Sequence record: AP018399.1
DNA: 64,000 nucleotides
Reading direction: 5' to 3' (one strand)
In this document: piece after piece, positions 1 to 64,000 of the stretch
Numbering within the stretch: the stretch's first letter is position 1
How the letters are laid out: every line of letters starts with the position of its first letter
Program-made: the position numbers and the translations under genes
Notes under the pieces: generated by a model
Databases searched by the model: none
Told to the model about the DNA's origin: nothing
Seen by the model: only the letters and a program-made list of their open reading frames with translations

Positions 1-91
1 AGCCATCGGGGTAGGGTGCTTTTATTTTCAAATAAAAAGTAACTCATTTAATTCCCAAACTTGTTTTGGGTATAGGCTTGTGGTATACTGG

Positions 92-325
92 TCAGTCATC
101 CTCAGTATCTTCGTCGTCCTCTTCCTCGCTGTCATCCTCTGCATCAGCAGCAGCGTCGAACATACCTTCGATGCGTGCAGTACGCTCGGCATTGATACGC
201 TCACGCTCTGCATCGCTCAGGGCATCCCATGCCTGTTGTTCCTTGGCAAGCTCAGCCTGTGCCTGTGCAGCACGCTCCTGCTCTACCTCATTGAACATAT
301 CGTCAAGGCTCATGGTCTTACGCAT
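92..325 (-). CDS. hypothetical protein, acidic C-terminus
   Basis: ORF downstream of a TTGACA-17-TATGCT promoter. Confidence 0.7.
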   Translation of the reverse strand: MRKTMSLDDMFNEVEQERAAQAQAELAKEQQAWDALSDAERERINAERTARIEGMFDAAADAEDDSEEEDDEDTEDD

Positions 326-355
326 TGCGTGTATCTCTATTGAGTTAGTGTGTAC

Positions 356-384
356 AGCATAGCACTACTAACTTATAATGTCAA
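356..384 (-). promoter_or_regulatory. sigma70-type early promoter (representative of dozens)
   Basis: TTGACA-17-TATGCT. Confidence 0.8.
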
Positions 385-749
385 GCGGCTTCCCTATCTT
401 CCCACGCCTGCCTGTCGTTGTACTCCATCAGGTCATACTCATTGCGGATGCCGTTACGCTCTGCCCATTCGGTGAGGCCGAGGGAGGCGATACGCTCACG
501 GAAGGCAGCGTCACGGGCCTCGTCTGCTGCGATGGATGCATCCACGTCATAGGCGAGGGAAGAGAACATGCTGACCCACTGCTCAGCGGTGTAGGTGTTG
601 CCATAGACCCAGCGGGCCTTGATACCGTGGGCATCCTTGTAGTGTTCGCAGTAGGAGTCGAACAGGTCGGCGGTGTCGCCCGAGTTGACGGCGTTGGTGA
701 TGTTGGCGATGACTGCTTCGGTGATGGAGGGGTGCAGGTTCATGGTCAT
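381..749 (-). CDS. hypothetical protein
   Basis: ORF with its own promoter; start trimmed to the ATG after an SD-like AGG. Confidence 0.7.
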   Translation of the reverse strand: MTMNLHPSITEAVIANITNAVNSGDTADLFDSYCEHYKDAHGIKARWVYGNTYTAEQWVSMFSSLAYDVDASIAADEARDAAFRERIASLGLTEWAERNGIRNEYDLMEYNDRQAWEDREAA

Positions 750-828
750 CGCCTTGCGTAGTTGGTATGTGTGTAGAATACAAAAGGGGCTGACAAATGT
801 CAACCCCTAATGTATGTTGGTTGTGGTG

Positions 829-1218
829 TTACAGGGTGACCACGATGTAGGGCAGGCCACCGGGGAAGGCTCCCCACATGGGCCGGGGCAGGACGGGCTT
901 GGCGAGGCCGAGGGCTTGGCCCAGCATGAAGAGGCCATCCGCGTCGCGTTGTTCGCCGTACTGCGTGCCGTCCTTGGTGACGACCATGTTCAGCATGGAC
1001 ATGCCACCGCCCTTGTCGTGCATGAAGTCGTCGGCGAGTTGGCCGAGCATGGAGCGAACGTCTTCCCGGTGGGATTCCAGTCGGCCCGGATGGAAACCGA
1101 CTTGCATCATGACGCCTTGGGCGGCGACGTAATCGGTCGGGGGTCCGTTGGCGACTTCCTCGTCCTTGAACAGACAGTCATGGATGACGGACTTGATGTT
1201 GGCAGCGGTGAGTTCCAT
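829..1218 (-). CDS. hypothetical phage protein
   Basis: ORF with AAGGA SD and phage-typical codon use. Confidence 0.75.
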   Translation of the reverse strand: MELTAANIKSVIHDCLFKDEEVANGPPTDYVAAQGVMMQVGFHPGRLESHREDVRSMLGQLADDFMHDKGGGMSMLNMVVTKDGTQYGEQRDADGLFMLGQALGLAKPVLPRPMWGAFPGGLPYIVVTL

Positions 1219-1226
1219 GTGGTTCC

Positions 1227-1409
1227 TTAGTTCGGGAAGATGATGGCCTTGAGTTCCGCCTGCGTGTTGGCGTAGCCCATGAGTTGGTAGCCGTTCGGAA
1301 TCTTGTTGTCCTTGCGACGGTTGCGGATGGGGAAGCCGGTATGCGTGGCACCGTTGGAGCGGATGACCATGTACTTGGCCTGACGGTTGGTGTGTGCGGC
1401 GAGGGCCAT
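1227..1409 (-). CDS. hypothetical protein
   Basis: ORF with AAGGAAG SD and promoter. Confidence 0.65.
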   Translation of the reverse strand: MALAAHTNRQAKYMVIRSNGATHTGFPIRNRRKDNKIPNGYQLMGYANTQAELKAIIFPN

Positions 1410-1468
1410 GCTTGCGCTTCCTTGTGAGTGTGCGTTTATTATAGCGGCTTAACTTGGAATGTCAAGCT

Positions 1469-1852
1469 TTAATCGCTACCATTATCCATGCCGAGTAGTA
1501 CCATTGTCAGTCGGGATTCATCGCCGCCATGATGGCGCAGGAATTCCACATGGAATCCGAATACGTTGTCCCGGTCGGGCTGGACGCTCTGCACCATTTC
1601 ACGGGTGCCTGCATCTACGGGGAGCTTGCCACGGTTGCGCAGGTAGATGGCATGACCGGCACAACGCGGAGAGGATTCGATTTGCTCTTGCCAATCCGGC
1701 TGCTCATAGTCGATGAAGATATGGCAGGGCATCCGGGGAGCGAATTCCGCTTGTGAGAGGAATTCCAGCGTTGTGCTGTTGCCGAGGTAGCCCGGAGCGC
1801 TTGTGCGACGCCACGGGCATTGTGCGCAGGGTGTGGTGTGCTGCTTGCACAT
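1469..1852 (-). CDS. Cys-rich putative metal-binding protein (CxxCPW family)
   Basis: PCAQCPW plus later CH and CAGH motifs. Confidence 0.6.
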   Translation of the reverse strand: MCKQHTTPCAQCPWRRTSAPGYLGNSTTLEFLSQAEFAPRMPCHIFIDYEQPDWQEQIESSPRCAGHAIYLRNRGKLPVDAGTREMVQSVQPDRDNVFGFHVEFLRHHGGDESRLTMVLLGMDNGSD

Positions 1853-2193
1853 GGTTACAACCCTTCCACTGCTTCACGGGGAATGACGATGGGGTCTTCG
1901 GTTCCGGTGTAGGACAGGACGATGTGGGCATCCGTGACGTATTCGGACACGTCCTCATTACCGATGTACGGAATGAGGATATCGCCGGGATTCAGGCCGA
2001 GTTGTTCGGCGACGGGATGGTCGGTAACGACGTAGCGACGGGCCATTACAGTTCCACCACTTCCAGCACCCACGGGCGCTCATCGGCGGGCAGGGAGTTG
2101 ATGGCCTCTTCCTTGGAATTGGCGTTGACGTTGTGCTGACCGCCTGCGACGATGATGAGGTAATTCTTCATTGTCATTCCCTGCTGTTGGTTG

Positions 2194-2478
2194 GTGTGTT
2201 TATTATAGGCGATTGAGTTGGATTGTCAAGCTTTAGATGATGAGATTTACCAGAGACAGGGAAACGAGGGCCGTATATGCGCAAATCCAGTTGATTCGGC
2301 CGTTTCGTTCCTCTTCGGAAAAATTGCCGGTGATGAGGGTGAGAATACGCTTCATGGTCATGGCCGAGAAGACCACAAACATGATGGTAGAGAAGAGGGT
2401 GAAAAGCCCGGTAATCATGGGTATTATTCGCCGATGTAGTGTGTTTATTATAGGCGATTGAGTTGGATTGTCAAGCTT
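2194..2478. repeat. 40-bp perfect direct repeat (2194-2233, 2439-2478) containing an early promoter
   Basis: GTGTGTTTATTATAGGCGATTGAGTTGGATTGTCAAGCTT occurs twice. Confidence 0.9.
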
Positions 2479-2860
2479 CCAAATCGAAATAGATTTCGTC
2501 ATCATCGCCGCGATAGATGCGACCAGCATAGCGACCGGCGTTGCATCCTTCCTCATATTCCTTCCACCATGCCTCATCCGGATTGCTGGGCATGTCGCAT
2601 TCCCGCATGTCACCGGCAATCCATTGCAGGATGAGGGCATCCACCATTGCATCGGTGTAGTCTGCGATTTCTTCCGCCGTGTAGTCGGAAGAATTGATGA
2701 TGAAATGTTCCTTGTCCTGTCGGGCGATTTCGGGCAGCAGGTTGGTCGCATCGGCCACCGCCTGACACCACGTAATCTGACCAGCGCTCAGACCGAGTTC
2801 GGCTTGGCTGGCCGAGTAGGAGCGGGGATTGATGGCAGCGACCAGCTTCGTGATGTTCAT
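2471..2860 (-). CDS. hypothetical protein
   Basis: ORF with its own TTGCAT/TATAAT promoter. Confidence 0.7.
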   Translation of the reverse strand: MNITKLVAAINPRSYSASQAELGLSAGQITWCQAVADATNLLPEIARQDKEHFIINSSDYTAEEIADYTDAMVDALILQWIAGDMRECDMPSNPDEAWWKEYEEGCNAGRYAGRIYRGDDDEIYFDLEA

Positions 2861-2898
2861 GGCTTGATGCCCTTGTGTGGTGTGTTTATTATACACAC

Positions 2899-3186
2899 TT
2901 AGATGGCAGATGCAACATGCTTGCGCAGCAGTTCCGCGATTTCCACGGCCATTGCATCCGGCTCTTCGCTGTTCTCTTCGCGAAGGTCATTGATGTGGTC
3001 ATAGAAGCTCAGCAGAATGCAGACCATCGTGTGATGCACGTTGACGGTCGCGCCATAGCCATTATTGAAGCCCCGGTACAGGGTATAGATGATATCGCGG
3101 GAACGATTCGACCAGAACTTGGTGTGCGTATCCTCATAGATGCGCTCGGCCTGCTCATAGGTGAATTCGATGGTGTAGATGTTCAT
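2899..3186 (-). CDS. hypothetical protein
   Basis: ORF with AAGGGA SD and promoter. Confidence 0.7.
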   Translation of the reverse strand: MNIYTIEFTYEQAERIYEDTHTKFWSNRSRDIIYTLYRGFNNGYGATVNVHHTMVCILLSFYDHINDLREENSEEPDAMAVEIAELLRKHVASAI

Positions 3187-3244
3187 CGTATGGTTCCCTT
3201 GTATGTGGGTGTCATTATACACAAATAAATTAAGCCGTCAAGTG

Positions 3245-3288
3245 TTGACATTATAATTTAGTTGCTGTAAAATGGATGGCAGGCCGGG
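3245..3288 (+). repeat. dispersed promoter-GGATGGCAGGCCGGG element, copy 1
   Basis: TTGACA-17-TAAAAT-GGATGGCAGGCCGGG. Confidence 0.9.
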
Positions 3289-3337
3289 ACTACAGCGCGC
3301 GGACAAAAAGAAAGGGAGCCAATCGGCCCCCTTCCTG

Positions 3338-3574
3338 TTACACTGCCCCGATGTACTTGGGGGCGGGTTCCATGTTGTGGAATCCCAGCTTGATGATGGT
3401 ATGCTCTTTGTACTTGATGAAGTGGAAGATGAAGAACAGGCGGAAACAGATATCGCCTTCATCATCCACATTCCACTTGAAAAGCATGTGCGGAATGTGG
3501 TAGCGATTCCACGCCCACCAGTATTGCAGTTTGATGCGGGCCTTGTACCACAGCGCGCGAATCTTCCAGCGCAT
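3338..3574 (-). CDS. hypothetical aromatic-rich protein
   Basis: ORF coupled to the upstream stop and followed by a terminator. Confidence 0.55.
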   Translation of the reverse strand: MRWKIRALWYKARIKLQYWWAWNRYHIPHMLFKWNVDDEGDICFRLFFIFHFIKYKEHTIIKLGFHNMEPAPKYIGAV

Positions 3575-3575
3575 G

Positions 3576-4250
3576 TTAGACCCCCATCGCTTCGCGGACT
3601 TCGGCGGGCAGCAGGGCGAAGCGTTCGGCGTTGATTGCATTGTAATCGTAACCGTCTTCCTTCGTGTCCATCCAATGCAGCATCCACATGAAGGGAGTTT
3701 TCGGCCACTTCTTGACGAATTCGCCGGTTTCCTTCATCCGGGTCAGCTTGTACACGAACGCTTCGCGGATATCGTAGTCGCCGACGAACGTGTAATCGCC
3801 GCGTTCGCCTTCGCAGCCACCGGAACAGCCGGACGGGTAGACGTTGTTTTGGTCGTTCGCCTTCCATGCGAAATAGACCTTGCCCATGTTCAGCGACGTG
3901 GTGCGGTAGGTTTCCATCGTCAGCAGGGCCGACAGTTCCGGATTCCAGTAGATGCGCTTTTCCTCGTCGCTCGGCTCTTCCGTATCGTCCCACGGATTGC
4001 CCTTGAACGCGACGGTTGCCAGCAGTTGGAAGCCCTGAGCCTCCACGATGGCGACAGCCTCGGCGAAGGTGATGTTGTAGTGCGTATCACGGGCAGCGCT
4101 GAGAGCATTGCGCTTGAGTTCGTTGTGACGCATGGCGAGAGCGAGGCCCAGCAGGTTGCTTTCCTCGGTCCGACGCTCGCCGGTCAGGCGTTCGGCCACG
4201 TCGATGGGGTCGAAGTCGAGGATGGTTTCCAGCGTGCTATTCTGCGGCAT
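3576..4250 (-). CDS. hypothetical phage protein
   Basis: 224-aa ORF with its own promoter. Confidence 0.8.
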   Translation of the reverse strand: MPQNSTLETILDFDPIDVAERLTGERRTEESNLLGLALAMRHNELKRNALSAARDTHYNITFAEAVAIVEAQGFQLLATVAFKGNPWDDTEEPSDEEKRIYWNPELSALLTMETYRTTSLNMGKVYFAWKANDQNNVYPSGCSGGCEGERGDYTFVGDYDIREAFVYKLTRMKETGEFVKKWPKTPFMWMLHWMDTKEDGYDYNAINAERFALLPAEVREAMGV

Positions 4251-4302
4251 TTGCCTTGTCCCGTGTGAGTGTGTGATGATTATACCGAATTAACTTGAAA
4301 TG

Positions 4303-4704
4303 TCAATCGGTCAAATCAAAATATTTCGACGTGTTGATGGTGTGCGTCTTCTTGTCGGCGTACACTGCATTGCGCAGGCCGAAATAGTAGTTGTGGAACT
4401 TCTCGTTTTGGTCGTCGCTCATGCGGTCGGTGTACTGGTTCCAATACCAGTTGACCAGCAGACAGGTGAAGGCAGCGGAGACGGTCAGGCGGTCGGCCGT
4501 CACGTCGTTGTAAGCTGCGCTCATGGTCAGTTCATCGCCATCGCACGGCAGCAGCAGGATGGTCAGGCCGTCGATGTTGGCGGTGCCCCACTGTCCACCG
4601 TTGAAGTCGCGGACCTTCTTGCGAGCCACAGCCTGAGCGTAGGCATCGAAGTGGAAGCCCTGAATCGGGTCCAGACCGAATTGCTTGATGAAGTCGATAT
4701 CCAT
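4303..4704 (-). CDS. ArdB/KlcA-like antirestriction protein
   Basis: Pattern (DFNGGQW ... AAFTCLLVN ... HNYYFGLRN) and size resemble the recalled Antirestrict family. Confidence 0.5.
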   Translation of the reverse strand: MDIDFIKQFGLDPIQGFHFDAYAQAVARKKVRDFNGGQWGTANIDGLTILLLPCDGDELTMSAAYNDVTADRLTVSAAFTCLLVNWYWNQYTDRMSDDQNEKFHNYYFGLRNAVYADKKTHTINTSKYFDLTD

Positions 4705-4756
4705 GACTGCCTCACTTCGTTGATGTGTGGTTATAATACCACACTTAAATTATATG

Positions 4757-5155
4757 TCAAGCCTCTTCGCGGAAAAGAATTCGCAGCGCGCGGGATAGCC
4801 AAAAGCCACCGACTGCGCTAGCCTTCTCCCGGTTGAACATGACTTGTCCATCCCGGAACGTCACCACGTCGTCATCCTCGCCCGTTTCGTAGGCCACGAC
4901 GTAGAAGCCTGCCCGGTCAGCCTCACGGGGAAAGCGGCAGAATGAGGCCATCATTTCAAGCGAATTCCACGCGAAGACGAATTCACGGCACCACAGGCGA
5001 TTGTTTACCGTCTGGTAATCGTGCGATGCGTGACCCTTGCGGGCCAATTCGGTGGGTTCCTCATGGGCCATGATGTTGTGCGAAATGCTCGGGCACTTGG
5101 AACGGCCGGTCAGCGGACCCAATCCATCCCTGTCTTCCAGTCGATAAACGAGCAT
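4757..5155 (-). CDS. hypothetical protein
   Basis: ORF with promoter. Confidence 0.7.
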   Translation of the reverse strand: MLVYRLEDRDGLGPLTGRSKCPSISHNIMAHEEPTELARKGHASHDYQTVNNRLWCREFVFAWNSLEMMASFCRFPREADRAGFYVVAYETGEDDDVVTFRDGQVMFNREKASAVGGFWLSRALRILFREEA

Positions 5156-5221
5156 TGCATTTCCCCGTGAGTATGTGTTAAGTATACACGAAAGAAATTG
5201 AATGTCAACAATAATTTAGAC

Positions 5222-5265
5222 TTGACAGGGTTATAATTTAGGTGTAAAATGGATGGCAGGCCGGG
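5222..5265 (+). repeat. dispersed element, copy 2
   Basis: Same consensus. Confidence 0.9.
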
Positions 5266-5347
5266 GATGTGTATCCCATGAGAAACATTGTAAACAATAA
5301 GCAACAAAAAGCCCCGACTTTCGCCGGGGCTTTTCGTGTGGTAGGGT

Positions 5348-5647
5348 TCAGGAAACCGTCTTGAGGGATTCGCGCTTGTCGATGTATCCCTTTTCGACCA
5401 GCGTATCGAACAGGGCGCAAAGGCCGTTGTTGCGATTCTTGACGGTCATGCGACCGGGGATGTTCTGGCGAACCTGACGGTCTTGGAAGATGATGGTTTC
5501 GAAGCTGCGGACCGAACCGTCTTCACGACGCTCCACCTTGCCTTCCACGGCCATCGCGTAACCCGGACGGCCATCCGGCTTGTGGGTGTAGAGATTCCAG
5601 TGGTAGCCTTCCTGCGTGGACGGAATGTACTGGCTGTCGCTGCTCAT
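5348..5647 (-). CDS. hypothetical protein
   Basis: ORF with promoter and terminator. Confidence 0.7.
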   Translation of the reverse strand: MSSDSQYIPSTQEGYHWNLYTHKPDGRPGYAMAVEGKVERREDGSVRSFETIIFQDRQVRQNIPGRMTVKNRNNGLCALFDTLVEKGYIDKRESLKTVS

Positions 5648-5694
5648 CTTGTGGCCCTTGTTGGTTGGTGTGAGTTGATTATACACCTATTGTT

Positions 5695-6039
5695 TTAATT
5701 TGCAATAGGCAATTCACCAGCCGCTTCATCCTGTCGCCACTTGGGCACCGGGACATTCTGCATTGCTTCCATGACACCACCTTCCGCACTCTTGGCTGCG
5801 GTGATAGCATCGTGATACAGACGCTTGCCGAGGAAGTGATAGCCGTTCAGGGCTTCCGGCATGTTCTTGGTGAGTTCGTTCACGGCGAACCACATGCGGG
5901 AATTGAAATTGTCTTCCGTGAATTCGGCCTTGATGCCTTCACCGATTGCGCGGAAGATGGCGTCACGTTCGGCCGCATGGAAATGGCTCATGTGGTTGCG
6001 GATGTAGCGAGCGACCCACCAGCGAATCAGACGACGCAT
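5695..6039 (-). CDS. hypothetical protein
   Basis: ORF coupled to the upstream gene. Confidence 0.65.
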   Translation of the reverse strand: MRRLIRWWVARYIRNHMSHFHAAERDAIFRAIGEGIKAEFTEDNFNSRMWFAVNELTKNMPEALNGYHFLGKRLYHDAITAAKSAEGGVMEAMQNVPVPKWRQDEAAGELPIAN

Positions 6040-6040
6040 G

Positions 6041-6244
6041 TTAGCGGCCCTTGAATGAGTTGTGTTCGGCGACGATGGTTTCCGCCAGTGCCAGCCCGTA
6101 GACGGTTGCCACAACGTCCGCTTCCGTGTCACCGTTGGGCGTGCCGTTGTCGATGCGAATCGTCCAGTTGCCATGTGCATCGGGACATTCGTCCACAATC
6201 CACTTCTTCTTGATGCGGTTGAGTTCGCTGTCGAGCTTGTTCAT
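6041..6244 (-). CDS. hypothetical protein
   Basis: ORF with promoter. Confidence 0.6.
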   Translation of the reverse strand: MNKLDSELNRIKKKWIVDECPDAHGNWTIRIDNGTPNGDTEADVVATVYGLALAETIVAEHNSFKGR

Positions 6245-6295
6245 GGTGGCGATTCCGTTGAGTGTGTAATAATTATACACACTCAAATGAAATTG

Positions 6296-6514
6296 TCAAC
6301 CCTTCTTTTTATTTTCGTCTCGGGCTTGACGGAAGCCGCGCAGCTTGTCAAGCTTGCGCCACACGTCCCGCTGCACCAGCTTGTATTCTGGGGCGTTCAG
6401 GGCGTCGAGGCGCTGGCTCAGGTCTTCGTAGTAGCTCAGCAGTAGATTGAGGTTCGCATCACTCAATGCGTCCCCATTGTCCAGCGCTTCGTTAGCCGCT
6501 CGCAGTTTGTTCAT
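6296..6514 (-). CDS. hypothetical helical protein
   Basis: ORF. Confidence 0.6.
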   Translation of the reverse strand: MNKLRAANEALDNGDALSDANLNLLLSYYEDLSQRLDALNAPEYKLVQRDVWRKLDKLRGFRQARDENKKKG

Positions 6515-6715
6515 GCGATGCGGCCTTCATAGGGATTGCCCGCCTTCCACGATTCCGGCGAACAGGTATCGGAATGGCGGGACGTGTGGTTGGTCCAGTA
6601 GACCTTGCCATCTTCCACCTTGACCAGCGTGTACGTCGAGCCACGCCACTTGACTTCGTTCGGGAGATTTTCGCTCACGGCCTTGCCTCTTTGATGATGT
6701 GTTTATTATAACACG

Positions 6716-7009
6716 TCAAAAGTATTTGTCAATATCCTGTTGCATCTTGACAATGCCAACGGGATTGGCAGAATGGACACGGACCACAGCCGGAACGGTC
6801 GCACCTTCCAGCTTGCGCATGATGATGTATTGCAGCACGTCCCAGCCCGTCATTTCCTTGTTTCCGTAGAATGACGCGATATCGTGGTCTAGCGAAACTT
6901 CATCGTATTCGCCAGAGTCGAGCATGACGATGGCTTGATGAAAGTTGCGGGCCACGTCCCAGCCTTCGGGGCATGGCCGCAAATCATCCACGTACAGCCT
7001 GCGGCTCAT
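6716..7009 (-). CDS. cyclic-phosphate-processing receiver (REC)-like domain protein
   Basis: LYVDDLR ... VSLDHDI ... TGWDVL ... VHSANPVG motifs. Confidence 0.7.
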   Translation of the reverse strand: MSRRLYVDDLRPCPEGWDVARNFHQAIVMLDSGEYDEVSLDHDIASFYGNKEMTGWDVLQYIIMRKLEGATVPAVVRVHSANPVGIVKMQQDIDKYF

Positions 7010-7203
7010 TCGACTTTGCCCGTGCCGTGGCAGTAGGTGCAACGCTCTTCGTAGTTTTCCACTTTGGTAGACGGGAAATAACCCATCCCCAGCGCGGCAC
7101 CCATGATGACGCCCATCGCCATATCCGGGACAACACGGGTTTGCGTGCGGGTGCCCTTGCCGTAGCAGAAACTACAATTGCGCTTCTCTTTCTTGTCGCT
7201 CAT
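7006..7203 (-). CDS. DnaJ-type zinc-finger small protein
   Basis: CSFCYGKG and CTYCHGTG repeats. Confidence 0.65.
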   Translation of the reverse strand: MSDKKEKRNCSFCYGKGTRTQTRVVPDMAMGVIMGAALGMGYFPSTKVENYEERCTYCHGTGKVE

Positions 7204-7529
7204 TACAGCTTTTCCTTGAGTTGACGCATGATTTCCAGCGAATCATTGCGGTACAGCTTCATCGTGTGGTGAATGTCTTCCACGTCCAGCACGATGTAAA
7301 ATGAATCATCGTTGTGGTCTTCATCCCAATCAGCCACAGCGAAGTTTTCACGCGGGAAGATGATGATTGAATCATTGTCTTCACCGACGTAGAAAATGAT
7401 TTGGTCGGTTGCGTCGGAATAGCCAACGCTCTCCACCAGCGTTGCACCGTTGACGATGATGGTCACGGAAGCGAGTAGCAGGGCAATCGCTCGGCCGGAT
7501 TCGATGGGGTTTGCAGGCTGGAAAGGCAT
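7203..7529 (-). CDS. hypothetical protein
   Basis: ORF with AAGGA SD. Confidence 0.7.
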   Translation of the reverse strand: MPFQPANPIESGRAIALLLASVTIIVNGATLVESVGYSDATDQIIFYVGEDNDSIIIFPRENFAVADWDEDHNDDSFYIVLDVEDIHHTMKLYRNDSLEIMRQLKEKL

Positions 7530-7559
7530 TGTATGTTCCTTAGTTGAGAAAGGCCGGGA

Positions 7560-7673
7560 TTACTCCCAGCCCTTCTTTGCGTGCTTCTCTTTGCGCTTGT
7601 AGTCGTTCTTACGGTCGCGATGGGTAGCGGCCTTGTTGAACTTGTGGGCGTTCTTGGCGACCGGGTTGTTCAT
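7560..7673 (-). CDS. small basic protein (MNNPVAKNAHKFNKAA...)
   Basis: GGAG SD; resembles a recalled small conserved T4-like phage protein. Confidence 0.6.
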   Translation of the reverse strand: MNNPVAKNAHKFNKAATHRDRKNDYKRKEKHAKKGWE

Positions 7674-7732
7674 AGCACTAGCTCCGTAGTTGATGTGTGC
7701 TAGTATACTTATAATTTTCCCGGTGTCAAGCG

Positions 7733-8127
7733 TTATTTGTTCGCTTCGATGATTTTTTCTGCGAACTCCACGACTTCCCACATGGCATTGCGAACTTCAC
7801 CGTATCCGGCAGAATGCCCATCATCGTATGCCTTGGAATAGCAGGCATTGAACGTGGCATCATTCAGATGGGAATGCTCGCCGCGCAGCTTTTCCTTCCA
7901 GATGCCTTCCAGCACGGAACGCTGATGGCGGTAGATGCGTTCGGCGTCCGCGTAGGCCACCATATCGCGCTCATGGGCTTCCAGTGCATCGGCATGGGCA
8001 CGGAAGTCGGCCGGGTCTTGTCGCGGCCCAGCGTGGAAATGCTCGGCTTCTGCGGACGGCTCGGGTAGGGCAGTTCACGCAGGGCGGTTTCGATTTCGGC
8101 GAACGTGTTGTCGGTCGTGATGTTCAT
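7733..8127 (-). pseudogene. frameshifted hypothetical protein (one-base shift near 8017)
   Basis: N-terminal ORF has the promoter and start; the -1 frame continues as DPADFRAHADALEAHERDMVAY... with natural codon use. Confidence 0.55.
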
Positions 8128-8157
8128 GTGTTTATTATAGTCCCTTATCTTGAAATG

Positions 8158-8388
8158 TCAAGTGGGTTGACGTTCTTTCATGCGCTGTTGGATGATGCGC
8201 AAGCGCTGCTCTTCGGCCGTGGTCGGCGGCAGATGGTCGCGGTAGCTCTTGACCACTTCGTCAACGTGCCACGACGAAATCATGCCCTTGTCGTCCAGCT
8301 TATCGCCGTGTGCGAACTGCACGAAAGCTTCGAAGCTTTCCGGTTCCAGCAGACGGGATTCCGCGACTTTCTTGAGGTCGTGCCACAT
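8158..8388 (-). CDS. hypothetical protein
   Basis: ORF with GGAGG SD. Confidence 0.65.
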   Translation of the reverse strand: MWHDLKKVAESRLLEPESFEAFVQFAHGDKLDDKGMISSWHVDEVVKSYRDHLPPTTAEEQRLRIIQQRMKERQPT

Positions 8389-8620
8389 GATTACTTCCCT
8401 CCGATGAGGAACAGGGCCAGCGAACCGAGGAACCACAGCGCGGCGATGGTGGCGATGCTGTTGAACTTCGGACGGTACCAGTTGTTCTTGTAGGCTTCGA
8501 CCAGCGTCAGGATGATGAGGACGATGCTGATGAGGTTCCAGAGAATCATGCGGGCCGTTCCGTAGTGGGTATGTGTGTAGAATATAGGGGTTAACTTCTC
8601 TTGTCAACCCCTATTTTCAA

Positions 8621-8886
8621 TTAAAATCCCTTCGACCAATCCTCAACGCCCAAGATTTCGAACAGGCGTTCGCGGGTGACCACTTCGATAGCCTTCATAT
8701 CGCGTTCGGCCATGATTCGATTGGCCTGCCGGACCGCACCATGCATGGTCGTGTAGGCAAAGTTTTTGCGCAGGTAGGCCGCATCGAAGTCACGGGTGAA
8801 GTATCCCGGCTTATGTGATTCGCGGGCTTGCGCATCCACACATTGAACATGGGGGCATTCGGGTCAATGATGTAGAACGTGTCCAT
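8621..8886 (-). pseudogene. frameshifted hypothetical protein (extra TG at 8836-8844)
   Basis: MDTFYIIDPNAPMFNV joins DAQARESHK... if one TG of TGTGTGG is removed. Confidence 0.5.
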
Positions 8887-8958
8887 TTCGGCACCGAGTT
8901 GGAGTATGTGTGTAAGCATACGCCATCCAATCCCGGTTGTCAAGTGCTTTACACAAAT

Positions 8959-8990
8959 AAAAACGCCGACTAGGATTGCGCTAGTCGGCG
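8959..8990 (-). terminator. intrinsic terminator
   Basis: CGCCGACTAG/CTAGTCGGCG plus U-tract. Confidence 0.85.
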
Positions 8991-9406
8991 GTGAATCTCT
9001 CAAAACCCCTATTTCGGCAACAATCGGGGGCCGGGGTGTGCATCCCCTCTCAAATCCCTTCACGTTGAATGTATGCACCATTCAACCTATAGAAGCGCCG
9101 TCCGCTCTTCCGGGTTCACTGTCACGGCTCCGCAACGTCCCGACTTCTCTAGGGATACATTCCCTACTGTTTCGACATGCAATAAGGTCATAACTCCCTA
9201 TCGTCTCACATGCCAGCGTCAGGCTTGAACAGTTGTCAATCTTTTAAATTAGTCAAAAGTTTAAGCGTCTCAAGATGAAATTAGGTCATGGTATTAGAAG
9301 GCACTACCCTCCTTTTCACTATTTAATTTATCAGTTCACTTAGGGCCGGACTGGTTACCGGGAGAGATTGCAGGTTATCATACCTGCATCATTTGTCAAG
9401 CGGTTT

Positions 9407-9640
9407 TTACTGCTTGAAACCGTAAGCAATGAAACCGCCACGGGTGTCGCCGTCAATCTTGTCCGTGCCCACCTTGTAGGAGCGGCCAAAGATATCGAAC
9501 AGTTCCGTTTCCGGGGCCAGCGTGGCAAGCTCTTCCGGAGTGATGAGGGACAGTTCGGTCCCTTCGGCCAGCACCGGTTCCCGGTCTTCGTTACCCCACT
9601 TGAACGTCGGGTGGTTGACAGTCCACTTTGCGCGATTCAT
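9407..9640 (-). CDS. hypothetical protein
   Basis: ORF with AAGGA SD and promoter. Confidence 0.7.
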   Translation of the reverse strand: MNRAKWTVNHPTFKWGNEDREPVLAEGTELSLITPEELATLAPETELFDIFGRSYKVGTDKIDGDTRGGFIAYGFKQ

Positions 9641-9688
9641 TGCATATCCTTGTGTTGGTGGTTTATTATACCACGTCGAAACGGATTG

Positions 9689-10008
9689 TCAACGTCGTCC
9701 GGCAAATGCCATTGCACGCATTGACCGCTCATCGCTCGCCCGGTTCCAATACCGGTCCTTGCAGTTGTTCCGCCCCTTGTTCGAACAGAACGCTTGCTGA
9801 TACGATTTCTTCTTGAACGTGTTGCCACAGCCCGGACACTTGCATTCGCTGCCGGTCTTGGTTGCCTTGGCGACTTCGTACAGGTTCAGGCTTCGCAGCT
9901 TGGCGATTTCACGGGCTTTGCGTTCCCGCTCTTCCTCTTCGGCTGTCCACCCGTCTTCCAGTAGGTCAGACAGGTATTCACCTTCGCTGATTTCGTTCGG
10001 GTCATGCA
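9689..10008 (-). CDS. zinc-finger-like protein
   Basis: CPGC ... FCS ... C motifs; start trimmed to MHDPNE. Confidence 0.6.
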
Positions 10009-10615
10009 TTAGCGGTACTGCCTCCGGCGTAGTTCCTCGTCCAGTGCCGCCCGCCATTCCCAGCCGTAGAAGTCGCCGGTTTCGTCGCCACGGGAGAATG
10101 CGTCTTCCTTTGCCAGCTTGGCATCGGTCCATCGCCGCATGTTCTTTGCAACGCGACGGCGGTACTGCTTGCGGTCTTCGTGTGCCATTAGTCGGTTTCT
10201 TCGTTGGGGTAATCGAAAAACGTACCATCATTTCCGATGGCAATAAGTTCGCTTTTCAGCGATTCATCGGGGACAAGTTCCGACAATACGGTGTCCACCG
10301 ACCCACGAATCATGTTCCCCGTGTCACACTCATCCAGAATATCCAAGAGAGTGTAATTTTCCAGCTTGTCGTCGTCGGTATGATACACGACGAATTGCAG
10401 AACGCTCTTACGCACATTACTCATACTTCTTCCTCCATTTCTTCCAGTTCTTCGGAGTCCATGTGGCAGTCGAGGCCGCACGCACGGCAACGCAGATGGG
10501 TGGTGTTGCCCAGAGTGCCCAGCAGGGTGAAGTTGTAGCTGCCGCAACCGTCGCACTGCATCGTCTTGACTCCTGATTGATTGTGTGTGAATTATAGCTC
10601 AGGTCTGGGTGGCTG

Positions 10616-11224
10616 TCAAGTCCAGCCCATCGACTTGATGAACTCGGCTTGGCGTGCTTCCGCTTCCTTACGCTTCTTGCGTTGCGCATTGAGGAAACGA
10701 TTATACTTCTGTTTCATACCCTTGACGATAGCAGCAGCATCGTGGCGAATGCTGACAGCCGTTTCCACGTCGTTGATGGTGTTGGCATAGTCGCAGCGGT
10801 GGTCCAGAGACAACGCATAGCGAACGGAATGGAACGGGATTTCGATTTTGAAAAACGCCGTGATTGCCTTGAGAACTTCCAGCGCAGTTGTACCGGACGA
10901 AATGAAGTCGTCGCAGATAATCCACACGGGCTTACGGTCGCCGAGGATGATGCGGGAATGTTCGATAGAGCTACCGTGGCTCTTTTCGTTCTTCTTGCGA
11001 ACGTACACCGTGCCAAAATCCACGGTATCGGTCTTGGTGATGAACATGCTGATAGCAGTCGCAGCAGTCGTGCCCGACATGCCACGATAAACGAGAATGG
11101 GGAACTTGCCGTCTGCAATGAGAGCGTCAACTTCCTTGGCGATTGTCCGGCCCCATTCCGCCATGTAGTGCGGATTCATGGAGCTACCATAGTGACTCTT
11201 GCGGTTTTCGTTCAGTCGGCTCAT
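10616..11224 (-). CDS. type I phosphoribosyltransferase-like protein
   Basis: PRPP-binding motif VWIICDDFISSGTT. Confidence 0.7.
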   Translation of the reverse strand: MSRLNENRKSHYGSSMNPHYMAEWGRTIAKEVDALIADGKFPILVYRGMSGTTAATAISMFITKTDTVDFGTVYVRKKNEKSHGSSIEHSRIILGDRKPVWIICDDFISSGTTALEVLKAITAFFKIEIPFHSVRYALSLDHRCDYANTINDVETAVSIRHDAAAIVKGMKQKYNRFLNAQRKKRKEAEARQAEFIKSMGWT

Positions 11225-11324
11225 GTGTGTAGCATACCACTATAATTTACAATGTCAACACTTATTTTCTAGCTTTTTGCACTATGGACATTTCGCAAAT
11301 AGCCGATTTTTCGTCGCGTGGTTC

Positions 11325-11368
11325 CCCGGCCTCCCAGCCATTTTATTATAATTAAGTTCTCTTGTCAA
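11325..11368 (-). repeat. dispersed element, copy 3 (GGCTGGGAGGCCGGG variant)
   Basis: Same consensus, minus strand. Confidence 0.85.
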
Positions 11369-11435
11369 CTATTGCAGACAAAGAAAAGCCCGGATATGCT
11401 CCGGGCTTTCCGCATTCCCCGTTGTGGGGGTTGGG

Positions 11436-11711
11436 TTACTTGCGGGCGATGGAGAAGGCGAACCCGCCCACGTTGCCCGACACGTCCCCGGCCGTCTTCG
11501 GCAGCTTGACGCCACCGGCCAGCTTGGCAGCGCTGCGCACGCGGTCGGCGTTGATGCGGGCGGTGGTCTTCGGCGAGCGGTACAGGCCAGCACGGACCGG
11601 CTTGGCGATGCTGTCGGCGAAGGCGGCGACGCCAGCCTTGACGATGTTCTTGGCGGCTTCGAAGCTCGTGGTGTCGGTGGACTGGCCGTTGACGGTGACG
11701 TTGTAGGACAT
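11436..11711 (-). CDS. hypothetical basic protein
   Basis: ORF with AAGGA SD and terminator. Confidence 0.7.
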   Translation of the reverse strand: MSYNVTVNGQSTDTTSFEAAKNIVKAGVAAFADSIAKPVRAGLYRSPKTTARINADRVRSAAKLAGGVKLPKTAGDVSGNVGGFAFSIARK

Positions 11712-11891
11712 TGGCTTGATTCCTTGTGTTTGGAGTTGGTTTTGGTGGTGTGGGTTGTGCGTTACAGCACTTCGAAATCGTCGTCGTTGCCGTACATCAC
11801 GGCGTCGAGGTCCGCCATGTCTTCGGCGTAGCGTTGGGCGTCGTAAGCGGAGAAATCGAACTCGTCCATTTGTTGCCTCGGTGTTGTTGGT

Positions 11892-12269
11892 TGGTATGGG
11901 TGCTACTATACACCCTTAAATTATATTGTCAACACTTTTTTCAAATTATTTTTCTGCTTGCATGTCGCACCAGCTACCGTCAAGCGTTTTCGACGGCTTC
12001 CAGCTTCACCGTTACACCATCCTTGGTAAACACCATCGGACGGCCCGCCATCACGTTGAGTAGAATCAGGTCAACGCGGGAATCTTCCATGCCACGGCGC
12101 AGCAGCTTTTCCGCTTCATCCTTGGGGAGAACGACAACCGGCTTGCCGTAAGTGGAAAACTTGATATTCATGATGATTCCCTGTGGTATGGGTGCTACTA
12201 TACCCCCTTAAATTATATTGTCAACACCTTTTTTCAAATTATTTTTCCGCTTGCATGTCGCACCAGCTA
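11892..12269. repeat. ~85-bp direct repeat (11892-11976, 12184-12269)
   Basis: Near-identical copies spanning a gene 3' end and a promoter. Confidence 0.9.
11980..12171 (-). CDS. hypothetical protein between 85-bp direct repeats
   Basis: ORF with promoter inside the duplicated segment. Confidence 0.65.
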   Translation of the reverse strand: MNIKFSTYGKPVVVLPKDEAEKLLRRGMEDSRVDLILLNVMAGRPMVFTKDGVTVKLEAVENA

Positions 12270-12814
12270 ATGGCATCTTCCACGCTGGCAGCGTCATAGA
12301 CCACGTTAGCCGGTTCACCAGCGAACACGACCACGCTGGGGCTGGAATAGATGGCGGTCATGCTGATGATGTAGCCGCGATACTGGAAGCCTGCACCAGC
12401 GGCCACATGGTTGCCTTGTGCATCCATGATGCCAAAGCGCTTGGAATTGAGGTTGTCGCTCATGGGCATATCAGTAGTCTCCCGAATCGTACATGCCGTA
12501 ATCTTCATCGGTTCCGAAGCCAGCGGACGCCAGTGCATAGCCGTCATCGGAATCGTCGCAGTCGATATCGTCGCAGTCGATATCTTCCTCACCTTCATCC
12601 TCATCGGACTCCGGATGCGGGACCGGCTCGCCAGTGTAAAACGGATTGGCGACCCACGTATCGGAATCATGCAACAGCCACGCCAGATGCGGGCACTCGC
12701 GGCCAACGTTGCGGGCGAACTCGTTCAGAGCATCATTGTTGGTTGCGTAGGTCATCGTTATGCTCCGTTGATTTGTGTGGTCATTATACACAAACAAATT
12801 CAACATGCAAGGGG

Positions 12815-12858
12815 TTGACGTGACCTAAATTATAGTGTAAAATGGATGGCAGGCCGGG
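12815..12858 (+). repeat. dispersed element, copy 4
   Basis: TTGACG-17-TAAAAT plus motif. Confidence 0.9.
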
Positions 12859-12916
12859 ACAGTATGCGGGGCCAACAAAAAGCCCGGATTGCTCCGGGCT
12901 TTCGATTCTGCTAGGG

Positions 12917-13427
12917 TCAGCGGTATTCGTTGGGGTACTTGGCGAGGATGGCGTACAGGCTGGCGAATTGGGCCGGAATCAGCACGGAATTGATGCGTTC
13001 CCATTCGGCCGGATTCTTGAGCAATTCCGCATCCGGGTTGGTGGTGAAGTGCGAGCCGCCCAGATGGTACAGGTCGGCAGTCTTGCGCAGCGTGTAGATG
13101 GTCTGCACAATCTCGCAGAACTTCCACAGGTCGCGGTCGTCGGTGATGGTCAGCGTATCGCCGAAATGCAGTTTGAGTTGGTCATACAGATTCTTATTCT
13201 GCATTTCCTTATTCTGCCAGTCCATGACGTGCAGGCTGTCCAGATGGTAATGGCAATCGCGATTGCCGAGGTAGCCGAAGCCCCAATACCAGTTGCAATC
13301 GAACGACGGGCGACGGAACAGGATGCCACGGCCATGCACGGAACCGAGACGGAAGTTTGCCGGGAACGCCGCAACCTTGGCATTCAGGTCATTGGAGAAG
13401 GCGTTAGGCTGGGTCCGCATCATCTTA
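12917..13427 (-). CDS. hypothetical phage protein
   Basis: ORF (CNWYWGFGY motif) with promoter and terminator; start approximate. Confidence 0.7.
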
Positions 13428-13479
13428 ATCCGTTGTGGTGTGTGGTCATTATACACACTTAAAAGAAATACGCAACTAC

Positions 13480-13523
13480 TTGCGCAAAAGAAAATTATAG
13501 TGTAAAATGGATGGCAGGCCGGG
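13480..13523 (+). repeat. dispersed element, copy 5
   Basis: TTGCGC-17-TAAAAT plus motif. Confidence 0.9.
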
Positions 13524-13574
13524 AGAGTATGCGGGGCCAAAGAAAAGGAGCCTTGCGGCCCCTTCGCTTTTTAG

Positions 13575-13793
13575 TTAGATTGCCCATTCCAGTGCGGCAT
13601 GGAGGCATTCTTTCGGCGTCCCGCACTTGATGGTGCGAATGCAGCGATTGGTGATGCTGCTGTATTCGTCCAGACCGGTGTAACCGTTGCGGCCTTGGGC
13701 TTCCAGATAGGTGACCTTCCCGCGTTCCTTGGCGACTTCGTTGATGCCCTTGAGGTCATTCCGGAGGTCTTCGCGCATGTAACGGGCCATTTC
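13575..13793 (-). CDS. hypothetical protein
   Basis: ORF with promoter and terminator. Confidence 0.6.
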   Translation of the reverse strand, partial: EMARYMREDLRNDLKGINEVAKERGKVTYLEAQGRNGYTGLDEYSSITNRCIRTIKCGTPKECLHAALEWAI

Positions 13794-13910
13794 GTTCTCG
13801 CCTATCGTGTTGGTGTGTGGGTCATTATACACACTTAAAAGAAATGTGCAATACCCAAATACAAAAAAATCCCCCTATTTCTAGGGGGATTCTTGTGGTA
13901 CCCTTGGCGG

Positions 13911-14654
13911 TTAGCCGTTCAGGATATCGGCCGGGATGCTCGCCACGTCTTCCGGCAGGTAGGACTTGCGGGCGACGATGAGGCGTTCGAAGTTGCCTTC
14001 CTTGAGGCTCAGAAACTTGAGGCCCACGGAGCGCTTGTTCAGCGCCTTGGAAATGGCGTTCGACATGAGGACCGGAGCGCCCGACTTGACGACCTTGTAT
14101 TCGCCCGGTTCGCGCACGTTGCGGTTCAGTTCCAGACAGGCGACCATGATGCTCGCCACGGTCGGCAGGCCATCGGTCAGCACCGGCTGCATGATGCCTT
14201 CGACCTTTTCCGTCACGAAATGGACCTTGATGCCATCGGCGACGCGGGCATAGCAGCGGTCATGGCCCTGACGGTGGGCGTCGCTGCGGTCGCCGGTCAG
14301 CGTGGTATTCATGCTGTCCACTTCCTTCGCCTTGCGGGTGTTGAAGATGGTCAGCAGTTCGGTTTCCGGGAGCTTCGACAGAACCGGGTCGGCGTCGATG
14401 AATTCCTTCACGTCGCTGAAACGCAGGTCCGACAGAGCGGCCATCTTGCGCTTGTACAGGTTTTCGACGCTGAAACGGGTGATGAGTTGCGCATCGTACA
14501 CGGTCGGCTTCACGCGGTCGCTGGTGGCGACGTAGCCGTACACGGTGGCGATACCGCCCTGACGGGCAACGCTCAGGCTTTCCAGCGCTTCGGCCTGTTC
14601 GGCAGTGGCGCGGAACTTCTGGCCGTTCAGGTCGGTGAGAATCAGGTGGGTCAT
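13911..14654 (-). CDS. hypothetical phage protein
   Basis: 247-aa ORF with AAGGA SD and terminator. Confidence 0.8.
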   Translation of the reverse strand: MTHLILTDLNGQKFRATAEQAEALESLSVARQGGIATVYGYVATSDRVKPTVYDAQLITRFSVENLYKRKMAALSDLRFSDVKEFIDADPVLSKLPETELLTIFNTRKAKEVDSMNTTLTGDRSDAHRQGHDRCYARVADGIKVHFVTEKVEGIMQPVLTDGLPTVASIMVACLELNRNVREPGEYKVVKSGAPVLMSNAISKALNKRSVGLKFLSLKEGNFERLIVARKSYLPEDVASIPADILNG

Positions 14655-14992
14655 TGCCGTTCCTTGTTGGTTGGTATGGGTGAATTATACACGACCCGTC
14701 GAGGTTGTCAACAGGTTTTTTCAATTTATTTTAGTGGAAGTGTGCCCGGATTTGCTTTTCGGCCTGATACAATGTCCAGCACAGACGGCCGTTCACTTCG
14801 ACATAGTTGCAGTCGCTACGGGCGAAATGACGTTCACACATACGCATCGCGTAGTCCGGGCCAATCATGTTGGCGGGGTCATACGAACGGGTGCGGGTGT
14901 GGCGGACGATGGTGACGGGTTGCGTAGCCATTTCATTTCCTCGCCTTAACTTATGTGTCCATTATACACACTTAAATTATTTGTGCAAGGGG

Positions 14993-15035
14993 TTGACAAA
15001 AGAAAATTATAGTGTAAAATGGATGGCAGGCCGGG
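14993..15035 (+). repeat. dispersed element, copy 6
   Basis: TTGACA-16-TAAAAT plus motif. Confidence 0.9.
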
Positions 15036-15171
15036 ACTATAGCCCGGACAGAATGAAACCCCAGCCTTGCGACCGGGGTTTCGGAAAGGATTCGCCGTCT
15101 GTCCAGTTATTTCGCTGGCGGGTTCAACCTGTAGACATAATGCCACAGGTTGTTATACTTGTCAAGCGATT

Positions 15172-15504
15172 TTAGCGCTTGATGTACAGGCCGGAACCGT
15201 ACAGGTCGCACGGCTTGCCATTGCCCACGTCGAGGCCATCATTCCAGATGGAACCGCGCTTGCCCTTGGCGGGCTTCTTCCAGCCATCGGCCTTGAGAAT
15301 GTCGCCATTGCTCAGGTCGATGAAGCAATAGACCATGCGCTGCGAATCCTGATTCACGATGCGAGCGAATTTCTGGCCGTATTCCACTTCGAACGTGCCC
15401 TTGAACGGCAGGTAGCCGCGATTCGGCAGTTCCAGCATGTAATACTTTTGCAGTTCCCCCACGAACAGGGTAATGCGGTCTTCGATGCCAGCTTGACGTG
15501 CCAT
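15172..15504 (-). CDS. conserved phage protein (ILKADGWKKPAKGKRGSI motif)
   Basis: Motif recalled from a widespread phage family. Confidence 0.7.
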   Translation of the reverse strand: MARQAGIEDRITLFVGELQKYYMLELPNRGYLPFKGTFEVEYGQKFARIVNQDSQRMVYCFIDLSNGDILKADGWKKPAKGKRGSIWNDGLDVGNGKPCDLYGSGLYIKR

Positions 15505-15565
15505 TGCGTAGCTCCCTTGTGTATGCGACTAGTATACTGACTTAAATTGCAATGTCAAGTATAAT

Positions 15566-15933
15566 TTAGTCGATTCGCGTTTCCACGTTGCAGGGGATGC
15601 CACGTTCCCGCAGTTCAGCAGCGAAGGCATTGAGGCAACGGGCACGATAGTCCATGCTCTGCCACATGCCATCGGCCTTGACCATATCGGCCGACATGCT
15701 GAAATAGTAATGCTTCCGGTAGTCATCCCAGCGCCAGTTATGCGCTTTCAGCACGTTGGCGAGGCGATGATTCTTGCGAATCTTGATGCAGGCCCACGCG
15801 AAGCCGCAGGGATACCAATGCGGCTCGGCAATCAGCGATTGCTCATTGAGCTTCACCATGCCCGCGCTGATTGCCAGCAGCAGGGCTTCATTGGTAACGG
15901 TAACGTACTGGTCGGGCTTCTTGCCGGTCATGT
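15566..15933 (-). CDS. hypothetical protein
   Basis: ORF with promoter. Confidence 0.65.
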
Positions 15934-15995
15934 TGGCGATTCCGCTTGAGTGTGTGGTCATTATACACACTTAAAAGAAATGTGCAAGCTTTATT

Positions 15996-16511
15996 TTAGC
16001 CAATCGTGCGACGCTGGCCCGTCCAGTCATTGCGATTGAATACCTGTCCCGAACGGTTGCGGATGCCCGCGATGCTGCAACGTTGCATGGCCGCATGATG
16101 CTTCGGACCGGCCCACGTTTCGGCCCCGTTCGCATTGCGGTACAGATATTCATTCTTGACACGGCCACGCTTGACCGTGATACCGTATTGCGAACAACGG
16201 GTGCCGGTGCCGCCCAGCGAGCGATGAATCGCCTTCCAGATGCGGTCATGGCCCGAACGCCCACGCAACGCATAGTCAACCATGTGCGCAATTTCATGCG
16301 ACACAGTATTGCGGAATTCTTCCGGAACCTGCGAAGCGTTATGGGTATTGAACTGTACTTCCCAGCTACCTTGCTTCGCCCAGCCATTCATGCGGCCCTT
16401 CGCGAAGAATGACACCTTCGGAACGGGACGGGCAGCGTAAGCCGGATACAGGGCACGGGCCTTCGCATCGTACTCGTGGAAATAACCCATGATGGTGGCT
16501 TCGATGCTCAT
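15996..16511 (-). CDS. SprT-like zinc metalloprotease
   Basis: HEIAH, GHDRIWK and CS motifs. Confidence 0.8.
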   Translation of the reverse strand: MSIEATIMGYFHEYDAKARALYPAYAARPVPKVSFFAKGRMNGWAKQGSWEVQFNTHNASQVPEEFRNTVSHEIAHMVDYALRGRSGHDRIWKAIHRSLGGTGTRCSQYGITVKRGRVKNEYLYRNANGAETWAGPKHHAAMQRCSIAGIRNRSGQVFNRNDWTGQRRTIG

Positions 16512-16902
16512 TGTCTGTTTCCTGTTTGTGTGTGCCCATTATACACACTTAAATTATTAGTGCAACCCCTTTTACCAATCTTTTTCATTGATGATAATGG
16601 GACGGCTGTCGGAAAACTCCGGAAGGCGGGACAGGCTGATTTTCAGCGTTTCATGGTCCACGCTACCGGCTTCCCATGTGACCACGCGGGGCTGATTCGC
16701 CCAACCCATGTAACGGGATTCGCGGATGCGCTTTGCGCCAAGCTGGCGCAGCATGGATTTGTACATTTCCGCGTCATACGGGAATGCATCGAATTGGGAA
16801 GACTGGTGCAGGTATTCACGCATGACGGTATTCCCTTGGGGTGTGTGACCATTATACACAAACAAATGAGGGTGTCAACTACAAATTTCAATCTTTTTAG
16901 GC

Positions 16903-16945
16903 TTGACATTCCTATAATTTAGTGTAAAATGGATGGCAGGCCGGG
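16903..16945 (+). repeat. dispersed element, copy 7
   Basis: TTGACA-16-TAAAAT plus motif. Confidence 0.9.
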
Positions 16946-16987
16946 GATATAGCGAGGCAAAAAGAAAGGGGCCGTAGCCCCTTTCCC

Positions 16988-17254
16988 TTAGCGGATGATG
17001 GTGGACTCACAGGTCGGGGAGTTGGTAGCATCCGGGGCCGGCTGCACCACGTCCGGATTGGCCCGGACCATCCAACCCATGCGGCCCATCTTGAGGCCAC
17101 GGGCGACCACTTCGCCGCAGTCGCGGACGATGACGGTATCACCATCGGCCTCGACCGAGTAACCGGCCTTCTTCATGCTCTTCTTGAAGCCGGTCATCCA
17201 CGTATTCGGGGCGAAGCGGGCGACGGTCTTGAAGTGGGCTTCGTTCTGGCGCAT
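16988..17254 (-). CDS. hypothetical protein
   Basis: ORF with GGAG SD and terminator. Confidence 0.7.
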   Translation of the reverse strand: MRQNEAHFKTVARFAPNTWMTGFKKSMKKAGYSVEADGDTVIVRDCGEVVARGLKMGRMGWMVRANPDVVQPAPDATNSPTCESTIIR

Positions 17255-17360
17255 CGGTGTGTCTCCGTGGTTGATGTGTGTACTATACTCCCTTAAATTT
17301 ATTTGTCAACACCTTTTTTCAAATATTTTTAGGGGTTGACAGGATTCGGTGGGCTAGTCT

Positions 17361-17403
17361 CCCGGCCTGCCATCCATTTTACACTTATAATTTAGAAAGT
17401 CAA
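17361..17403 (-). repeat. dispersed element, copy 8
   Basis: TTGACT-16-TAAAAT plus motif. Confidence 0.9.
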
Positions 17404-18335
17404 GTATTGCAGACAAAGAAAAGCCCGGATATGCTCCGGGCTTTCCTGTTTACATTGCTCGGCGGCTGATTGCATCGCCGGTGAAGGCTTCCCACACGTC
17501 ATACGGCATGGAAAGGCGGATAACCCCTTCACCATCGAAAACGTGTACCTGTCCGTCATCGTCCATTTCGGCGATGAATTCGTCAGCTTGGGCGAGGATG
17601 GTCACCCCATCGGACCGACTGCAATCGCATTCGGCCATCGGGTGTATACGGCGAGAACAGCCGTCGTCGCAGGCACGGTCAGGGCGTTCGGGCATTGGCA
17701 TTCTCCATTAGGTTCGGGTCCACGTCATGTACTGGCGTTCGGTGATTTCGCCATTCTTGTGGAGGGAATCGGTCCAGTCATTGAACGCGGTGTCCAGCGT
17801 CGCACGACCTTGGTCCGGGAGCTTCGGGGCGATTTCGTCTTTGAAGAACTTGCGGGCTTCACGAAGGGTCATGGCGGCGTTCCGTTGTGGTATGGGTGCC
17901 ATTATACTCAATTAAATTGAGTTGTCAACACCTAGTTTTTGTTCGGTGGGAAGGTATAATGCCGCTTTGACACAGGCGAACCGCAATGCTTGCAGCGCCC
18001 GTGCATGATGTAGTAGCGTTCGGTTAGTTGATTCGTGAAACGGTTTGTGCTTTCCCAGCCGTCACCCTGTACCCAGCGGTCAACCTCATGCACGTCGCTT
18101 TTGCAACGCATGGTGATGGCCTCGACCTTGGCCCGTGCGATGGTCACTTCACGTTGCGTTTCCGCTTCGATTGCCTTCGCATTGGCCTCGGCGGCTTTCG
18201 TCTGAGCCGCTAGGATTTGGATATCTTGACGGCGTGCGATGTAGCAATGCACGATGGTCCAGAGAGGGCCGAAAATGCCCTTGAATTGACGTGTGGCGCT
18301 CACATGGGTGAACACCACGTCGATTGGTTCCTGAC

Positions 18336-18566
18336 TCATGCCGCAGCCTTTTCCTCGCTGTAGAAGTCTTCCGGGCTGTAATCGCTGGTAACGCCATCGG
18401 TCCAGAACAGGCCAACATAGTTGGGATTCCGCGACCACGGCTGCCACGCGATGTACCACTGGCCGTACAGGTCAACCCCGACGACATAGCCCGCATTCTT
18501 CCAATGCACCTTGCGGCCAGCCTTCACGGCTTCCTGAATCTCGGCGAGGGTATTGAACTGAGCCAT
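18336..18566 (-). CDS. hypothetical protein
   Basis: ORF with promoter. Confidence 0.65.
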   Translation of the reverse strand: MAQFNTLAEIQEAVKAGRKVHWKNAGYVVGVDLYGQWYIAWQPWSRNPNYVGLFWTDGVTSDYSPEDFYSEEKAAA

Positions 18567-18736
18567 TTGCGTGTCCCGTGTTGGTATGGGTGTAGAATAT
18601 CACACTTGAATTATATGTCAACCCCTTGCCTTAAAATAATTCATGGGTATAATGCTTGGCGCAAAAGAAAAGCCCCCAGCATTGCTAGGGGCTTTTCACA
18701 CCACGGGTTAGGGCACCACCCCTAACCCCACCATGC

Positions 18737-18994
18737 TTAGCGGCGGTTGACGACCATCGCCGGGTTGTGCAGCGGGATGCGGTAGATGACCGGAGCCGGA
18801 CCGCGCTTGCCTTCCGGACGCTCGGCGACACCGACTTCCGTCGCGAGGCCGAGACGGGCCAGCGTGGACAGGTCGGGCTGCTTGACGCGCTTGCCGTTGA
18901 TGCTCAGACGCGAGTCCTTGCCACGGCCGATGATATCGGCGACGGTACCCTCGATGTAGTCCGGGGTCTGGTTGAAAGTGGTCTTGTTTGCCAT
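18737..18994 (-). CDS. putative winged-helix-like small protein
   Basis: LSTLARLGLATEVG ... GPAPVIY pattern; GAGGA SD. Confidence 0.5.
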   Translation of the reverse strand: MANKTTFNQTPDYIEGTVADIIGRGKDSRLSINGKRVKQPDLSTLARLGLATEVGVAERPEGKRGPAPVIYRIPLHNPAMVVNRR

Positions 18995-19297
18995 GTTCGT
19001 TTTCCTCAGAGTGGATTTGATTTGAAGGGTTTGTTTCTACAACGTGGATAGTCTATCTAACTTATAACAGCTTGTCAACTACTTTCTTGAAATAAGTCCT
19101 AACGCAAGCGTTAAGACAGGTACGGCAGGACGGCACCCACGAAAGCGGTAGCGTCCGGGGTAGCGGTGAAGTGGTTCACCAGCTTGATGACAGCCCATGC
19201 CAGCAGCGCAAGGCCACCGATGGACACCAGCAGGCCGACGATGAAGGCCAGCAGCCACAGCTTGCCGAAATGCTTGAAGATGAATTCCATGTTTGCC

Positions 19298-19639
19298 TCA
19301 GTAGAGAGTGGTATACTGCTTGTCGGACTTGGGGAACATCACAACGGACAGGATGGGGAAGTCCAGCTTGTCATTGGGCTTCACAACCTTGCCATTGAAA
19401 CGAATTGCACCCTGCTCAATGAAACGTCGCAGAGTCGAATTGGATGCGGCCTTCTTCTCGGCCACGTCCCAGAAACCTTCCTTGCCCAGCCCCAGAAGCC
19501 ATTCATAGGCCGTCTTGTTGGGGATGAAGGCATCGGATACACGACACCAGTTGCGGACCAGCTTGAACTTCACGAGGGGCAAATCCTCATGGATTTCAAG
19601 GACTTCGATGGTATGGCCGTTGAGTTCGATGCTTTCCAT
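19298..19639 (-). CDS. S4-like RNA-binding domain protein
   Basis: SNSTLRRFIEQGAIRFNG resembles the S4 motif of the TyrRS C-terminus. Confidence 0.6.
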   Translation of the reverse strand: MESIELNGHTIEVLEIHEDLPLVKFKLVRNWCRVSDAFIPNKTAYEWLLGLGKEGFWDVAEKKAASNSTLRRFIEQGAIRFNGKVVKPNDKLDFPILSVVMFPKSDKQYTTLY

Positions 19640-19863
19640 GTGCTAAATTATACACACTTAAGTTGTGGTGTCAACTACTTCCGTATAAAGCCAGTTCTTC
19701 GGGTCCATACGATTCCAGCGCGCGAGTTCGGCGAGGAAGATGCCCCGATGGGCGCATTCGATTTCACGAATCCATGAACGATTCGTGGGGATATGCTTGG
19801 CCCTATACTTGTACTTGGTCGGGATGACCGGAGGATTCTTCCACCATGCGTCCATTGAAACCC

Positions 19864-20172
19864 TCAGACATTGGTCATCTTCACGAATGTTGCGACGGCC
19901 GCGATTGCACCCGCATACAGGCACAGGTATTGGCCGAAATGGTTGCGAAGGTCGCTCCACATGCGAGCCAGAGGACCACGCTTCTCCGCATTGTAGGAGC
20001 GGTAGACGGAGCGGACGAAGTTGCCGGTGAAATACGACTGCACCTTGGCGACCAGCACGACCACCACGACGGCGACCACAGCCGACACCATGATGGGGAA
20101 CAGCACGTTGCTGTTGTACAACTGGTATTCCAGCGGGTTGCGGTAGACGATGAATTCCTGCGGCTGGCTCAC
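19864..20172 (-). CDS. putative membrane protein
   Basis: Two hydrophobic segments. Confidence 0.55.
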   Translation of the reverse strand: MSQPQEFIVYRNPLEYQLYNSNVLFPIMVSAVVAVVVVVLVAKVQSYFTGNFVRSVYRSYNAEKRGPLARMWSDLRNHFGQYLCLYAGAIAAVATFVKMTNV

Positions 20173-20559
20173 GTTGTCAGTCTCAGTTAGTGGAATGAGA
20201 TATAATTTACCTCATTCCACATAGGTTGTCAAGCGGTTTTATCGCTTGGATTTGCGCTTTGCAATGCGGGCCTTTGCACGCTGGGCACGGGCTGCGTTAT
20301 GCTTGCCGGTACGGGTCCGCGACCACTGGCTGAATAGCTGCTGCATACGCAACTGGTTCAGGTAGTCATCCGCTGCCTTCTGTAGCTCAGCGCTGTCGAT
20401 TTCTTTGCCTTCGGCGGTCAGGTCGGTTACGAGTTCGTCACTGGTTTGCATTTGTTATCCTAAGTTAGACGGCTAGGATAGCAAATAGATGACTCAAGTT
20501 CAATACTTGACTTTGAGTGTAGAAGATGAGATAAATACGGTATATCCCGGAATCTCATC

Positions 20560-20967
20560 ATGCTACTAGAAGACCTACGCCCACAAGTAAGACGCGACCA
20601 GTCCGCAGAACGCCTATACCATCGTGAAAAGGGCTTCCCGCAGGACGTGAACCTACCTCGCGGCTTCTCCCCGGTTGTTCGCCTACGCTACGGCGGACAC
20701 GCTCGACAGGAAGCAATGGCTGACCGCTATGGCAATTTGAAGCTGCCTGATGCAATCGACGTGCGTAAGGGTGATATCTTTGAGATTGGTGTCACCGGGA
20801 ACACCGTCACCAAGATGGCAGTTCGTATGCCATACAATGACAAAATCGACTTGGTTGTGGTCTTCATGCCCGCTGATGGCTTCGTAAAGACCGTGTGGGC
20901 GAACACCAAGGGCGACACCCACAAGACCCTAGACCTATCGAAGTACGCTGACCCGAAGCGCCATTAA
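20560..20967 (+). CDS. hypothetical protein behind a late-type promoter
   Basis: ATAAATA at 20531; lone plus-strand gene in this block. Confidence 0.7.
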   Translation: MLLEDLRPQVRRDQSAERLYHREKGFPQDVNLPRGFSPVVRLRYGGHARQEAMADRYGNLKLPDAIDVRKGDIFEIGVTGNTVTKMAVRMPYNDKIDLVVVFMPADGFVKTVWANTKGDTHKTLDLSKYADPKRH

Positions 20968-21269
20968 ACCTCTTTGTTGGCGATTCGGGCCAACTGACCC
21001 GCATACTTGACCATCTTCTTGCGGATGAGCGCAATCTGACGCGGCGACAGGAAGCCGTTGGTGCGCTTGTACTGGTTGACCAAATCGGTCAGGATGTTGG
21101 CGTCAACGCCATTGAAACCGATACCATTCTGCTCTTTCGTGGTTTCGGTTGCCTTCTCTTCTTCCGTCTGGCGAGCATGGATTGCCAGCAGGCCACGGAC
21201 CAGCCACTTGTCGTCCGATTCCAGCTTGGCCTTGACTTCTTCCTTCGTCCACTTCTTGTCGGTCATGGC
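20964..21269 (-). CDS. conserved phage protein (GIGFNGVDA motif)
   Basis: ORF with promoter. Confidence 0.7.
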   Translation of the reverse strand, partial: AMTDKKWTKEEVKAKLESDDKWLVRGLLAIHARQTEEEKATETTKEQNGIGFNGVDANILTDLVNQYKRTNGFLSPRQIALIRKKMVKYAGQLARIANKEV

Positions 21270-21743
21270 TTTGACTCCCGGTGTGTGGGAGTCATTATAC
21301 ACTTATAATTTCGACCGTCAAGCCCTTATTGCTTGAATTTTCGCAATTCGGGCAGAAGTTTTTCCAGATATTCGGCCACGGCTTTGGCTTCGTAGTAGTC
21401 TTCACGATAGCTCGGGCCACAGTCATCATAGTGGCCGAACATGGATAGACTACTCTGGGCAGACTTGAGGTTTTGCCTCGCCTTGCCCAATTCGTCTTCC
21501 ATCACGCGGATGACGCTACCGTTTCGCGCCCGCTGCTCCTTGTCGCTCACAGTAGCGCCAGCCAGCCCAGCGACTTGACCGCGTGATAGGTCAGCAGGCT
21601 TCCGAGAATGAAGGGGATGGCCTTGAAGAACACGGCGCTCTTGAAGTTCGACGTGTGCATCAGACACAGGCTCAGCAGGTACAGACCCGCAATCAGGATG
21701 ATGTAGGGCATTACGTTGCTCCGTTGAATGAGCCGTCAATGTA

Positions 21744-22127
21744 CTAAATTATATTACGTCTGTCAACAGGTGGACCGACTAATTTACACAAATAGTCGAT
21801 AAGTCTTTGAGTGTAAAAGAATTCCGTCAAATCTATTGACGTGCCGCCCTTGATGTGCGACCATAGTTCAGCGAATCGGTGTACTTCTTCACGGGTAGGA
21901 AGGTCGCTGTCCTTCTTCCGGTTGCATTTGGCACATGATAGAACCATGTTGCCGGTTAGCGTGTTACCCCATGAACGGGGGAAGAAATGGTCACGGGTGT
22001 AACCGTGTGGATTCTTCTTGTCGTGGCCTACGGGGTCCAGCTTCTTGCTGCAATAGAAACATGCGTATTGTTGCAAGTTCAGCATAAGGGAATATGAGAA
22101 CTGCGGTCGTGTATTGGGAGTCATCAC
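21744..22127 (-). CDS. HNH endonuclease
   Basis: CFYC ... TRDHFFPRS ... N ... CAKCNRKK. Confidence 0.8.
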   Translation of the reverse strand: MMTPNTRPQFSYSLMLNLQQYACFYCSKKLDPVGHDKKNPHGYTRDHFFPRSWGNTLTGNMVLSCAKCNRKKDSDLPTREEVHRFAELWSHIKGGTSIDLTEFFYTQRLIDYLCKLVGPPVDRRNII

Positions 22128-22457
22128 CCAATATTTATTTGACTTTTCCCAGCCCTTGCAATGCCAGCCACGACGTATAGAAATAGCCGTAAACGTCCGG
22201 AACAGCGAGGCTTCCCACGAAATACTGAACCAATGGAAGCTTGCCGTTGCTGTCCTTGTATAGCTCTTTACACCACGTTGACCATTCCTGCATTACCTCG
22301 ACAGGCAATTGCTCAGTCAGCGGCTTGAACTGAATGAATAGATGGTATGGGATTTGTACTGGAATAACAAGTACGGGCTGCATCTTCGTTCCTTTGATGA
22401 TGCCACTATATCCAATGGACAACCTCGTGTCAAGCGTGTATTGTGGCCGCTCAGTTC

Positions 22458-22501
22458 CCCGGCCTCCCAGCCATTTTACACTATAATTTAGAAGCTGTCA
22501 A
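22458..22501 (-). repeat. dispersed element, copy 9 (GGCTGGGAGGCCGGG variant)
   Basis: TTGACA-17-TAAAAT plus motif. Confidence 0.85.
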
Positions 22502-22558
22502 CACTTGCAATTAAATTAATTCGTGATATGATGGCGTTATCTTCACTGGTCAAAACGT

Positions 22559-23008
22559 ATGGCTATCACCATCGTTTCATATCAGCGGTTCGCCGACATG
22601 CCACGCGCATTGCATAGTGCGTGCTGTATCATGGGCGACCATAGCGGGCACATGCGCAGGCTCGCGGAGAACCTGTATCTACGGAACGGGGAGCCACACT
22701 TCACCCTGCGGGAAGCGCTGGTGATGTACGACGGTGGCGAGGTAGTCGGCTGGGCTGCACTGTACGATGAATGGGGACTAGACCACCCGTGTGCCAGCGT
22801 GTGGATATGGCCTCACATGAGGGGACAGGGCTACGGCTCTCGACTCATGAAGGACATGCACGAACGTTGGCACAAAGCCAAGCCGGAAGTATTCAATTCA
22901 GTTGTGAAGGTATGGCGTGAACTGGATGAGGGCAGGGCCACCCCTACTCAAATAAGTCCTAACGCAAGCGTTACTATGGTACCCCTATATACAGGGTATG
23001 CTAGTTAA
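22559..23008 (+). CDS. GNAT-family acetyltransferase-like protein
   Basis: VWIWPHMRGQGYGSRLM acetyl-CoA motif A. Confidence 0.75.
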   Translation: MAITIVSYQRFADMPRALHSACCIMGDHSGHMRRLAENLYLRNGEPHFTLREALVMYDGGEVVGWAALYDEWGLDHPCASVWIWPHMRGQGYGSRLMKDMHERWHKAKPEVFNSVVKVWRELDEGRATPTQISPNASVTMVPLYTGYAS

Positions 23009-23256
23009 AGTCGCCATCATCCCACCCAACAAAGATTACATTGTACTGCGTCAACAGGACGGACAAGAAGGTCGGTTCCCTCGTCAGTTCGCAAGGCATG
23101 TTTCAACTAACGATATCTGTTTGATGACAGAGTATCGCGGTCGTCCTCAACTCAAATTGTTGACAGATGACGATGAAGTCGTTATAATGAATACCACGCA
23201 ACGGTTCGGGCCACCGCCTAAACCACCTGAACCGATTCCAACTCCTTGAGGGATAT

Positions 23257-23778
23257 ATGAAAAAGCTTCTCCTGTTCACCTTGCTGACCCTGTTCAGCTT
23301 CGCAGCCTCGGCTCAGTCCTATTCAGGCCGTGGCGTCACCACGTCTACCTACCCCGTCTTCGACCGCGTGTACGAGCCTGCAACGCAGGTATGCCGCGAG
23401 GTCGTGGTGGACTCGGGCTACAACGCTGGTGGCGCTGCTGTCGGTGCTGTGGTCGGCTACGTGCTGGGCCGTGAAATCGACCGCGACTCCCGCAGCTACT
23501 ACGGTGGCTATTACGGTGGGCGTGGCTACGGCCATCGTGGCGGCTACTACAATGACCGCCGTGGGTATTACGGTGGCGTGTACGAAAGCCGTGTGGGCCG
23601 CTACGGCGGTGCTGTGGCCGGTGCTGTCATCGGTGGCAATGCTGGCCGCTCGGCTGGTGTGACGACGGTGTGTGAGGAACAGCGCAACGGCTATGCCCGT
23701 GAAGTGCTGGTCGGCTACCGCATCGTGACCCGCTATCCGGATGGCACCACCCGCGAACGCTTCGAACCGACCCGTTGA
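23257..23778 (+). CDS. glycine-zipper envelope protein
   Basis: Signal peptide and GAAVGAVVG / GAVAGAVIG repeats. Confidence 0.7.
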   Translation: MKKLLLFTLLTLFSFAASAQSYSGRGVTTSTYPVFDRVYEPATQVCREVVVDSGYNAGGAAVGAVVGYVLGREIDRDSRSYYGGYYGGRGYGHRGGYYNDRRGYYGGVYESRVGRYGGAVAGAVIGGNAGRSAGVTTVCEEQRNGYAREVLVGYRIVTRYPDGTTRERFEPTR

Positions 23779-23826
23779 CAGATTAAAGTTCAATAGCTAT
23801 ACTAATCTCTCAACACTAGGAATCCC

Positions 23827-24075
23827 ATGAAGCGTATCCTCCTGCTCGCCGTTCTGGCCCTGTCCCTCACTGGCTGCTACAACGGCAACGATGCCCGCAA
23901 GGCGCTGGAAGCCCAAGGCTTTACCGATATCGAAATCACCGGCCATTCGTGGTTCGCGTGCAGCGAAGACGACACGTATTCTACGGGATTCGTCGCTACC
24001 AATCCGCAGGGCAAGCGAGTCAAGGGCACTGTCTGCTCTGGCTTCCTGTTCAAGAACGCTACCATTCGCTGGTAA
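23827..24075 (+). CDS. lipoprotein
   Basis: Lipobox LTGC. Confidence 0.75.
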   Translation: MKRILLLAVLALSLTGCYNGNDARKALEAQGFTDIEITGHSWFACSEDDTYSTGFVATNPQGKRVKGTVCSGFLFKNATIRW

Positions 24076-24821
24076 TGGCCTGCGACTGCGAGACGTGCAA
24101 GTATTTGGCCGAGTTTCAGACTCGGCTTAATGCTATTCCGGAAGAACACCGGGCATTCTTCGATGACCTGATGCAGCGTTATGAAGGCGCTTGCACTGAC
24201 CGGGATGTGAATGCGTCCATTCTAGACGGGTCATGGCCGTCCGCAAAAGGCTACATTGAACATGCCGCACAAACTTTAGGGTTCAAGTTGGTCCCTATTG
24301 ACAAGGCGTGAAGATGTGTTAACATATTGGTCTAAACATTTAGGCCCAATATGACACCGCAAGAAGCCGCACAAGAAGAAGTCCCGAGCAATGTGATTTA
24401 CATGGCCGAATTCCTCATGAGACGCAGGAATCAGGCTGTCACCGAAGCCAATGCCATGTTCGCAAAGGCTCAAAAGCTCTCCAAGAACCCCGACCCACGT
24501 CAAGACCCGTTCGCTGGCGTCCTGATGAAGAAGGTTGATGCACTCGCCGAAAAGGCGGAAGCCCTTGAGAAACATATCAAGTTCATCGTTCGCGGTGGAC
24601 GTGGGTCCATGATTCCGTCTCCGGGTTACAGCACGGCATACGGCCAGCCTTCGCCGCCCCCTCCGGTGAACATTAGCGTGACATTTCCCGCCCCTATCAA
24701 GTAAAAAACTTACTCATTCAGCCAGAAATTTGACGTTTCTGGCTGAATTTGTTATTGACAAGCTTTAAAGAACTGGTATATACTTTGTCTGTAGTACCAC
24801 AAAACCACTGAGGACACTCCG

Positions 24822-25187
24822 ATGAATGAAACTGATTTGGTCAATGCTGACCTGCACGACGAAGCCGATGGAATTGGCGAAAGTGCGGCAGTAGTGGCCG
24901 CTGCTCCGGTGGCTCCCGCTGCCGATGAAGTACAGACCCCGGCCGCTGCTGTCGTGACCGATGCCGTTACCAAGGCTCGCTCTGGCGCTGGTCGCAAGGT
25001 TGACACCACTGGCACCACGGCTCTGGGAACCGCTCGCATCCTGTATGCAGCGAATCCGGGCTTGGGCACCAAGGAACTCCGCGCTCTGTTCGTGGAAAAG
25101 CTCGGCCCGAAGTTCGGCACCACCGAATCGGTTGCCCAGACCTACGTCAGTCTGGTGCGCAAGCCGAAGGCGAAGAAGGCCGCGTAA
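24822..25187 (+). CDS. hypothetical protein with basic tail, possibly nucleic-acid binding
   Basis: GAGGA SD and promoter. Confidence 0.7.
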   Translation: MNETDLVNADLHDEADGIGESAAVVAAAPVAPAADEVQTPAAAVVTDAVTKARSGAGRKVDTTGTTALGTARILYAANPGLGTKELRALFVEKLGPKFGTTESVAQTYVSLVRKPKAKKAA

Positions 25188-25314
25188 GCAATACAGCTTA
25201 AAGCAAATAAGATTGCGTGTCAATGACAAATTGGCACGCAATCTTTAAAAATTGTTGTTGACAATCCGTGATGATGTCTTATAATTAACGCATCGAATCA
25301 CTAGGGAGTCACCA

Positions 25315-26067
25315 ATGAACAAGTCGCCGAAGCTTCTCTCTGTCGCCGCCGATGCAAAGACGGTGAAGGGTCAGAAGATGGGGTACCTCACTGGCGTTCT
25401 GTACCTCGCTCCCCATACCATTTCCGGCTATCAGGTGTGCCCGAAGGCGTCGGAAGGTTGCCGTCTGGCCTGCCTGTATACCGCTGGCCGTGGCATCTAT
25501 ACCAATACGCAAAATGCCCGCATCGCCAAAACCAAGCGCTTCCATGAGGACCGCGACGGTTTCATGGCGCAGCTTGTCGATGAAGTGGAAGCGCTGATTC
25601 GCAAGGCAAAGCGTGAAAGCCTGATTCCCGTGGTCCGTCTCAATGGCACGTCTGATTTGCCGTGGGAGAAAATCAAGTGCAATCGTAACGGCGTCGCCTA
25701 TGCGTCCATCATGGAAGCGTTCGCGGACGTGCAATTCTACGATTACACTAAGGTTCTGGGGCGTTCTAAGGCGCTTTCTCTGCCTAACTACTCGCTCACT
25801 TTCTCTCTGGCGGAAGACAATGACGCTGCTGCAATGAAGGCATTGCAGGAGGGTTTCAACGTCGCCGTTGTGATGAAGGTAGGCCGCAAAGAAGACAAGC
25901 CCGCGAATTGGGGCGGCTTTCCGGTAGTCAATGGCGATGAAACCGACTTGCGCTTTCTGGACCCGCAGGGCGGTCACATTGTCGGCCTGTTCCCCAAGGG
26001 CAAGGCCGGTAAGGATACGCTGGGATTCGTCCGGGCAAAGGATAGCGGCTTCGCAAGAGCCGCTTGA
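25315..26067 (+). CDS. Gp88-like conserved phage protein
   Basis: LYLAP ... CPKASEGCRLACL ... VRLNGTSD motifs. Confidence 0.75.
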   Translation: MNKSPKLLSVAADAKTVKGQKMGYLTGVLYLAPHTISGYQVCPKASEGCRLACLYTAGRGIYTNTQNARIAKTKRFHEDRDGFMAQLVDEVEALIRKAKRESLIPVVRLNGTSDLPWEKIKCNRNGVAYASIMEAFADVQFYDYTKVLGRSKALSLPNYSLTFSLAEDNDAAAMKALQEGFNVAVVMKVGRKEDKPANWGGFPVVNGDETDLRFLDPQGGHIVGLFPKGKAGKDTLGFVRAKDSGFARAA

Positions 26068-26115
26068 TAATTACAAGTAGATAAGCTAAAGTCATCCTAG
26101 TAGATACATACTAGG

Positions 26116-26622
26116 ATGACCAGCAAGAATGTAAGCCGCCATACGATTGACGTAAAGACTTTCCGGGACAGACGCAAAAGCGACGTTCCGACTTTGCTCA
26201 ATGCGGTTGAATTTTTTCTTGACGAATTACTAAAACGCTGTACAATAGCGTACAAGTTAAACATTAAAGTCACGCTCAAGAACGGACCCGTTAAGGGTGA
26301 CGACAAGAGCCTGAATGATGGACTAGCTTGGGAACACGAATCCGGGACAGGGGTCAAGTGGTTTCATATCCACTTGAATGATAACGTTCCGTTCCTAGAA
26401 CTGCTCTCCACTTTGGCTCATGAGACAGTCCATGTCGTGCAATTTGCGACTGGCAGACTTCGAATCGAAGATGAGGATTGGATTTGGGAAGGCAAGAACT
26501 ACGGACCAAAGCCCTATATTGGGAAAGAAGTTGACAATCAACTTCCGTGGGAGTATGATGCGTACTCCAAGGAACCTGAACTCGCTCGGAAATTCGTTAA
26601 ACAATACTATTCCATCTGGTAA
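26116..26622 (+). CDS. putative zinc metallopeptidase
   Basis: LAHETVHVVQ and LPWEYDAY. Confidence 0.7.
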   Translation: MTSKNVSRHTIDVKTFRDRRKSDVPTLLNAVEFFLDELLKRCTIAYKLNIKVTLKNGPVKGDDKSLNDGLAWEHESGTGVKWFHIHLNDNVPFLELLSTLAHETVHVVQFATGRLRIEDEDWIWEGKNYGPKPYIGKEVDNQLPWEYDAYSKEPELARKFVKQYYSIW

Positions 26623-26868
26623 ACCCATCAAATGAGCAACATTGCAAACCTTTCTCGTCAGATTGCCAAGCTCAGCGCCCAGCTTACGGACGCCAAGGCA
26701 AAGGGTGATATCGACCTCGCTGAACAGCTTGAGGACGAACTGAACGACCTTGAAGACCAGTTGGAAGACGAGGAAGAGGCCAACCGCGATGGCGGCTTTG
26801 GCTGGTCCTAATAAGTCCTAACGCTCGCGTTAACCCCTCCATTTCTCCTTTACAAACAAGGATTTACA

Positions 26869-27306
26869 ATGTGTCTTGATATTGACGTGCGGTATCACCC
26901 GAACTACGGCAAGAAGGGTTCGGCGTTCATCGCCCAGCAGCCCATCCTCGTCTACAAGCGCCTGAACTGCGCTGACAAGACCGGTGGCAAGGCTCCCTAT
27001 CAGGGAACCCGCTGGGACTTCGGTGTCGAGCAGCGTGTCCCCCGGTTCGGCTATTGGGGTCAGAACCGCCGCGAAATCGACGTGGGCCTCCATGCGTTCT
27101 TCACCAAGGACGCCAACCGTTGCTACGGTGACGTGTTCCCGGCTGTGATTCCGGCCGGTGCCCGCTTCTTCCTCGGCACGAATGGTGAAGTGGTTTCCAC
27201 GGCTCTGACCGTGTACCGTACCCAGAAGGAAATGCTGGCCGCATTCGGTGCAAAGGCTGTCGGTCCGGCCATCAAGCGCCATACCCTGACCAAGCGGGCA
27301 CGCTAA
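26869..27306 (+). CDS. hypothetical protein
   Basis: AAGGA SD; coupled to the next gene. Confidence 0.7.
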   Translation: MCLDIDVRYHPNYGKKGSAFIAQQPILVYKRLNCADKTGGKAPYQGTRWDFGVEQRVPRFGYWGQNRREIDVGLHAFFTKDANRCYGDVFPAVIPAGARFFLGTNGEVVSTALTVYRTQKEMLAAFGAKAVGPAIKRHTLTKRAR

Positions 27307-27887
27307 TGTTCGGTCCGGCCGTCTCCCCAACTCCGCTGCGCACCTTCAACACCGATGACGCTCTGGCCTTCGTGGAAGGCCGGGGTGTGGATGCCGCTGG
27401 TCGCACCATCGAAGACTATTTCAAGTTCGATGCGGACAAGTGGGAAGAGTGCCACAACCATGTGCAGTGGGCGTTCCCCAGCCACATCATGTCGCGCTTC
27501 AATCTGGAAGCGCCCGTGGTGGACATGGAAGACTTCGCCAACCGGCTGACCGCACAGGGCCACATCAATATCAAGCGATTGATGGGCAACTACCTGACCT
27601 CGCTTGGCTGGTTCGAAGACAAGGGCGGCTGGCACGCTGACCTCAAGCACGAGCGTGCGGGACTGTGGCTGTCGCCGTACAACCACAACTATCAGCGCAT
27701 TTCGCGACTGCTGAACCTGCTGTCGTGGATTGATTCCAATCTGGCAATCGAACTGCTGAACGAATTCCTGACCGTCGCACAGGAAGCTTCGAAGTGGGTG
27801 ATGGAAGACCATTTCAAGCGTCCTATGGCTGTCATCAATGCCGAGACTGTGGTATACTGGTCTAAAGCCGCCATCGGAAAACTTTAA
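27306..27887 (+). CDS. OGFr N-terminal-like domain protein
   Basis: WEECHNHVQWAFP ... SRFN and HNYQRISRLL motifs. Confidence 0.7.
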   Translation: MFGPAVSPTPLRTFNTDDALAFVEGRGVDAAGRTIEDYFKFDADKWEECHNHVQWAFPSHIMSRFNLEAPVVDMEDFANRLTAQGHINIKRLMGNYLTSLGWFEDKGGWHADLKHERAGLWLSPYNHNYQRISRLLNLLSWIDSNLAIELLNEFLTVAQEASKWVMEDHFKRPMAVINAETVVYWSKAAIGKL

Positions 27888-28636
27888 AATGTTGCAGAAG
27901 ACTATCTCCGCTCTGTTCTCTGGCATGGAAACCCAACCGGTTGCCTTCAAGCCGTCCGAAGTGAATGATGCCTACCGCAAGGTGGACCGCATTCTGGACA
28001 CGGCATTCCTGCCGGAGCATGTGGACACTGCCGAACGCATGTTCACCAACCTGCTGAACCGCTTTGCGTTCAGTGCGGAACATCGCACGTCTCCGCTGGT
28101 GGTCGGAATGCAGGACCGTATCAATACCCGACGTGCGGAAGTCATCGCACAGTGGGAAGCAATGAATGGAACACGGGTGGCGGCATAAGCCACCCAGCTT
28201 TACGTTGTACTAGGAAAATTACTTGAATACCGAAATCAGTCTGGCCGACCGCAAGACGGCCCTAAATGAAAAGCTTGCGGGATTGCAGAACATCGCCATT
28301 GATGAGTCTGCCAACTTCAAGTTCATGAATCTGTTGCGCTCGCGGTTGACGGAAGAAGGTATCCCGTTGGAAGCTGCAACCCAAATCGTCGCCAATATCG
28401 ACTATGATATGTCGGCCGTCAATGAAGACGACGACTACATCGGTGACGTGGCTCTGGCCTATGCGGAGTTTGCAGCGCGCGTATACGACAAGCTCAAGGC
28501 TGGCAACTGGCATCGTAACATGACGGACTCTGTTGTCCGCAAGTATTTCGCTCATTTCAAGATTACTCTTGATGTTCCGGAACGAAATCGTCAGTTGGCT
28601 CTTGACTTTAACGGTCAAGGTGCTTAAACTATAAGC

Positions 28637-29275
28637 ATGAACCTCATTCCTGCCACTGTCACCGTTCCGGACTTCATCCTCAACAACGACCTGTTCCTGC
28701 GTGCGGCGAACTTCGCCCACAAGCACCATGATGCGGTCGGACAGAAGCGGGAAGGCTCTGGCGAACCCTACATCGTCCATCCGCTGGAAGTGGCCGGTCT
28801 GGCTCACGCGATGGGCCATGAGTTCGACTATCCGAGCGAATGGATTGAAGTGGCTGTCGTCGCGGCGCTGCTGCACGACACCATCGAAGACACCAAATGC
28901 ACCTACAACGAAATCGAAGCTGAGTTCGGGGCTGTCGTTCGCGACACCGTGTTCTGGCTGACGGACGTGGTGGAGAAGGCCAAGGGCAATCGCCGGGTGC
29001 GCAAGGAACTGGAACGTGTGCGTCTCATGGCTGCACCGGGCCGGGTCAAGTTCATCAAGTGCTGCGATATCATCGCCAATGCCCGCTGCATCCTCAAGGA
29101 CAAGCCGGGTTCGGCTCAGTTGTTCCTCACCGAGAAGATGAGCGTGCTGGATACGTTCGTCCACTACAACCGGATGCACAAGGGCACCGATAACATCGGC
29201 AAGTTGGATAAACAAATGCTTGCCAAGTGCCGTGCGGTTCTGGTAGAATTCATGGACACTATCAGCAAGCCCTAA
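28637..29275 (+). CDS. HD-domain (p)ppGpp hydrolase-like protein (small alarmone hydrolase)
   Basis: H..GQKREGSGEPYIVHP ... ALLHDTIEDT, the RelA/SpoT HD signature. Confidence 0.8.
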   Translation: MNLIPATVTVPDFILNNDLFLRAANFAHKHHDAVGQKREGSGEPYIVHPLEVAGLAHAMGHEFDYPSEWIEVAVVAALLHDTIEDTKCTYNEIEAEFGAVVRDTVFWLTDVVEKAKGNRRVRKELERVRLMAAPGRVKFIKCCDIIANARCILKDKPGSAQLFLTEKMSVLDTFVHYNRMHKGTDNIGKLDKQMLAKCRAVLVEFMDTISKP

Positions 29276-29280
29276 AGGCC

Positions 29281-29934
29281 ATGACCAACATTCCGCTGTC
29301 TCAGGAACTTCTCGACTCGCAGACCGCATTGGATGCACTGCGGGCCGAGTACCGAATCATCCATGACAAGCTGATTCCGGCTGCTACGGCTCATCGGGAA
29401 CTGTTTGCCAAGTTCGCTCTGGAAGCCTTCGAAGCTGCCGAGGACAAGCTGGCACACATCCTGTCGCCGCAGTTCTATGACGTGAGCGTGGACCATCTAC
29501 GGGCTACCGATGCGTTCCTGTGGGACCGCTACGGGGCACGTACCAGCGGTCACAACTCGCTGACCTATCAGCGTCTTCCGCAGTTGACGTTCTACAAGAA
29601 CAGCGACGGGGCACACAACGCGAAGATGGTGCGTCTGATTGAAGATGCACTGCCGCACATGCTGCCGTTCACTGCGGACATGAAGGACCACTACGGCCGG
29701 GAAATCGACTCGCAGTTGCACGGCTTCTGCCTGTTCGGGACTCTGGAAAGTGGCCTGTCGGAACATGCCCGCATCAGTCTGTACGTTTCGCACGAGAAGA
29801 AGGTTCTGGTGTCGGCCACTCGCTATTCGCGTACTACGTACACGAAGGTGATGGAATTCGATGAAGGTATTGACTACTTCATTGAAAACCACTACTATGA
29901 GGACTTGTCGCAGCACGAACGCGACGATGACTAA
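29281..29934 (+). CDS. hypothetical protein
   Basis: ORF. Confidence 0.75.
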   Translation: MTNIPLSQELLDSQTALDALRAEYRIIHDKLIPAATAHRELFAKFALEAFEAAEDKLAHILSPQFYDVSVDHLRATDAFLWDRYGARTSGHNSLTYQRLPQLTFYKNSDGAHNAKMVRLIEDALPHMLPFTADMKDHYGREIDSQLHGFCLFGTLESGLSEHARISLYVSHEKKVLVSATRYSRTTYTKVMEFDEGIDYFIENHYYEDLSQHERDDD

Positions 29935-29947
29935 ATAAAGACCTAAT

Positions 29948-30037
29948 GGAAGCGTGGCCGAGTGGTTTAAGGCAACGGTCTTGAAAACCGTCGGCCCCGG
30001 AAGGGGTCCGTGAGTTCGAATCTCACCGCTTCCGCCA
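29948..30037 (+). tRNA. tRNA-Ser(UGA)
   Basis: Class II cloverleaf with CCA. Confidence 0.95.
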
Positions 30038-30281
30038 AATTCAAATGAGCAAACGACTACAAAAGAAGATTGCCAAGAAGGGTACCGAGAATATCAAGCA
30101 TCTTGGTAAGCGGTACAAAGAAATGCGTGCAATGTTCTTCGCAATGGAAGAACACCGCAATGAACTGGTTGGGAAAGAATGGGTAGCCCTCAAGCGAGCC
30201 ATGAAGGCCGAGAAACAAGTAGAGAAATTGAAGAAACAACTACTTGACAACGGCATCCAACCAGAGTAATATACACAAATC

Positions 30282-30390
30282 GGGAATGTAGCTCAGAGGA
30301 CAGAGCGCAGGGCGAGGAAGGGACTGGTTTTCCACCAGTAAACCCATCCAATCTCAGAAGTCAGTGGTTCGAATCCATTCATTCCCACCA
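30282..30390 (+). ncRNA. tRNA-like RNA with extended anticodon arm (109 nt)
   Basis: Acceptor GGGAATG/CATTCCC-ACCA, normal D and T arms, ~33 extra nt. Confidence 0.75.
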
Positions 30391-30562
30391 TTTTCGCAAC
30401 ACAATTGCACAGACACTAAATACCGTTATGAACAAACCATATTACAAACGATATTACGCCAAAGCCTAACAGGGCCGTATACGTTTGTGTGCGGTTCTGC
30501 AACGGAACCGTAGTACAGTGGTTATCTGATTCATAAATTCCCCTTAGTTTTACAAACAATTT

Positions 30563-30651
30563 GGACTCGTTCCCATAGCTGGCCGAATGGAGCGGACTCT
30601 TAATCCGACAGCGAAAGCTCATCGTAGGTTCGAATCCTACCGGGTCCACCA
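30563..30651 (+). tRNA. tRNA-Lys(CUU) with long variable arm
   Basis: Loop CTCTTAA; V-arm AGCGAAAGCT; CCA. Confidence 0.85.
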
Positions 30652-30691
30652 AATTTTACGCACTGGCGCTTGCGCCGTGTGACACGTCTAA

Positions 30692-30768
30692 GGGACGGTA
30701 GCTCAACGGTCTAGAGCAATCGGCTTTTAACCGATAGGTTGTGGGTTCGAATCCCACCCGTCTCACCA
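30692..30768 (+). tRNA. tRNA-Lys(UUU)
   Basis: Cloverleaf with CCA. Confidence 0.95.
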
Positions 30769-30773
30769 ACAAC

Positions 30774-30860
30774 GGATAGGTATGCAAGCGGTCAACGCAA
30801 TCGGATTGTAAATCCGCCGCCTTAAGGGCTTCGAAGGTTCGAATCCTTCTCTATCCACCA
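30774..30860 (+). tRNA. tRNA-Tyr(GUA)
   Basis: Class II cloverleaf with CCA. Confidence 0.95.
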
Positions 30861-30864
30861 ATTT

Positions 30865-30936
30865 GGGCTTCACAATCTATAGTGAGAACGCCGTAACTCG
30901 GCGCAGTCGGCGACTAGGTATCGCCAAAGTCCACCA
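30865..30936 (+). ncRNA. divergent tRNA-like RNA with G3.U70 and ACCA end
   Basis: GGGCTT/AAGTCC acceptor and three hairpins; no TTCR loop. Confidence 0.55.
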
Positions 30937-30941
30937 TCTTC

Positions 30942-31042
30942 GTCAACTAGTAGCTTAATAGGAAAGCGGCCGGGAGCGCCCGGTAATAGCACGAAACCCT
31001 TGTGGGTTAGCGATGTGGGCTGCGATACCCACCTAGTTGACA
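30942..31042 (+). ncRNA. tRNA-like RNA with 8-9 bp acceptor stem
   Basis: GTCAACTAG/CTAGTTGAC, D-like arm, T-like GTGGG/CCCAC; no CCA. Confidence 0.5.
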
Positions 31043-31114
31043 ATCTCTTCATCTTCCCCTACAATTTGCCTCGTTGTTTTAACCCTTTCATTTTAACCAA
31101 CCAAGGAAATTACT

Positions 31115-32026
31115 TTGAAGAAGATTTTTACCCTGCTGTTTGCGTCCATCATGGCCCTGAGCCTGTCGGCCTGTCGTGGTGAACTGGTGGAAGTCCCGCC
31201 TGCCCACGTCGGCAAAATCATGACCAAGGACGGCTACCGCGAAGGCGTCATCGGTACCTCCAAGTTCCGCCTCGACGTGTGCTACAACTACTGCGACAAG
31301 CTGGTTCTGCTGCCGGTCGCTGACCAAGCGAACATCGAAACCCTCGACATTTTCATGCCGCAGGACAAGCTCAAGCTCAAGGTCACCATCCGCACCAACC
31401 TGACCATCACCGACAAGAAGCAGATGGACTCGCTGTTCAACAGCGTTGCTCCTACCGAGTCGGAAGAGAGCCAGAAGGTTGCCCGCATCGGCCGCGATAT
31501 CGTCTACAAGACCTATGCGCAGCAGATTATCCAGACCGAAGCTCGCGAATACCTGAGCCAGTTCACCATCGCCGAAGTCGCAAGTTCGATGGAGAAGGTG
31601 AATGCTGACCTGTCGGCCCGTCTGTCGAAGGCCATCAAGGAACGCACCCCGTTCAACGTTCGCTACGTCGGCATCACTGGTATCGAATACCCGGCCATCA
31701 TCACCGAAGCGCAGGAAAATGCTGCGAAGCGTCGTGAAATGATTGAGCAGGAAAATGCGCAGAAGCAGGTTGACCAAGTGAAGCTGGAACGCCAGTTGAA
31801 CGAAGCTCAGTTGCAGCGCAAGATTGACGTGGAAAAGGCGGAAGCCGATGCCGAAGCTGACCGCATTCGTGCCGTCGCTGCCAACAACCCGGCCGTCATC
31901 AAGCTGCGTGAACTGGAAAATGAGCGTGCATGGATTGACGCTTGGAAGGCTGGTGGTTCGCAAGTCCCAAGCGTCGTGACCGGTGAGCAGGGCAGTAACT
32001 TCCTGATGCAGATGCCGAAGAAGTAA
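31115..32026 (+). CDS. SPFH/band-7 family lipoprotein
   Basis: Lipobox LSAC, SPFH-like core and C-terminal coiled coil. Confidence 0.75.
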   Translation: MKKIFTLLFASIMALSLSACRGELVEVPPAHVGKIMTKDGYREGVIGTSKFRLDVCYNYCDKLVLLPVADQANIETLDIFMPQDKLKLKVTIRTNLTITDKKQMDSLFNSVAPTESEESQKVARIGRDIVYKTYAQQIIQTEAREYLSQFTIAEVASSMEKVNADLSARLSKAIKERTPFNVRYVGITGIEYPAIITEAQENAAKRREMIEQENAQKQVDQVKLERQLNEAQLQRKIDVEKAEADAEADRIRAVAANNPAVIKLRELENERAWIDAWKAGGSQVPSVVTGEQGSNFLMQMPKK

Positions 32027-32045
32027 TCCCGCACAGGGGAATGCA

Positions 32046-32074
32046 GAAAAGGGAGCCGAAAGGTTCCCTTTTTT
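32046..32074 (+). terminator. intrinsic terminator
   Basis: GGGAGCC-GAAA-GGTTCCC-TTTTTT. Confidence 0.85.
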
Positions 32075-32133
32075 GTTGACACAAGTTCTACATCTGGTAT
32101 AATTCCCTCATCATCAACGGAGAAGTTCAACAC

Positions 32134-32553
32134 ATGGTTCTGTTCCTCAATTACCTGCCGTACCTCATCATCGCTCTGGGTCTGTTCCTCTGCTACCGTG
32201 CCAGCGTCAAGCACAAGGGCACCGACAAGGTTGGCAAGAGAATCGTCCTCTGGCTGGCCCTGACCATCGTCGCTCTCATCGCCCTGCGTGCAGTGAGCAA
32301 TGGATATCTCGGCAAGGCTGTCGGTGCGAAGCTGGAAACCCCGACCGTGGAAGAACTGGCTACCGAAGCCGAAGAAGCCGCCCCCATCAAGGACGTGCTG
32401 CGCAAGCCTGACCGAACGGCCGAAGAGTCCGACAAGCACTTCGCTGCTCTGACCGACTGGCGAGCCGACAAGGCAGCGCGGGAGAACCCGCCGAAGCCGG
32501 AACCGGAAGCCACTACGGAAACGCAGGAACTTCCACTCCCCGCCAAGCAGTAA
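32134..32553 (+). CDS. membrane protein
   Basis: Two TM segments. Confidence 0.7.
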   Translation: MVLFLNYLPYLIIALGLFLCYRASVKHKGTDKVGKRIVLWLALTIVALIALRAVSNGYLGKAVGAKLETPTVEELATEAEEAAPIKDVLRKPDRTAEESDKHFAALTDWRADKAARENPPKPEPEATTETQELPLPAKQ

Positions 32554-32637
32554 AAATGAAGAGTCAAGTATCGAAAGGTACTTGACTCTTTCATTATGAA
32601 CGGTTATAATTTCGGCCTACTCCAACGGAACACCGAA

Positions 32638-34299
32638 ATGACCGACCAGATTGACGACACCGCCGAACGCATCAAGAAGCTGCTGATTTCGTTGGTGGAA
32701 AGGCTCGGCCCGGATGCTGACCCGGATATGGTCGCCGAGATTCAGATGATGCGTGCGGCCGACATTATCAAGTCGCACCTGACCGATATCACCAAGGCCC
32801 GTACCATCGTGCTGACTGGCGATACGTCGCACCTGTCGGTTCGCAGCATCATCCAGCGCCTTGCGGATATCGACAAGCCGAAGCGGTACGACTTCCAAGA
32901 CGACAACGTTCACGAACAGGAATTCCTGCGTGGCCTGCTGCATTGCGTCCCCAGCTACATCATGCGTGGCGACGTGACCAAGGAACAGGTCATGAATGCC
33001 ATCGACGGCAAGGAATGGCTGGAACTGCCGGAAGGTCGTGAGTACAAGTGCTACGACTGTGCCCAGCCGCTCAAGGTGGCGTTCAAGGGCAATGAAGTCC
33101 GTATCACTGCCGAGAAGGTGTGCGAACACAATCACACGTTCACCATCGAAGTGGATTTCCCCACGGGTGAAGTCGTGTTCGATGACTGGCCGGCTCGTTT
33201 CTCGGAAGCCCGTGATGCTGGTTTCATCACCGAAACCGATGATGGCGAATCCATCAACTACCTCAAGGGCCAGCGTCAGAGTACGGACAACTATGCCAGT
33301 CAGCAGATTGTCCATCACAGCGTCGGCAACACCTGTCCCACGTTCTTTGTGAACAAGGAAACGGGTGCCATCCAGATTGGTAGCCGCTGGGATGATGAGC
33401 AGGACGAACACGTCACTCCGGAAGGCATGGAGGATGTTGGTTCCTTCTGCACGGACCTGTGGTGGGTGACCATGCTCGACCGCAAGTTCTACGACACCAT
33501 CGTGGGCAAGCTGCCGCAGCAGAAGTCGAAGAAGTATTACGACAAGGAACTGCACATCGCGCACATTCCTCCGGGCCGCTATCGCTTTACCTGCTATGGC
33601 CGCACGGAAGAAGACATGGATATGTTCATGACCGGTGAACGTATCGGCGATGCCAGCGATTTCATGCCGCCGTTCGACGTGCTGGCTTCGAAGCGTCTCA
33701 TGACTCTGGACGAAGCCACGTTCAAGTACCTGTCGATGTGGGGTAAGCCGCGAGGCAATCCGCTGTCCGCTCGTTTCCGCTTCCTCGACTACGTGTTCAA
33801 CACCATCGGCAATGGCCTGCGTTCGAAGGGCGAACTGTTCAACGCTTACAGCATCGCCAATGATGCCGTGGGTGATGTGATTCCGCCTTCGGATGACCCG
33901 CTGGACAAGAAGAATCCCTATCCGAATTTCAAGAAAGAATACAGCACCATCTACAGCGTACCGCTGAAAGACATGCCTACGGATTGGCTGGAAGGCGTCT
34001 TGTGGTATTACGAAGAATGCAAGACCTACTTCGAAAATGGTGCGGAGGGCTATAGCTATGCCTACCCGTCAAAGCAAAACCGGGACGACGAACTCGCCAA
34101 GCACTTCGAAAAGTATCGCAAGGACGGACAAAGCGAAGAAGAATACTTCGCTGCGGTGTCCAAAGCATACGAATGTGAATTCCGGGGTGACATTCCGGAT
34201 TTCCAAACCCGACGCTGGGAAAAGGAAAAGGCTCGCATCCTTGCTTTCATCAGCGACACCATGAAGTACATCAAGGAAGAGCTTGACACGCGAGGTTGA
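32638..34299 (+). CDS. large hypothetical phage protein
   Basis: ~550-aa ORF; CYDC and CEHNH motifs. Confidence 0.8.
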   Translation: MTDQIDDTAERIKKLLISLVERLGPDADPDMVAEIQMMRAADIIKSHLTDITKARTIVLTGDTSHLSVRSIIQRLADIDKPKRYDFQDDNVHEQEFLRGLLHCVPSYIMRGDVTKEQVMNAIDGKEWLELPEGREYKCYDCAQPLKVAFKGNEVRITAEKVCEHNHTFTIEVDFPTGEVVFDDWPARFSEARDAGFITETDDGESINYLKGQRQSTDNYASQQIVHHSVGNTCPTFFVNKETGAIQIGSRWDDEQDEHVTPEGMEDVGSFCTDLWWVTMLDRKFYDTIVGKLPQQKSKKYYDKELHIAHIPPGRYRFTCYGRTEEDMDMFMTGERIGDASDFMPPFDVLASKRLMTLDEATFKYLSMWGKPRGNPLSARFRFLDYVFNTIGNGLRSKGELFNAYSIANDAVGDVIPPSDDPLDKKNPYPNFKKEYSTIYSVPLKDMPTDWLEGVLWYYEECKTYFENGAEGYSYAYPSKQNRDDELAKHFEKYRKDGQSEEEYFAAVSKAYECEFRGDIPDFQTRRWEKEKARILAFISDTMKYIKEELDTRG

Positions 34300-35500
34300 T
34301 GGGTTATAATAAACCCATGACCTACACCGTCCAATACGCAGACAAGAGTCGGCTTCCGACTCTTGTCGCTGCCTACCAACTGGTTGACCAAGCTCTCAAG
34401 GGCTTGGCAATCACGAAGGATTGCGCGGTTACGCTCAATCGCTTCTACTACGACAATGAATTCTTCCTCTTCAACTTCTCCGTGACGTTGAAGGGGACCA
34501 AGCCCTGCATGTACCTGCTTTCCATCCCCAATGACAGTGCGATGGGCATGATGGGCTGGACTATCCGCAGCAACAAGTGGAATGGTCAGCGGGAGCCAAT
34601 CGACTCGCCTGCGTTGTCATTCGGCCACTTCATCCGCAAGACGGACCACGACAAGAACAAGAAGAAGAAATGAACATCAACGAATACAAGAAGCGCAAGT
34701 TCCGTGAACTCAAGGCCAAGAAGAAGGCATTCGGCTTCGAACTATCGGTGCATGACCCGGCTTCCATCATCGCTGCCGCCAAGGCAATCGAAATGGCCGA
34801 ATGGATGGACAAGGGCGTTCTGGTCGAATTCAAGACCGATTACAACGCGCGTGAACTGAAAATCTATACCGATAACCCGGCTTTGGCTGGTGAAATGCGT
34901 CTTCTGTGTTGACAAATCATTGCCAGTATGATTAAATACTGGTAATGACAAACGAAAAAGACATAGCTACAAGGGTAGCTGAAAAAGAAGCTGAGATTGA
35001 ACGTTACAAAGAAATCCTCCACCGGTACCTAACCGGACCCTCACGAACCACTCGCTGGTACAACAACGGCAAGGTTCATCTGGAAGAGCTAGAAGCAGAA
35101 CTAGCTGAACTCAAAAAAGAACTTGACTCTCCAAGTTAATCTGCTATAATTACCCAATCTTCCCAACAGGAACACTTCAATGCCTTGCAGTGATGGTGGT
35201 GTGGCGTATCCCCCGAGCAAAGAAGAACTGGCCGAGCGCGCTTTCATCAAGCGTGCCCCCGGTATGCTCTGCTCGGCCTGTCGTGCGCTGGAATCGTTCG
35301 GCTACGACTTCGACCTGAACCCGGAACTCGCCGACTGGTGGGCCAAGCACAAGGCCGAAGATGCCGAGCGTGAGCGCAAGGAACACGCCAAGCGACTGGA
35401 ACTGGAACAGGTGAACGAAATCATCAAGAAGCCGTTCAAGAACCTGACGGCCGAAGAAAAGCGTCTGCTCAAGAAGCACAACTACCTCTAAGGAACCAAC

Positions 35501-36040
35501 ATGAAATACATTCTCCTGATTCTCGCTCTGATGTTCTCGGCTCCGGTCTTCGCACAGCAGACCGAACAGCGCACTCCGAGCGAACAACTGAACGCTGAAA
35601 TCGCTCAGATGAGCGATGCACAGAAGGCCGAAGCTCTCAAGGCCATCCATGCCGGTCAGTCCGATACTGCGGCCAAGGCTCGCGAGTGGATTGATATCGG
35701 CAATGGCCTCGGTGCTGGTCTGGCCGCTACCGCTGAAAAGCTGGGCGTGGTTGCCAACGACTTCGCCAAGTCTCCGGTCGGCAAGCTGGCAATGGTTCTC
35801 ATCATCTGGAATTACATGGGTGATGACCTGTTGGGCGTCATCATCGGCTTCCCGATGCTGTTCCTCGGTGGCCTGATGTTCGTCTACCAGATGCGCAAGA
35901 CCTATGGCATCTACAACGAAAAGGGCAAGTTCATTCAGTACGACGTGGTTGCTCTGAATGACAGCCGTTGTGGCCCCGGTGTGTTCATGAGCATCGTGTT
36001 CGTCATCTACACCATTGTGTCGATTGTCGTCATCTGCTAA
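35501..36040 (+). CDS. exported/membrane protein
   Basis: Signal peptide and TM helices. Confidence 0.75.
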   Translation: MKYILLILALMFSAPVFAQQTEQRTPSEQLNAEIAQMSDAQKAEALKAIHAGQSDTAAKAREWIDIGNGLGAGLAATAEKLGVVANDFAKSPVGKLAMVLIIWNYMGDDLLGVIIGFPMLFLGGLMFVYQMRKTYGIYNEKGKFIQYDVVALNDSRCGPGVFMSIVFVIYTIVSIVVIC

Positions 36041-36046
36041 GATAAC

Positions 36047-36122
36047 GGCCCGTTAGCTCAGCGGTCAGAGCAAGAGCCTCTAAAACTCCGGGTCGTGGGT
36101 TCGAATCCCACACGGGCCACCA
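36047..36122 (+). tRNA. amber-reading tRNA (CUA), A73
   Basis: 76-nt cloverleaf, loop CT-CTA-AA, CCA. Confidence 0.85.
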
Positions 36123-36129
36123 ATCAAAT

Positions 36130-36205
36130 GCTTTCGTAGCTCAGCGGTCAGAGCAAGAGCCTCTAAAACTCCGGGTCGTGGGTTCGAATCCCACCGAAAG
36201 CGCCA
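36130..36205 (+). tRNA. amber-reading tRNA (CUA), G73
   Basis: Same D/AC/T arms as the previous tRNA but a different acceptor stem. Confidence 0.85.
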
Positions 36206-36245
36206 AGTTGTTGACAAACTCCCATCACTAAATTATACTTGTGCC

Positions 36246-36560
36246 ATGAACGAAATCATCCAGAAGATGTTCCCCACTGGCACTCTCAATGGCCGTGGTG
36301 GTACCGAAGTGAACGGTCTGACCAAGGGCACGGTTCCGGCTGGTACCATTCTCAAGAGTGGACAGGACAAGTTCGACAACAAGGGCCGTCGTGAATTCTA
36401 CGCGGTCGAACTGGATGGGCATGTCGCGTACCTGCGAGTGTGCGAAGCATATCCGGGTAGTGGCTATGACGAATTCGCGGTTATACATCGCGTCGTCAAA
36501 GCCGAAGAGACGGAAGAAGTGAATGAAATTCTCAACACCGTTTCTCGTATGACCAGCTAA
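36246..36560 (+). CDS. hypothetical protein
   Basis: ORF with promoter. Confidence 0.65.
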   Translation: MNEIIQKMFPTGTLNGRGGTEVNGLTKGTVPAGTILKSGQDKFDNKGRREFYAVELDGHVAYLRVCEAYPGSGYDEFAVIHRVVKAEETEEVNEILNTVSRMTS

Positions 36561-36630
36561 AAAGTAGTTGACAAGTTCGATTTTTGTAGTAAAGTATCAA
36601 TCTCGGTGACGGCATAGAGGCCACTCACTG

Positions 36631-36660
36631 GTTCTTTAACAACTTGAGCGGAAACAAGTT
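36631..36660 (+). promoter_or_regulatory. boxA (GTTCTTTAACAA) plus hairpin AACTTG-AGCGGAAA-CAAGTT
   Basis: Matches the rrn/nut boxA consensus, downstream of TTGACA at 36568. Confidence 0.65.
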
Positions 36661-36851
36661 CATAGACTGAACATGCCTCGGTAGGTCAGTATGGTGGCAA
36701 CACCATCTGGGGATGAGGACATGCTAGGAACCAATATGCTTTGGATACGCAGTGGTCGTTCACTAGCCACGACTACGGTATACGCTATCAGCACACAATA
36801 TGCATTGAATGTGCGGCGATTTGAAAGCTAGAGGCGTGTTCAATCTATGAA
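36659..36851 (+). ncRNA. unknown ~190-nt structured RNA
   Basis: 21-bp terminal helix and an internal GNRA hairpin ATGGTG-GCAA-CACCAT. Confidence 0.6.
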
Positions 36852-36855
36852 TTTT

Positions 36856-36980
36856 TGGTAGGTAAGCAAGTGGGCAACGTAAGACGGCAATGGTGTAGGT
36901 ATCCGTGAGGTATCAGAGTACGGTTGAGTCTCCCAGAAACCGTTTCAACTTCGTGAGTTCGAATCTCACCCTACCAGCCA
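36856..36980 (+). ncRNA. tRNA-like RNA (Tyr-like body) with large central insertion
   Basis: TGGTAGG/CCTACCA-GCCA; T arm GTGAG-TTCGAAT-CTCAC. Confidence 0.7.
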
Positions 36981-36987
36981 ATTCTAT

Positions 36988-37052
36988 GCACAGGTTACTT
37001 GGAAGCATCCGGTTGCGCACCGTGATGGGTGGTTCGATACCACTTCTGTGCC
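36988..37052 (+). ncRNA. D-arm-reduced tRNA-like RNA (loop TTGCGCA)
   Basis: GCACAGG/TCTGTGC and a T arm; no CCA. Confidence 0.5.
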
Positions 37053-37066
37053 GCGATTCGTATAGT

Positions 37067-37213
37067 ATTCTGATGGCGAAATAGGTAGACGCGGGGGTCT
37101 AGGCCAATATGGAGAAGGGAGCTAAACATTCCCTCTGCTGCTCATGGTCGGAAACTGCTGTGAAAGCGTTGCAGCAAAACGCTGACCGTGTGGGTTCGAC
37201 TCCCACTCAGAAA
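37067..37213 (+). ncRNA. tRNA-like RNA (Leu-like body) with extended anticodon arm
   Basis: Leu-type D loop GGCGAAATAGGTAGACGC, V arm and T arm; ~60 extra nt. Confidence 0.65.
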
Positions 37214-37224
37214 TTACTATATAA

Positions 37225-37620
37225 CAGTATGGTCGTAATCCCTTTAAAATGAAGGGCGTTCGGACGCGGGTTCGATTCCCGCCACGTCCACCACATGCAT
37301 CTTATAGCCAGAACTGAATCTGGTAAGAGGTAGTCAGCCACATTGAACCTTTCAGTAGAGCGCTGACCTAAGTCGCATGTAGTAACCCGCTTTAGGGTGC
37401 AAGTGATGGGCGTGCCAAGGTTTCGACGGGCGAAGATAGTGGAGAAGGCGACTAGCCAGAGTAGGCTCTAAAACTAAAACCTAAAGTAACTGCCAACGCA
37501 AATACTTTCGATTACGCACTAGCTGCCTAATCCCAAGCACATCCAGCACTTGGTCACCGAACGCTGGGCAATAGCAGTCCTTGGACTGTCTATTGTGAAA
37601 CATCTTCTGGTTCAGCCAGC
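37225..37620 (+). ncRNA. ssrA: circularly permuted (two-piece) tmRNA; tag ANANTFDYALAA
   Basis: Acceptor piece ending CACGTCCACCA (37293) precedes the 5' GGGCGTG (37408); G3.U70; tag 37492-37530; outer ends approximate. Confidence 0.85.
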
Positions 37621-37637
37621 CTAGGCAAAAGACGCAT

Positions 37638-37727
37638 GGCGGTATGGCACTCCGCATACAGAGGGTGTATTCACAATATGCAGTTCGTTATTGAGAGGAA
37701 ATGTAGGTTCGATTCCTACGGTCGCCG
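37638..37727 (+). ncRNA. degenerate tRNA-like element
   Basis: T arm GTAGG-TTCGATT-CCTAC and weak acceptor GGCGGT/GGTCGCC. Confidence 0.35.
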
Positions 37728-37857
37728 CAGACCCCACTATGCTGGTCTGTGAAAAACAGTCGATATGGGTTAATATGGAAAACGCCTCTCATCTTTCAAA
37801 TAGGAGTTGACAATGAGCATTGTTTTTGCTACTATGTCGGCTTCTGTAACAAGCTAC

Positions 37858-38051
37858 GCCCTTGAGTAAGACAGTCAGGGAGTAAGCTCTTAATGTGAGC
37901 ATGGTCGCCCCCACCTTTTGATAGGCTAGCCGGGGAGAGGTTCGAATCCTCTAAGCACCGTTAGGCTGAGACGAAAGGACTACGTTGCGAAGCATTGCAC
38001 GCCAATTCCGGAAACGGCTGGTAGTGTTAGCATCCGACTACAAGGGCACCA
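37858..38051 (+). ncRNA. 194-nt tRNA-like RNA with ~88-nt insert between T arm and acceptor 3' strand
   Basis: GCCCTTG/CAAGGGC-ACCA; internal AGAGG-TTCGAAT-CCTCT. Confidence 0.65.
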
Positions 38052-38104
38052 AATTAGGTGTTGACAAACGAAGAAAGTATGGTAATATGTACTTCTTCAC
38101 CGGT

Positions 38105-38192
38105 AACCACTGACGATTGGCCCACCGCAAAAGGGCCGAAACAGAGAGACACAAGCGAGTTTACCTCCTTCCTCGCCGTCTCCTGTCTGGTT
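38105..38192 (+). ncRNA. hammerhead ribozyme-like RNA (type I), predicted cleavage after GUC at 38187
   Basis: CUGACGA, stem II GGCCC/GGGCC, GAAA, stem III ACAG/CTGT, stem I AACCA/TGGTT; extra UU after A9. Confidence 0.7.
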
Positions 38193-38214
38193 TGACAACT
38201 TGAGTGCGGAAACA

Positions 38215-38995
38215 ATCTCAAGGTGGAATAGCGTACAGTGATGTGCGTAAAGTGTGGCCCGCTCAGGCTGCGCACCATGCAAATGGCTCCATCAAACAAG
38301 CACCGACTCCGGGGCACGCCAAAAGTGTGTCACGGCCCTTGTGAAGAACCACGAGGGAACTTGGAAAAGGTGCCCGACAAGCTAGTCTTGGGACAACTGA
38401 GACAGTTTCCACCCGCAAAGTGGATTAGGGATGCAACACGGATACCAAGCACTAGTCAAGGTGTAGAACATAAGCATGAGGCTGCAACCAAGTGCGATGT
38501 TCAGTGAAGTGGGACTGTTTAACAGGCAGAACCGCATATACAATCCGAGTAGCCGCAAGCGAAAGGATACAGGGGCGTGTTGTATTTGGTACTTCAAAAG
38601 GGTATCGAGCAACGGCAACACACGTCCTGAGCAACAAAACAACTTCATAGGTTAATGAAATTAATTAAACGCAAAGTTGTTGCCGGTGCATGATGAAAGT
38701 GACGTAATGCTTGACACGCAAGTGAATCAAGCCATTCCGAGGCTCGCAAGGCAGAGGGGTGTTGTGGGAAAGTCGCACGTTTGGGGTCGAACCCTTTACT
38801 GCTCGCAAGGCAGGCGGTAGACAGAACCATGAATAGTCATGCACGACAGTGGAAATGCCACCACTTTAATCTAGGCCGTCATGGTTGCTACTCACATGAG
38901 TGAGTGGATAACGGTAGAAACTTCGCTCGCAAGCGGAGTATAATGACCGGAAAGGTAACCAATCAATGCTGTAATCTCAGGCAGGCTTTTCCAAT
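38215..38995 (+). ncRNA. giant ornate ncRNA, GOLLD-like (~780 nt)
   Basis: No credible ORF, many GNRA hairpins, tRNA context, GGCGTGTTGTA..CAAAAGG and GTAATCTCAG motifs recalled from GOLLD. Confidence 0.6.
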
Positions 38996-39052
38996 AAATT
39001 CAAGACCTTGCAGCTTTAAGCGCAATCACACTAAATAGATTTACATTTCTAT

Positions 39053-39138
39053 GCGGGTGTGGCCGAGTGGTCGATGGCACTAGTCTTCCAAACTAGACTC
39101 AGAAATGGGCGCGAGTTCGAATCTCGCCACCCGCTCCA
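39053..39138 (+). tRNA. tRNA-Gly(UCC) with long variable arm
   Basis: Loop CTTCCAA, U73, V arm CTCAGAAATGGG. Confidence 0.85.
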
Positions 39139-39263
39139 AATTCAAAGAATTCAAGACAGATGTACACTGGACTGAATCGTCATTAGCGCCCAAGGGTGCA
39201 GAGAGTTCCGCTAGTATCTCGCTGCAACGACGTTAATGAATGTTCGACTAGCTCCAAATTTGA

Positions 39264-39342
39264 CGCGCGGTACAATCAATATCGGCAGATGGGCACCCTC
39301 ATAAGGTGTCGGTTGGGAGTTCAAGTCTCCCCTGCGCTACCA
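39264..39342 (+). tRNA. tRNA(CAU), initiator-like C1 mismatch
   Basis: C1.U72; lacks the three anticodon-stem G-C pairs. Confidence 0.75.
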
Positions 39343-39443
39343 AACCCGGATAGGGTAGCTCCCTATCCTTCGTAGGTGTGACCGGCTCTCATGAGGCTTG
39401 TCGGTTCTTGACTGAGCAACCTACAACCAATTCGTAGTACAAT

Positions 39444-39528
39444 GGGCGTGTGGCGGAATTGGCAGACGCACTAGATTTAGGTTCTAGCGCCGCAAGGCGT
39501 GTGGGTTCGACTCCCACCTAGCCCACCA
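39444..39528 (+). tRNA. tRNA-Leu(UAG)
   Basis: Class II cloverleaf. Confidence 0.95.
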
Positions 39529-39704
39529 AACGTCGGTCGGTACCTTAAGCAAGTACCGCCAAGTTATCAGTGATTTGCCTAGTTTAAGCTGATGGCTCGC
39601 CGTGAAACAGTCGGATATTAAAACGGGTAGGGTGTCGCCGATAGACTAGTGAATCAGCTTGCTAAGGGCTGGGAATCGAAACTGCTACTTAGCTTCCATT
39701 CTAT

Positions 39705-39779
39705 GGAGCATTCGTCTATCGGTTAGGACGCTAGACTTTCACTCTGGAAAGAGGGGTTCGACTCCCCTATGCTCTACCA
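39705..39779 (+). tRNA. tRNA-Glu(UUC)
   Basis: Cloverleaf with CCA. Confidence 0.95.
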
Positions 39780-39783
39780 ACAC

Positions 39784-39813
39784 AGAAGCCCGCCTAGTGC
39801 GGGCTTTTCTTTT
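39784..39813 (+). terminator. intrinsic terminator ending the RNA island
   Basis: AGAAGCCCGC-CTAGT-GCGGGCTTTT-CTTTT. Confidence 0.85.
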
Positions 39814-40540
39814 TGCTATATAATAATTGGAACATAGGATTTCAAATGGAATTATCCCCAATCCACCAATTATTGATTCTGGGAACGCTGACGCTCATCG
39901 CCGTAGTCTCGGTGGTTTCGCTCGCCTATCAGATGTACTTCCTGCCCAAGAAGCGCAAAGCCTTCCTCATTAAAGAAATGGGACATTGCTTGCTGACTCG
40001 TGAGCAAATTTACGGTGCGGAACTCATCAACCACTGCCGAACCATCCTGCATAATATCGACATACATTGCAGTATGAGAGAAGGATTCAAGATGGTCTAC
40101 ACATACGGCAAGTATGAGATAGGCGTCAACTGGTATCCTGTCAATGGATTGTTTGAGTTCACCTTCCCGGTCAAGTACGAAACGATTGCGAAAATTTACT
40201 ATCCGACTTGACAAACGAAGTTGATGGGTCTATAATTCTCATCATCAAGTCAGGACACACAATGACCACTTACAACGAAGAGTCGAGAGCGAAGATTTAC
40301 GAGCAGTATCCGCAGAAGCCCCGTGAGCAGAAGCGCATCGGTGGCCTCATCGAAAACTGGTCGCTGGTTCCGTTCAATGGCGATGACAAGAAGCTGGTCA
40401 TCGTGGGGTCGCTGAGTGGCGACAACTATTGGGACAAAGGCCCAATCCGTACTTCGCTCATCATGAGCATCAATGAAGATGAGACTGAGGCCGAAACCCT
40501 CAATACCATCTACAAGCTGGGCGTCAAGGCTTCGGCCTAA

Positions 40541-40830
40541 CGCCTAGGGTGGGGAGAGTCACTTTTCGCAGGTTATGGCTCCCCACAAGAATGAAATCTG
40601 CCAGTTTACCGCCCCAAGCTCGTGCTGTGGCATGGTCACCGTATTTGACCGGTCTACCACTACAGCCGGACCGACACACTAGGACAACTCTCACTAATCC
40701 TAGGTAAAGCGGTCGCCCTGTGAGAAGGGAAAGGATGTACCGACAAGTAGCGGCTCCCTCGTGGAGTTTCATGGTTGCGAAGCCATGATACTAATGAAGC
40801 GCGAAATCAGGTACAGCCCGAGCTAGGTGG
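40541..40830. ncRNA. unknown structured intergenic RNA
   Basis: AGCTCG-T-GCTGT/ACAGC-C-CGAGCT closing helix with several inner hairpins. Confidence 0.5.
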
Positions 40831-40884
40831 CTTGCATTTGACCTTCTGGTTTGTTATAATCAAGACCAATCCAGAGGTACCGAC

Positions 40885-41613
40885 ATGAAAATCACATCAA
40901 CGTGGCTCCTTACATCCGCTGCCCAAGTCGTCATCACGATTGCTGTGGGCGCGTTCATGCTGGTCAATGCCGCAGTGATTGGCTTCTATGTCATTGAAGG
41001 ATATGGGAATTATCAGAAGAAGGAATCTGCGGACGTAATCCTCACCGGTCGCGTTCACACGTTCTCGTCTCTGGAATTCACCACGAATCCGGCCGGTACC
41101 ATGCGTACCTGCGTCGGGGTGACCGCTAGCAACGGTCGGATGGTGGTTCGCGAACTCGGTGATTGGGAAGGAAACCTTCCGGCCGGTGACTTCTGTGGGC
41201 AGCTTTTCAGCGCCAGCAACCTCACCAACTGGAAGCATATGGCACCAACATCCAACGGCACCAGTGTGCTTGAGAAGGTGTTGTGGTCCATTGCTTTCTT
41301 CGTCGTGTTCATGAGTGGTGCGTATCTGGTGGCGTCGATTCCTGCCAATCTGGTGGCTATCGCATTGCCGGGACTGGCTCCGATTGCCAAGTTGATGGCG
41401 TTGGCGTTCACGCTTCCTGTGCTGCTGTTCTGGGCAGTGTTCGTCACCAGTGCATGGCAGTACCATCCGTCGTATTGGAAGTCGCCTGACGGCTATGTGG
41501 TCGAGACTGAGAAGGTCTTCATCACGCGAGACAAGCGAGTGTTCACCGCTCCGGAAACGTTGTTCGGATGGACCTCAAGCAATACGATGCAAGAACGAAA
41601 GGTGTTCGAATGA
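40885..41613 (+). CDS. multi-pass membrane protein
   Basis: GAGG SD and hydrophobic helices. Confidence 0.7.
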   Translation: MKITSTWLLTSAAQVVITIAVGAFMLVNAAVIGFYVIEGYGNYQKKESADVILTGRVHTFSSLEFTTNPAGTMRTCVGVTASNGRMVVRELGDWEGNLPAGDFCGQLFSASNLTNWKHMAPTSNGTSVLEKVLWSIAFFVVFMSGAYLVASIPANLVAIALPGLAPIAKLMALAFTLPVLLFWAVFVTSAWQYHPSYWKSPDGYVVETEKVFITRDKRVFTAPETLFGWTSSNTMQERKVFE

Positions 41614-41796
41614 GTTTCTTCAAGTGGTATGACCGGCATCCGAAGAATCGGTTCTGGTTCACCATCGGTGTCATCGCATTCGTCCTGATTCCTCCTGTAG
41701 TGACATGGACGGCTCCGAAATCACTGACGTGGATTGCGATTCTGCTGAATGCTGGCATTGCAGTGCTGCATATGCATAACTGGATGAAGTTGAAGC

Positions 41797-42198
41797 GTGG
41801 TTCCAAGTCGTAGAGAACAGCGCTTCTACAAGAAGGCCAGAGAAGCAAGCAGTCGTTCAAATCACTACAAGGCCAAGATTGGTGCGGTAATTGTCACAGG
41901 GAACTATGTCCTTTCAGAAGGGTGCAGCCGTGAGAAGAGCCATACAAGACAACACCGGTACGACCGTAGGATGAAGTACCACGGTGGTCAGTCGAAGCTT
42001 CATGCTGAGATTGACGCCCTTGTGTCATCTGGCCGTGTCGATTTGACTGGTGCCGAAATCTACATCTACAGGGAAGACAAGAAGGGTAATCTTGCCAACT
42101 GTAGACCTTGCGTTAGTTGTACACAGGCGTTGAAGGACGCTGGTGTGCGTCACATCTACTACACCCACAAAGAGGGGTTTGCTTATGAGCAGTTCTGA
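41797..42198 (+). CDS. CMP/dCMP-type zinc deaminase-like protein
   Basis: HAE and PCVSC motifs. Confidence 0.8.
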   Translation: MVPSRREQRFYKKAREASSRSNHYKAKIGAVIVTGNYVLSEGCSREKSHTRQHRYDRRMKYHGGQSKLHAEIDALVSSGRVDLTGAEIYIYREDKKGNLANCRPCVSCTQALKDAGVRHIYYTHKEGFAYEQF

Positions 42199-42341
42199 TG
42201 CAGCGTTCCGTGAGAAGTTCATGAAGTTGATGCAATCACGGAAAGAAATGTCGCCGGAACAGTTGACAAGCGAAGATGAGTTCGATAATATGGTCGAACT
42301 TGGTGATGCAACTGAGTGATTTCACTCTAATTGCAACCACA

Positions 42342-42348
42342 CTAAATA
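42342..42348 (+). promoter_or_regulatory. T4-type late-promoter-like CTAAATA (also 29931, 30416, 39031, 45061, 45733, 46091, 53690)
   Basis: Recurrent motif, in four cases 10-16 nt before a tRNA 5' end. Confidence 0.6.
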
Positions 42349-42360
42349 GTTTTACAATAT

Positions 42361-42437
42361 CCGGGTGTAGCGCAGTCTGGTAGCGCACTTGCTTTGGGAG
42401 CATGGGGTCGCAGGTTCGAATCCTGCCGTCCGGACCA
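42361..42437 (+). tRNA. tRNA-Pro(UGG)
   Basis: Cloverleaf, G37. Confidence 0.95.
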
Positions 42438-42448
42438 AATTCATAGTT

Positions 42449-42525
42449 CAGGGTGTAGCGCAGTCTGGTAGCGTGGCCGGTTTGGAGCCGGGCGGTCGTA
42501 GGTTCAAATCCTACCATCCTGACCA
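42449..42525 (+). tRNA. tRNA-Pro(UGG), A37 variant
   Basis: Loop TT-TGG-AG. Confidence 0.85.
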
Positions 42526-42568
42526 AAATTAAGGTATGTGTACCGGAACTACACATATGACGAACAAT

Positions 42569-42659
42569 GCCACTTTGCCTGAGTCCGGTCGATAGGAACT
42601 GCCTTGTAAGCAGTCGGGATAATACCCCATCGCAGGTTCAAATCCTGTGGGTGGCACCA
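42569..42659 (+). tRNA. tRNA-Thr(UGU) with long variable arm
   Basis: Loop CTTGTAA; V arm GGGATAATACCCC. Confidence 0.85.
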
Positions 42660-42667
42660 AATTCTAC

Positions 42668-42744
42668 AGGTCGGTAGTTCCAACGGCTAGAACGATGGAC
42701 TCCAAATCCATGCGATGGGGGTTCGAATCCCTCCCGGCCTGCCA
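42668..42744 (+). tRNA. tRNA-Trp(CCA)
   Basis: Cloverleaf, G73. Confidence 0.95.
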
Positions 42745-42942
42745 ATTTCTCATGACGCTAAAGTTCTGGTTCAAATGGAATGCACAGAAGGTCGCTGACC
42801 AACTGAACGAGCAATATCGTCAGTATGAGGACAACTGCTTTCCGTGGGAAGTACAGCGACAAGGTATTCGGTACTTGATTTTAAAGAAGTACCATGCTAA
42901 TGTATCTGGAACGTACACAATAGCAGCATCAAAACGACATAT

Positions 42943-43017
42943 AGGGGCGTAGTACAGCGGTTAGTGCGCTTGACTCTGACTCATGAAACGGTGGTTCGAA
43001 TCCATCCGCCCCTGCCA
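42943..43017 (+). tRNA. tRNA-Gln(CUG)
   Basis: Cloverleaf. Confidence 0.9.
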
Positions 43018-43303
43018 ATTCGGATGACTACAATGAAATTTGAAGTTTCCAAGCGTTTCACTATCTACGGTCTGAATGCACATGAACGAGAATTCATGTG
43101 TAATCTTCTCACCAAAGGCCAATACAACTGGTCCAATTGGGATAATGATACGTTCGCGGTCATCTTCCATGAAGGTTCGTTGCATACCATCCCCGAAGAT
43201 GATGTGGTGAAGTTCCTGAACATTCTTGACCATCGTCGGAAGGTTCATATATACTTCGAATACACTGGCGACGGACGCTTCAACATCATCGTCAAGTAAC
43301 AAT

Positions 43304-43379
43304 AGGGGTTTAGCCAAGTGGTTAAGGCATGGGCCTTTGACTCCCAGACCGGTAGGTTCGATTCCTCCAACCCCTGCCA
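43304..43379 (+). tRNA. tRNA-Gln(UUG)
   Basis: Cloverleaf. Confidence 0.9.
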
Positions 43380-43419
43380 AACCAGTTGACAAATGAACTT
43401 GATGGGTTATAATTAATCC

Positions 43420-43626
43420 ATGAACATACATTCGTTGACCCATGCAGTATCGGTGACCAGCACCAAGGCGGATTGTCTGGACTTCCTTGGCCTTGACCAC
43501 TCCACGCGGAACTTCCGGCTCATGTCGGATGCCATCAAGAAGCACGGCATCGACACCAGCCACTTCGTAGGAATCAAGGCTTCGGAGTACGTGGCACGCT
43601 TCAAACCAGTTGACAATCAGTTTTAA
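43420..43626 (+). pseudogene. N-terminal remnant of an HNH homing-endonuclease-like gene
   Basis: LGL ... N ... IKKHGIDTSHF N-terminal motif without the HNH domain; flanked by a 14-bp repeat. Confidence 0.5.
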
Positions 43627-44110
43627 TCTGGTAAGATAACATCATCACATCGGGTAAGCCCTTCACTGACCAGTGAGTCCGAGGAAGGGAGAGAAAGCAG
43701 GCCGGGTTGTTGGGGGCGCTGCCGAAAAGAGGGAGAGACAGTGGCACGAATGAAGCAAATGCATCTGGATATCATCGAAAGCCAAGAGGCTGACGAGGAA
43801 GGTATCATCAATGCGGTGCCAACTCCGGTTCCGTCTCCCGCACGGGAGGTCGCAAATGCCGAAGTATCTCCTGATTGATTCCACTTCGGTTTTCATTCCG
43901 GGCGACGAGCGTTCACGCACGAATCCCGGTCACGGATACCCCGAGCGGACGGAAACGTACCCGGTGTTGAAGTGGTTCGATACCGAGCAGCAAGTGCTGG
44001 AATATCTGGAAACGTGGGGTCGTAACATCAAAGACCCGCAGATATGGGAACTCGCTGGTAAAGTCAAACTGGAAGTGAAGACTACCTTGTCACTTTCCAA
44101 GTAATATTCC

Positions 44111-44197
44111 GGGCATGTGGCGGAATTGGTAGACGCGGCAGACTCAAAATCTGTTGGTAGAAATACCGTGTCGGTTCGATTCCGACCTTGCCCACCA
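44111..44197 (+). tRNA. tRNA-Leu(CAA)
   Basis: Class II cloverleaf. Confidence 0.95.
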
Positions 44198-44601
44198 AAC
44201 AAGAGAACGCAATGAAGATTTCCTTCCGTACTGCTGTCATGATTGCCATCGCTGTTGGTGTCGCGGGAAGCCTGCTTCTCCCCGTCAATGCGAAGGCTCA
44301 GGATGTTATCAGCCAGACCAACGCCACCATGATGGCGTTCCAGCCTGCGATGACTGCCGACACCAGTTCCAGCAAGCCCACAACGCCGCCTCCGGCCAAG
44401 CTGTACCGTGAGCGCGTACCGGGTAAGCCGGAAGAAGGATTCGTTCCTGTGACGGCTCCGGTGAAGAAGAACTACCAGTACACGAGGGTGGACTATCCCT
44501 ACGGTGAAGTTCTCATCTTCGAAGACTTCGTTCGTCGCAATGTGTGCTACATCACCATCAATAACGGTCGAATCTCGGAATCCTGTGTTCCCATGAAGTA
44601 A
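44188..44601 (+). CDS. exported hypothetical protein
   Basis: Signal peptide. Confidence 0.65.
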   Translation: MPTKQENAMKISFRTAVMIAIAVGVAGSLLLPVNAKAQDVISQTNATMMAFQPAMTADTSSSKPTTPPPAKLYRERVPGKPEEGFVPVTAPVKKNYQYTRVDYPYGEVLIFEDFVRRNVCYITINNGRISESCVPMK

Positions 44602-44983
44602 GGAAAACAAATGAAAACTGCACTAAAGGTTCTGGGTATTCTGGCTCTGGTTTTCTTCTTGCTGGTCGGCGGCTGCACTATGCTGGTCATGATGACACCA
44701 AAAAAGCCGGTTGTAGCCGAAGTAAAGAAGGATGCCATCGACCAAACTCGTGATATCGTGAATTTCACGTACAGTGCTGCCAAGCAGTGTGAAAAATACG
44801 GCGATGGGTCTAGCTCATGTAGTCTGTTTAAGAACCAAACACGTAATCGGGTAATTCGTGATATCATCTATGCTCCGGCTGTTCCGGGTGAAGTGATGGC
44901 TGAATTCAATAAGCGCGGATACTTCACCGAATATACCGAACAAATGTTGTATATTGAAGCTGTCGATAAACATCTTCGATAAC

Positions 44984-45058
44984 GGGCCGGTAGCATATGG
45001 GTAAATGCGTCCGACTCATAATCGGTTGAGCAAGGTTCGATTCCTTGACGGCCCACCA
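44984..45058 (+). tRNA. tRNA(CAU), Ile2 or Met
   Basis: Loop CTCATAA. Confidence 0.9.
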
Positions 45059-45076
45059 AACTAAATAGGTTTACAC

Positions 45077-45153
45077 GGTAATATAACTCAGCCCGGTAGA
45101 GTAGCGCCCTCATAAGGCGTTTGTCGCAGGTTCGAATCCCGCTATTACCACCA
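45077..45153 (+). tRNA. tRNA(CAU), Met or Ile2
   Basis: Loop CTCATAA. Confidence 0.9.
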
Positions 45154-45201
45154 AGATTTATCTTGACAGCCTCAAATGAGGCTGTTATAGTTTTAGAACA
45201 T

Positions 45202-45290
45202 GACGCGGTGCCGGAGTCTGGTTGAACGGGATGGACTGCAAATCCATAAGCGAAAGCTCATCACAGGTTCAAATCCTGTTCGCGTCTCCA
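45202..45290 (+). tRNA. tRNA-Cys(GCA) with long variable arm
   Basis: U73; V arm AGCGAAAGCT. Confidence 0.85.
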
Positions 45291-45295
45291 AATAC

Positions 45296-45445
45296 GGGGT
45301 GTTAGGGAATTGGAAAACTCGCCGGAAGTAATCCGGTAGCTTGTGATAAGGTTGCAACCACCGAAATCGACTGCATTCTAGAACGTAGTCACTAGTAGGT
45401 ATCATGATAGCTTGACTTTGGTTCGAATCCAGAGACACCCCACCA
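45296..45445 (+). ncRNA. 150-nt tRNA-like RNA with ~80-nt variable-arm domain
   Basis: GGGGTGT/ACACCCC-ACCA, AC arm GCCGG-AAGTAAT-CCGGT, T arm. Confidence 0.75.
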
Positions 45446-45978
45446 ATTCACAACAAAGGAAGTAAGATGTTCGCTCTACTGAGAAAGAAGTTCGGCACTG
45501 CTGCTTTCGTGTTCCCGCTGATGGCGCTCATGGGCATCGTCTTCCATGTGGAGCCGAAGGATATCCTGCTGGGTTCCGTCCTGATGTACATCGTTACGCT
45601 CGCTCTGCTGATGCTGGACGACGTGTTCGTGTTTGAATTCGCGGACAATGGCGCGCTTCTGAGCGAGGAAGAGCTTGTCGAATTTGACAAGCTGGTTTCA
45701 CCTGTACAAGTTACAGTGGAAGTGCAATACAACTAAATAGCTTTACAAGGTGGGATATGAAGAAAATCAAGGGGTTGTTCGGGAAGTATCCCGTCGCTGC
45801 TAACTCTTCATCGTATTTCGCCGCAACATTCGTTGGAACCGGTGCAGTAGCTACCGTATTCAATCGACCGATAGAAGAAGCAATCTTCATATCAGTCATC
45901 ATGGCCGTAACGGGCGGTGTAATTGGATGGGTAAAAACTGTTGACAAAGACGGTGAAAGCGAATAAGATACAAACTTC

Positions 45979-46067
45979 GGGTCGGTCGCATAGTGGCCGA
46001 GTGCAACGGGCTGTTAACCCGTCGAGTTAATACTCCATCGCTGGTTCGAATCCAGCCCGGTCCGCCA
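45979..46067 (+). tRNA. tRNA-Asn(GUU) with long variable arm and G3.U70
   Basis: Loop CTGTTAA; acceptor GGGTCGG/CCGGTCC; G73. Confidence 0.85.
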
Positions 46068-46261
46068 AATTCACAAACGTTACAACCATACTAAATAGTT
46101 TTTATGAACGCTATCCATATTGACAACCGAGCCGACCGATTTATCAGCATTATTGCTGATGATAGCGTCAGCGCGCGTGTGGATAGTTTTAGTGTTGTAG
46201 CAGTAGATTCAAGTAACAAGCAAGAGTAAGGCCAAGGAATCATTCTCGGTCTTACAGACAC

Positions 46262-46340
46262 GGGAATGTAGCTCAGTTTTTGGTAGAGCAGTAGCCTGAA
46301 AAGCTTCGTGTCGTAGGTTCGATTCCTATCATTCCCACCA
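46262..46340 (+). tRNA. tRNA-Phe(GAA)
   Basis: Cloverleaf. Confidence 0.9.
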
Positions 46341-46373
46341 AATTTCGATGTGCGCAGCAATGCGTTCGTCAAC

Positions 46374-46448
46374 GGTGAGTTCGTTTAACGGTTAGGATTC
46401 CGGCCTGTCACGCCGGGGACACGGGTTCGATTCCCGTACTCACCGCCA
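46374..46448 (+). tRNA. tRNA-Asp(GUC)
   Basis: Cloverleaf, G73. Confidence 0.95.
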
Positions 46449-46454
46449 ATCTTT

Positions 46455-46538
46455 GGGGTCATGGTGTAAAAAAGCATTGCGCCCTGTCTGGGCGTAGATG
46501 ATGGAGAGGTAGCGCTGCCTGCCCATCTGGCCCCGCCA
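46455..46538 (+). ncRNA. Asp-like tRNA mimic with T loop replaced by a hairpin
   Basis: GGGGTCA/TGGCCCC-GCCA, loop CTGTCTG, T stem GATGG/CCATC around 18 nt. Confidence 0.65.
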
Positions 46539-46608
46539 ATTTGAAGTAGGTGACAGCGGAAGGTTTTACTTGCCAAGGATGGCAATAGGTGTTAAGATTT
46601 ACAAATGA

Positions 46609-46684
46609 TGGACCGTAGCTCAGTTGGTAGAGCAAACGACCGATAATCGTTTGGTCGCTGGTTCAAATCCAGCCGGTCCAACCA
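46609..46684 (+). tRNA. tRNA-Ile(GAU), C33 variant
   Basis: Loop CC-GAT-AA. Confidence 0.9.
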
Positions 46685-46704
46685 AACAACCAGAAAGGAC
46701 TTAA

Positions 46705-47115
46705 ATGAAAAAGATTCTTGCAGTTGCAGTGATGTTCATGGTAGCATTCAGCGCCGCAGCCGGTGACTTCGATACGAAGACCATCCAGCGCGATGACGGA
46801 AGCGTCCAGCATGTGATTCCAGTCACCGAGCAGACGTGCGACTTGCAGAACAAGTCCAATCTGGGCAATGCAGCCATCGGTGCTGGTGTCGGTTACGCAA
46901 CCGGACGTGTCATCAGTGGTCGCAGTCGCAACAGTGGCATGTGGGGTCTGGCAGGTGCAGCCGCAGGCGCACTCATCGGTGCCAACACGCAGAAGTCGCA
47001 GGAGTGCCGTTACAAGACGGTGTTGAAGGGCCACAAGGTCATCACCATCAGCAAGGACGGCAAGATGAAGGAAGATTTCGTTCCTTACGTCGGACCTGAG
47101 AAGGTTAAGCTGTAA
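46705..47115 (+). CDS. glycine-zipper envelope protein
   Basis: Signal peptide and GAAIGAGVG / GAAAGALIG. Confidence 0.7.
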   Translation: MKKILAVAVMFMVAFSAAAGDFDTKTIQRDDGSVQHVIPVTEQTCDLQNKSNLGNAAIGAGVGYATGRVISGRSRNSGMWGLAGAAAGALIGANTQKSQECRYKTVLKGHKVITISKDGKMKEDFVPYVGPEKVKL

Positions 47116-47789
47116 TGCGCAAGTTCGAAGTGATTACGAAGCCGACCAACACGGTCAAGCTCACTATCGCGAAAGACCGCGTTACCGTGAAGCTCCCGGA
47201 GTCAATCACTCTGGTGAATGCCGAACGAATCGTGAAGTTCTTCAAGAAGGTGGCTGACAAGAATCCTTCGCCGGAATTCACGTTGCGCGGTAATGGTACA
47301 CCGGAGAATGTCATGCGACACGGCATTGCGATGTACTCTGGGATTCGTCCCGGTCGTAAGCCGGTCAACGAAGGTTCGTACAAGTTTGAAGAGTAAGACG
47401 TTCTCGGACGTAAACCGAGTGGTGGAGGGCCGGGAAGCCGACCCCTAAAAGCAAGACGGCAACGACTAGACTGACCGCCGAAATATGCATAGAAGAGTCA
47501 AACTAGTGACAGCAAGAGAGAATGCACAGAATTCAATTGATTAGAGAGAACGATGAAGATTTTTGCACGACCCAAGGCTTCAACCGCAGAGCGTAACAGC
47601 AAGATGGGATTTTCCCAGCGTATGAGTCCGAGGTATGCGTATGAAATTGAGCGCGTCTTCGAAGATAAGGATGGAGTGAAGCGTGTTGCGCTGTCTGGTT
47701 ACAGCAAGGCGCATACGATGAACTACACCGCCGAGGACTACACGTTCGAAGATGCCATCAAGCGTCCTGTCGTCGTCTAAGCAATATAT

Positions 47790-47869
47790 ACGGGTGTAAC
47801 CACCGTGCCTACGAAGCACGAGTAAGGTAATGGATGAAAATGCAGGTTCGACCCCTGTCGCCCGTGCCA
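47790..47869 (+). tRNA. D-armless tRNA-Arg(ACG)-like RNA
   Basis: Acceptor ACGGGTG/CGCCCGT-GCCA, perfect AC arm, 7-nt D replacement, 21-nt variable region. Confidence 0.7.
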
Positions 47870-47943
47870 ACTTAAGAGGTAACTAAAATGAAAATGTATC
47901 AGGAGGCCAATCATGCTTTAGGTTAAAATAGGAGAACCTAATC

Positions 47944-48630
47944 ATGAAAGGCAAGACTGTAGAGACTGTTCCGTTCGCATTTCGTTTCTTTCTGGTGAAT
48001 CGCTTCACCAAGGAACGTTTCGGACCCTTCGACAGCATTGAGGAAGCGAAGAGCTTCCGTTACGAGAAGTACCGCTGGCACTATTGGGCCACTGAACTCT
48101 ACTCGGATGCGCTGCCGCTGGACCGTCGCGAACGTGAAAAGGTTTGGCTTGACAGCCTGCGCAGCAATGCAGAACGTCGCTACGAGCGTCCGTTTTGCAT
48201 CGTGACTCATCTGGGTGATGTTGTTCACCCGGACGAAATCAAAGCTGCCAGCGGTGGATACGTCTACCGTAACAACGGCTGGGAAGCACGCAACAAGAAG
48301 CGCAACACCATCGAAGTTGGATTGGTGAAGCGCAAGGGTGATGGCAACAAGATTAAGAGCGATTGGGCGTACCGGCAATACTGGAACAACTACTCGCAGG
48401 AAATCGACTTCACCAACGATTCGTTCGGATACTTCCGTCGAATCAGTACCACGGCTGAGCATCGTGCTAACGCGGGATGCGATGCTGATTACGGCCAAGG
48501 CTTCGTTCGCGGTGCCCGTCGCGGTCACAATCTCCCGACCTCATGGGATGACGTGAACTGCGGTGCATACGGACTGAGTGCTTGTTGGAAGCATAACAGC
48601 AAGCGTCGTAAGCAGTGGAAGCCTAAGTAA
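47944..48630 (+). CDS. conserved hypothetical phage protein
   Basis: GGAG SD; LPTSWDD ... WKHNSKRRKQW motif. Confidence 0.75.
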   Translation: MKGKTVETVPFAFRFFLVNRFTKERFGPFDSIEEAKSFRYEKYRWHYWATELYSDALPLDRREREKVWLDSLRSNAERRYERPFCIVTHLGDVVHPDEIKAASGGYVYRNNGWEARNKKRNTIEVGLVKRKGDGNKIKSDWAYRQYWNNYSQEIDFTNDSFGYFRRISTTAEHRANAGCDADYGQGFVRGARRGHNLPTSWDDVNCGAYGLSACWKHNSKRRKQWKPK

Positions 48631-48635
48631 GATAC

Positions 48636-48711
48636 GGGGCCAAGGTGTTGACGGGTGGCATACTAGCTTTGCAAGCTTGGGGACTGGGTTCAATTCCCAG
48701 TGGCTCCACCA
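48636..48711 (+). tRNA. tRNA-Ala(UGC)
   Basis: G3.U70. Confidence 0.95.
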
Positions 48712-48730
48712 AATTAAAACAAGTAGATAT

Positions 48731-48805
48731 GGGAAGTTAGCTCAGGGGTAGAGCGGCTCCCTTACAAGGAGCGGGTCGGGGGTTCGAAACCCTCACTTCC
48801 TACCA
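48731..48805 (+). tRNA. tRNA-Val(UAC)
   Basis: Cloverleaf. Confidence 0.95.
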
Positions 48806-48817
48806 TATTACTACGAT

Positions 48818-48894
48818 GGGGACGGTAGCTCAACGGTTAGAGTGCTGCACTGTGAATGCGGTGATAGCGGGTTCGATTCCCCTCCGTCCCCCCA
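48818..48894 (+). tRNA. tRNA-His(GUG), encoded G-1
   Basis: G-1:C73. Confidence 0.9.
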
Positions 48895-48897
48895 AAC

Positions 48898-48989
48898 GGA
48901 AGCGTGTCCGAGTGGCTTATGGTAGCTCTTTGCTAAAGAGCCGACCCCTTAAACGGGGTCCGCAGGTTCGAATCCTGCCGCTTCCGCCA
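48898..48989 (+). tRNA. tRNA-Ser(GCU)
   Basis: Class II cloverleaf. Confidence 0.95.
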
Positions 48990-49321
48990 TATTCAGCATC
49001 ATCACCATCTTTACACGTCATCTTCATTGGTGTATAGTGACCTCATTATGAAGGACTACCGAATCAAGATGGTGACCAAGGACGGGTGCCTAGTCCAGAA
49101 CAGGGTAGGCAAACGCGACTTCTGGCTGCGCCCTGACGGCAAGCTTGACGAGCATTTCGCCCATATCAGCCTGACCTCTGATGCCCGTGAAAAGGGCGTG
49201 CGGCTTCTCTCTTACACCCATGACCAAGACGGCGTTCAGGCCGTAGTCGAGTGGCTTTGATACACTCCCGGCTGGTGCATTGTAGCACGACCGGCGTCAA
49301 GGTTCCATAAACAAATCATTC

Positions 49322-49398
49322 CCGTCTATAGCTCAACTGGACAGAGCAGTGGTGTTCTAGGCCATTGGTTGGGGGTTCGAATCCCTCTGGGCGGGCCA
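49322..49398 (+). tRNA. tRNA-Arg(UCU)
   Basis: Cloverleaf; unusual G32/G38. Confidence 0.9.
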
Positions 49399-50039
49399 AT
49401 TTTGCCCATTCACGTCACTATACGGGCACGTATCTGACCTTCCGCGTCACCCTGAACGATAGCTAAACGTTACCTGTCCGATACCAGCCCCGATGTAAAA
49501 AACCTGTGGACGCCCCGTGGAGGATGTGTCAATATTGATACACGGTCGCAGCAGCACAACAGGCCGTATCACTCAGGGGTTATAAATGGACGCGGGCGTC
49601 AGAGAATTCGCAGTAGCACTACAGGAAGTCATCAAGCAAAACCGAGCGGCAACAGAAGTAGATACCGGGGACGAAGTAGCAGACGAAGCATTCGCTCATG
49701 GGGTCCAGACAGTTCTTTGCGACCTTGAACAAATGCTGAACGACTTGGGGCAAGGGTTCGACGTGTACCGTTCAGAGCGACCGTTCATCCCGTTGGGCTT
49801 CAAGATACACGCTGTCGTAACTCATTGATTCGGCAGTAGATTTTTCCTTAACTCCAAAACTATAAAGCACTTTCTTCGTGATTGAAGAAAGTGCTTGACT
49901 TCGTGTGTTCGTTTGCCTATAGTATTTCCAACGCGGCGGGAAATTGACGGCTGACCCCGACAACCGACCTAAGCGTTATCTCATCGGAGAGACTTAGACA
50001 ACAACTCACACACAACAGCAACTTTTGGAGTAACGCAAC

Positions 50040-50420
50040 ATGACACAGTATCAGTTCTCGGACCTCAACACGGACCGTACCGTCAGCAACATCCCGCCCA
50101 AGACCCGCACGGTCAAGAAGTCGCCGCTGGCGGCTCGGATGGAGAAGCTGAAAATCAATGAAGCCTTCGTCATCAACGACGCCCAGATGGCTTCTGTCGC
50201 CGCCAATGTCTACGCAACCGCCAAGCGCATCGGCGTGAAGGTCACCCTTCGCCAGTTGCCGGAAGGCGTGGGCGTGTGGCGTGTCCGCAATACCAACGCC
50301 TCGCAGACCGACACCGAACGCAAGAACGAAACGCAGAACGGCGCACCCGCCAAGAAGCGTCTCGTGAAGGCCAACGCTGCACAGTCGCAGGGGCGAGGCC
50401 GTGGTCGTAAAGCGGCTTAA
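50040..50420 (+). CDS. small DNA-binding-like protein
   Basis: KLKINEAF ... GVKVTLR ... VGVWRV pattern. Confidence 0.55.
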   Translation: MTQYQFSDLNTDRTVSNIPPKTRTVKKSPLAARMEKLKINEAFVINDAQMASVAANVYATAKRIGVKVTLRQLPEGVGVWRVRNTNASQTDTERKNETQNGAPAKKRLVKANAAQSQGRGRGRKAA

Positions 50421-50588
50421 CTCACAGACCAGCATCGCACCTTGCGATAGAAGAGTGGCCCGGTCTGACCACCGGGCTAACTCTAGGGTTACTACTTTTG
50501 GAGTGCGCCCATAGTACAGGTATGTGATGAGTCTGTCAAGGGGTAGTGCGAAGAAATTTCACTCTTGACAGTTATAGATGACGGCACT

Positions 50589-51215
50589 ATAATTAGTGCC
50601 ATGACCATCCATGACGAAATCATCAAGCTTCGGGACTCGGCCAGCAACAGCCTGCGTCGGGTGGAAAACTTCCCCAAGCTGACACCATACGGGTCCATAT
50701 ACACCGCCACGCTAGTCGCTGGCGGTATTGCCCTGTCCGAAGTCTTCAAGTTCAACCCGCACACCTACGCGGGTGAAGACATGGATGGCATCATCAAGCG
50801 TCTGGTCGAGCGGGCCGGACTGGTGGAAGGGACGCTGGGCTACGTCGAATGCACCGAAGGCGTGCTGGACTATCTGCTGGTCCCGTCTGAGGATGAGTCC
50901 TACCAGAAGAAGTTCTACAATGGCGTGTCCGCATCCCGCGACCGCAAGAACGTCACCATCCCCGGCACTGGCATTCGCTACACCGTGAAGAAGCCGGAAG
51001 CGAAGCGCAACGTCTACAGCGATTGGAAGACTCTGGACGCATCCGTCCTAGTGGTCATCAATGCCGTGGGCGAATGGAAAGACGAAAAGGCCGACGAAGA
51101 GAACAAGAAGAAGGTCGAAGACTGGCTTGTTTCTACGGCCGGTGACGTGACCAAGGCGCTGGAATATCTCACTGCACTGGACAAGTTGGTCGGGAAGGCT
51201 ATGACTCATAAATAA
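50589..51215 (+). CDS. hypothetical protein
   Basis: ORF with promoter. Confidence 0.7.
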   Translation: MISAMTIHDEIIKLRDSASNSLRRVENFPKLTPYGSIYTATLVAGGIALSEVFKFNPHTYAGEDMDGIIKRLVERAGLVEGTLGYVECTEGVLDYLLVPSEDESYQKKFYNGVSASRDRKNVTIPGTGIRYTVKKPEAKRNVYSDWKTLDASVLVVINAVGEWKDEKADEENKKKVEDWLVSTAGDVTKALEYLTALDKLVGKAMTHK

Positions 51216-51690
51216 GTTCATCAACCGAGCTTATTTGCAATGAGACTAGACCTTTTCAACCCGTGGCGTGACCTAACAACTTGGTCAGGCTTGACTCTAC
51301 AGTACCAGACTTCCAAGAAGGGCGACACTTGGACTACCTACATTCGTGAGAAGGATAGCAAGCAGCCTATCACGTTTGGTATCTCACGCAATTCTAAGGA
51401 AGAGTCCCTACAGCGCGCGGACCAGAATCTTAAGCGAATTGGCATCGAAGGCGTTCAGAAGGCGATGGCTACCGGCCAGATGATTCGCCCTAACGAAGCG
51501 CTCCCCCAGCAGGAACCACGCAAGGAAATCGAATGGCGTGATGGAGCTAACCACCGCTTCAAGGCCCAGCGTGATATCGTTGACGGCAAACCTCAACGCT
51601 AATCTTCAAAAATAATCTTCTCAATCTATTGACAACGCCAAATGATGGGCTTATAATTTAGCCCATCCTATCCACTCATGGAGAAACAAT

Positions 51691-52290
51691 ATGACCCTCA
51701 CCGGTCGTCTTGCTACCCTGATTGCTGCACTAGGCGTGTCAATCGTCGCTTTCAACCACTTCAACAAGCCCGAAGTCGTTGATATCTCTCACATCCAGCC
51801 TGTCGAAGTCCTTCCGGACCCCATTCCGGAAGCTGAAAGCGTGCTGGTTCAGCTTGACCAAGCCGAATTCGAATGTATGCGTGCCAATATGTACTATGAG
51901 GCCCGCAATCAGCGTTCGGATGAAGCCTACATCGCAGTTGGCTACACCGTTCTCAATCGCGTCGCTTCCAAGCGCTACCCTGACTCCATCTGCGGTGTCA
52001 TTTCGCAGGCACGTCGCGATTCGAAGGGCAATCCCATCCGCCACAAGTGTCAGTTTTCGTGGTACTGCGATGGCAAGCCGGACGTTCCGAATCTGAACAA
52101 TGTTTTGGAACGTCGTGCTTGGGAGCGTGCAACCGAACTTGCCGCACAAGTGATGCGGAATGAAGTTGACAATCCGATTGGAAACGCTACAATGTACCAC
52201 GCTACTTACGTCAACCCGCACTGGAAGCGTGCCTATCACAAGGTCGCGACCATCGAAACCCACATCTTCTACTCCCAAACCAAGGCTTAA
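51691..52290 (+). CDS. SleB-like cell wall hydrolase (Hydrolase_2)
   Basis: CMRANMYYEAR ... VLNRV ... CQFSWYCDGK ... YHA. Confidence 0.9.
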   Translation: MTLTGRLATLIAALGVSIVAFNHFNKPEVVDISHIQPVEVLPDPIPEAESVLVQLDQAEFECMRANMYYEARNQRSDEAYIAVGYTVLNRVASKRYPDSICGVISQARRDSKGNPIRHKCQFSWYCDGKPDVPNLNNVLERRAWERATELAAQVMRNEVDNPIGNATMYHATYVNPHWKRAYHKVATIETHIFYSQTKA

Positions 52291-52294
52291 TCAA

Positions 52295-52909
52295 ATGCTG
52301 ACTCTGAATTTCGATACGTGGTTCATGCGCAAGTTCCTCAACTACAGCGGTCGCTACGCTGAACCGCCGAAGACCATCTGTGAACTCGGTCGCGTCATCC
52401 TCGGCATGACCTTCCTGTGGCTGGTCGGTATCACTGTCGTGCTGGCTGTCGTGTCCCTGTACCTCACTGGCCTGTTCGGCGTGTTCTACGTGATGTTCAC
52501 CGATACCACGCTGGCCGAATTCTTCGACTTCGCCACGAAGGAAGCAACGTGGACCGGCATGGCTTGGCTGTTCTTCATTCTGGGCAACATCGCTCTGGCT
52601 GTGGCCGCTGGCATCTTCGGCTTCAAGTTCGCCAAGGAATACCGGGACGAAAAGCAACATGAACGTGCCCGCCTGAACTTCGAAAAGACTGGCGTGTGGG
52701 AAGTGCCGAAGGCTGCACCGTCGCCCATCAAGGAATTCTTCAAGGGTGTCTGGGCGCGATTCCACGACAAGACTTGCACGATGATTCAGTGGGAGAACGA
52801 CCCGGCCACCCTGCGCCAGCGCGAGCGTGAAAAGGAAGAGCGCGAGTGGGAAGAGCGTCGTGCAAAGCTCATCGCTGAAACAATCTCTGATTCAGAAAAC
52901 AACGCTTGA
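52295..52909 (+). CDS. membrane protein
   Basis: TM helices. Confidence 0.7.
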   Translation: MLTLNFDTWFMRKFLNYSGRYAEPPKTICELGRVILGMTFLWLVGITVVLAVVSLYLTGLFGVFYVMFTDTTLAEFFDFATKEATWTGMAWLFFILGNIALAVAAGIFGFKFAKEYRDEKQHERARLNFEKTGVWEVPKAAPSPIKEFFKGVWARFHDKTCTMIQWENDPATLRQREREKEEREWEERRAKLIAETISDSENNA

Positions 52910-52973
52910 CATAGTAATCACATCGCTGTAATCTAACCTCACTTTCCAACCACTACCTCAAAGGTAAGCAATA

Positions 52974-53399
52974 ATGTCCCAGCCGGTTCGTTTCACCCAC
53001 AACACCCGCAACCCGCGTCTGCGCTACACCGTGGCGTACTCGTTCGAAAAGAATGCCGATGGCACCCTCGACGTGACCTACGGCATCGCACAGTGCCGCA
53101 AGGGCGACTCGTTCTCCCGTTCGGAAGGCCGCAAGATGGCCGAAGCCCGTCTCAACAAGGCTCGCAAGGGCAAGCAGGCTGCGGTGGTCGATGCCGAGTC
53201 CGGCGAAGCTCTGGTCCCGCTGTACGGCGTCCTGTCGGTGCAGGACCATGCTGGCCTGAGCGTCGGCAAGTTCGTCTCCGAGACGTTCGAAGCTGACCGC
53301 CAGAAGACGCTGGCCTACAACTCGCAGAACTCGCTGGGCGCAATCGCCGCTCAGGTGTTCGGCCCGTCGCTGTCGAAGGCTCTGGGTTTCAGCTTCTAA
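52974..53399 (+). CDS. conserved phage protein
   Basis: GIAQCRKGDSFSRSEGRKMA motif. Confidence 0.7.
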   Translation: MSQPVRFTHNTRNPRLRYTVAYSFEKNADGTLDVTYGIAQCRKGDSFSRSEGRKMAEARLNKARKGKQAAVVDAESGEALVPLYGVLSVQDHAGLSVGKFVSETFEADRQKTLAYNSQNSLGAIAAQVFGPSLSKALGFSF

Positions 53400-53926
53400 G
53401 TAAAAAAGAACCCGCGTTAGGTGTTTCGCCTCCTTGGCATCTAACGCGGGTTTCTTCTTCTCAAGGGGTATTTGGTAACAAAACTGGAAACACAAATGAT
53501 TAACAAGAAGACCCTTTTCTTCACCCTCGTCTCTGACGGTACCCCGCACCAGTTCGAAGCTTTCAAGAGCATCATCTGCCCTTACGAAAAGAAGAAGAGA
53601 TACCAGCTTGACGTGTATCGCGACATGGTGGCATTCCGCAACTCTCCCCGCGTCTACATCCTCGACAACACAGGCAATATCCTCCCGGTCTAAATAAGAC
53701 CACACCGAATCTTAAGGGGGATACATGCTTTCGTTTCGTAACCAACTGCTACAGACCTTCGGCATCGAACGTGACTTCGCTGCCATCGTCAACTCTGACA
53801 TTCAGATTCAGCATTCCGACGAATGTGAACCGTTTGCAGAAATCGTGACTGATAAGGCCGGACACACAACCCTTAGAGTCGGGAGACTCCAACCTAACAG
53901 GGTGCCGGTCATCAAGATTCGGTAAG

Positions 53927-54760
53927 TCAAATCTGGGATTGAACTAGGCGGTGGAATTCCTTCACCGCCTTTTTCCATTTCTGGGGATTCTTCTTAAAAA
54001 CTGACGCAAAGAACGGATAAGCCCCAGCGTTACGTCGCGGGTCAACTGCATCATAGAATGCCGATTGAATCTTCTCACGGTCTTTCACTCCACGAATCGA
54101 ATTGATAAAATCTGAGGCCGCTGTGGTAATCTGTGGTCCGAATTCTTCCTGACTGTTGTAGTACAGGTCTGAGTCTTCCTGACCAGCTAGACGTGCTGCG
54201 TTGGTACCCGTCTGTGATGGGTGTAGCTTCCCTAGCGCAACGTCCTGAACCATGTGCTGCAACTCGTGGTCAACAATACCTTCAAGCGAGTGAAGCTGTT
54301 GTGGAATCAAGTTAGGATTATAAACGGCTCGGTCAGGTTTCACCGACGCCACGTTGACATTGATAGCTGACGGGTCACCCTTCGACTTCTGGAAGTATTC
54401 GCCATCGTTCGTATTACCTGCTGCTCGTGGACCAGCATAGAGCTTGAGTACGAAATCTTTTGTACGTATATTCTTTCTGTAGCGTTCCGGTAGCTCACTG
54501 GTACGGAATGCCACCTTGCCGCGTAGAGCCGGGTTGTTGCGGTCTAGGTTATGCAATTCAAAATCGCCGTACTTGGCTCGTGCATCCTGTAGAGCCTTTT
54601 CGAACTCTGGACCCGGTTCCTCTCCGTCCACACGATACAAACGTGCTAGATGACTGAAATAGGCCGCTGCAACAATGCTCATGGCCTGTTGATACGTGGT
54701 AGGCGGAATCTGAATCTTGGACTCGGCTAGGAATTGGCGGAATGAAGTCTTCATCCCCAT
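53927..54760 (-). CDS. putative virion-internal protein with HExxH motif
   Basis: FRQFLAES N-terminus, DHELQH; ATAAATA just upstream. Confidence 0.55.
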   Translation of the reverse strand: MGMKTSFRQFLAESKIQIPPTTYQQAMSIVAAAYFSHLARLYRVDGEEPGPEFEKALQDARAKYGDFELHNLDRNNPALRGKVAFRTSELPERYRKNIRTKDFVLKLYAGPRAAGNTNDGEYFQKSKGDPSAINVNVASVKPDRAVYNPNLIPQQLHSLEGIVDHELQHMVQDVALGKLHPSQTGTNAARLAGQEDSDLYYNSQEEFGPQITTAASDFINSIRGVKDREKIQSAFYDAVDPRRNAGAYPFFASVFKKNPQKWKKAVKEFHRLVQSQI

Positions 54761-54767
54761 ATTTATT

Positions 54768-54811
54768 CCCGGCCTGCCATCCATTTTACACTATAAATTA
54801 TAAAGTGTCAA
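54768..54811 (-). repeat. dispersed element, copy 10
   Basis: TTGACA-17-TAAAAT plus motif, directly upstream of a CDS. Confidence 0.9.
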
Positions 54812-54865
54812 CAAAAAAATACCCCTTGCATTGAGGGATGCAAGGGGCTATAATTTACTTTCTTC

Positions 54866-55600
54866 TTACTTTGAAGCGATTGCAGTGAAGTAGCGGATTG
54901 GGTTCAGTAGCTTTCCGTCTCGTCTGATTTCGACGTGGACGTGAACGCCAGTGCTGATTCCCGTTCTACCAGCTTTTGCAATTTCCATACCTGCTGTCAC
55001 AATGTCACCGGCCTTGACAAGCAAGCGTGAGTTGTGAGCTAGTAGCGTCGTATAACCATTCTCATGGTCAATCTCAACTACATTCCCGTATCCGTTTCGG
55101 ACGCCTGAGAAGACGACACGACCGGCTGCGGGGGCCAGAACAGGTGTACCTAGCTTGGCGGCTAGGTCGATTCCGTCGTGATGACGAACTCGTCCCCTGA
55201 CTGGATGCTTTCGCCATCCGAAGGCAGAGGTAATGATGCCAGTGAGAGAAGGGATGCGGGAAGAGGCTTGCGAGTCATCTTGTGGTTCCTCGCCCAGAAT
55301 GTTTTCTGGCTTCCGAATGAAGGATGCTAGAGGGTCTTCATCTAGCGTTGGCACATCAAATGGTGTCTGGTACACCGGTTTTGGTAGATTCAAAAAATCG
55401 CTCACGCGAGCGTTAGGACTTAGTGGTTCTACCAGTTGGGTTGCGGCAATCATCCCGGCTGTCTGCCCATGTTCAGCGGCAGATGCAGTTTGCGTGATGC
55501 TTCCGATTACCATCAGTGGTATCAGAAGGAATATCGCTGCTGCTTTCTTAATTACGGACGGTCTGTACAAGCTCCCATCCTTGGTTAGTAGTTCATGCAT
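54866..55600 (-). CDS. M23 family peptidase
   Basis: HDGIDL ... GYGN ... HNS ... STGVHVHVE. Confidence 0.9.
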   Translation of the reverse strand: MHELLTKDGSLYRPSVIKKAAAIFLLIPLMVIGSITQTASAAEHGQTAGMIAATQLVEPLSPNARVSDFLNLPKPVYQTPFDVPTLDEDPLASFIRKPENILGEEPQDDSQASSRIPSLTGIITSAFGWRKHPVRGRVRHHDGIDLAAKLGTPVLAPAAGRVVFSGVRNGYGNVVEIDHENGYTTLLAHNSRLLVKAGDIVTAGMEIAKAGRTGISTGVHVHVEIRRDGKLLNPIRYFTAIASK

Positions 55601-55718
55601 AGAGTTTTCCTTTAACGTTTGTCTAGCTTATAATTTTTCCCTCAAAGAAAGTATTTAGTAACGAAAGAAGCCCTAGTGTACGTCACTAGGGCTTCTGTGT
55701 CAATGCTATGTTCAGGTT

Positions 55719-56585
55719 TTAAAGCAAACCAGTAATGTGTGCATTCTCGACTGGCGGGGCACCAGCGAAGATAAACGAGGACTTCCCACCCTTGCGAATG
55801 TCCGCTTCTTCCGTAGGACTCAGCACCTTGCTGGAATCGAATTCAATTACTACCAGCTTCTTGTAGGCCAGAACGTTGTACCATCCGTAGTTCGTCTTCG
55901 TCACGAACAGGAAGAATTCATCATCACTCGGTCCAATCGGACCGGGACGGCTGGGGAAGCGACGGGACAGATTGACCTTTTCCTTACCCATGTACCAGCC
56001 GGATGCACCATTCTTAAGTGTAATCCACTGGCCCTTCTGGTAACCACTTACCAGCTTGGCACTGGCCTTCTTCTCGCGGGTTGCCATGTCGGTATTCATC
56101 TGGTCCCAGAGGTCAGTGCCTTCCGGAATCAGGATGTTGTTCGAACCGAGGCGACCAATCACGCAACGACCATTGATGACGCCACCAGCAGAGATACCAG
56201 TCTGCGTGATAATCTGGGCGAGGTTGGCCGAGGGGATTTCCCATTCGAAGCCACGCGGGTCTTCGATACGCCACACCACGTTGCCAGAGTTCCAACCGCC
56301 AGTACGCTTCACGGACTTGGCAATCTTGAAACCGGCCAGCGGTTCATTCTTGACGTTGATGGGGTCGGGCTGCTTGTCGTATTCGTACTTGCCGTTGACA
56401 TAGCGACCATAGCCGCGAGTCCACGTATCCACCGTTTCCTTGCGCTTCTTGAAAGCAGCCGTGGTATCGAACGGAGTCAGGAATGCCAGTGGAAGGTCGG
56501 ACGTGTCCTTATGCTGGCTCTTGAAACCAACATAGAATTCGTCAATACGCTTGATGAGTTCGCTCATCTGAACAGTGTGCCCCAT
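55719..56585 (-). CDS. conserved hypothetical phage protein
   Basis: WRIEDPRGFEWEI motif. Confidence 0.75.
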   Translation of the reverse strand: MGHTVQMSELIKRIDEFYVGFKSQHKDTSDLPLAFLTPFDTTAAFKKRKETVDTWTRGYGRYVNGKYEYDKQPDPINVKNEPLAGFKIAKSVKRTGGWNSGNVVWRIEDPRGFEWEIPSANLAQIITQTGISAGGVINGRCVIGRLGSNNILIPEGTDLWDQMNTDMATREKKASAKLVSGYQKGQWITLKNGASGWYMGKEKVNLSRRFPSRPGPIGPSDDEFFLFVTKTNYGWYNVLAYKKLVVIEFDSSKVLSPTEEADIRKGGKSSFIFAGAPPVENAHITGLL

Positions 56586-56775
56586 GAAAGGTTGCCGGAA
56601 GGAAGTATCGTTGCATATTCAACGTCGCGATGCGTAATCAACTCATCATCAACGAACGTACAACGTACCGTGATGGGTTTATTATAACGCTTCGCTTCTT
56701 CCTTTGCAAGCAAAAGAACACGGTCTGCCCCATCATAGGGCAGACCGTTGAGGTAGAACGTAAAGTTTCCTCTGG

Positions 56776-58083
56776 TCACTCGGAAGCCGCAGATTCCAAG
56801 TCAACCACGTCCTTGTCCAGCAGCGCAGTTTCGTGCGCGAGGAACAGCGGAGACTTCGCCTTCGTGATGGTCGGCGACACCGCTTCGCACTCCACGATAC
56901 GCAGGCATACGCCTTCGTCCACGGTCTTTGCGTCGCTCAGCGGAACCGGCATATCGGTGAAAGCCGAATGGCCGCTCATCACGTCGTCGTAGTAGCGACG
57001 GTCCATCAGGGCTTCGATACGGCCAGAAGCTACCAAGTCCGCCTTACGACCACGGAAGAATTCCGGGGTGTGCATGATGCCGTTGTCCACACAGAAGCGC
57101 TTCACCGCATCCCACGACAGTTCCACATGACGGCCGTCGTTGGTGATGACCATGATACGATAGACGTACAGGTCAGCACGGCCCTGCGGCACGTTGTAGG
57201 TGTAACCCGACTGGATAGCCGCACCGTCGCCGGTCCAGCCAATCAGTTCCGCGTACAGGATGAAGTTCTGCGGCACGATGGCATCGTACTTCTTGCCTTC
57301 GGTAGACCAGATATCGTCCTTGTAGAAGTGGACCTGATTCGGGTTGTTCGCATCCTTGATGACGCGACGCGAACCGTACACATGGTCATACGCCGTGGTC
57401 TGCACCTTGACGCCGAAGAACTTGGCAACCTTTTCCTTCCACGTCGGCTGCACGTTCACCGGCACATGGCCGATACGGATAGACGTACCGTGGAGCTTCT
57501 GGGTCACGATGACTTCGGCATCATCCGGAATCGAATCCAACTGGCGGAACCAGTGGGAAGTCGCCAGATGTTCCGGCAGGAACTTGTTGTCGATACGCTT
57601 GAACTTCTCTTCCTTGAAGGAAGTCTTCTGCACACCGGCCTTGCGAGCCACTTCGTACTTGCGGCAGATTTCGATGCCCGCGATTTCATCGAAGGTATCG
57701 CCTTCCTTGAGCTTCGACACGTCGATGCCCGTGAAGGCCAGCGAATCCACCGGCATCACCAGCGCATCCGAACGATGACCACGGAACTTGATTGCACGCA
57801 CGCGACGGTTCGCTTCGATGTAACCCTTCTTTTCCGGGTCAGCATTCAGCGTGGTATCGCGGTACAGGTTGTTCGCCTTGGTGTATTCGTCGGACAACTG
57901 CGTCTCTGCCGTGAACACCAGCACGAGGTCGCCGACCTTCGTATCCTTGCCCACGATGGCCTGATAGCCGAACAGCGGAGCGCCAACCACGTTATCGCAG
58001 TTCGGCAGCACGTTGATGTGGCGAATCGTCGTGACCACAGCCACGTAGTTCGCGTTCTTCGGTTCCTTGAAAGTCAGAGACAT
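56776..58083 (-). CDS. ATP-dependent RNA ligase with N-terminal OB-like domain (DRB0094-like)
   Basis: Motif I TQKLHGT, motif IV DEGVC and motif V KAKS. Confidence 0.8.
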   Translation of the reverse strand: MSLTFKEPKNANYVAVVTTIRHINVLPNCDNVVGAPLFGYQAIVGKDTKVGDLVLVFTAETQLSDEYTKANNLYRDTTLNADPEKKGYIEANRRVRAIKFRGHRSDALVMPVDSLAFTGIDVSKLKEGDTFDEIAGIEICRKYEVARKAGVQKTSFKEEKFKRIDNKFLPEHLATSHWFRQLDSIPDDAEVIVTQKLHGTSIRIGHVPVNVQPTWKEKVAKFFGVKVQTTAYDHVYGSRRVIKDANNPNQVHFYKDDIWSTEGKKYDAIVPQNFILYAELIGWTGDGAAIQSGYTYNVPQGRADLYVYRIMVITNDGRHVELSWDAVKRFCVDNGIMHTPEFFRGRKADLVASGRIEALMDRRYYDDVMSGHSAFTDMPVPLSDAKTVDEGVCLRIVECEAVSPTITKAKSPLFLAHETALLDKDVVDLESAASE

Positions 58084-58196
58084 TGTTGTCGCCTTGTTGA
58101 TTGAATGTAGGAGTAAACTATAAACCAAAAAAGAAGCCGTGTCAACACTTGACACGGCCTCTTCATCAATGTTGTAACTAGTGTTTTATTTTTGTA

Positions 58197-59198
58197 TTAC
58201 TTGACGTGCGTGTAGGTTTCGCCGTCGCGGATGCGAGCCACCGAGCGGGCAGACGTGCCGTAGGTCTTCGCGATGGTGGACAGCGGCCAGCCTTCGCTCA
58301 ACGCCTGACGGATATCGCGAACCTGCTGGTCGGTCAGCGTGGTGGTACCAACCGCAGTCTGCTTGGAAGCGAGGCCGGAGGTCGGGGCCAGCGGAGCCGA
58401 CTTCACATCAGCGGCCAGCGGAGCCGGAGCAGCCGGGGTCGCCTTCGTGTCGAACTTGGTGTCGAAGTTCGCCACCAGCTTTTCGATTTCGCTGCGGTCT
58501 TCGTTGTACTTCAATTCGCCGACGACGAGGTAGCGGCAGGCACGGCCCTTCGCGTTGTTGTAGTCGGTCGGAATCGAAACCACGTCTGCCGGGTTAATCT
58601 TCACCACGACGATGCGGGCACCGCCGAAGTGCGACAGGTACGATTCAGAGCAGAAGTGCAGGCCGGTCGAGCAGGTTTCGTCCTTGTTGTCGTTGACAGC
58701 GTTGCGCGGCATTTCCACGACGAGGCCGATGTTGTTCTTGGTCTTGCCATCGTGAACCGAAGTGTAGTCCGCGTTGACCTTCTTGTACGCGAGGAAATGG
58801 CCGTCCGTGGTAATCGGCAGGTCGCACGCTTCCATGAAGCCGTACAGTTCGGTGATGGCGCGATGCGACGGGTTCTGCATCAGGTTGTCGAGGAACAGCA
58901 GCAGCGGGGCAGCGTTGCCAGCTTCCTTCACGACCGTGAGGATGCGGCTCACCAGAGCGCCGTGCAGCGGACGACCATCGTACTTGAGAACGGTACCGTC
59001 CAGTTCAATCTTGCCCTGCGACAGCTTGACCACGGCCTGACGGACTTCGACAGCATCCTTCACGCCCTGAACGTCACCGGCTTCGATTGCCTTGATAACG
59101 AGGTCATACTGCGGAGTGCCGGTGGGGACGATATGCTGTTCGCCATCGACGTAGACGGTGACGTTCTTGCTGGAAATGACGTGCGGGATGAATGACAT
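58197..59198 (-). CDS. rIIB: rIIB-like protein
   Basis: DGHFLAYKKV, CSTGLHFCS and KGRACRY; adjacent to rIIA. Confidence 0.9.
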   Translation of the reverse strand: MSFIPHVISSKNVTVYVDGEQHIVPTGTPQYDLVIKAIEAGDVQGVKDAVEVRQAVVKLSQGKIELDGTVLKYDGRPLHGALVSRILTVVKEAGNAAPLLLFLDNLMQNPSHRAITELYGFMEACDLPITTDGHFLAYKKVNADYTSVHDGKTKNNIGLVVEMPRNAVNDNKDETCSTGLHFCSESYLSHFGGARIVVVKINPADVVSIPTDYNNAKGRACRYLVVGELKYNEDRSEIEKLVANFDTKFDTKATPAAPAPLAADVKSAPLAPTSGLASKQTAVGTTTLTDQQVRDIRQALSEGWPLSTIAKTYGTSARSVARIRDGETYTHVK

Positions 59199-59263
59199 TG
59201 AGAGAATTCCTTTAAGGTTTGAACTTGGTAGGTCTATATAGTAGCACTATTTGAGGCAGAGCG

Positions 59264-61471
59264 TCAAGCGCAGTTGTGGCACATATTGATGTATTCCACA
59301 ACATGCTCCGCTTCCTTGCCCGTGATAGCGCCGTAGCCGTGACGGGCCGCGTACTGCATCATGGGAGCCTTGTCGAACACAGTCTTGGTCGCGTTGCGGG
59401 TTGCAGCCAGAGCCGGATGCTGGTCAGCGTTGTAGCCAGCGATACGCAGCATGTAACCGTTCACGTCCGCCTTCGAAGCCACGGCCTGAGCCTTCGCATT
59501 CAGACGCATGAGACGGGCCAGCTTCGAACGCGGGTGCAAGCCCTGCAATTCGGAGAAGCGATATCCCAGAGCCGAATGAATCAGTTCGTGGATGCTGTTG
59601 GCGATAGTATAACGCTTAATCTTCGGATTAGCAATGATTTCCGCACGCTTTTCCTTAACGTAATCTTCCAACTTCACCCACTCAATGCCCGTCTCGGCCA
59701 GCTTGTCAACGTCATTGGCACGGATGCCATAGAGCGGCAAGTCAACCACGCCAGCATTGCAGAGTTCGTTAAACTGGCCCTTCACGTTGTAACCGATGCT
59801 TTCGGTACGCTGGCGGTCCACAACAATGTAGACGGCCTTTTCAACGTCGTCGCCGTTGTCGTCGGTCAGTTCGCCCAGCTTGTCGTATTCGCGCTTCCAG
59901 TTCGCAACCGAATCCATATCATCGCGGCCATTGCCGTTCGCACGGTAAGCGGTCGGACGGCTGTAGTCGGTACGGGTGCGGTCATACGCAGTACGCGGCG
60001 GGTCGGCCATCTGGGAAACCATGTGAATTTCCGCGAAGCCGCCCAAGTGGTCACTCAGCGCCTTGATGAAAGCCGCATCCATCTTGATGCTATCGAAGTT
60101 CGCAGTCAGAGACAGCATCGTTTCAAGGTTCTTTTCCTTGAAAAAATGACGCATCTTCGCAACCGGAGTCTTCGAAGTATCGCGCAGGACGATAGCAACG
60201 CGCTCACCCTTGGTAGGCTGCAACGTGGCATCATCGCTGGAATTGCGAGAGCCGGTGAAGCCGTTCATGCCGTTACGGGTGTACTTGGTAATCGACACGC
60301 CGTTGACGGTCTTCTTTACCTTGTTGCCATTGATATCTTCGCGTTCCACTTCCGTCTTGAACGCATCGCAGGTACCCAACTGGAAAGAGTAGGTGCCGTG
60401 GTGATGCTTGGTCGCCGGGGACAAATCCATTTTGATTCCCGCGATGATGCTGCGGAAAGTCTGATTGTCATTGATGAAGCGTGCCTTTTCATACACGTTC
60501 GGCAGCGTGGCAATCTGGGTTTCAATCCACTTCACCACGTCAGCGTGAGCTTCGGCCACACGCTTCTTAAGTGAATCCAGCGTCACGCCCTTGTACTCGA
60601 CACCTTCACGGCTGGCGGTCACGCCAATCTCGCCGATGTTGAAATACAGGTTCGCACCGATTTCATTGATGGTACGGAGGAACTGGCCGTCTTCCGACGA
60701 CAGGTGCGGCAGCACTTGCGTCACGTCCAGCGGATAGCCGACCGGACCCTGAATGATGTGCATCGACGCACGACCATAGGCTTTCGAACGGAAAATCTTG
60801 ATGGTCGCAGTTTCGAACAGCGCTTCGCCTTCCTCTTCGAAGTCGAACTTCGCACCGTTGCGGAAGTTCACGACTTCCGGCTTCACCGGGAAGAAACGCA
60901 ACTGAGTTTGCGCAGCCTTGATGAAAGCGCCAAAATCCTTCGGTTCGACACCGATTTTGATTTCGACACCGTTGTGTTCGTCGCTGGCGGTTTCAGCCAT
61001 AAGCTGAATTTCCGGGATGCCCTCGCCATTGATGAAGGCCGAGTACATATACTTGCGACCGTTGTAAATCGAAGTAACATTGAACTGGTCGGTGTACGAG
61101 AACGGAGTCTTCGCACCGAGGCCGAATGCGCCCACGGCATCATTCGACTGGTCCTTGGTGGACTGGAAGTAGACGCAGAATACGGTCTGCACGGCATCCG
61201 GCGACAGGCCGATACCGTAATCGCGGAAGGAAACCCACGGCTCAAATGCGTCCGGCAGGTGCAGGGTGAACGCCTTTTCCGGCGTACCGGCCATGACGTG
61301 CGAGTCCAAGCAATTGCACGAGATTTCGCGCATGATGGAACCAATCTTGTCCTGATACATGGTATCGGAAAGGACGCGGAACGCCTTACCGTTCATGGCG
61401 ATGGAGAACTGGCCGGACTGACCGGCAGCGCCAGAGGACTTGACCGGACCGTTATGCTGCTGAATCTGCAT
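59264..61471 (-). CDS. rIIA: rIIA-like protein (GHKL/HSP90-like N-terminus)
   Basis: REISCNCLDSH, RDYGIGLS, STK and GAFGLGAK. Confidence 0.9.
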   Translation of the reverse strand: MQIQQHNGPVKSSGAAGQSGQFSIAMNGKAFRVLSDTMYQDKIGSIMREISCNCLDSHVMAGTPEKAFTLHLPDAFEPWVSFRDYGIGLSPDAVQTVFCVYFQSTKDQSNDAVGAFGLGAKTPFSYTDQFNVTSIYNGRKYMYSAFINGEGIPEIQLMAETASDEHNGVEIKIGVEPKDFGAFIKAAQTQLRFFPVKPEVVNFRNGAKFDFEEEGEALFETATIKIFRSKAYGRASMHIIQGPVGYPLDVTQVLPHLSSEDGQFLRTINEIGANLYFNIGEIGVTASREGVEYKGVTLDSLKKRVAEAHADVVKWIETQIATLPNVYEKARFINDNQTFRSIIAGIKMDLSPATKHHHGTYSFQLGTCDAFKTEVEREDINGNKVKKTVNGVSITKYTRNGMNGFTGSRNSSDDATLQPTKGERVAIVLRDTSKTPVAKMRHFFKEKNLETMLSLTANFDSIKMDAAFIKALSDHLGGFAEIHMVSQMADPPRTAYDRTRTDYSRPTAYRANGNGRDDMDSVANWKREYDKLGELTDDNGDDVEKAVYIVVDRQRTESIGYNVKGQFNELCNAGVVDLPLYGIRANDVDKLAETGIEWVKLEDYVKEKRAEIIANPKIKRYTIANSIHELIHSALGYRFSELQGLHPRSKLARLMRLNAKAQAVASKADVNGYMLRIAGYNADQHPALAATRNATKTVFDKAPMMQYAARHGYGAITGKEAEHVVEYINMCHNCA

Positions 61472-61615
61472 GTGAAGAGTATCCTTGATGAAGTAAGTGC
61501 GAGAATTATAGGCCGACAAAATTACAATGTCAACCCTCATTCTGGAATTCGTTGGCGGCGATGTGCGTCAACTGATGGCGACAAGTATAAGGATTAAAAT
61601 CAATCCGTCAAGGGG

Positions 61616-61659
61616 TTGACAGGCAATAAATTATAGGGTAAAATGGATGGTAGGCCGGG
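61616..61659 (+). repeat. dispersed element, copy 11 (GGATGGTAGGCCGGG)
   Basis: TTGACA-17-TAAAAT plus motif. Confidence 0.9.
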
Positions 61660-62302
61660 GGTATACACTGGCCCAAAAGAAAAGCCCCGCTTGGACGGGG
61701 CTTCTCAACGCAGCGAGCTTTCGCTCTTCCGGCAGGGTACAATTAGCGGATGCTTTCGCCAGCCCAACGGTCAAAGATGCCGTAGTTCGACGGGTTGTTC
61801 TGGTCGCGCTTGTATTCGCGAGCAGCTTCACGAGTCTGGGTGTTCTTTAGCGGCTTCTGGGTCTTGCTGTTCTTGCTGTAAACGTAGTAACGAGAATTTG
61901 ACATTGTTTGATTTCCTTTATAAAGACCGCCATGTCACTAGCAGTATGGGGTCAGTATACGGATATCAAATTGGATTGTCAAGTCCTTCGCGTGCTTCCA
62001 ATTCCGCTTCCGCCTTGCGGACAGTAAGGATGCGACAGGTCATGCCCGGTTCCGGGGTCACAAACATATCTTCACCTAGGAAGACAATGCTACCCTCCAC
62101 ACGCGGCTTCTTGTCCGTCTGTAGCAGAACTTCCTTCTTGCCGTGGAGACTGGAACAGCCCAAGTACCACGGACCCTCATCACGGATGCGAGTATAACCC
62201 ACATAGATTAGACCAGCAACCAGAATGACGGAAGCAATCTTCAACTGCTTCCACTCGGCAGAGTTCGCAGCCCGTTCGCGTTTGATTTCTTCCCGCAGCT
62301 TC

Positions 62303-63052
62303 TTAAACCAACGCAACTTCGGCCTCCGGCTCTTCTTGTTTTTCTATGTGCAAGCCCACGTACTCACGCATTTGCGAGAAGACAGGGATGTGTACATCAA
62401 CCTGCTTCGAAATGCTATTGTAGCACAGACCACGCTTTTTGTGAATCGCAATGTCGTTCCAGTTCACCGGAACATCCATCTGCATCAGCAAGTCCTGAAC
62501 CTGCTGATTGTTCAGGCCATGACACTTCTTATGGCCTAGGTAGTGCGTAGCCACAGAGCGGATACTGTTACGCACAGCATCGTTCTGTCGCCAAATGAAA
62601 TAATTTACAATCTCATCCTTCGGCAGCGAGAAGACACGCGAATCGAAGAATGCCAGCGGCTTGTCTTCGAAGGCATCAGCAGCCAGCTTGTTGAACATGC
62701 CAGTCGCCAGAGACGCGGACACGCTCACCATCTTCTGGACATTGCCATCGAACCATGCATCGGTCGTCAGGTTGTCGTAGTCACGTAGCAGGATGGAGAT
62801 TTCATCCGACTGGCAGTAAGCGAAAACTGCACCTTGGATATTCTCACATAGAAACTTCATGGTGTTCGCCATGATAGCGATGAACGTATCATCGTGGGGA
62901 CGGTCAAGTCCCTTCGTCCATGTGTGGAATGCCTTACCGTCCAGACGGATGATTGCGGGCGTGCGTCGCATCAACTTGATACGATTCACGTCCTCATACT
63001 TCTTCATGCGGTCGCCGAGACTATCGCCGCCCTTGGGTGCAGATTTCGCCAT
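62303..63052 (-). CDS. tRNA-His guanylyltransferase (Thg1)-like protein
   Basis: RMKKYE, IRLDGKAFHTWT, QSDEISI, FDSRVF, YFIWRQNDA. Confidence 0.9.
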   Translation of the reverse strand: MAKSAPKGGDSLGDRMKKYEDVNRIKLMRRTPAIIRLDGKAFHTWTKGLDRPHDDTFIAIMANTMKFLCENIQGAVFAYCQSDEISILLRDYDNLTTDAWFDGNVQKMVSVSASLATGMFNKLAADAFEDKPLAFFDSRVFSLPKDEIVNYFIWRQNDAVRNSIRSVATHYLGHKKCHGLNNQQVQDLLMQMDVPVNWNDIAIHKKRGLCYNSISKQVDVHIPVFSQMREYVGLHIEKQEEPEAEVALV

Positions 63053-63588
63053 TACTTTTTCTTCCGAAGTTTGATATTCAACTCTGTTTCCAGTGTATCA
63101 TAGAACGCTGGTCGAGCCAAATACTTTTTGTGTTCGCGAAGCGTAATGGCTGCACGTCGCTTGATTTGTTCGAAGATTCGGTCCCATACCGCTTCGGATA
63201 GCTCCGGAGCCATCGCAGCCTGAACCATGCGACCGCTATCCAGTGTGATGTTATGGCGACCACACCATGCACCGTCGTAGTCAAAACTGACCCGGTATTC
63301 CTTCATGGTCGGCAGCTTGTTGCGTGAGTAGGAATCGTAAGGACAGACCTTGATTTCCCAGCCCTGACCCAAGTTCAGTTCCCAGCCCTCATCCACGCTG
63401 TACTTCTTCTCCGGAATGTATTTGTAATCATTCGGAGTGAACTGCATGATATCGAAAGGCTGGCCGTACAGCTTTTCGAACAACGGCCAGCCCTTCGGGG
63501 CAAGTCTCAGGAAGTCGAACAACTGAATGGCTGCATCAGCCGCTTCAATGTTCGACATGGATGGGATAGGAGGGGAAGCGATGGTCAT
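63052..63588 (-). CDS. hypothetical protein
   Basis: Coupled ORF. Confidence 0.7.
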   Translation of the reverse strand: MTIASPPIPSMSNIEAADAAIQLFDFLRLAPKGWPLFEKLYGQPFDIMQFTPNDYKYIPEKKYSVDEGWELNLGQGWEIKVCPYDSYSRNKLPTMKEYRVSFDYDGAWCGRHNITLDSGRMVQAAMAPELSEAVWDRIFEQIKRRAAITLREHKKYLARPAFYDTLETELNIKLRKKK

Positions 63589-63851
63589 TAGAATTGAATA
63601 TTGTAAAGGCGTGTCAGGTGTTCCGTGATGCGCTCCCGAATGTGTGCCTTCACACGCTTCAACTCGGTAGCCTCATCTTCCGATTCAAACTTCCAGTCAG
63701 CATTGCTCCACACCAACTGGTCCATGAATGTGATATGCACATTGTAACCGTCCGTGGTCCCAAACAACATGGGGACAGTACGGCCCGGCATCCCCTCATT
63801 CACCATGAGGTTCATCTGGTCGTTCAGTTCGCGGACGATATCGAAGAGCAT
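63588..63851 (-). CDS. hypothetical protein
   Basis: Coupled ORF. Confidence 0.7.
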   Translation of the reverse strand: MLFDIVRELNDQMNLMVNEGMPGRTVPMLFGTTDGYNVHITFMDQLVWSNADWKFESEDEATELKRVKAHIRERITEHLTRLYNIQF

Positions 63852-64000
63852 GACTGCATTCCTGCTTTGTGAGCCTTAATTATAGCACACAAAGTCAGCT
63901 TGTCAACTACTTCCCACGGGAGTTCGCTATCATCTTCCCTAGGACGAAAAGAATCAGGGCAGTCGGCCAGAAGGTTCCGTAGACTATGGAGTTCGTGACA

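Follow-up and report, generated by a model that had tools for sequence, protein, structure and literature searches.

The stretch of DNA analysed here, referred to below as the window, comprises nucleotides 1-64000 of the genome of Xanthomonas phage XacN1 (AP018399.1); segment 35000-37700 matches that record at 100% and in the same coordinates. The window falls within the 66-kb direct terminal repeat that carries the tRNA island of the phage (PMC5852040). It contains 29 tRNAs predicted by ARAGORN, as well as a permuted tmRNA and a GOLLD RNA. Two neighbouring genes of the island are tRNAs with the anticodon CUA. This pair is not novel as such: both genes are annotated as tRNA-Sup, and Yoshikawa et al. 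reported in 2018 two CUA suppressor tRNAs along with 18 TAG stops among the 592 ORFs of XacN1, whose in-silico read-through gave no targets (PMC5852040). That paper treats the same two genes and is silent on their identical bodies, on the difference between their acceptor stems and discriminators, and on the existence of two paralogs in related phages (PMC5852040).

The original prediction described two 76-nt CUA tRNAs that are identical at positions 8-65 and differ in acceptor stem and discriminator, and ARAGORN, Rfam and direct comparison agree on this description (Table 1). The genes, called type A and type B in the following, start 83 nt apart, and CCA is encoded in both. They are identical at 63 of 76 positions, and over the 58 nt of positions 8-65 there is no difference at all. 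The remaining 13 differences make up six of the seven acceptor pairs, pair 1 being G-C in both genes, and the discriminator. If 13 differences were placed at random over 73 positions, the chance that all of them would hit the 15 acceptor and discriminator positions is about 1e-12; the confinement of the differences to this end of the molecule is non-random.

Table 1. Features of the suppressor tRNA locus of XacN1, in coordinates of the window.
Feature	Position	Strand	Basis or remark
tRNA-CUA, type A	36047-36122	+	ARAGORN, 76 nt; Rfam RF00005, 64.2 bits
Type A acceptor stem, GGCCCGT/ACGGGCC	36047-36053 and 36112-36118	+	direct comparison
Type A anticodon, CTA	36080-36082	+	
Type A discriminator, A73	36119	+	
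Type A CCA	36120-36122	+	
Spacer ATCAAAT, 7 nt, between tRNA-A and tRNA-B	36123-36129	+	identical in L027 and L028
tRNA-CUA, type B	36130-36205	+	ARAGORN, 76 nt; Rfam RF00005, 63.4 bits
Type B acceptor stem, GCTTTCG/CGAAAGC		+	
Type B anticodon, CTA	36163-36165	+	
Type B discriminator, G73	36202	+	
Type B CCA	36203-36205	+	
Probable minimal converted tract in tRNA-A (tRNA positions 26-63)	36072-36109	+	all 11 A-versus-A differences inside, all in the B state
ORF087, 179 aa	35501-36040	+	stop 6 nt before tRNA-A; syntenic marker for finding relatives
Putative sigma-70-like promoter, TTGACT, 16-nt spacer, TATAAT, with TG	35123-35150	+	consensus match, 11/12
Putative sigma-70-like promoter, TTGACA, 17-nt spacer, TATACT	36211-36239	+	directly 3' of tRNA-B; starts the ORF088 unit
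Phage permuted tmRNA, tag ANANTFDYALAA	37177-37621	+	adjoins the CUA tRNA(s) in XacN1 and many relatives

ORF086, ORF087 and both tRNAs lie downstream of the first of the two putative promoters, with no terminator predicted on the + strand in between. This promoter is the likely source of the tRNA precursor transcript, and the promoter matches suggest that the host polymerase would transcribe the tRNA unit early. A Pfam search gave no family for ORF082, ORF086, ORF087 or ORF088. Relatives of the locus were recovered by means of ORF087, which yielded 26 homologs at 31-94% identity, and the corresponding contigs (L numbers) were fetched and scanned for tRNAs. In Stenotrophomonas phage RAS14, the protein encoded immediately 5' of the CUA tRNA is 34% identical to ORF087.

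Both genes of XacN1 have the fold expected for RF00005, namely an acceptor stem of 7 bp, a D arm containing G18G19, an anticodon loop of 7 nt in which U33 and a purine at position 37 are present, and the T loop GTTCGAAT; the anticodon CUA was confirmed in both, and the gathering score of the family is 29 bits. In phage databases, single CUA tRNAs with the same loop were found in Xoo-sp13, Stenotrophomonas RAS14/CM1, Sinorhizobium Phosso, Pectobacterium CBB and Cronobacter GAP32, and another one in an entry submitted under the name Synechococcus phage BUCT-ZZ01. Scanning IMG/VR and JGI metagenomes with patterns provided 14 more CUA tRNAs; an exact search of IMG/VR with the 58-nt body returned no match, and degenerate patterns were required. 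When 21 phage CUA tRNAs were aligned, the segment C32-U33-C34-U35-A36-A37-A38-A39 was invariant, and 93.2% of cells were paired; shuffles gave 71.8% and slid controls 28-45%. Double-sided changes occur in 15 of the 21 pairs, with covariation at all seven acceptor pairs. The cloverleaf backed by this covariation indicates that the CUA tRNAs are real, selected genes, and anticodon, fold and covariation together mark them as genuine amber-suppressor-type tRNAs, as had been predicted.

The label "Pyl" that ARAGORN assigns to these genes means CUA and nothing more. A tRNA-Pyl has a short D loop without G18G19, a 6-bp anticodon stem and a 3-nt variable loop, and is accompanied by pylS and pylBCD genes. 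The assignment as tRNA-Pyl was rejected on account of the 8-nt D loop with GG, the 5-nt variable loop and the standard T loop; the annotated XacN1 genome contains no pyl genes.

The anticodon stem is weak in both paralogs, with just three Watson-Crick pairs. Type B has the mismatches A27.C43 and C31.A39, and so does tRNA-A of XacN1 (36073/36089 and 36077/36085), while the ancestral-type A found in relatives, which scores 57.8 bits with Rfam, has U27.U43 and C31.C39. Across the family, C31 faces A39 or C39 in 11 of 21 members. Contig L036 retains both mismatches despite a compensatory change of pair 29-41 on both sides, and for this reason the mismatches look selected; a weak anticodon stem could lower suppressor activity. 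A reader might nevertheless take the weak stems with their two mismatches, the missing target genes (PMC5852040) and the type A pseudogene in L033-L035 as signs that the pair consists of decaying or non-functional relics. We hold this to be very improbable in view of the high Rfam scores, the invariant anticodon loop, the strong covariation, the L036 change that keeps both mismatches, the near-identity across diverged phages and the encoded CCA. A B-body allele with C33 in place of the near-universal U33, and with U31 restoring the 31-39 pair, was seen at L025:3550-3625 and L035:4666-4741.

The relatives, which come from metagenomes, reveal two types of suppressor tRNA. Both types are present in L027, L028, L030, L031 and L032, and the contig L026 includes type A alone. 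In the relatives, type A combines the XacN1 acceptor GGCCCGT and A73 with a different body, and it is identical at 76/76 positions in all six of these contigs. Type B has the XacN1 acceptor GCTTTCG, G73 and the XacN1 body, with 0-2 differences in the five contigs that carry both; the XacN1 copy equals L028:3633-3708 (76/76) and is 1-2 nt away from the B of L027, L030 and L032. The A and B bodies of the relatives differ from each other at 11 positions. L027 and L028 have the two genes in tandem, separated by the 7-nt spacer of XacN1, and one or two ORFs intervene in L030, L031 and L032. While the tRNA types are nearly invariant, the nucleotide identity of ORF087 among the paralog-bearing loci is 65-86%. 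What is new here, as judged from these sequences, is that the suppressors form a conserved pair of paralogs whose acceptor and discriminator modules differ. The high tRNA identity among the contigs could in part reflect recent exchange rather than long-term constraint, the region being a mosaic.

In the original prediction the pair was presented as an identical body with swapped acceptor stems. This description does not hold beyond XacN1: the paralogs of the relatives have different bodies, and the identity of the bodies in XacN1 is derived, with B apparently written over A. The type A gene of XacN1 differs from that of the relatives at 11 positions (26, 27, 29, 30, 39, 40, 41, 43, 45, 51 and 63), and at 11 of 11 it carries the nucleotide of B, for which the probability by chance is about 6e-6. 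A gapped alignment of the tract agrees, with 7 other letters and 2 gaps. The converted tract would be at least 38 nt long (Table 1) and at most 58 nt (positions 8-65). In the ORF087 tree, the branch by which XacN1 is placed (support 92/98) has loci with unconverted A and B on either side, and the ORF082 tree groups XacN1 with L028 as its sister, at 99% amino-acid identity. Because XacN1 is nested among unconverted A+B loci, the combination of an A acceptor with a B body is best read as the derived state. We therefore consider it very probable that B overwrote the interior of A by gene conversion, and that tRNA-A of XacN1 is a chimera of A ends and a B body; this confidence refers to the reality and the origin of the pair, as the best explanation as a whole. 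The acceptor ends would then be the ancestral, paralog-specific parts that conversion left untouched.

A recent tandem duplication that preserved the body, combined with selection for a second amino-acid identity that gave one copy a new acceptor stem and discriminator, would also confine the differences to these parts, and amber suppressors are known to change identity when position 73 is altered (PMC9976931). Yet the same acceptor types sit on different bodies in relatives, XacN1 is nested among relatives with distinct bodies, and all 11 XacN1-specific changes in A copy B. The stepwise replacement of six pairs, three of them transversion pairs, with nothing changed elsewhere is implausible as well. 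The distinct bodies of the relatives already largely refute this model, to which we give only a very small chance.

In short, gene conversion is the preferred origin, and it may have acted as short-tract conversion between the neighbouring copies, or the phage may have received an already converted allele. The latter variant, which is compatible with conversion, holds that a ready-made chimeric A was imported from another phage in a recombination patch spanning the 3' half of ORF087 and tRNA-A. XacN1 and the soil-metagenome contig L028 are about 99% identical apart from short divergent patches; in 100-nt windows, identity falls to 62-82% at 34291-34687, 35188-35387 and 35588-36084, and the last of these patches ends within tRNA-A. 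This break in the identity from about 35588 into tRNA-A would fit import, as would the 94% identity of the XacN1 ORF087 to P0001/L024, compared with 75% to L028, and the tRNA at the A position of L025, which equals a B allele at positions 6-67. Against import it can be said that a donor carrying the XacN1 allele did not turn up among the contigs recovered, L024 ending at the ORF087 stop, and that the A-B-A pattern requires a B-to-A conversion somewhere anyway. We rate the import variant as possible but rather unlikely.

Whichever route applies, the region is, on this evidence, a fine-scale recombination mosaic among XacN1-like phages. The soil-metagenome contigs that align to it are the same unconverted relatives. 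An independent wastewater run contains all sampled words of the chimeric A allele, which argues against an assembly artefact. The A-position tRNA of L025 may represent a second, longer conversion. HNH endonuclease genes were observed directly beside the suppressor tRNAs in three contigs (L025:3639-3920, L032:4368-4646 and L035:4755-5033), and such neighbouring endonucleases could supply breaks that drive local conversion. In XacN1 itself an HNH gene is located elsewhere in the window (ORF062, 21744-22124), and it is among the few genes that end in TAG. The process resembles the concerted evolution of tandem tRNA and rRNA genes, in which non-reciprocal copying likewise homogenises the interior. 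Unlike ordinary concerted evolution, in XacN1 the conversion would have taken place across different acceptor and discriminator modules, leaving a persistent natural "body swap" chimera.

For the analysis of stop codons, a non-redundant XacN1 genome was assembled. Naive ORF calling over-counts TAG stops through shadow frames, and strand-aware calls and then coding-potential calls were used instead. Among 384 confident genes from the coding-potential calls, 249 end in TAA, 129 in TGA and 6 in TAG. TAG accordingly ends 1.6-3% of XacN1 genes (6/384, or 18/592 in the published annotation; PMC5852040), in line with the prediction that TAG stops are rare but present; as a bulk trinucleotide, TAG is commoner than TAA. 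Read-through ORFs with at least 100 codons on both sides of the stop numbered 7 for TAG, 17 for TAA and 15 for TGA; shadow frames accounted for the top cases. No gene split by an in-frame TAG was found in a genome-wide scan of XacN1. The extensions past TAG stops measure 2-14 codons, with a median of 5 compared with 11-13 for the other stops, a non-significant difference (p=0.067, n=6). A phage release factor or synthetase gene, which had been proposed as a companion to look for, is not among the annotated genes of XacN1 (annotation-based search).

XacN1 avoids TAG stops, and nothing points to a gene with programmed read-through. The presence of two CUA tRNAs and the depletion of TAG stops might be taken to mean that some genes use a TAG-recoded code (code 15-like), and this is scarcely credible: TAG read-through ORFs show no excess over the TAA and TGA controls, the standard-code annotation is dense, and TAG ends at least six well-supported genes. 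The genome is not recoded, as the original prediction had judged. Like XacN1, recoded phages (crAss-like, Lak and others) carry a CUA tRNA of their own in a standard-code host and are depleted in the cognate stop, and standard-code phages with suppressors have been proposed as a pre-recoding stage by Borges et al. (10.1101/2021.08.26.457843). XacN1 differs from recoded phages by its GC content of about 50%, by having neither in-frame TAG nor recoded late genes, and by its two suppressor paralogs, whose acceptor ends differ. It also shares features with the phages that have a single CUA tRNA (Xoo-sp13, RAS14/CM1, GAP32, CBB and Phosso), namely the same C32-A39 loop and a generic class I body, often near a phage tmRNA. 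In contrast to XacN1, these phages have one copy, with acceptor stems of many sequences and mostly A73.

Several annotated genes deserve a comment in this context. ORF095 (42695-42952 in the window), which has a TAG stop, runs across tRNA-Trp and tRNA-Gln and is unlikely to be a genuine gene, and some of the 18 published TAG stops may belong to spurious ORFs of this kind. ORF360 (AP018399.1 242125-242568; L041:49125-49568), annotated as "glutamyl-tRNA amidotransferase", is a stand-alone YqeY domain of 147 aa (PF09424, E=1e-46), and its identification as an amidotransferase was rejected since it has the YqeY domain only. ORF295 is a PTH2 peptidyl-tRNA hydrolase, and ORF126 is Thg1-like.

The descent of the two tRNAs was compared with that of other tRNAs. 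The B body finds its best match among 30 phage tRNAs in tRNA-Lys(UUU) of Xoo-sp13 (50/58), and in E. coli genomes both types match a prophage tRNA-Ile(CAT) best, type A at 56/76 positions, generic class I features dominating both comparisons. Type A has six of seven acceptor pairs in common with the O157 prophage tRNA-Ile(CAT), including C4-G69 and C5-G68, and also A73, while its anticodon is CUA, not CAU. In E. coli, C4-G69 and C5-G68 are determinants for TilS (PMC1635315). More speculatively, the type A acceptor might recruit TilS, and lysidine at position 34 might redirect type A to UAA. In a genome scan with type B, the exact acceptor together with G73 was found in cellular tRNA-Arg, tRNA-Asn and tRNA-Asp of unrelated taxa; in the same scan this combination was absent from Xanthomonadales and never occurred with CUA. 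Mimicry of the host by the type B acceptor was rejected, and no identity was assigned from the scattered Arg, Asn and Asp matches.

Efficient suppressors have A36-A37-A38, as is the case in the phage loop CUCUAAA. GlnRS recognises in the acceptor stem a weak 1-72 pair, G2-C71 and G3-C70, and U35 and G73 are likewise read by the Asn and Asp synthetases of class IIb. Type B has G1-C72, C2-G71 and U3-A70, and its charging with Gln is not assured because the other GlnRS acceptor determinants are missing from its sequence. In E. coli, U35 drives the charging of amber suppressors with Lys and Gln; A73 contributes to Lys identity, which LysRS reads mainly from the anticodon with A73 as a secondary element, and the exchange of A73 for G73 turns a tRNA-Lys amber suppressor into a weaker, partly Gln-inserting one (PMC9976931). 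The discriminator rule on which the original prediction relied is real in this form. As in the laboratory suppressors of E. coli (tRNA-Lys CUA with A73 or G73, and tRNA-Trp CUA charged with Gln), CUA keeps U35, and the discriminator would tip the balance. The phage tRNAs differ from these suppressors in that they are natural genes of a Xanthomonas system, and in that type B lacks the GlnRS acceptor determinants. By E. coli identity rules, Lys for A and partly Gln for B is a plausible best guess. The conservation of two acceptor and discriminator types fits a functionally relevant difference at the acceptor end, and that A and B insert different amino acids is a tentative idea, which we think somewhat improbable.

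In the course of events that we infer, from expression and charging to the inserted residues and the target, the pair would be co-transcribed with ORF086-087 from the host-type promoter early in infection and then processed. Host synthetases would charge the products, A most likely by LysRS (U35 and A73) and B less efficiently, partly by GlnRS (U35 and G73). The charged tRNAs would compete with RF1 at UAG. Because the phage itself hardly uses TAG as a stop and is without in-frame TAG, read-through would occur mainly on host messages, or in rare phage nonsense mutants at TAGs derived from AAG or CAG. These are the preferred Lys and Gln codons of XacN1, with 4794 AAG and 2355 CAG codons.

It is conceivable, though we put this lower than the bare difference in amino acids, that the two genes form a selected suppressor module with two identities, in which the acceptor and discriminator modules survive conversion and recombination while the bodies are interchangeable, and two residues, for example Lys and Gln, are inserted at UAG. 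If so, Lys and Gln would bring back the wild-type residue at TAGs derived from AAG and CAG, the codons that offer the two most frequent one-step routes to TAG. The pair could then act as a built-in buffer against nonsense mutations for a 385-kb genome, or as an attack of graded strength on UAG termination in the host, linked to the neighbouring tmRNA.

The relatives give some hints that position 73 matters. Wherever an intact A and an intact B occur together (XacN1 and five loci), A73 is combined with G73. In L033, L034 and L035, type A has decayed (L033:3545-3620, L034:819-894 and L035:3547-3623), with a mismatched acceptor and a score below the Rfam threshold, the decayed A of L035 having an anticodon that reads TTA, and it is in exactly these three contigs that type B has A73 in place of G73. 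This pattern is suggestive; it represents a single event, and L037, where a lone A-like tRNA has G73, runs counter to it. Relatives with a single suppressor carry either discriminator, A73 or G73 (L025, L036 and Xoo-sp13 versus L037). Because of these single-suppressor relatives and the decay of type A in L033-L035, a fixed requirement for two identities does not seem to be universal.

The two genes might also be redundant copies with the same charging and function, kept for dosage (four copies with both terminal repeats), the acceptor difference being a matter of neutral history. Conversion needs flanking homology, so the gene ends would escape it without selection; the single-suppressor relatives with either discriminator and the chiefly anticodon-based identity of LysRS, in which A73 is secondary (PMC9976931), are also in keeping with redundancy. 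The invariance of both acceptor stems across lineages whose neighbour genes are 65-86% identical speaks against it, as do the free variation of acceptor stems in more distant relatives and the appearance of A73 in B exactly in the clade with the decayed A, a single event. Redundancy is a minority reading in our estimate.

The pair bears on the question of why phages with the standard code carry suppressor tRNAs, and it makes this problem experimentally tractable. The cultured phage and its metagenomic relatives provide a natural series, in which type A occurs on its own body or, in XacN1, on that of B, and type B occurs with G73 or with A73; this series separates the effects of the module from those of the body. 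To our knowledge, no conserved dual-identity suppressor pair has been known in a virus. Should the modules prove to specify two amino acids, the locus would provide the first such viral pair, and genetic-code engineering could draw natural acceptor modules from it. Should the two tRNAs be charged alike, it would be a case of ordinary concerted evolution of phage tRNA genes, and also a caution that identical tRNA bodies need not mean a recent duplication.

The island and its relatives contain further unusual RNA genes. Five tRNAs with class I anticodons, namely Lys-CTT, Gly-TCC, Thr-TGT, Cys-GCA and Asn-GTT, have long, hairpin-forming variable arms of 13-16 nt, like those of class II, and total lengths of 86-91 nt; the positions of the long-arm genes in the window are 30563-30651, 39053-39138, 42569-42659, 45202-45290 and 45979-46067. 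Lys-CTT and Cys-GCA have almost the same long variable arm. Xoo-sp13 has normal versions of 75-76 nt of the long-arm tRNAs, and an 89-nt Lys-CTT is also found in L036. Other tRNA-like genes were found with Rfam only, with no call from ARAGORN (30282-30387 and 39265-39337 in the window; L037:2754-2837 and 2850-2950), and have extra sequence in or near the anticodon arm; the one at 30282-30387 may be the "TTC pseudogene" of the XacN1 paper. XacN1 and nearly all relatives (L005, L003, L025 and L027-L037) have the permuted tmRNA, with the tag ANANTFDYALAA or variants of it, within 1-3 kb of their CUA tRNA(s), and in XacN1 it is followed by the GOLLD RNA (38570-38983 in the window). Finally, the chromosome of a Cellvibrionaceae MAG (L046:4148-7890) contains a phage-like array of 19 tRNA genes in 3.8 kb, one of which is a tRNA-Arg with the exact type B acceptor.

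Follow-up and report, generated by a model that had tools for sequence, protein, structure and literature searches.

What does a 3.2-kb stretch without coding sequences contain, and how might it be expressed? The question is raised by the Xanthomonas jumbo phage XacN1, in which such a CDS-free island forms a segment of the tRNA region of the terminal repeat. The window referred to below is the whole stretch of DNA that was analyzed, namely bases 1 to 64000 of XacN1 (AP018399.1, 100% identity), which lie within its 66-kb terminal repeat. No CDS is annotated in GenBank within 36561 to 39845. In the published annotation of XacN1, 2.5 kb of the island are without any feature, and the XacN1 paper mentions neither the tmRNA nor the GOLLD RNA. 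We consider it probable that the island is a conserved, Rho-protected polycistronic RNA-gene cluster, with processing predicted at tRNA-like structures. Its features are given below by their positions in the window.

36568 to 36595, + strand: promoter P1 (-35 TTGACA, 16-nt spacer, -10 TAAAGT)
36604 to 36662, + strand: nut-like leader, with hairpin 1 (36604 to 36630), boxA (36631 to 36641) and hairpin 2 (36645 to 36662)
36663 to 36855, + strand: predicted transcribed spacer, poorly conserved among relatives
36856 to 36980, + strand: TL-A, 125-nt tRNA-like RNA with a 7-bp acceptor stem, T-arm, branched core and encoded 3' NCCA
36988 to 37052, + strand: TL-B, 65 nt, acceptor stem and T-arm, no CCA
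37068 to 37215, + strand: TL-C, tRNA-Leu derived, an extended arm of ~70 nt replacing the anticodon arm, long variable arm, no CCA
37231 to 37621 (start also 37201), + strand: permuted (two-piece) tmRNA (ARAGORN; Rfam RF04321 and RF01850), with acceptor piece (37231 to 37292), intervening segment (37293 to 37408), coding piece (37409 to 37621) and tag frame (37492 to 37530)
37638 to 37728, + strand: TL-D, weak tRNA-like element, in this form in XacN1 only
37807 to 37835, + strand: promoter-like site P2, sigma-70-like with a perfect TTGACA, unconserved
37858 to 38047, + strand: TL-E, structured RNA of ~190 nt with an internal T-arm-like hairpin, immediately 5' of P3
38061 to 38088, + strand: promoter P3 (GOLLD promoter), sigma-70-like with a perfect TTGACA
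38096 to 38983, + strand: GOLLD RNA, 5' domain (~38096 to 38569) and 3' domain (38570 to 38983), the 5' end being predicted from P3
39053 to 39138, + strand: tRNA-Gly(UCC), 86 nt, 63.8 bits
39265 to ~39341, + strand: marginal tRNA, anticodon CAT, Rfam 31.3 bits (threshold 29)
39444 to 39528, + strand: tRNA-Leu(UAG) (ARAGORN, Rfam)
39705 to 39779, + strand: tRNA-Glu(UUC) (ARAGORN, Rfam)
39784 to ~39818, + strand: intrinsic terminator closing the island, 10-bp stem and T-run

Two runs of genes can be recognized in this arrangement. P1 and the leader are followed by the tightly packed TL-A, TL-B and TL-C and by the two-piece tmRNA, and P3 is followed by GOLLD, the tRNA(UCC), the marginal tRNA(CAT), tRNA-Leu, tRNA-Glu and the only terminator, no other + strand terminator-like site being present within 35500 to 40500. 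An earlier note on this DNA, which described an RNA-only, organized block and proposed its synteny in relatives as a check, is supported in this respect: the metagenomic relatives L148 and L147 retain the order of the genes together with P1, P3 and the terminator at the end, and in Xoo-sp13 the gene order is mostly the same, with P1 and the leader also present. P1 was also found in L152 and RAS14, and P3 in RAS14. The three sigma70-type promoters that the note had placed at 36568, 37807 and 38061 are all present with a perfect TTGACA, but the site at 37807 (P2) is specific to XacN1 and absent from both close relatives, L148 and L147. The island promoters are members of a phage-wide GTTGACAA family, which counts 26 copies in the window versus 2.9 expected and whose strand tracks gene direction there. 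In the spacer between the leader and TL-A, most of the length has no blastn match to L148, L147 or RAS14, and no Rfam match was obtained.

The proposed resemblance of the island to an rRNA operon holds for the leader only, because neither rRNA nor a second boxA in a spacer follows it: no rRNA family of Rfam is matched in the 64-kb window, and no further match to the boxA consensus occurs in the island. Membership in an rRNA operon was rejected, rRNA genes being absent. In the leader, positions 36631 to 36641 are the sole perfect match in 64 kb to GYTCTTTAANA, the gamma-proteobacterial boxA consensus (PMC5725501); since a single 11-nt match is expected ~0.24 times per window by chance, its weight comes from position and recurrence. 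This boxA lies ~30 nt into the predicted P1 transcript and, in a consensus fold of five phages, is predicted to be unpaired and flanked by two hairpins; the hairpin and boxA arrangement also occurs in RAS14, BUDD, and X1. Over ~124.5 kb of window and relatives we counted six perfect matches versus ~0.48 expected by chance, several of these recurrences being orthologous and not independent. All six are in the sense orientation, are preceded by a hairpin and open an RNA-gene array, and they span three lineages (the XacN1 group, RAS14, and BUDD/X1), between which the sequence of the hairpin stem varies while its pairing is retained. A motif at 38191, previously taken for another boxA-like leader, was discarded, as it agrees by eye with the consensus at 7 of 11 positions and is base-paired in the GOLLD 5' domain. 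When the composite pattern of hairpin loop and boxA was sought in 185,579 genomes, only one chance match was obtained, and derivation of the leader as a copy of a host leader was rejected, its flanks matching none of the 185,579 species' genomes. The P1 leader appears not to have been described before.

The tmRNA reported in the earlier note is present and permuted, exceeding both Rfam thresholds (123.2 bits against RF04321, threshold 47; 107.8 bits against RF01850, threshold 84), and ARAGORN flags its gene as permuted. The CCA-ending acceptor piece is located 5' of the coding piece, whose 5' end pairs with the acceptor over 7 bp. The tag predicted by ARAGORN for XacN1 is ANANTFDYALAA followed by a stop, and the frame is retained in L147 (ANAETFDYALAA) and L148 (ANNDTFDYAMAA); orthologues of the tmRNA occur in L147, L148 and Xoo-sp13. 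The gene starts 15 nt past a tRNA-like gene, and permuted tmRNA genes are processed by tRNA-processing enzymes (PMC11915505). Two-piece tmRNAs of phages have already been documented, mostly from marine and aquatic phages.

Downstream of P3, the GOLLD RNA extends over ~890 nt from the P3 start to 38983 and matches Rfam RF02032 with 227.3 bits (threshold 150; E value of 4e-63) over model positions 1 to 416 of 416. In its 5' domain, 126 predicted pairs are shared with L148 and RAS14, 36 of which show compensatory changes. GOLLD, for which a separate promoter exists, lacks a consensus boxA; it is missing in L147 and Xoo-sp13. The 3' domain of the XacN1 copy is already included in a published alignment (Kretsch 2025 supplement). 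The earlier note did not identify this named RNA family; instead of the about ten non-tRNA structured RNAs that it listed, we find one GOLLD, five tRNA-like elements (TL-A to TL-E) and the leader hairpins. As for its four tRNAs, those for Gly, Leu and Glu are solid, and the fourth, at 39265, is marginal: ARAGORN calls it at relaxed thresholds only, and its L148 orthologue scores 43.7 bits with the same anticodon, CAT. The tRNA(UCC) combines a Gly-type acceptor and discriminator with a Ser-like D-arm and a long variable arm.

The five tRNA-like elements, which appear not to have been described previously, are not recognized as canonical tRNAs. The Rfam tRNA model (RF00005, threshold 29 bits) has no match at an E value of <10 in 36600 to 37230 or 37600 to 38100, and ARAGORN calls of TL-A to TL-E need relaxed thresholds (the sole kind of call for TL-B) or invented introns. 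In particular, TL-A matches no tRNA model and no tmRNA-family model at an E value of <10, and TL-D reaches 16.7 bits with the tRNA-Sec model (E value of 1.5); at the position of TL-D, L148 has a scoring tRNA (41.5 bits) and L147 has nothing. TL-A, TL-B and TL-C each have an acceptor stem of 7 bp, stacked on a T-arm that carries a T-loop motif.

Three other explanations of the island deserve consideration. That the annotation overlooked small proteins is suggested by the 29 ORFs of at least 40 aa (40 to 89 aa, on both strands) in the island. However, all 29 are either interrupted by frameshifting indels and/or in-frame stops or unconserved in comparison with L148, L147 and Xoo-sp13, so that none stays open in these relatives; no Pfam match was obtained for the 10 longest at an E value of <=0.01, and the longest fall inside GOLLD, whose helices covary. 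We thus regard this explanation as extremely improbable, in agreement with the view that the region holds no credible protein gene. It is also conceivable, although on balance rather unlikely, that the tRNA-like elements are decaying, functionless tRNA duplicates and the island a residue of tRNA-array turnover beside the tmRNA and GOLLD, the boxA being fortuitous or a relic. Such decay would fit the visible derivation of TL-C from tRNA-Leu, whose phage genes align with its D-arm and T-arm, the restriction of TL-D and P2 to XacN1, the coming and going of modules (GOLLD as noted above; TL-C missing in L147), and the lack in TL-B to TL-E of the encoded CCA that the scoring tRNAs of XacN1 carry; moreover, the close relatives are 77 to 97% identical, and part of the conservation is therefore mere recent ancestry. 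On the other hand, compensatory changes affect 12 of 30 pairs in TL-A and 8 of 41 in TL-C, counts reached by 0 of 500 shuffles in either case and by none of the slid controls (0 to 3), in structure tests based on only three to four related sequences. TL-B, which also shows compensatory changes, is kept in XacN1, L148, L147 and RAS14, and TL-E, with only 5 of 44 pairs compensatory, in L148, L147 and RAS14; both thus persist in the distant RAS14, with which the flanking spacers are unalignable. The NCCA of TL-A is retained in three phages, and the recurrence of boxA behind a varying yet pairing stem in three lineages likewise argues against a relic.

The earlier note favored instead a translation-takeover or anti-defense module. 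On the anti-defense reading, host tRNA-targeting defense nucleases or other RNA-binding defense proteins would be decoyed or sponged by the tRNA-like RNAs, perhaps together with GOLLD, and the tmRNA would clear defense-stalled ribosomes. A decoy would be expected to resemble a non-decoding mimic in which the shape of acceptor and T-arm is preserved, an RNA ligase and Thg1 are also encoded in the window, and PNKP/Hen1-type tRNA repair genes are reported elsewhere in the genome by the XacN1 paper. The context proteins invoked in the note (RNA ligase, Thg1 and an HD-hydrolase) are real, but they are 7 to 25 kb away and nothing ties them to the island; the repair genes do not adjoin it either, and the anticodon arms, the usual targets of such nucleases, are lost or remodeled in the tRNA-like elements. 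We judge this role to be quite improbable.

According to the reading that we prefer, the island would be a stable-RNA gene cluster, with transcription from host-type promoters ending at a single terminator. After initiation at P1, host RNA polymerase would be loaded via boxA with NusB/NusE and other Nus factors, as on rRNA operons, and could thereby escape Rho-dependent termination over >3 kb of untranslated RNA; the same loading may aid the folding of large RNAs during synthesis. Host tRNA-processing enzymes (RNase P, RNase Z or RNase E) would cleave the long precursor both at the tRNAs and at TL-A to TL-E, which would mark cleavage sites, and would set free GOLLD, the tRNAs and both pieces of the tmRNA. 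Through a long infection cycle, translation may be supported by the tmRNA and the tRNAs, and GOLLD would presumably form the multimeric RNA cage described for its family. Tentatively, and as an unlikely extension, it is possible to hypothesize that jumbo phages of Xanthomonadaceae use a boxA leader to borrow the host rRNA antitermination and RNA-chaperone machinery for the synthesis and folding of long non-coding RNA precursors, and that TL-A, with its CCA end, and TL-C, tRNA-Leu-shaped with a long rod for an anticodon arm, are working tRNA mimics, chargeable or protein binding, with effects on translation, on ribosome rescue or on host tRNA-directed factors. If so, these phage RNAs would do more than mark cleavage sites.

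To our knowledge, Nus-factor antitermination has hitherto been associated with rRNA, lambdoid phages and a small number of host genes; the presence of boxA at the head of RNA-gene arrays in three lineages suggests that it also serves phage stable-RNA clusters. GOLLD, which as far as we know is among the largest bacterial or phage RNAs without known function, is placed here in a defined and conserved transcription context, with its own promoter, an upstream RNA and a terminator common with tRNAs, and its absence from the same site in close relatives provides a natural contrast for studies of expression. With TL-A to TL-E, the few non-decoding tRNA mimics listed so far gain further candidates.

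The system closest to the P1 leader is the antitermination signal of rrn leaders (NusB/E, NusA, NusG, SuhB, S4), arranged in Escherichia coli in the order boxB-boxA-boxC (PMC6614801). Like it, the XacN1 leader consists of a hairpin, a perfect boxA predicted to be single stranded and a conserved downstream element, and it heads a long untranslated RNA unit; different from rrn, it has neither rRNA downstream nor a second boxA in a spacer. The tmRNA shares with the beta-proteobacterial two-piece type (RF04321/RF01850) the upstream acceptor piece, the 7-bp acceptor pairing, the T-arm, the CCA and a tag frame ending in ALAA and a stop. However, the XacN1 gene is phage borne, lies inside a longer boxA-led unit, and lacks a strong promoter, a 9/12 site inside the gene being the only one found. 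TL-A resembles the CDS-less tmRNA-like RNA of mycobacteriophage DS6A (PMC11915505) in its small size and in combining an acceptor stem, a T-arm and CCA with the absence of a decoding or tag function, a likeness that is architectural only, with no sequence or model match. Many members of the GOLLD family exceed 800 nt, their 5' region being structured and less conserved, and they occur in phages or prophages, often beside tRNA genes; a 14-mer RNA cage has been seen by cryo-EM for one marine member. The XacN1 copy, full length in the conserved 3' domain, with a large structured 5' domain and beside phage tRNA genes, differs in no family-defining feature; it falls into a small subgroup from jumbo phages of Xanthomonas/Stenotrophomonas, has TL-E and a conserved promoter of its own on its 5' side, and contains no tRNA in its short linker. 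Arrays of tRNA genes with GOLLD are also known from Mycobacterium. Finally, compared to the tRNA arrays of Xanthomonas phages BUDD and X1, the XacN1 island has few scoring tRNAs and contains instead a tmRNA and the five elements that the tRNA model does not recognize, but it shares with them a long CDS-free tRNA run, an embedded GOLLD and a start made of a hairpin and boxA.

Bases 36000-40500 matched the genome of Xanthomonas phage XacN1 (AP018399.1) with 100% identity and at identical coordinates (megablast), and the window therefore represents the first 64,000 bases of this jumbo phage (384,670 bp), whose tRNA genes are located in a 66-kb direct terminal repeat (PMC5852040); the window falls within that repeat. 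In the range of the CDS-free island (about 36560-39813), the GenBank record presents three tRNAs only and is blank from 36561 to 39052, and the paper describing XacN1 is silent on tmRNA, GOLLD and promoters (PMC5852040). The island consists of RNA elements in an order conserved among relatives, and it codes for no protein. A metagenome scan with the motif of the leader downstream of its first promoter recovered three true close relatives, here called L147, L148 and L152.

Features of the island and protein genes elsewhere in the window (coordinates, strand where assigned, description)
28637-29275, HD_4 hydrolase
36568, +, promoter P1, perfect TTGACA -35 box (promoter scan)
36856-36980, +, tRNA-like element TL-A, with an acceptor stem of 7 bp, a T-arm and a branched core; NCCA encoded
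36988-37052, +, tRNA-like element TL-B, 65-nt form, retained in four phages including RAS14
37068-37215, +, tRNA-like element TL-C, with a D-arm and T-arm common to the phage tRNA-Leu genes
37201/37231-37621, +, permuted tmRNA (ARAGORN; Rfam, 123 bits against a threshold of 47 and 108 bits against a threshold of 84), tag ANANTFDYALAA
37807, +, promoter P2, perfect TTGACA -35 box (promoter scan)
37858-38047, +, tRNA-like element TL-E, conserved in L148, L147 and RAS14, little covariation (5/44 pairs)
38061, +, promoter P3 (the GOLLD promoter), perfect TTGACA -35 box (promoter scan)
39053-39138, +, tRNA(UCC) (ARAGORN and Rfam)
39265-39337, +, marginal tRNA (CAT), 31.3 bits
39444, +, tRNA-Leu(UAG) (ARAGORN and Rfam)
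39705, +, tRNA-Glu(UUC) (ARAGORN and Rfam)
39784-39808, +, terminator-like site, the sole plus-strand one in 35500-40500 (scan)
56776-58155, -, RNA ligase
62303-63052, -, Thg1

In L148 the island is complete and its order unchanged (leader, TL-B, TL-C, tmRNA, tRNA, TL-E, P3 and a GOLLD scoring 232 bits), with Gly, Met, Leu and Glu tRNAs, a terminator and a homologue of ORF089 after GOLLD; in L147, the leader, TL-A, TL-B, the tmRNA, TL-E and P3 are present, with a different sequence in GOLLD's place. Synteny, which the earlier note had put forward as a check, holds in both relatives, GOLLD being replaced in L147. Phage database searches showed Xoo-sp13 to be syntenic, with the tmRNA present and GOLLD absent. 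In the Stenotrophomonas phages RAS14 and CM1, GOLLD is present together with its 5' domain, and the 12.9-kb locus analysed contains no tmRNA, and BUDD and X1 have GOLLD within a CDS-free array, with 33 tRNAs in the 10-kb BUDD locus (ARAGORN). IMG/VR was scanned with two leader patterns and with patterns for TL-C, TL-E and the GOLLD 5' motif, with chance matches or none as the outcome, and no relatives.

The three sigma-70-type promoters and the single closing terminator that the earlier note had described were both recovered. P1, P2 and P3 are members of a phage-wide promoter family with the motif GTTGACAA. The window contains 26 copies of this motif, where 2.9 would be expected, and with few exceptions their strand is that of the neighbouring genes. 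Both L147 and L148 have retained P1, P3 and the terminator, and P2 is XacN1-specific. Up to ~19 kb, nearly all copies of the motif are on the minus strand, and from ~25 to 52 kb all are on the plus strand, a pattern suggesting that early transcription in the terminal repeat is organised in divergent units. As for hidden small proteins, the ten longest ORFs of the island (58-89 aa), the longest lying within GOLLD, have no Pfam match at E<=0.01, and the 29 ORFs in 36561-39812 with a length of 40 aa or more are all disrupted in the homologous DNA of the relatives, by frameshifting indels or in-frame stops, or are not conserved there. On these grounds small proteins were rejected, in agreement with the initial reading that the stretch contains no credible protein gene.

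The P1 leader is composed of a predicted hairpin, a boxA (the rrn-type antitermination motif) and a second predicted hairpin. The gamma-proteobacterial boxA consensus GYTCTTTAANA (PMC5725501) has exactly one perfect match in the 64-kb window, at 36631-36641 on the plus strand and 36 nt past the P1 -10 box, which by itself is weak evidence, since ~0.24 matches are expected there by chance. Over the ~124.5 kb made up of the window and related loci, six perfect matches occur against ~0.48 by chance, spread over three lineages (the XacN1 group, RAS14 and BUDD/X1), and all six are on the sense strand, head an RNA-gene array and are directly preceded by a hairpin; the boxA of Xoo-sp13 differs from the consensus by one mismatch. 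This recurring context adds weight beyond that of the single match. The stem of the hairpin before boxA varies in sequence by lineage, with pairing retained and a similar loop, and in the predicted consensus fold boxA is unpaired, with a hairpin on either side. One of the boxA-like leaders previously proposed stands, but the second, at 38191, does not: this motif, despite having 14 bases in common with the first boxA, agrees with 7/11 consensus positions and is paired in two GOLLD helices, and its neighbouring hairpin is replaced in L148. Derivation of the leader from the host is likewise not supported, since the composite leader pattern gave, among 185,579 species' genomes, one match, located in an AT-rich archaeal contig and judged to be due to chance, which argues against recent copying from a host. 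In RAS14 (locus L003, 2826-3859), a leader with this promoter, hairpin and boxA precedes ~1 kb of CDS-free DNA with a TL-B-like element and no detectable tmRNA, so that the leader module would drive differing RNA cargo between phages.

The tRNA model matches none of the five tRNA-like elements, TL-A to TL-E, even with the cut-off relaxed to E<10, and T-loop motifs occur outside called tRNAs at 37031, 37193, 37706 and 37939. In TL-A, the acceptor stem, T-arm, core and NCCA are all retained in XacN1, L147 and Xoo-sp13, and 12/30 pairs are compensatory, a number reached by 0/500 shuffles, with slid controls giving 1-3. TL-C has an acceptor stem different from that of tRNA-Leu, no CCA and an irregular arm of ~70 nt replacing the anticodon arm, and 8 of its 41 pairs are compensatory (again reached by 0/500 shuffles), while TL-D is weak and found in XacN1 only. 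Gaps of 7-15 nt separate TL-A, TL-B, TL-C and the tmRNA, a spacing that resembles that of tRNA-array genes. Ordinary tRNAs, intron-bearing tRNAs, tmRNA and Y-RNA-like RNAs were rejected as identities for these elements because no model matches; the sub-threshold matches (sX4, 18 bits; tRNA-Sec, 17 bits; YrlA, 27.5 bits) are all far below cut-off, the YrlA one overlying the two suppressor tRNAs upstream. Less probably, the elements are decaying duplicates, or decoys against tRNA-directed defences. We favor their description as conserved non-canonical tRNA-like RNAs, a putative class drawn from few sequences and absent from the literature searched. Further T-loop motifs outside called tRNAs are present at 43974-43984 and 45420-45430, one inside the annotated 'predicted ORF' 098 and one upstream of ORF101, and a 106-nt tRNA at 30282-30387 is called by Rfam alone; small predicted ORFs of the tRNA region may conceal more tRNA-like elements.

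The tmRNA that had been reported from the sequence was called by both programs above thresholds. Its acceptor piece (37231-37292, with the CCA end) is followed by a ~115-nt intervening segment and by the coding piece from 37409, and the tag frame (37492-37530) is kept in the tag variants of L147 and L148. Transcripts of permuted tmRNAs are cut into two pieces by tRNA-processing enzymes (PMC11915505), and a survey of 18,146 genomes documented 53 unique two-piece tmRNAs in phages, for the most part aquatic (PMC9004378).

About ten non-tRNA structured RNAs had been proposed for the island, in which GOLLD went unrecognised; Rfam RF02032 identifies it at 38570-38983 (full model, 227 bits; threshold 150). 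Taking its predicted 5' end at the P3 start (~38096), GOLLD would extend for ~890 nt to 38983, in agreement with the family description, according to which many members exceed 800 nt and conservation is found in the 3' region, the 5' region being variable. Alignment of the 5' region with L148 and RAS14 gave 126 predicted pairs, and compensatory changes occur in 36 of these. The GOLLD copy of XacN1 is already known, the supplementary alignment of Kretsch et al. 2025 including its 3' domain (38572-38983), the other terminal-repeat copy, and CM1, BUDD and X1. L147 (3179-3800) retains P3 together with the initial ~30 bases of the predicted transcript, and ~540 nt of unrelated sequence, containing a weak tRNA (33.6 bits), replaces GOLLD, providing a natural 'GOLLD-less' counterpart. 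RAS14 (L003, 4828-5542) has an annotated HNH homing endonuclease gene between two tRNA-Gly(UCC), just upstream of GOLLD.

Three of the four tRNAs initially counted are well supported, and the fourth is the marginal one. The tRNA(UCC), of 86 nt, has an acceptor stem and discriminator matching the normal 74-nt tRNA-Gly of L147, and a D-arm and long variable arm like those of the phage's tRNA-Ser genes; relatives have an ordinary 74-75-nt tRNA-Gly at this position. A role as a Ser-charged recoding tRNA is unlikely because of that match to tRNA-Gly. A 52-nt segment lying between this gene and the marginal tRNA (39184-39235) shows 86.5% identity with Xoo-sp13 and also matches L148 and L147. The 175-nt spacer between tRNA-Leu and tRNA-Glu (39529-39704), with a reversed T-loop-like motif at 39672-39682, is XacN1-specific, the gap being ~10-15 nt in L147 and L148. 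The island is closely preceded by two tRNAs in tandem whose anticodon, CUA, reads amber (36047-36122 and 36130-36205; labelled 'Pyl' by ARAGORN); previously noted in XacN1 (PMC5852040), they are retained in L147 (two copies), L152, Xoo-sp13 and RAS14, and RAS14 has a tRNA with anticodon UUA (L003, 5551-5625).

We propose that P1 transcripts may load Nus factors at boxA, so that the polymerase would resist Rho throughout this long stretch of untranslated RNA. The tRNA-shaped structures might then be cleavage sites for RNase P, RNase Z or RNase E of the host, and GOLLD, the tRNAs and both pieces of the tmRNA would be freed in this way; the tmRNA and tRNAs could aid translation through the 240-min growth cycle of XacN1 (PMC5852040). 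Three of the proteins adduced by the earlier note for a translation-takeover or anti-defence module do exist (HD_4 hydrolase, RNA ligase and Thg1), but they are non-adjacent and have no apparent connection with the island.

The two-piece tmRNA, GOLLD and the tRNAs are of known kinds; what appears to be new is the candidate boxA-headed leader of phage RNA-gene arrays, together with the tRNA-like RNAs. This leader, recognized in few sequences, appears absent from the literature searched, in which no paper joined boxA, antitermination, tRNA genes and bacteriophage. A parallel is the E. coli rrn leader, where a boxB-like hairpin, boxA and boxC follow one another in the opposite order to lambda nut (PMC6614801), and with which the XacN1 leader has in common the succession of hairpin, boxA and further element.

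Follow-up and report, generated by a model that had tools for sequence, protein, structure and literature searches.

The ssrA gene of jumbo phage XacN1 is most likely functional, circularly permuted and of the betaproteobacterial (beta) type, and its intervening segment (IVS) has at its core an autonomous, conserved phage RNA motif; we put the probability of this reading at roughly 85%. XacN1 (AP018399.1) is a lytic phage of Xanthomonas citri, and the window (the whole 64,000-nt stretch of DNA that was analysed) represents its left terminal repeat. Since the gene lies inside the 66-kb repeat, it should be present in two copies per genome. The permuted tmRNA call is not new: XacN1 is already given as 'Permuted' in Table S1 of Buchholz et al. 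2022 (PMC9004378), who scored it 'riboswitch none'. The gene is missing from both the GenBank annotation and the XacN1 genome paper. Because two-piece ssrA genes of phages, that of XacN1 included, have been catalogued, the call itself adds little. The new part is the IVS motif, which has no match in described RNA families.

The gene was recognized by two independent detectors, whose signals are far above chance. ARAGORN reported a permuted tmRNA (tmRNA*) at 37201-37621 with the tag ANANTFDYALAA, and the Rfam models RF04321 (tmRNA_permuted) and RF01850 (beta_tmRNA) scored 123.2 bits (gathering score 47) and 107.8 bits (gathering score 84, model positions 1-331), respectively, RF01850 being the top-scoring model within its clan. 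The permuted order can be read directly, as the T arm, the acceptor 3′ strand and CCA all lie upstream of the acceptor 5′ strand. The parts of the gene are as follows:

37221..37293, plus strand: acceptor piece (5′ boundary approximate) with the P2 3′-side strands, T arm, acceptor 3′ strand, A73 and CCA
37231-37235, plus strand: GGUCG, one of the P2 3′-side strands (sequence)
37266-37282, plus strand: T arm GCGGG/TTCGATT/CCCGC (sequence)
37283-37289, plus strand: acceptor 3′ strand CACGTCC (sequence)
37290, plus strand: discriminator A (A73; sequence)
37291-37293, plus strand: encoded CCA (sequence)
37294..37407, plus strand: IVS, 114 nt, presumably removed on maturation
37296-37303 / 37394-37401, plus strand: IVS closing helix (folding, family comparison)
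37402-37407, plus strand: unpaired IVS leader AGTGAT, ahead of the mature 5′ end
37408..37614, plus strand: coding piece (3′ boundary approximate; ARAGORN, Rfam, sequence, RNA-library contigs)
37408-37414, plus strand: acceptor 5′ strand GGGCGTG (sequence)
37419-37427, plus strand: D-loop analogue GGTTTCGAC in the coding piece (sequence)
37449-37453, plus strand: CGACU, the end of the P2 5′-side strands in the coding piece
37454-37467, plus strand: PK1-like hairpin, AGCC 37454-37457 / GGCU 37464-37467, matching a stem of the Rfam model
37492..37530, plus strand: tag frame GCC AAC GCA AAT ACT TTC GAT TAC GCA CTA GCT GCC TAA, encoding ANANTFDYALAA and a stop (ARAGORN, sequence)
37533..37568, plus strand: post-tag H-type pseudoknot, corresponding to an RF01850 hairpin
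37533-37537 / 37549-37553, plus strand: pseudoknot stem A, CCAAG/CTTGG
37542-37547 / 37563-37568, plus strand: pseudoknot stem B, TCCAGC/GCTGGG
37554-37562, plus strand: pseudoknot loop TCACCGAAC
37569..37595, plus strand: terminal hairpin CAATAGCAGTCC / GGACTGTCTATTG, matched by the last RF01850 hairpin

The original prediction had placed the T arm and the acceptor 3′ strand with CCA, ending at 37293, upstream of GGGCGTG at 37408, and this is where they are found. The acceptor stem pairs 7/7, as had been proposed, with G37410.T37287 forming G3.U70; with A73, CCA, a consensus T loop and the GGUUUCGAC D-loop analogue, the tRNA-like domain is complete. The intervening segment, estimated at ~114 nt, measures exactly that, and its suggested TGCATC/GGTGCA closure is real and reaches ~8 bp. 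The prediction of a pk1-like region holds for the hairpin at 37454-37467, but no convincing second pseudoknot stem could be found by inspection in either XacN1 or the related jumbo phage Xoo-sp13. The frame for the tag expected after this region opens with GCC (37492) as the Ala resume codon, runs to a canonical ...ALAA C-terminus and closes with the stop TAA (37528-37530), the arrangement that RF04321 calls for. Two P2 pairs of XacN1 were flagged as non-canonical by the covariance model. The 5′ boundary of the acceptor piece depends on the source: the RF04321 alignment starts at 37231, the ARAGORN gene at 37201 and an RNA-library contig with 0 differences at 37221.

The gene is directly flanked by two tRNA-like elements:

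37067..37214, plus strand: degenerate tRNA-like element upstream of the tmRNA (ARAGORN, only with introns allowed)
37615..37728, plus strand: weaker tRNA-like element downstream of the tmRNA, with a perfect T arm at 37703

The Rfam tRNA model does not match the upstream element, in which an acceptor-like stem of 6 bp and a perfect T arm (37190) are combined with an insert of 73 nt; the element may possibly serve as a processing punctuation mark. The 3′ strand of the downstream element, GGTCGCC, is unable to pair with GGGCGTG. Use of a second, downstream acceptor 3′ end would have spoken against permutation, and none is present: no downstream T arm is followed by a strand complementary to GGGCGTG. 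The one-piece form (RF00023) was also rejected, the sole CACGYCC-NCCA beside a T arm being the upstream one (37283-37293), as was a relaxed ARAGORN 'tmRNAp' call at 37255-37728, which comes without a complementary 3′ strand.

Further support comes from relatives. The Xoo-sp13 orthologue is syntenic, located between tRNA-Sup(CUA) and tRNA-Gly/Leu/Glu, and has diverged with its structure intact, the differences being mostly compensatory or structurally silent. Thus, its PK1-like hairpin is compensated (GGUC/GACU) and its terminal hairpin is retained with a changed sequence. This gene falls below the RF01850 threshold and is not called by ARAGORN; its open tag frame, ...MAA followed by a stop, was read by eye. 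Among 84 genes of the permuted family, G3.U70 is always kept, while acceptor pair 5:68, G-C in XacN1, is C-G in 79 and A-U in one. Compensated acceptor variants include GGGCGTG/CACGTCC, GGGCCTG/CAGGTCC, GGGCATG/CATGTCC and GGGGCTG/CAGCTCC, and the distal P2 helix covaries as well (GGUCG/CGACU, GGCUG/CAGCC, GGUUG/CAACC). Both stems of the post-tag pseudoknot covary in Xoo-sp13, QDWS359, JGB6, Rb1, L106 and L107. An automated search anchored on a YACC loop recovered this pseudoknot in 15 of 71 sequences versus 8 of 71 shuffles, that is, not family-wide; by inspection, the topology recurs with other loop sequences. As an exact pattern, the pseudoknot block had 0 matches in the viral and genome collections, and a looser pattern hit only metagenome contig L123, a chance match with no tmRNA features. 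Taken together, the two detectors, the Xoo-sp13 orthologue and the compensatory changes support the identification of the XacN1 locus, at the level of sequence, as a circularly permuted two-piece tmRNA gene.

Judged by its sequence, the gene belongs to a betaproteobacterial-type family that is abundant in viral contigs. Five further isolated phages with Xanthomonas, Stenotrophomonas and Bordetella hosts carry unannotated permuted ssrA genes of the beta type, so that at least six isolated phage genomes in GenBank are without this tmRNA annotation; some of them have spurious 'hypothetical protein' CDSs over the RNA gene. JGB6 and several viral-contig relatives also pass the RF01850 threshold, four other phages have tags called by ARAGORN, and the tags of related phages end in ALAA, IAA, LAA or AAA. 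Short BLAST matches in JGB6, Rb1, QDWS359 and PHB04 were considered as attP copies of the 3′ end of host ssrA and turned out to be complete permuted tmRNA genes. The bacterial reference of the same type is the chromosomal ssrA of Cupriavidus; five Cupriavidus permuted genes were examined as candidates for prophage-borne copies and rejected, their neighbours being ordinary chromosomal genes. A soil relative with ~97% identity keeps the whole locus. Contigs from RNA libraries match 37416-37564 (0 differences) and 37414-37533, although such contigs are no proof that the locus is transcribed or processed. Two RNA libraries have contigs over the tmRNA pieces and over the GOLLD region, but none over the spacers.

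The closing hairpin of the IVS is typical of the family: 59 of 63 unique IVSs have the helix, with a mean energy of -13.9 kcal/mol versus -5.3 for mismatched partners. The leader TGAT precedes the mature 5′ end in 57 of the 84 genes, and either TGAT or TAAT in 73. In one relative whose mature pieces are near-identical, ~110 nt of the IVS are replaced by 175 nt of different sequence; one RNA-library contig spans a variant IVS, which cannot prove processing. None of the other long IVSs (144-194 nt, one of 398 nt) contains a known Rfam family.

Permuted ssrA genes have been published for three bacterial clades, and Xanthomonas lies outside them. The original prediction allowed that the gene might hint at the host lineage; with X. 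citri as host, it would be a misleading marker. The taxonomic part of the RF01850 definition, a member or phage of the betaproteobacterial two-piece clade, does not apply to XacN1 for the same reason, which concerns distribution and not the RNA. Judging from the published distribution of permuted forms, the ssrA of the X. citri host itself is presumably of the standard form. As a separate observation, the only tmRNA of X. albilineans lies within a ratA-smpB-ssrA locus.

The position of the host would fit the other suggestion made at the outset, that of an independent permutation. In its specific form, a one-piece ssrA of the Xanthomonas host would have been permuted within the phage lineage, giving a fourth origin of two-piece tmRNA. 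In a poorly resolved tree of mature-piece sequences, the Xanthomonas and Stenotrophomonas phage genes do group apart from chromosomal Cupriavidus, but with support of only 81/84. Such an origin is nonetheless highly improbable, because RF01850 is the best of its clan and above its gathering score, and because XacN1 shares the break point, the closing hairpin, the TGAT leader, the inter-piece helix with the P2 motif AUGGYUG...CARCC and the post-tag pseudoknot with ~80 viral-contig genes and Cupriavidus; the same kind of gene is also present in Bordetella phage PHB04. Given the poor resolution of the tree, we claim no donor lineage. Decay of a captured ssrA into a non-functional relic might explain why the gene is unannotated, has two P2 mismatches and no clear second PK1 stem, and comes without a reported phage SmpB. 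We consider this very unlikely, as all identity elements are whole, the tag frame is open to ALAA and a stop, the changes in Xoo-sp13 preserve structure, and both the ~97%-identical environmental relative and near-identical RNA-library pieces exist. Least probable in our view is a decoy whose main effect is to sequester SmpB of the host or to block trans-translation in it, a role proposed for the gene of mycobacteriophage DS6A that encodes only a tRNA-like domain (TLD). Phage TLD-only molecules do exist, a similar molecule is a strong tmRNA inhibitor, and XacN1 relies on host SmpB; but a decoy would need neither a tag frame nor post-tag structures, and XacN1 maintains a full frame with ALAA, its upstream in-frame-stop context and the post-tag structures, with tag frames also maintained in Xoo-sp13 and the four ARAGORN-called phages.

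A functional permuted tmRNA could mature as follows. Transcription, as part of an array of tRNA and tRNA-like genes, would yield a single precursor. Sequence and covariation show that 37283-37289 pairs with 37408-37414, and folding and family comparison show that the 114-nt IVS forms a hairpin domain which is closed and stacks on the acceptor stem. RNase P would then cut 5′ of G37408, past the conserved TGAT leader, and 3′ trimming would expose the encoded CCA at 37293. The expected products are an acceptor piece of ~65-73 nt and a coding piece of ~190-205 nt, probably kept together by the acceptor stem and P2 helices. Host AlaRS would charge the molecule via G3.U70 and A73. No SmpB has been reported for XacN1, and therefore host SmpB would bring the tmRNA to stalled ribosomes, making function hinge on the fit with the host protein. 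Translation would resume at GCC 37492 and add ANANTFDYALAA, a canonical degradation tag. The excised IVS would be more than a spacer, with a motif inserted at the tip of its closing hairpin.

There was something to the suggestion that the intervening segment could itself be an RNA: at its core is one copy of a phage RNA motif that is conserved separately.

37298..37398, plus strand: embedded copy of a ~97-nt pseudoknotted phage RNA motif (covariance model R1, alignments A5 and A6)
37304-37309 / 37388-37393, plus strand: outer stem P1 of the motif, which stacks on the IVS closing helix

The XacN1 copy scores 80.8 bits with covariance model R1 (E = 5e-23). In addition to P1, the motif has an ACUGA/UCAGU pseudoknot helix, a central stem (GUCAGC/GCUGAC) and a small 3′ hairpin. 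Covariation support is strong: for 23 distinct sequences, 94% of pair cells are standard and 53 cells are doubly compensated. The fold has ~35 invariant positions. More than 25 phages and prophages that lack a tmRNA carry the motif, usually between the antiterminator Q gene and the lysis or packaging genes. Lambdoid prophages of E. coli and Klebsiella have it where the late operon begins, 3′ of the Q gene and 5′ of the holin and endolysin genes, and Pseudomonas phages and environmental phages likewise have it at the start of the late operon. In an E. coli example, the motif follows the first terminator-like hairpin. Non-lambdoid contexts, the XacN1 tmRNA IVS among them, are found as well. Pattern matches L260, L267 and L270 were left out as chance. 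A scan of 2.6 kb against Rfam 15 gave no match to the motif at E ≤ 1, and the element alone at E ≤ 10 had a best match of only 11 bits. No Rfam family was found in MW202713 and no RefSeq annotation at the E. coli copies, and a literature search for the invariant strings returned no paper containing them. We conclude that the motif is very likely a real, previously undescribed RNA family, and a candidate riboswitch, ribozyme or polymerase-modifying element. Lambdoid late-leader RNAs include the lambda PR′-tR′ '6S' transcript, and cis-acting antitermination RNAs are exemplified by HK022 put. In lambdoid prophages the motif occupies the same genomic position, but it has no sequence or family match to these RNAs and its fold is multi-stem and pseudoknotted.

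Whether the XacN1 copy itself does anything is a different matter. There is a considerable chance, somewhat short of even, that it hitch-hikes passively, as a small RNA cassette, mobile or recombining, which landed in a permissive hairpin loop and plays no role for the tmRNA or XacN1. The motif is absent from the IVSs of Xoo-sp13 and all 83 other permuted genes examined, the IVS of the relative described above is largely replaced by unlike sequence, and the neighbours of the motif elsewhere are heterogeneous and twice include HNH endonucleases. Against this, the XacN1 copy retains every invariant block and all helices, with a score in the range of other copies, and such intactness argues for continued selection on the RNA itself. 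More tentatively, the precursor may give rise to three RNAs, RNase P and 3′ trimming releasing a hairpin-closed IVS RNA of ~114 nt with a functional motif. If the copy is functional, the permuted tmRNA gene doubles as its expression and processing vehicle. More generally, small RNAs may be carried as cargo at the IVS hairpin tips of two-piece ssrA genes in phages. The motif is open to direct testing in genetically tractable lambdoid prophages.

Beta-type two-piece ssrA circulates among unrelated phages of Xanthomonas, Stenotrophomonas and Bordetella, hosts outside the two-piece clades. It follows that the gene form is of no use for phage-host prediction, and phages are plausible carriers in the spread of the permuted form.

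The closest known system is the betaproteobacterial two-piece tmRNA (RF01850), the 'third lineage' of Sharkady and Williams 2004, as cited in PMC9004378. XacN1 shares with it the gene order (acceptor 3′ half, IVS, 5′ half with tag), G3.U70 within an acceptor stem of the GGGC type, and an encoded CCA. The P2 motif and the terminal hairpin are also common to both, as are a short tag of ANDE.FALAA type with ...ALAA at its end and a YACC-type loop in the post-tag pseudoknot. Unlike the Cupriavidus gene, that of XacN1 resides in a lytic phage whose host genus is outside the two-piece clades, and has an IVS of 114 nt instead of 32 nt; the rare G5-C68 acceptor pair and the extra conserved RNA motif in the IVS also set it apart from the beta type. 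The mechanism proposed above is modelled on Caulobacter, where one precursor is cut into tRNA-like and mRNA-like pieces which base-pair and tag proteins, as validated experimentally (Keiler, Shapiro and Williams 2000, as cited in PMC9004378); that tmRNA is of the alpha lineage with a different pseudoknot content. Phages with one-piece tmRNAs, namely the mycobacteriophage Bxz1 group and Bacillus phage G, and DS6A with its TLD-only gene (PMC4131195), resemble XacN1 as large tRNA-rich carriers of a ribosome-rescue RNA, but their genes have the standard order or no tag, whereas that of XacN1 is permuted and tagged. Two-piece ssrA is known from marine phages, Methylophilales phage Melnitz and pelagimyophages (Buchholz et al. 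2022, PMC9004378), which like XacN1 are large lytic myophages with tRNA genes and a permuted ssrA. The Melnitz gene also has a second structured RNA built in, a glutamine riboswitch in its 3′ domain (PMC9004378); it is of the alphaproteobacterial type and marine, whereas XacN1 combines a beta-type gene and a soil setting with an undescribed motif in the IVS.

XacN1 (host X. citri) has a genome of 384,670 bp, and window coordinates are also those of the record. The window (nucleotides 1-64000 of the Xanthomonas phage XacN1 record) is found at two places in AP018399.1, being the left copy of a 66-kb direct terminal repeat (DTR), and therefore all its features are present twice per genome. The GenBank record carries no annotation at 36560-39053, and the genome paper, in which tRNAscan-SE was the sole RNA finder, nowhere mentions a tmRNA. 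The original prediction placed a circularly permuted two-piece tmRNA in this gap. Its T arm, acceptor strands (7/7 pairs with G3.U70), CCA, 114-nt intervening segment (IVS) and tag were each located by sequence reading at the site claimed:

37266-37282, + strand, T arm of the tmRNA (sequence reading)
37283-37289, + strand, acceptor 3' strand CACGTCC (sequence reading)
end at 37293, + strand, A73 and encoded CCA (sequence reading)
37408-37414, + strand, acceptor 5' strand GGGCGTG, 7/7 pairs, G3.U70 (sequence reading)
stop codon 37528-37530, + strand, tag ANANTFDYALAA (sequence reading, ARAGORN)

ARAGORN predicts a permuted tmRNA with the tag ANANTFDYALAA at 37201-37621, and the gene exceeds the gathering scores of the Rfam families RF04321 (tmRNA_permuted; 123.2 bits vs 47) and RF01850 (beta_tmRNA; 107.8 bits vs 84, full model matched), so that the identification is correct. 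As to a second, downstream acceptor 3' end, the sole other downstream T-arm-like hairpin (37703) precedes GGTCGCC, a strand unable to pair with GGGCGTG, and an exact CACGYCC-NCCA adjoining a T arm is present at the upstream site only; therefore, no such alternative end was found. The gene is also already in the literature. An ARAGORN survey of 18,146 phage genomes yielded 133 unique tmRNAs, including 53 two-piece forms, all but three of which came from marine or aquatic samples (50 of 53) (Buchholz et al. 2022, PMC9004378). Table S1 of that study contains the entry 'Xanthomonas_phage_XacN1 ... Permuted ... soil ... none', without further analysis of the gene, and the phylogeny was confined to marine lineages. 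Thus, the XacN1 permuted tmRNA is already known, as a bare call; tmRNAs and SmpB are known from huge phages generally.

The suggestion, made in passing in the original prediction, that the IVS (37294-37407) might be an RNA in its own right led to a conserved motif. In BLAST searches, 37310-37392 aligned to podovirus contig MW202713, from which tRNAs and tmRNAs are absent. Another 20 or so viral contigs were found to carry the motif by pattern scans and BLAST, as were the phages Itty13 (Pseudomonas) and RCIP0114 (Klebsiella); in E. coli it is rare, with 5 positive complete genomes out of 5,426. Twenty-one copies were used to build a covariance model. This model finds a single copy in the window (80.8 bits) and none in the loci around the other phages' tmRNA genes, and it recovers the following copies outside the training set:

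L273 (locus of Pseudomonas phage Itty13), 2487-2584, 80.4 bits
L274 (locus of Klebsiella phage RCIP0114), 2492-2589, 79.2 bits
L275 (E. coli prophage, NZ_AP027783), 3493-3592, 81.5 bits
L276 (E. coli prophage, NZ_CP100996), 3493-3589, 76.2 bits

The motif consists of an outer stem (P1), a central stem and a small 3' hairpin, with invariant blocks between them, and a pseudoknot in which 5' ACUGA pairs with UCAGU of the central-stem loop. The pseudoknot has compensated variants (ACUGG/CCAG, AGGG/CCCU, GUGA/UCAC and ACAGG/CCUGU), and the central stem occurs in 16 distinct complementary versions in 23 sequences. For the 23 distinct sequences, standard pairs occupy 94.1% of the cells compared with 80.8% in shuffles (0 of 500 shuffles as high), doubly changed pair cells number 53 against 16.9 expected, and the covariation score reaches 0.406, whereas shuffled alignments give 0.155 and slid partners at most 0.158. 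No family in Rfam 15 matches the motif, even at E<=10 with the element alone, RefSeq carries no annotation at the E. coli copies, and no paper with its invariant strings was retrieved from the searched literature.

To place this IVS among others, we consider the tmRNA family. An IMG/VR scan with a tRNA-like-domain pattern gave at least 120 contigs, about 80 with an ARAGORN permuted tmRNA among the matches listed, and 84 genes were extracted from among the matches listed for family statistics. Of the 84, 79 share the acceptor stem GGGCCTG/CAGGTCC, the three further variants being fully compensated; XacN1 has the rare G5-C68 form. The inter-piece helix P2 is found throughout and covaries (GGUCG/CGACU, GGCUG/CAGCC, GGUUG/CAACC). 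The IVS ends in TGAT (57/84) or TAAT (16/84). IVS lengths span 25-194 nt, with a single further one of 398 nt, and the 114 nt of XacN1 are thus unremarkable. A strong end-to-end helix is present in 59 of 63 unique IVSs (mean -13.9 vs -5.3 kcal/mol for mismatched partners). In the minimum-free-energy fold of the XacN1 precursor, the closing helix is stacked on the acceptor stem. P1 of the motif (37304-37309/37388-37393) is continuous with the closing helix; the motif is thus located at the tip of a family-typical IVS hairpin.

Complete permuted genes, unannotated in GenBank, are also present in isolated phages:

L002 (Xoo-sp13, MN047793), 3276-3619, permuted tmRNA
L124 (Stenotrophomonas phage QDWS359, ON331942), 1447-1864, permuted tmRNA
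L125 (Xanthomonas phage JGB6, OQ436456), 1455-1863, permuted tmRNA
L126 (Xanthomonas phage Rb1, PQ569993), 1445-1873, permuted tmRNA
L127 (Bordetella phage PHB04, MF663786), 1455-1826, permuted tmRNA

The orthologue in the related jumbo phage Xoo-sp13 is syntenic, flanked by an amber-suppressor tRNA and tRNA-Gly/Leu/Glu, and was detected by Rfam (65.7 bits) and missed by ARAGORN. The two genes are just ~56-73% identical, with compensatory changes in the acceptor stem (XacN1 GGGCGTG/CACGTCC vs Xoo-sp13 GGGCCTG/CAGGTCC), stem B of the post-tag pseudoknot (CCAGC/GCTGG vs CTAGC/GCTAG) and the terminal hairpin. The other four phages have unrelated genome sizes; in the QDWS359 and JGB6 records an opposite-strand 'hypothetical protein' CDS overlaps the tmRNA gene.

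Relatives of the tmRNA stretch are also contained in public sequencing runs. A soil DNA contig is ~97% identical over 36600-39000, except for 37886-37956. Contigs of two RNA libraries are confined to the tmRNA pieces and 38208-38980, with none on the spacers; they cover 37221-37293 plus 37404-37507, and one matches the coding piece over 37416-37564 with no differences. These contigs are weakly consistent with tmRNA expression; processing cannot be read from contigs, and some may stem from carried-over DNA. In one RNA-library contig, from an environmental relative, the acceptor piece is identical to that of XacN1 and the coding piece differs at one position, the two being linked by an unrelated sequence of 175 nt, which replaces ~110 nt of the IVS (37293-37404). 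Since the mature pieces are near-identical and the IVS is swapped, the IVS loop appears, from sequence comparison, to be particularly prone to replacement.

In those lambdoid prophages that are annotated, and likewise in RCIP0114, the motif lies, unannotated, between the gene for the Q antiterminator (or a DUF1133 protein) and the holin/endolysin genes, and one E. coli copy follows a promoter-like site and a strong terminator-like hairpin. The Itty13 copy precedes the terminase genes terS/terL; elsewhere neighbours vary, an ORF often starting 6-31 nt downstream. MW202713 additionally has a sub-threshold match to the Rfam Betaproteobacteria-1 RNA (L248:16-150; 28.8 bits vs gathering score 49.4), upstream of an antitermination protein gene. 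Our working guess is that the motif is a late-transcript RNA element, either a cis-acting one that affects transcription or translation, or a stable small RNA. Alternatively, the XacN1 copy may be passive cargo in the IVS: the motif is absent from Xoo-sp13 and every other IVS examined, and the close relative with the replaced IVS likewise fits this explanation.

By analogy with Caulobacter (as cited in PMC9004378), RNase P would cleave just 5' of G37408. On the same model, 3' trimming would end at the encoded CCA, both pieces would remain base-paired, AlaRS and host SmpB would act on the paired pieces, and the tag, ending in ALAA, would lead to proteolysis; the motif would be set free along with the excised IVS. 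The XacN1 genome has genes for a CCA-adding enzyme, RNA-repair enzymes and peptidyl-tRNA hydrolase, and no SmpB has been reported for it.

The tmRNA gene lies within a degenerate tRNA-like array (36893-36980, 36988-37052, 37067-37214, 37615-37728 and 37885-37960) in which perfect T-arm hairpins occur at 36953, 37190, 37703 and 37936. Neither the Rfam tRNA model nor ARAGORN at its default settings calls these elements. In the soil relative, 71 nt (37886-37956) overlapping the last element are swapped for 75 other letters. Elements 37067-37214 and 37615-37728, called under relaxed ARAGORN settings only, bracket the gene exactly and may, speculatively, be processing punctuation setting its outer ends. 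Two Rfam tRNA matches are uncalled by ARAGORN: 30282-30387 (106 nt, 45.6 bits), whose length allows an insert or intron, and the marginal 39265-39337 (31.3 bits). A GOLLD RNA (38570-38983; RF02032, 227 bits, full model), lacking in GenBank, follows the tmRNA gene at a distance of about 950 nt. Metatranscriptome contigs with depth up to several thousand span ~770 nt there (38208-38980), which suggests that this RNA reaches ~360 nt further upstream than the Rfam model; a sigma70-like site is at 38061-38088. No GOLLD match was found at the syntenic place in Xoo-sp13.

The original prediction had suggested that the permuted form might be either a hint at host lineage or an independent permutation. 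Neither idea is supported. Published permuted ssrA genes come from Alphaproteobacteria, one betaproteobacterial group and one cyanobacterial group, and the host, X. citri, is outside these groups; X. albilineans has a single tmRNA, adjoining smpB. We conclude that the permuted gene form is uninformative on host lineage. When bacteria were scanned with the same tRNA-like-domain pattern, one genome per species, the matches listed were mostly tRNA-Ala genes and standard tmRNAs; the five permuted genes among them, all from Cupriavidus and with ordinary chromosomal neighbours, served as beta-type bacterial references. A maximum-likelihood tree of mature-piece sequences is poorly resolved; it unites the five genes from phages of Xanthomonas and Stenotrophomonas and a few viral contigs in one cluster (support 81/84), separate from the Cupriavidus clade, and members of this cluster have GUCACCGAAC or a close variant of it as the loop of the post-tag pseudoknot. 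The RF01850 threshold is passed by XacN1 and also by several viral-contig relatives. Judging by architecture and score, we conclude that the XacN1 tmRNA most probably belongs to the beta-type two-piece family and is not a fresh permutation. Cupriavidus chromosomal ssrA shares its architecture, but has an IVS of 32 nt compared with 114 nt in XacN1. A phage-borne two-piece tmRNA of the beta type is thus of a known kind; what is new here is an IVS bearing an autonomous conserved RNA.

Follow-up and report, generated by a model that had tools for sequence, protein, structure and literature searches.

The stretch of DNA analyzed here, a window of 64,000 nt, comprises bases 1-64000 of the Xanthomonas citri jumbo phage XacN1 (AP018399.1, a single assembly) with identical coordinates. 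It lies inside the 66-kb direct terminal repeat, which carries tRNA genes (PMC5852040), and the hammerhead-GOLLD locus described below is therefore present twice in each XacN1 genome. Rfam models recognize ~30 tRNAs in the window, and the terminal repeat as a whole holds 56. The annotation of AP018399.1 is blank from ORF088 (36246-36560) to tRNA-Gly (39053), and GOLLD, tmRNA and ribozymes go unmentioned in the XacN1 genome paper (PMC5852040). Within this blank interval a permuted two-piece tmRNA occupies 37177-37621 (37177-37596 in the Rfam match), with the tag peptide ANANTFDYALAA and a position ~500 nt upstream of the GOLLD promoter; it too is missing from the GenBank record, and the order tmRNA then GOLLD recurs in the metagenome contig L203. 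A promoter-like site (TTGACA, 17 nt, TACTAT) was also seen at 37807-37835, and past it, at 37900-37960, lies the T-arm-like stretch GGTTCGAATCC, where neither ARAGORN nor Rfam calls a tRNA. The same interval of L203, between tmRNA and hammerhead, contains a weak tRNA match (41.5 bits), and the T-arm-like stretch of XacN1 may be a decayed tRNA. Elsewhere in the window, ORF077 (28637-29275, plus strand) is annotated as "GTP pyrophosphokinase" but matches HD domains only (PF13328, PF01966); this domain content suggests a small alarmone hydrolase more than a synthetase.

Transcription of the region of interest is predicted to begin at a sigma-70-like promoter on the plus strand at 38061-38088 (TTGACA, 16 nt, TAATAT), both hexamers of which are kept in L203 and in Stenotrophomonas phage CM1 while the spacer diverges. 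The predicted start falls at ~38095-38099, and the hammerhead begins ~10 nt later, at the distance from the start given in a preliminary description of this DNA. Downstream, on the same strand, lies the large RNA which that description had called GOLLD-like, an assignment borne out by an Rfam RF02032 match to the conserved 3' domain at 38570-38983 (227.3 bits, E 4e-63, threshold 150); corresponding scores are 232 bits in L203 and 218 bits in CM1. The 5' domain was delimited at 38193-38569 by alignment with L203, CM1 and Xanthomonas phage X1. A tRNA-Gly gene (39053-39138, plus strand) follows 69 nt after GOLLD, and neither a terminator nor a second ribozyme was found on the 3' side of GOLLD up to this tRNA.

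Direct reading of 38105-38192 on the plus strand recovers every core element of a hammerhead ribozyme in the right order, as the preliminary description had it. The 5' strand of stem I, AACCA (38105-38109), pairs with UGGUU (38188-38192) and is followed by the core heptanucleotide CUGACGA (38110-38116; C3 U4 G5 A6 N7 G8 A9, with C at N7). Two inserted U residues (38117-38118), the one deviation recorded beforehand, separate A9 from stem II, in which GGCCC (38119-38123) pairs with GGGCC (38133-38137) to close the 9-nt loop II ACCGCAAAA. The second core segment, GAAA (38138-38141; G12 A13 A14 A15.1), leads into stem III (38141-38149 with 38179-38186, A38145 being bulged), which is extended by a distal hairpin, GCGAG/CUCGC (38155-38159/38172-38176). 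The GUC triplet lies at 38185-38187, with C17 at 38187, so that by the hammerhead consensus cleavage is predicted at 38187/38188, and UGGUU would form the 5' overhang of the mature RNA once cut. Positions C3 to A9, G12, A13 and A14, the A15.1-U16.1 pair (U38186) and H17 (C38187, not G) all follow the hammerhead consensus; owing to the inserted UU, the G10.1-C11.1 pair does not come directly after A9.

The MFE fold of 38100-38197 is the three-way junction, with stem I as the open helix, although its folding z-score is only -1.5. Stem I has just 5 bp and is missing from the MFE structures of L203, CM1 and X1 when each is folded alone. A relaxed type I descriptor (0-2 inserted nt, at least 3 pairs in stem II, at least 4 in stems I and III) has exactly one match on both strands of the 64-kb window, against a mean of 0.025 matches per window across 200 dinucleotide shuffles, none of which (0/200) yielded a match equal in quality to the real one. 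The hammerhead motif is real and not a product of chance. Rfam hammerhead models give no match in XacN1 even at E<=10, but L203, whose orthologue is canonical, and seven other phage loci bearing textbook type I hammerheads escape them as well, and the null result in XacN1 is for this reason uninformative; the models were concluded to be blind to this hammerhead subclass. As a separate observation, the leader segment ACCGG (38099-38103) can pair with CUGGU (38187-38191) across the cleavage site, a pairing that replaces stem I in an MFE structure of longer context and that may act as a competing fold modulating cleavage.

Relatives of the locus were recovered in three ways. BLAST against phage genomes located the whole promoter-to-GOLLD segment, at 74% identity, in Stenotrophomonas phages CM1 and RAS14; a metagenome pattern scan yielded L203 (JACCDR010178849.1), which is closely related and syntenic and shares the two-piece tmRNA, the promoter and GOLLD; and when GOLLD 5' domains were aligned, Xanthomonas phages X1 and BUDD proved to have a hammerhead in the homologous position. 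L203 is the closest relative of XacN1, with 94% identity over the aligned 101-nt hammerhead region. In all six sequences the predicted cut follows GUC and directly precedes UGGUU or UGGUC. The core is invariant among relatives except at N7 (C, U or A), GAAA being found in every one, and GUC is likewise kept apart from GUU in two distant metagenomic contigs (L055 and L006) considered further below. The number of residues between A9 and G10.1 varies: L203 (CUGAUGA-GGCCC..GGGCC-GAAA) and X1 and BUDD (CUGAAGA-GU(C)GCC..GGCAC-GAAA) have none, CM1 and RAS14 have a single U (CUGAUGA-U-GCCCA..UGGGC-GAAA), and XacN1 alone has UU (CUGACGA-UU-GGCCC..GGGCC-GAAA).

Substitutions preserve pairing in all three helices. 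Stem I, AACCA/UGGUU in XacN1, has a C to U change giving a G-U pair in L203 and an A-U to G-C exchange in X1 (GACCA/UGGUC), and is replaced by a wholly different paired sequence, ACUCC/GGAGU, in a distant group of Erwinia phages. Stem II of CM1 (GCCCA/UGGGC) differs from that of XacN1 by two compensatory pairs, and that of X1 and BUDD consists of G-C, U-A, a bulge, G-C, C-G and C-G. In stem III the series A-U/C-G/A-U/G-C becomes A-U/C-G/G-C/U-A in X1 and BUDD, with A-U exchanged for G-C and G-C for U-A, and L203 has GCGCG/CGCGC where the distal hairpin of XacN1 reads GCGAG/CUCGC. From an unedited MAFFT alignment of five sequences RNAalifold obtained the three-way junction, in which both partners differ at five pairs. 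MAFFT places stem II of CM1 and of X1 in the wrong register; register-checked pair tables were used besides RNAalifold, and the apparently broken stem II pairs of X1 and BUDD in that alignment were rejected as alignment artefacts. A covariance model built from XacN1 and L203 scored CM1 and RAS14 at 61 bits and X1 and BUDD at only ~10 bits; it is too narrow and mis-places the Erwinia group, and pair counts were taken from RNAalifold and the checked tables instead. Two scans of viral contigs for XacN1-type junction sequences returned chance matches only. Conservation and covariation in five further phage and metagenome lineages, a comparison that extends to only ~5 independent lineages, support the reading of 38105-38192 as a hammerhead.

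A further element lies outside the minimal motif. In all nine family sequences, 4-6 nt located just 5' of stem I, at a distance of 0-1 nt, are complementary to the start of loop II, with loop-shuffle P values of 0.003-0.12 per sequence. In XacN1 the leader strand CGGU (38101-38104) abuts stem I and its partner ACCG occupies 38124-38127 in loop II; L203 has the same pair, and the leader and loop strands read AUCGG/CCGAU in CM1, CGUCC/GGACG in X1, ACGUCG/CGACGU in L055, CGUCG/CGACG in Erwinia phage Deimos-Minion and ACGUCU/AGACGU in Erwinia phage AH06. The helix is rebuilt in CM1 relative to XacN1, and AH06 and L055 differ by one true compensatory change. About 40% of natural hammerheads, spread over all three types, have a pseudoknot between stem I and loop II, which fast cleavage at physiological Mg2+ requires (PMC3088659). 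The presence of this established tertiary contact in nine of nine sequences, together with its covariation, makes it very probable that the family is a bona fide hammerhead.

Whether the XacN1 copy itself works depends on the UU insertion, which sits at the junction forming the A9/G10.1 metal site. The main alternative to an active ribozyme is that the family is a true one but its XacN1 member is a recently disabled relic, the UU displacing A9 from G10.1 or locking G12 and A13 into an extended stem II, in which case XacN1 GOLLD would retain a ~90-nt leader and a triphosphate end. Consistent with this, the UU is unique to XacN1 and absent from L203, and the MFE fold pairs it with A13 and G12, a competing inactive form that the nearest-neighbour model makes ~1.5 kcal/mol more stable; the 94% identity of the two sequences would allow a loss recent enough for no further decay to have followed, and some natural core insertions strongly impair hammerheads (PMC3088659). 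Against it, the same junction tolerates an extra nucleotide in nature: in the CChMVd (+) hammerhead an A10 naturally separates A9 from G10.1 and costs no more than a moderate part of the rate, and U in place of A10 raises the rate 3-4 fold (PMC3705267, PMC1636495). The CM1/RAS14 lineage independently has a U at this spot, seen in two independent isolates and in keeping with the CChMVd precedent, which suggests that the site is permissive, and all other core bases, the stems and the pseudoknot are intact in XacN1. The literature yielded precedent for one nucleotide inserted at A9/G10.1 and none for two. The UU probably weakens the XacN1 ribozyme rather than abolishing its activity; an active XacN1 copy, perhaps a slower one, is likely, and a relic rather unlikely.

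The position of the hammerhead relative to GOLLD bears on what cleavage would achieve. Bases 38193-38201 (UGACAACUU) can pair with 38674-38682 (AAGUUGUUG), which lie immediately ahead of the main 3'-domain helix, and this long-range helix is kept in CM1 (with G-U replaced by G-C), in X1 and BUDD (UAGCAAC/GUUGUUG) and in L203. The predicted cut lies 5 nt before the helix, which closes the GOLLD 5' domain, and the ribozyme is thus external to GOLLD. The predicted product, 38188-38983, would be ~796 nt long, in agreement with the reported GOLLD size of ~800 nt (bioRxiv 10.1101/2024.12.08.627333). The earlier proposal that the hammerhead is placed to cut the GOLLD leader gains support from this spacing and from the covariation in five further lineages. 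The new 5' end is also complementary over 8 bp to 38727-38734, but this pairing was rejected, as that segment already forms part of a local hairpin conserved in the 3' domain. In X1 a promoter scan detected no promoter-like site from tRNA-Val to the hammerhead, which suggests that the ribozyme is tied to the 5' end of GOLLD and not to the transcription start.

The association is confined to one clade. Among 119 other GOLLD loci in IMG/VR, of which 91 extend 1.2 kb or more upstream, none has a hammerhead within 1.5 kb upstream; matches to a relaxed U3-A8 core upstream of other GOLLDs were rejected as AT-rich junk. Since these 119 loci are without one, the hammerhead is an add-on specific to the Xanthomonadaceae-phage clade and not a feature of the GOLLD family. 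The same comparison weighs on the idea that the three-way junction is a non-catalytic GOLLD leader resembling a hammerhead, serving as a folding chaperone, a protein-binding site or a transcription attenuator. Such a leader would fit the failure of the Rfam hammerhead models to match and the variability of GOLLD 5' regions (bioRxiv 10.1101/2024.12.08.627333), but the 119 other loci have no such junction, the core positions follow the hammerhead consensus and are invariant across lineages with completely different stems, many phage contigs without GOLLD share this core, stem II and pseudoknot design, and a terminator-like site is absent; this explanation is very improbable.

The reading favored here, and considered likely on the comparative evidence, is that 38105-38192 is the XacN1 copy of a conserved type I hammerhead which acts as a self-removing maker of the GOLLD 5' end and leaves a 5'-OH. 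In the GOLLD transcript the hammerhead would take up the first ~90 nt. Transcription would first yield the leader strand and the 5' side of stem I, then the core, stem II, whose loop would pair back to the leader as the pseudoknot, and stem III, with the GUC site and the 3' strand of stem I emerging last. Given this order, folding and cutting between C38187 and U38188 could be completed ahead of GOLLD synthesis. The cut would take off the promoter-proximal leader, that is, the ribozyme itself with its triphosphate end, as a ~90-nt RNA bearing a 2',3'-cyclic phosphate. GOLLD would then begin at a fixed 5'-OH with 5 nt of overhang (UGGUU), directly followed by the closing helix of the 5' domain. 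On its 3' side the precursor would be bounded by tRNA-Gly, presumably through RNase P. Unlike the motif, its conservation and covariation and its place before GOLLD, catalysis, product ends and purpose are inferred; the product ends would follow from hammerhead chemistry if the ribozyme is active. One possible purpose is a defined end that stays the same wherever transcription starts and even if the upstream tRNA/tmRNA array is read through; another is escape of the 5'-OH end from 5'-end-dependent decay. RNA with a 5'-OH end is a poor substrate for 5'-end-dependent decay by RNase E and RNase J.

Elsewhere in the window, an ATP-dependent RNA ligase (PF09414, PHA02142-like OB fold) is encoded by ORF121 (56776-58083, minus strand) and a Thg1-family tRNA-His guanylyltransferase by ORF126 (62303-63052, minus strand); together with the ~30 tRNAs of the window and the 56 of the repeat they suggest that the terminal repeat carries a toolkit for the repair and maturation of RNA. 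Phage RNA ligases are usually explained by tRNA repair. The RNA ligase mentioned in the preliminary description is thus present, but it is of a type unable to join hammerhead ends directly, and the cyclic-phosphate REC-like protein named alongside it was not identified among the 18 larger ORFs scanned. It is highly improbable that the 5'-OH product is phosphorylated and ligated by the phage RNA ligase, with GOLLD circularised or joined as a result: the ligase and the Thg1-like enzyme do lie in the same terminal repeat, but PF09414 ligases require 3'-OH and 5'-phosphate ends, no kinase/phosphatase, RtcB, 2H phosphoesterase or other cyclic phosphodiesterase was found among those 18 ORFs, and GOLLD lacks a second ribozyme on its 3' side, so that a ligation role is unsupported.

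Hammerheads of the same design extend beyond the Xanthomonadaceae phages. A distant group, with a stem III of ~106-110 nt, comprises two metagenomic contigs (L055, identical with L204, from a 287-kb contig; and L006, identical with L231) and 17 phage-collection records of Erwinia jumbo phages, including Ea35-70, Deimos-Minion and AH06; three of these 17 records, all of genus Agricanvirus, were examined. Directly downstream of the same-style hammerhead in the Erwinia phages and the two contigs is a conserved stretch of ~500 nt, at 751-1262 in Deimos-Minion (L235), 762-1277 in AH06 (L236), 12763-13331 on the minus strand of L006 and 985-1552 in L204. It has almost no annotation, contains long invariant blocks and 11 compensatory pairs in RNAalifold, and finds no match in Rfam at E<=5; the RNA appears to be unnamed so far. 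Its final helix (ACUCCU/AGGAGU) would cover the ribosome-binding site of the gene that follows, and the stretch could therefore be a long structured 5' UTR and not a free RNA.

Type I hammerheads with a stem II of the form GU(N)GCC/GGCAC were also seen in the IMG/VR contigs L244, L251, L257, L261, L243, L247, L250, L264, L274 and L288, five of which (L244, L251, L257, L261 and L288) have the leader/loop II pseudoknot as well. None of them was detected by Rfam hammerhead models at E<=1. In L244 a permuted tmRNA and tRNAs lie just upstream of the hammerhead, as in XacN1, and L243 contains several twister-P1 matches below threshold.

These occurrences allow a more general, and tentative, proposal: the type I design with a leader pseudoknot, its stem II being GU(N)GCC/GGCAC or a variant, might be a general "start-of-RNA" mark in jumbo phages of plant-associated Gammaproteobacteria, one that gives large structured phage RNAs a fixed 5'-OH end. 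The cases would be GOLLD in Xanthomonas and Stenotrophomonas phages and the ~500-nt RNA in Erwinia Agricanvirus phages. Were this so, the 5'-OH end itself, beyond mere trimming, may matter for the stability of GOLLD or for assembly of the cage, GOLLD being known to form a 14-mer nanocage (bioRxiv 10.1101/2024.12.08.627333), and the presence of zero, one or two U residues at A9/G10.1 would tune the rate of cleavage. The same residues offer ribozyme enzymology a natural series of zero, one and two inserted U at a single junction. GOLLD is among the largest non-coding RNAs of bacteria and phages, and in this clade the ribozyme would provide a natural definition of its mature 5' end; GOLLD would here be processed from a precursor, flanked by a hammerhead and a tRNA, and is predicted to have a 5'-OH terminus.

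Hammerheads in phages, the type I topology and stem I/II pseudoknots are already known; the searchable literature yielded no hammerhead at the head of a GOLLD RNA, and a paper that names both treats them apart; what is new is the informative GOLLD context together with the unusual two-base core insertion of the XacN1 copy. The nearest relatives are type I hammerheads with a stem I/loop II pseudoknot (Perreault et al., 2011, PMC3088659), which share the core, the three-helix junction and the open stem I, are frequent in phage and prophage DNA, and likewise use the pseudoknot to hold stems I and II parallel. In those ribozymes the pseudoknot strand is a loop or bulge in stem I, whereas in the XacN1 family it is the 5' leader of the transcript; the XacN1 family also differs in standing at the very start of a transcript, before GOLLD RNA, and the XacN1 copy in having two extra U residues in the core. 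The CChMVd (+) hammerhead is active with an insertion at the same core junction, but it has one inserted nucleotide in place of two and is a viroid ribozyme of type III associated with rolling-circle replication (De la Pena and Flores, 2001, via PMC3705267 and PMC1636495). On the side of the downstream RNA, the GOLLD variant env-38 studied by cryo-EM lies downstream of tRNA-Met (bioRxiv 10.1101/2024.12.08.627333). The GOLLD of XacN1 resembles such tRNA-flanked GOLLD RNAs in being a large phage RNA in a tRNA array that would be released from a longer precursor by processing. Flanking tRNAs were reportedly noted for GOLLD RNAs by Weinberg and colleagues in 2009. In the XacN1 clade, in contrast to other GOLLDs, the 5' end would be made by a built-in ribozyme and not by tRNA-processing enzymes. 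Engineered 5' hammerhead cassettes and ribozyme insulators such as RiboJ place a self-removing ribozyme between promoter and payload and thereby create a defined 5'-OH end that is independent of the promoter. Those devices are synthetic, and the XacN1 hammerhead would be their natural counterpart for a non-coding RNA.
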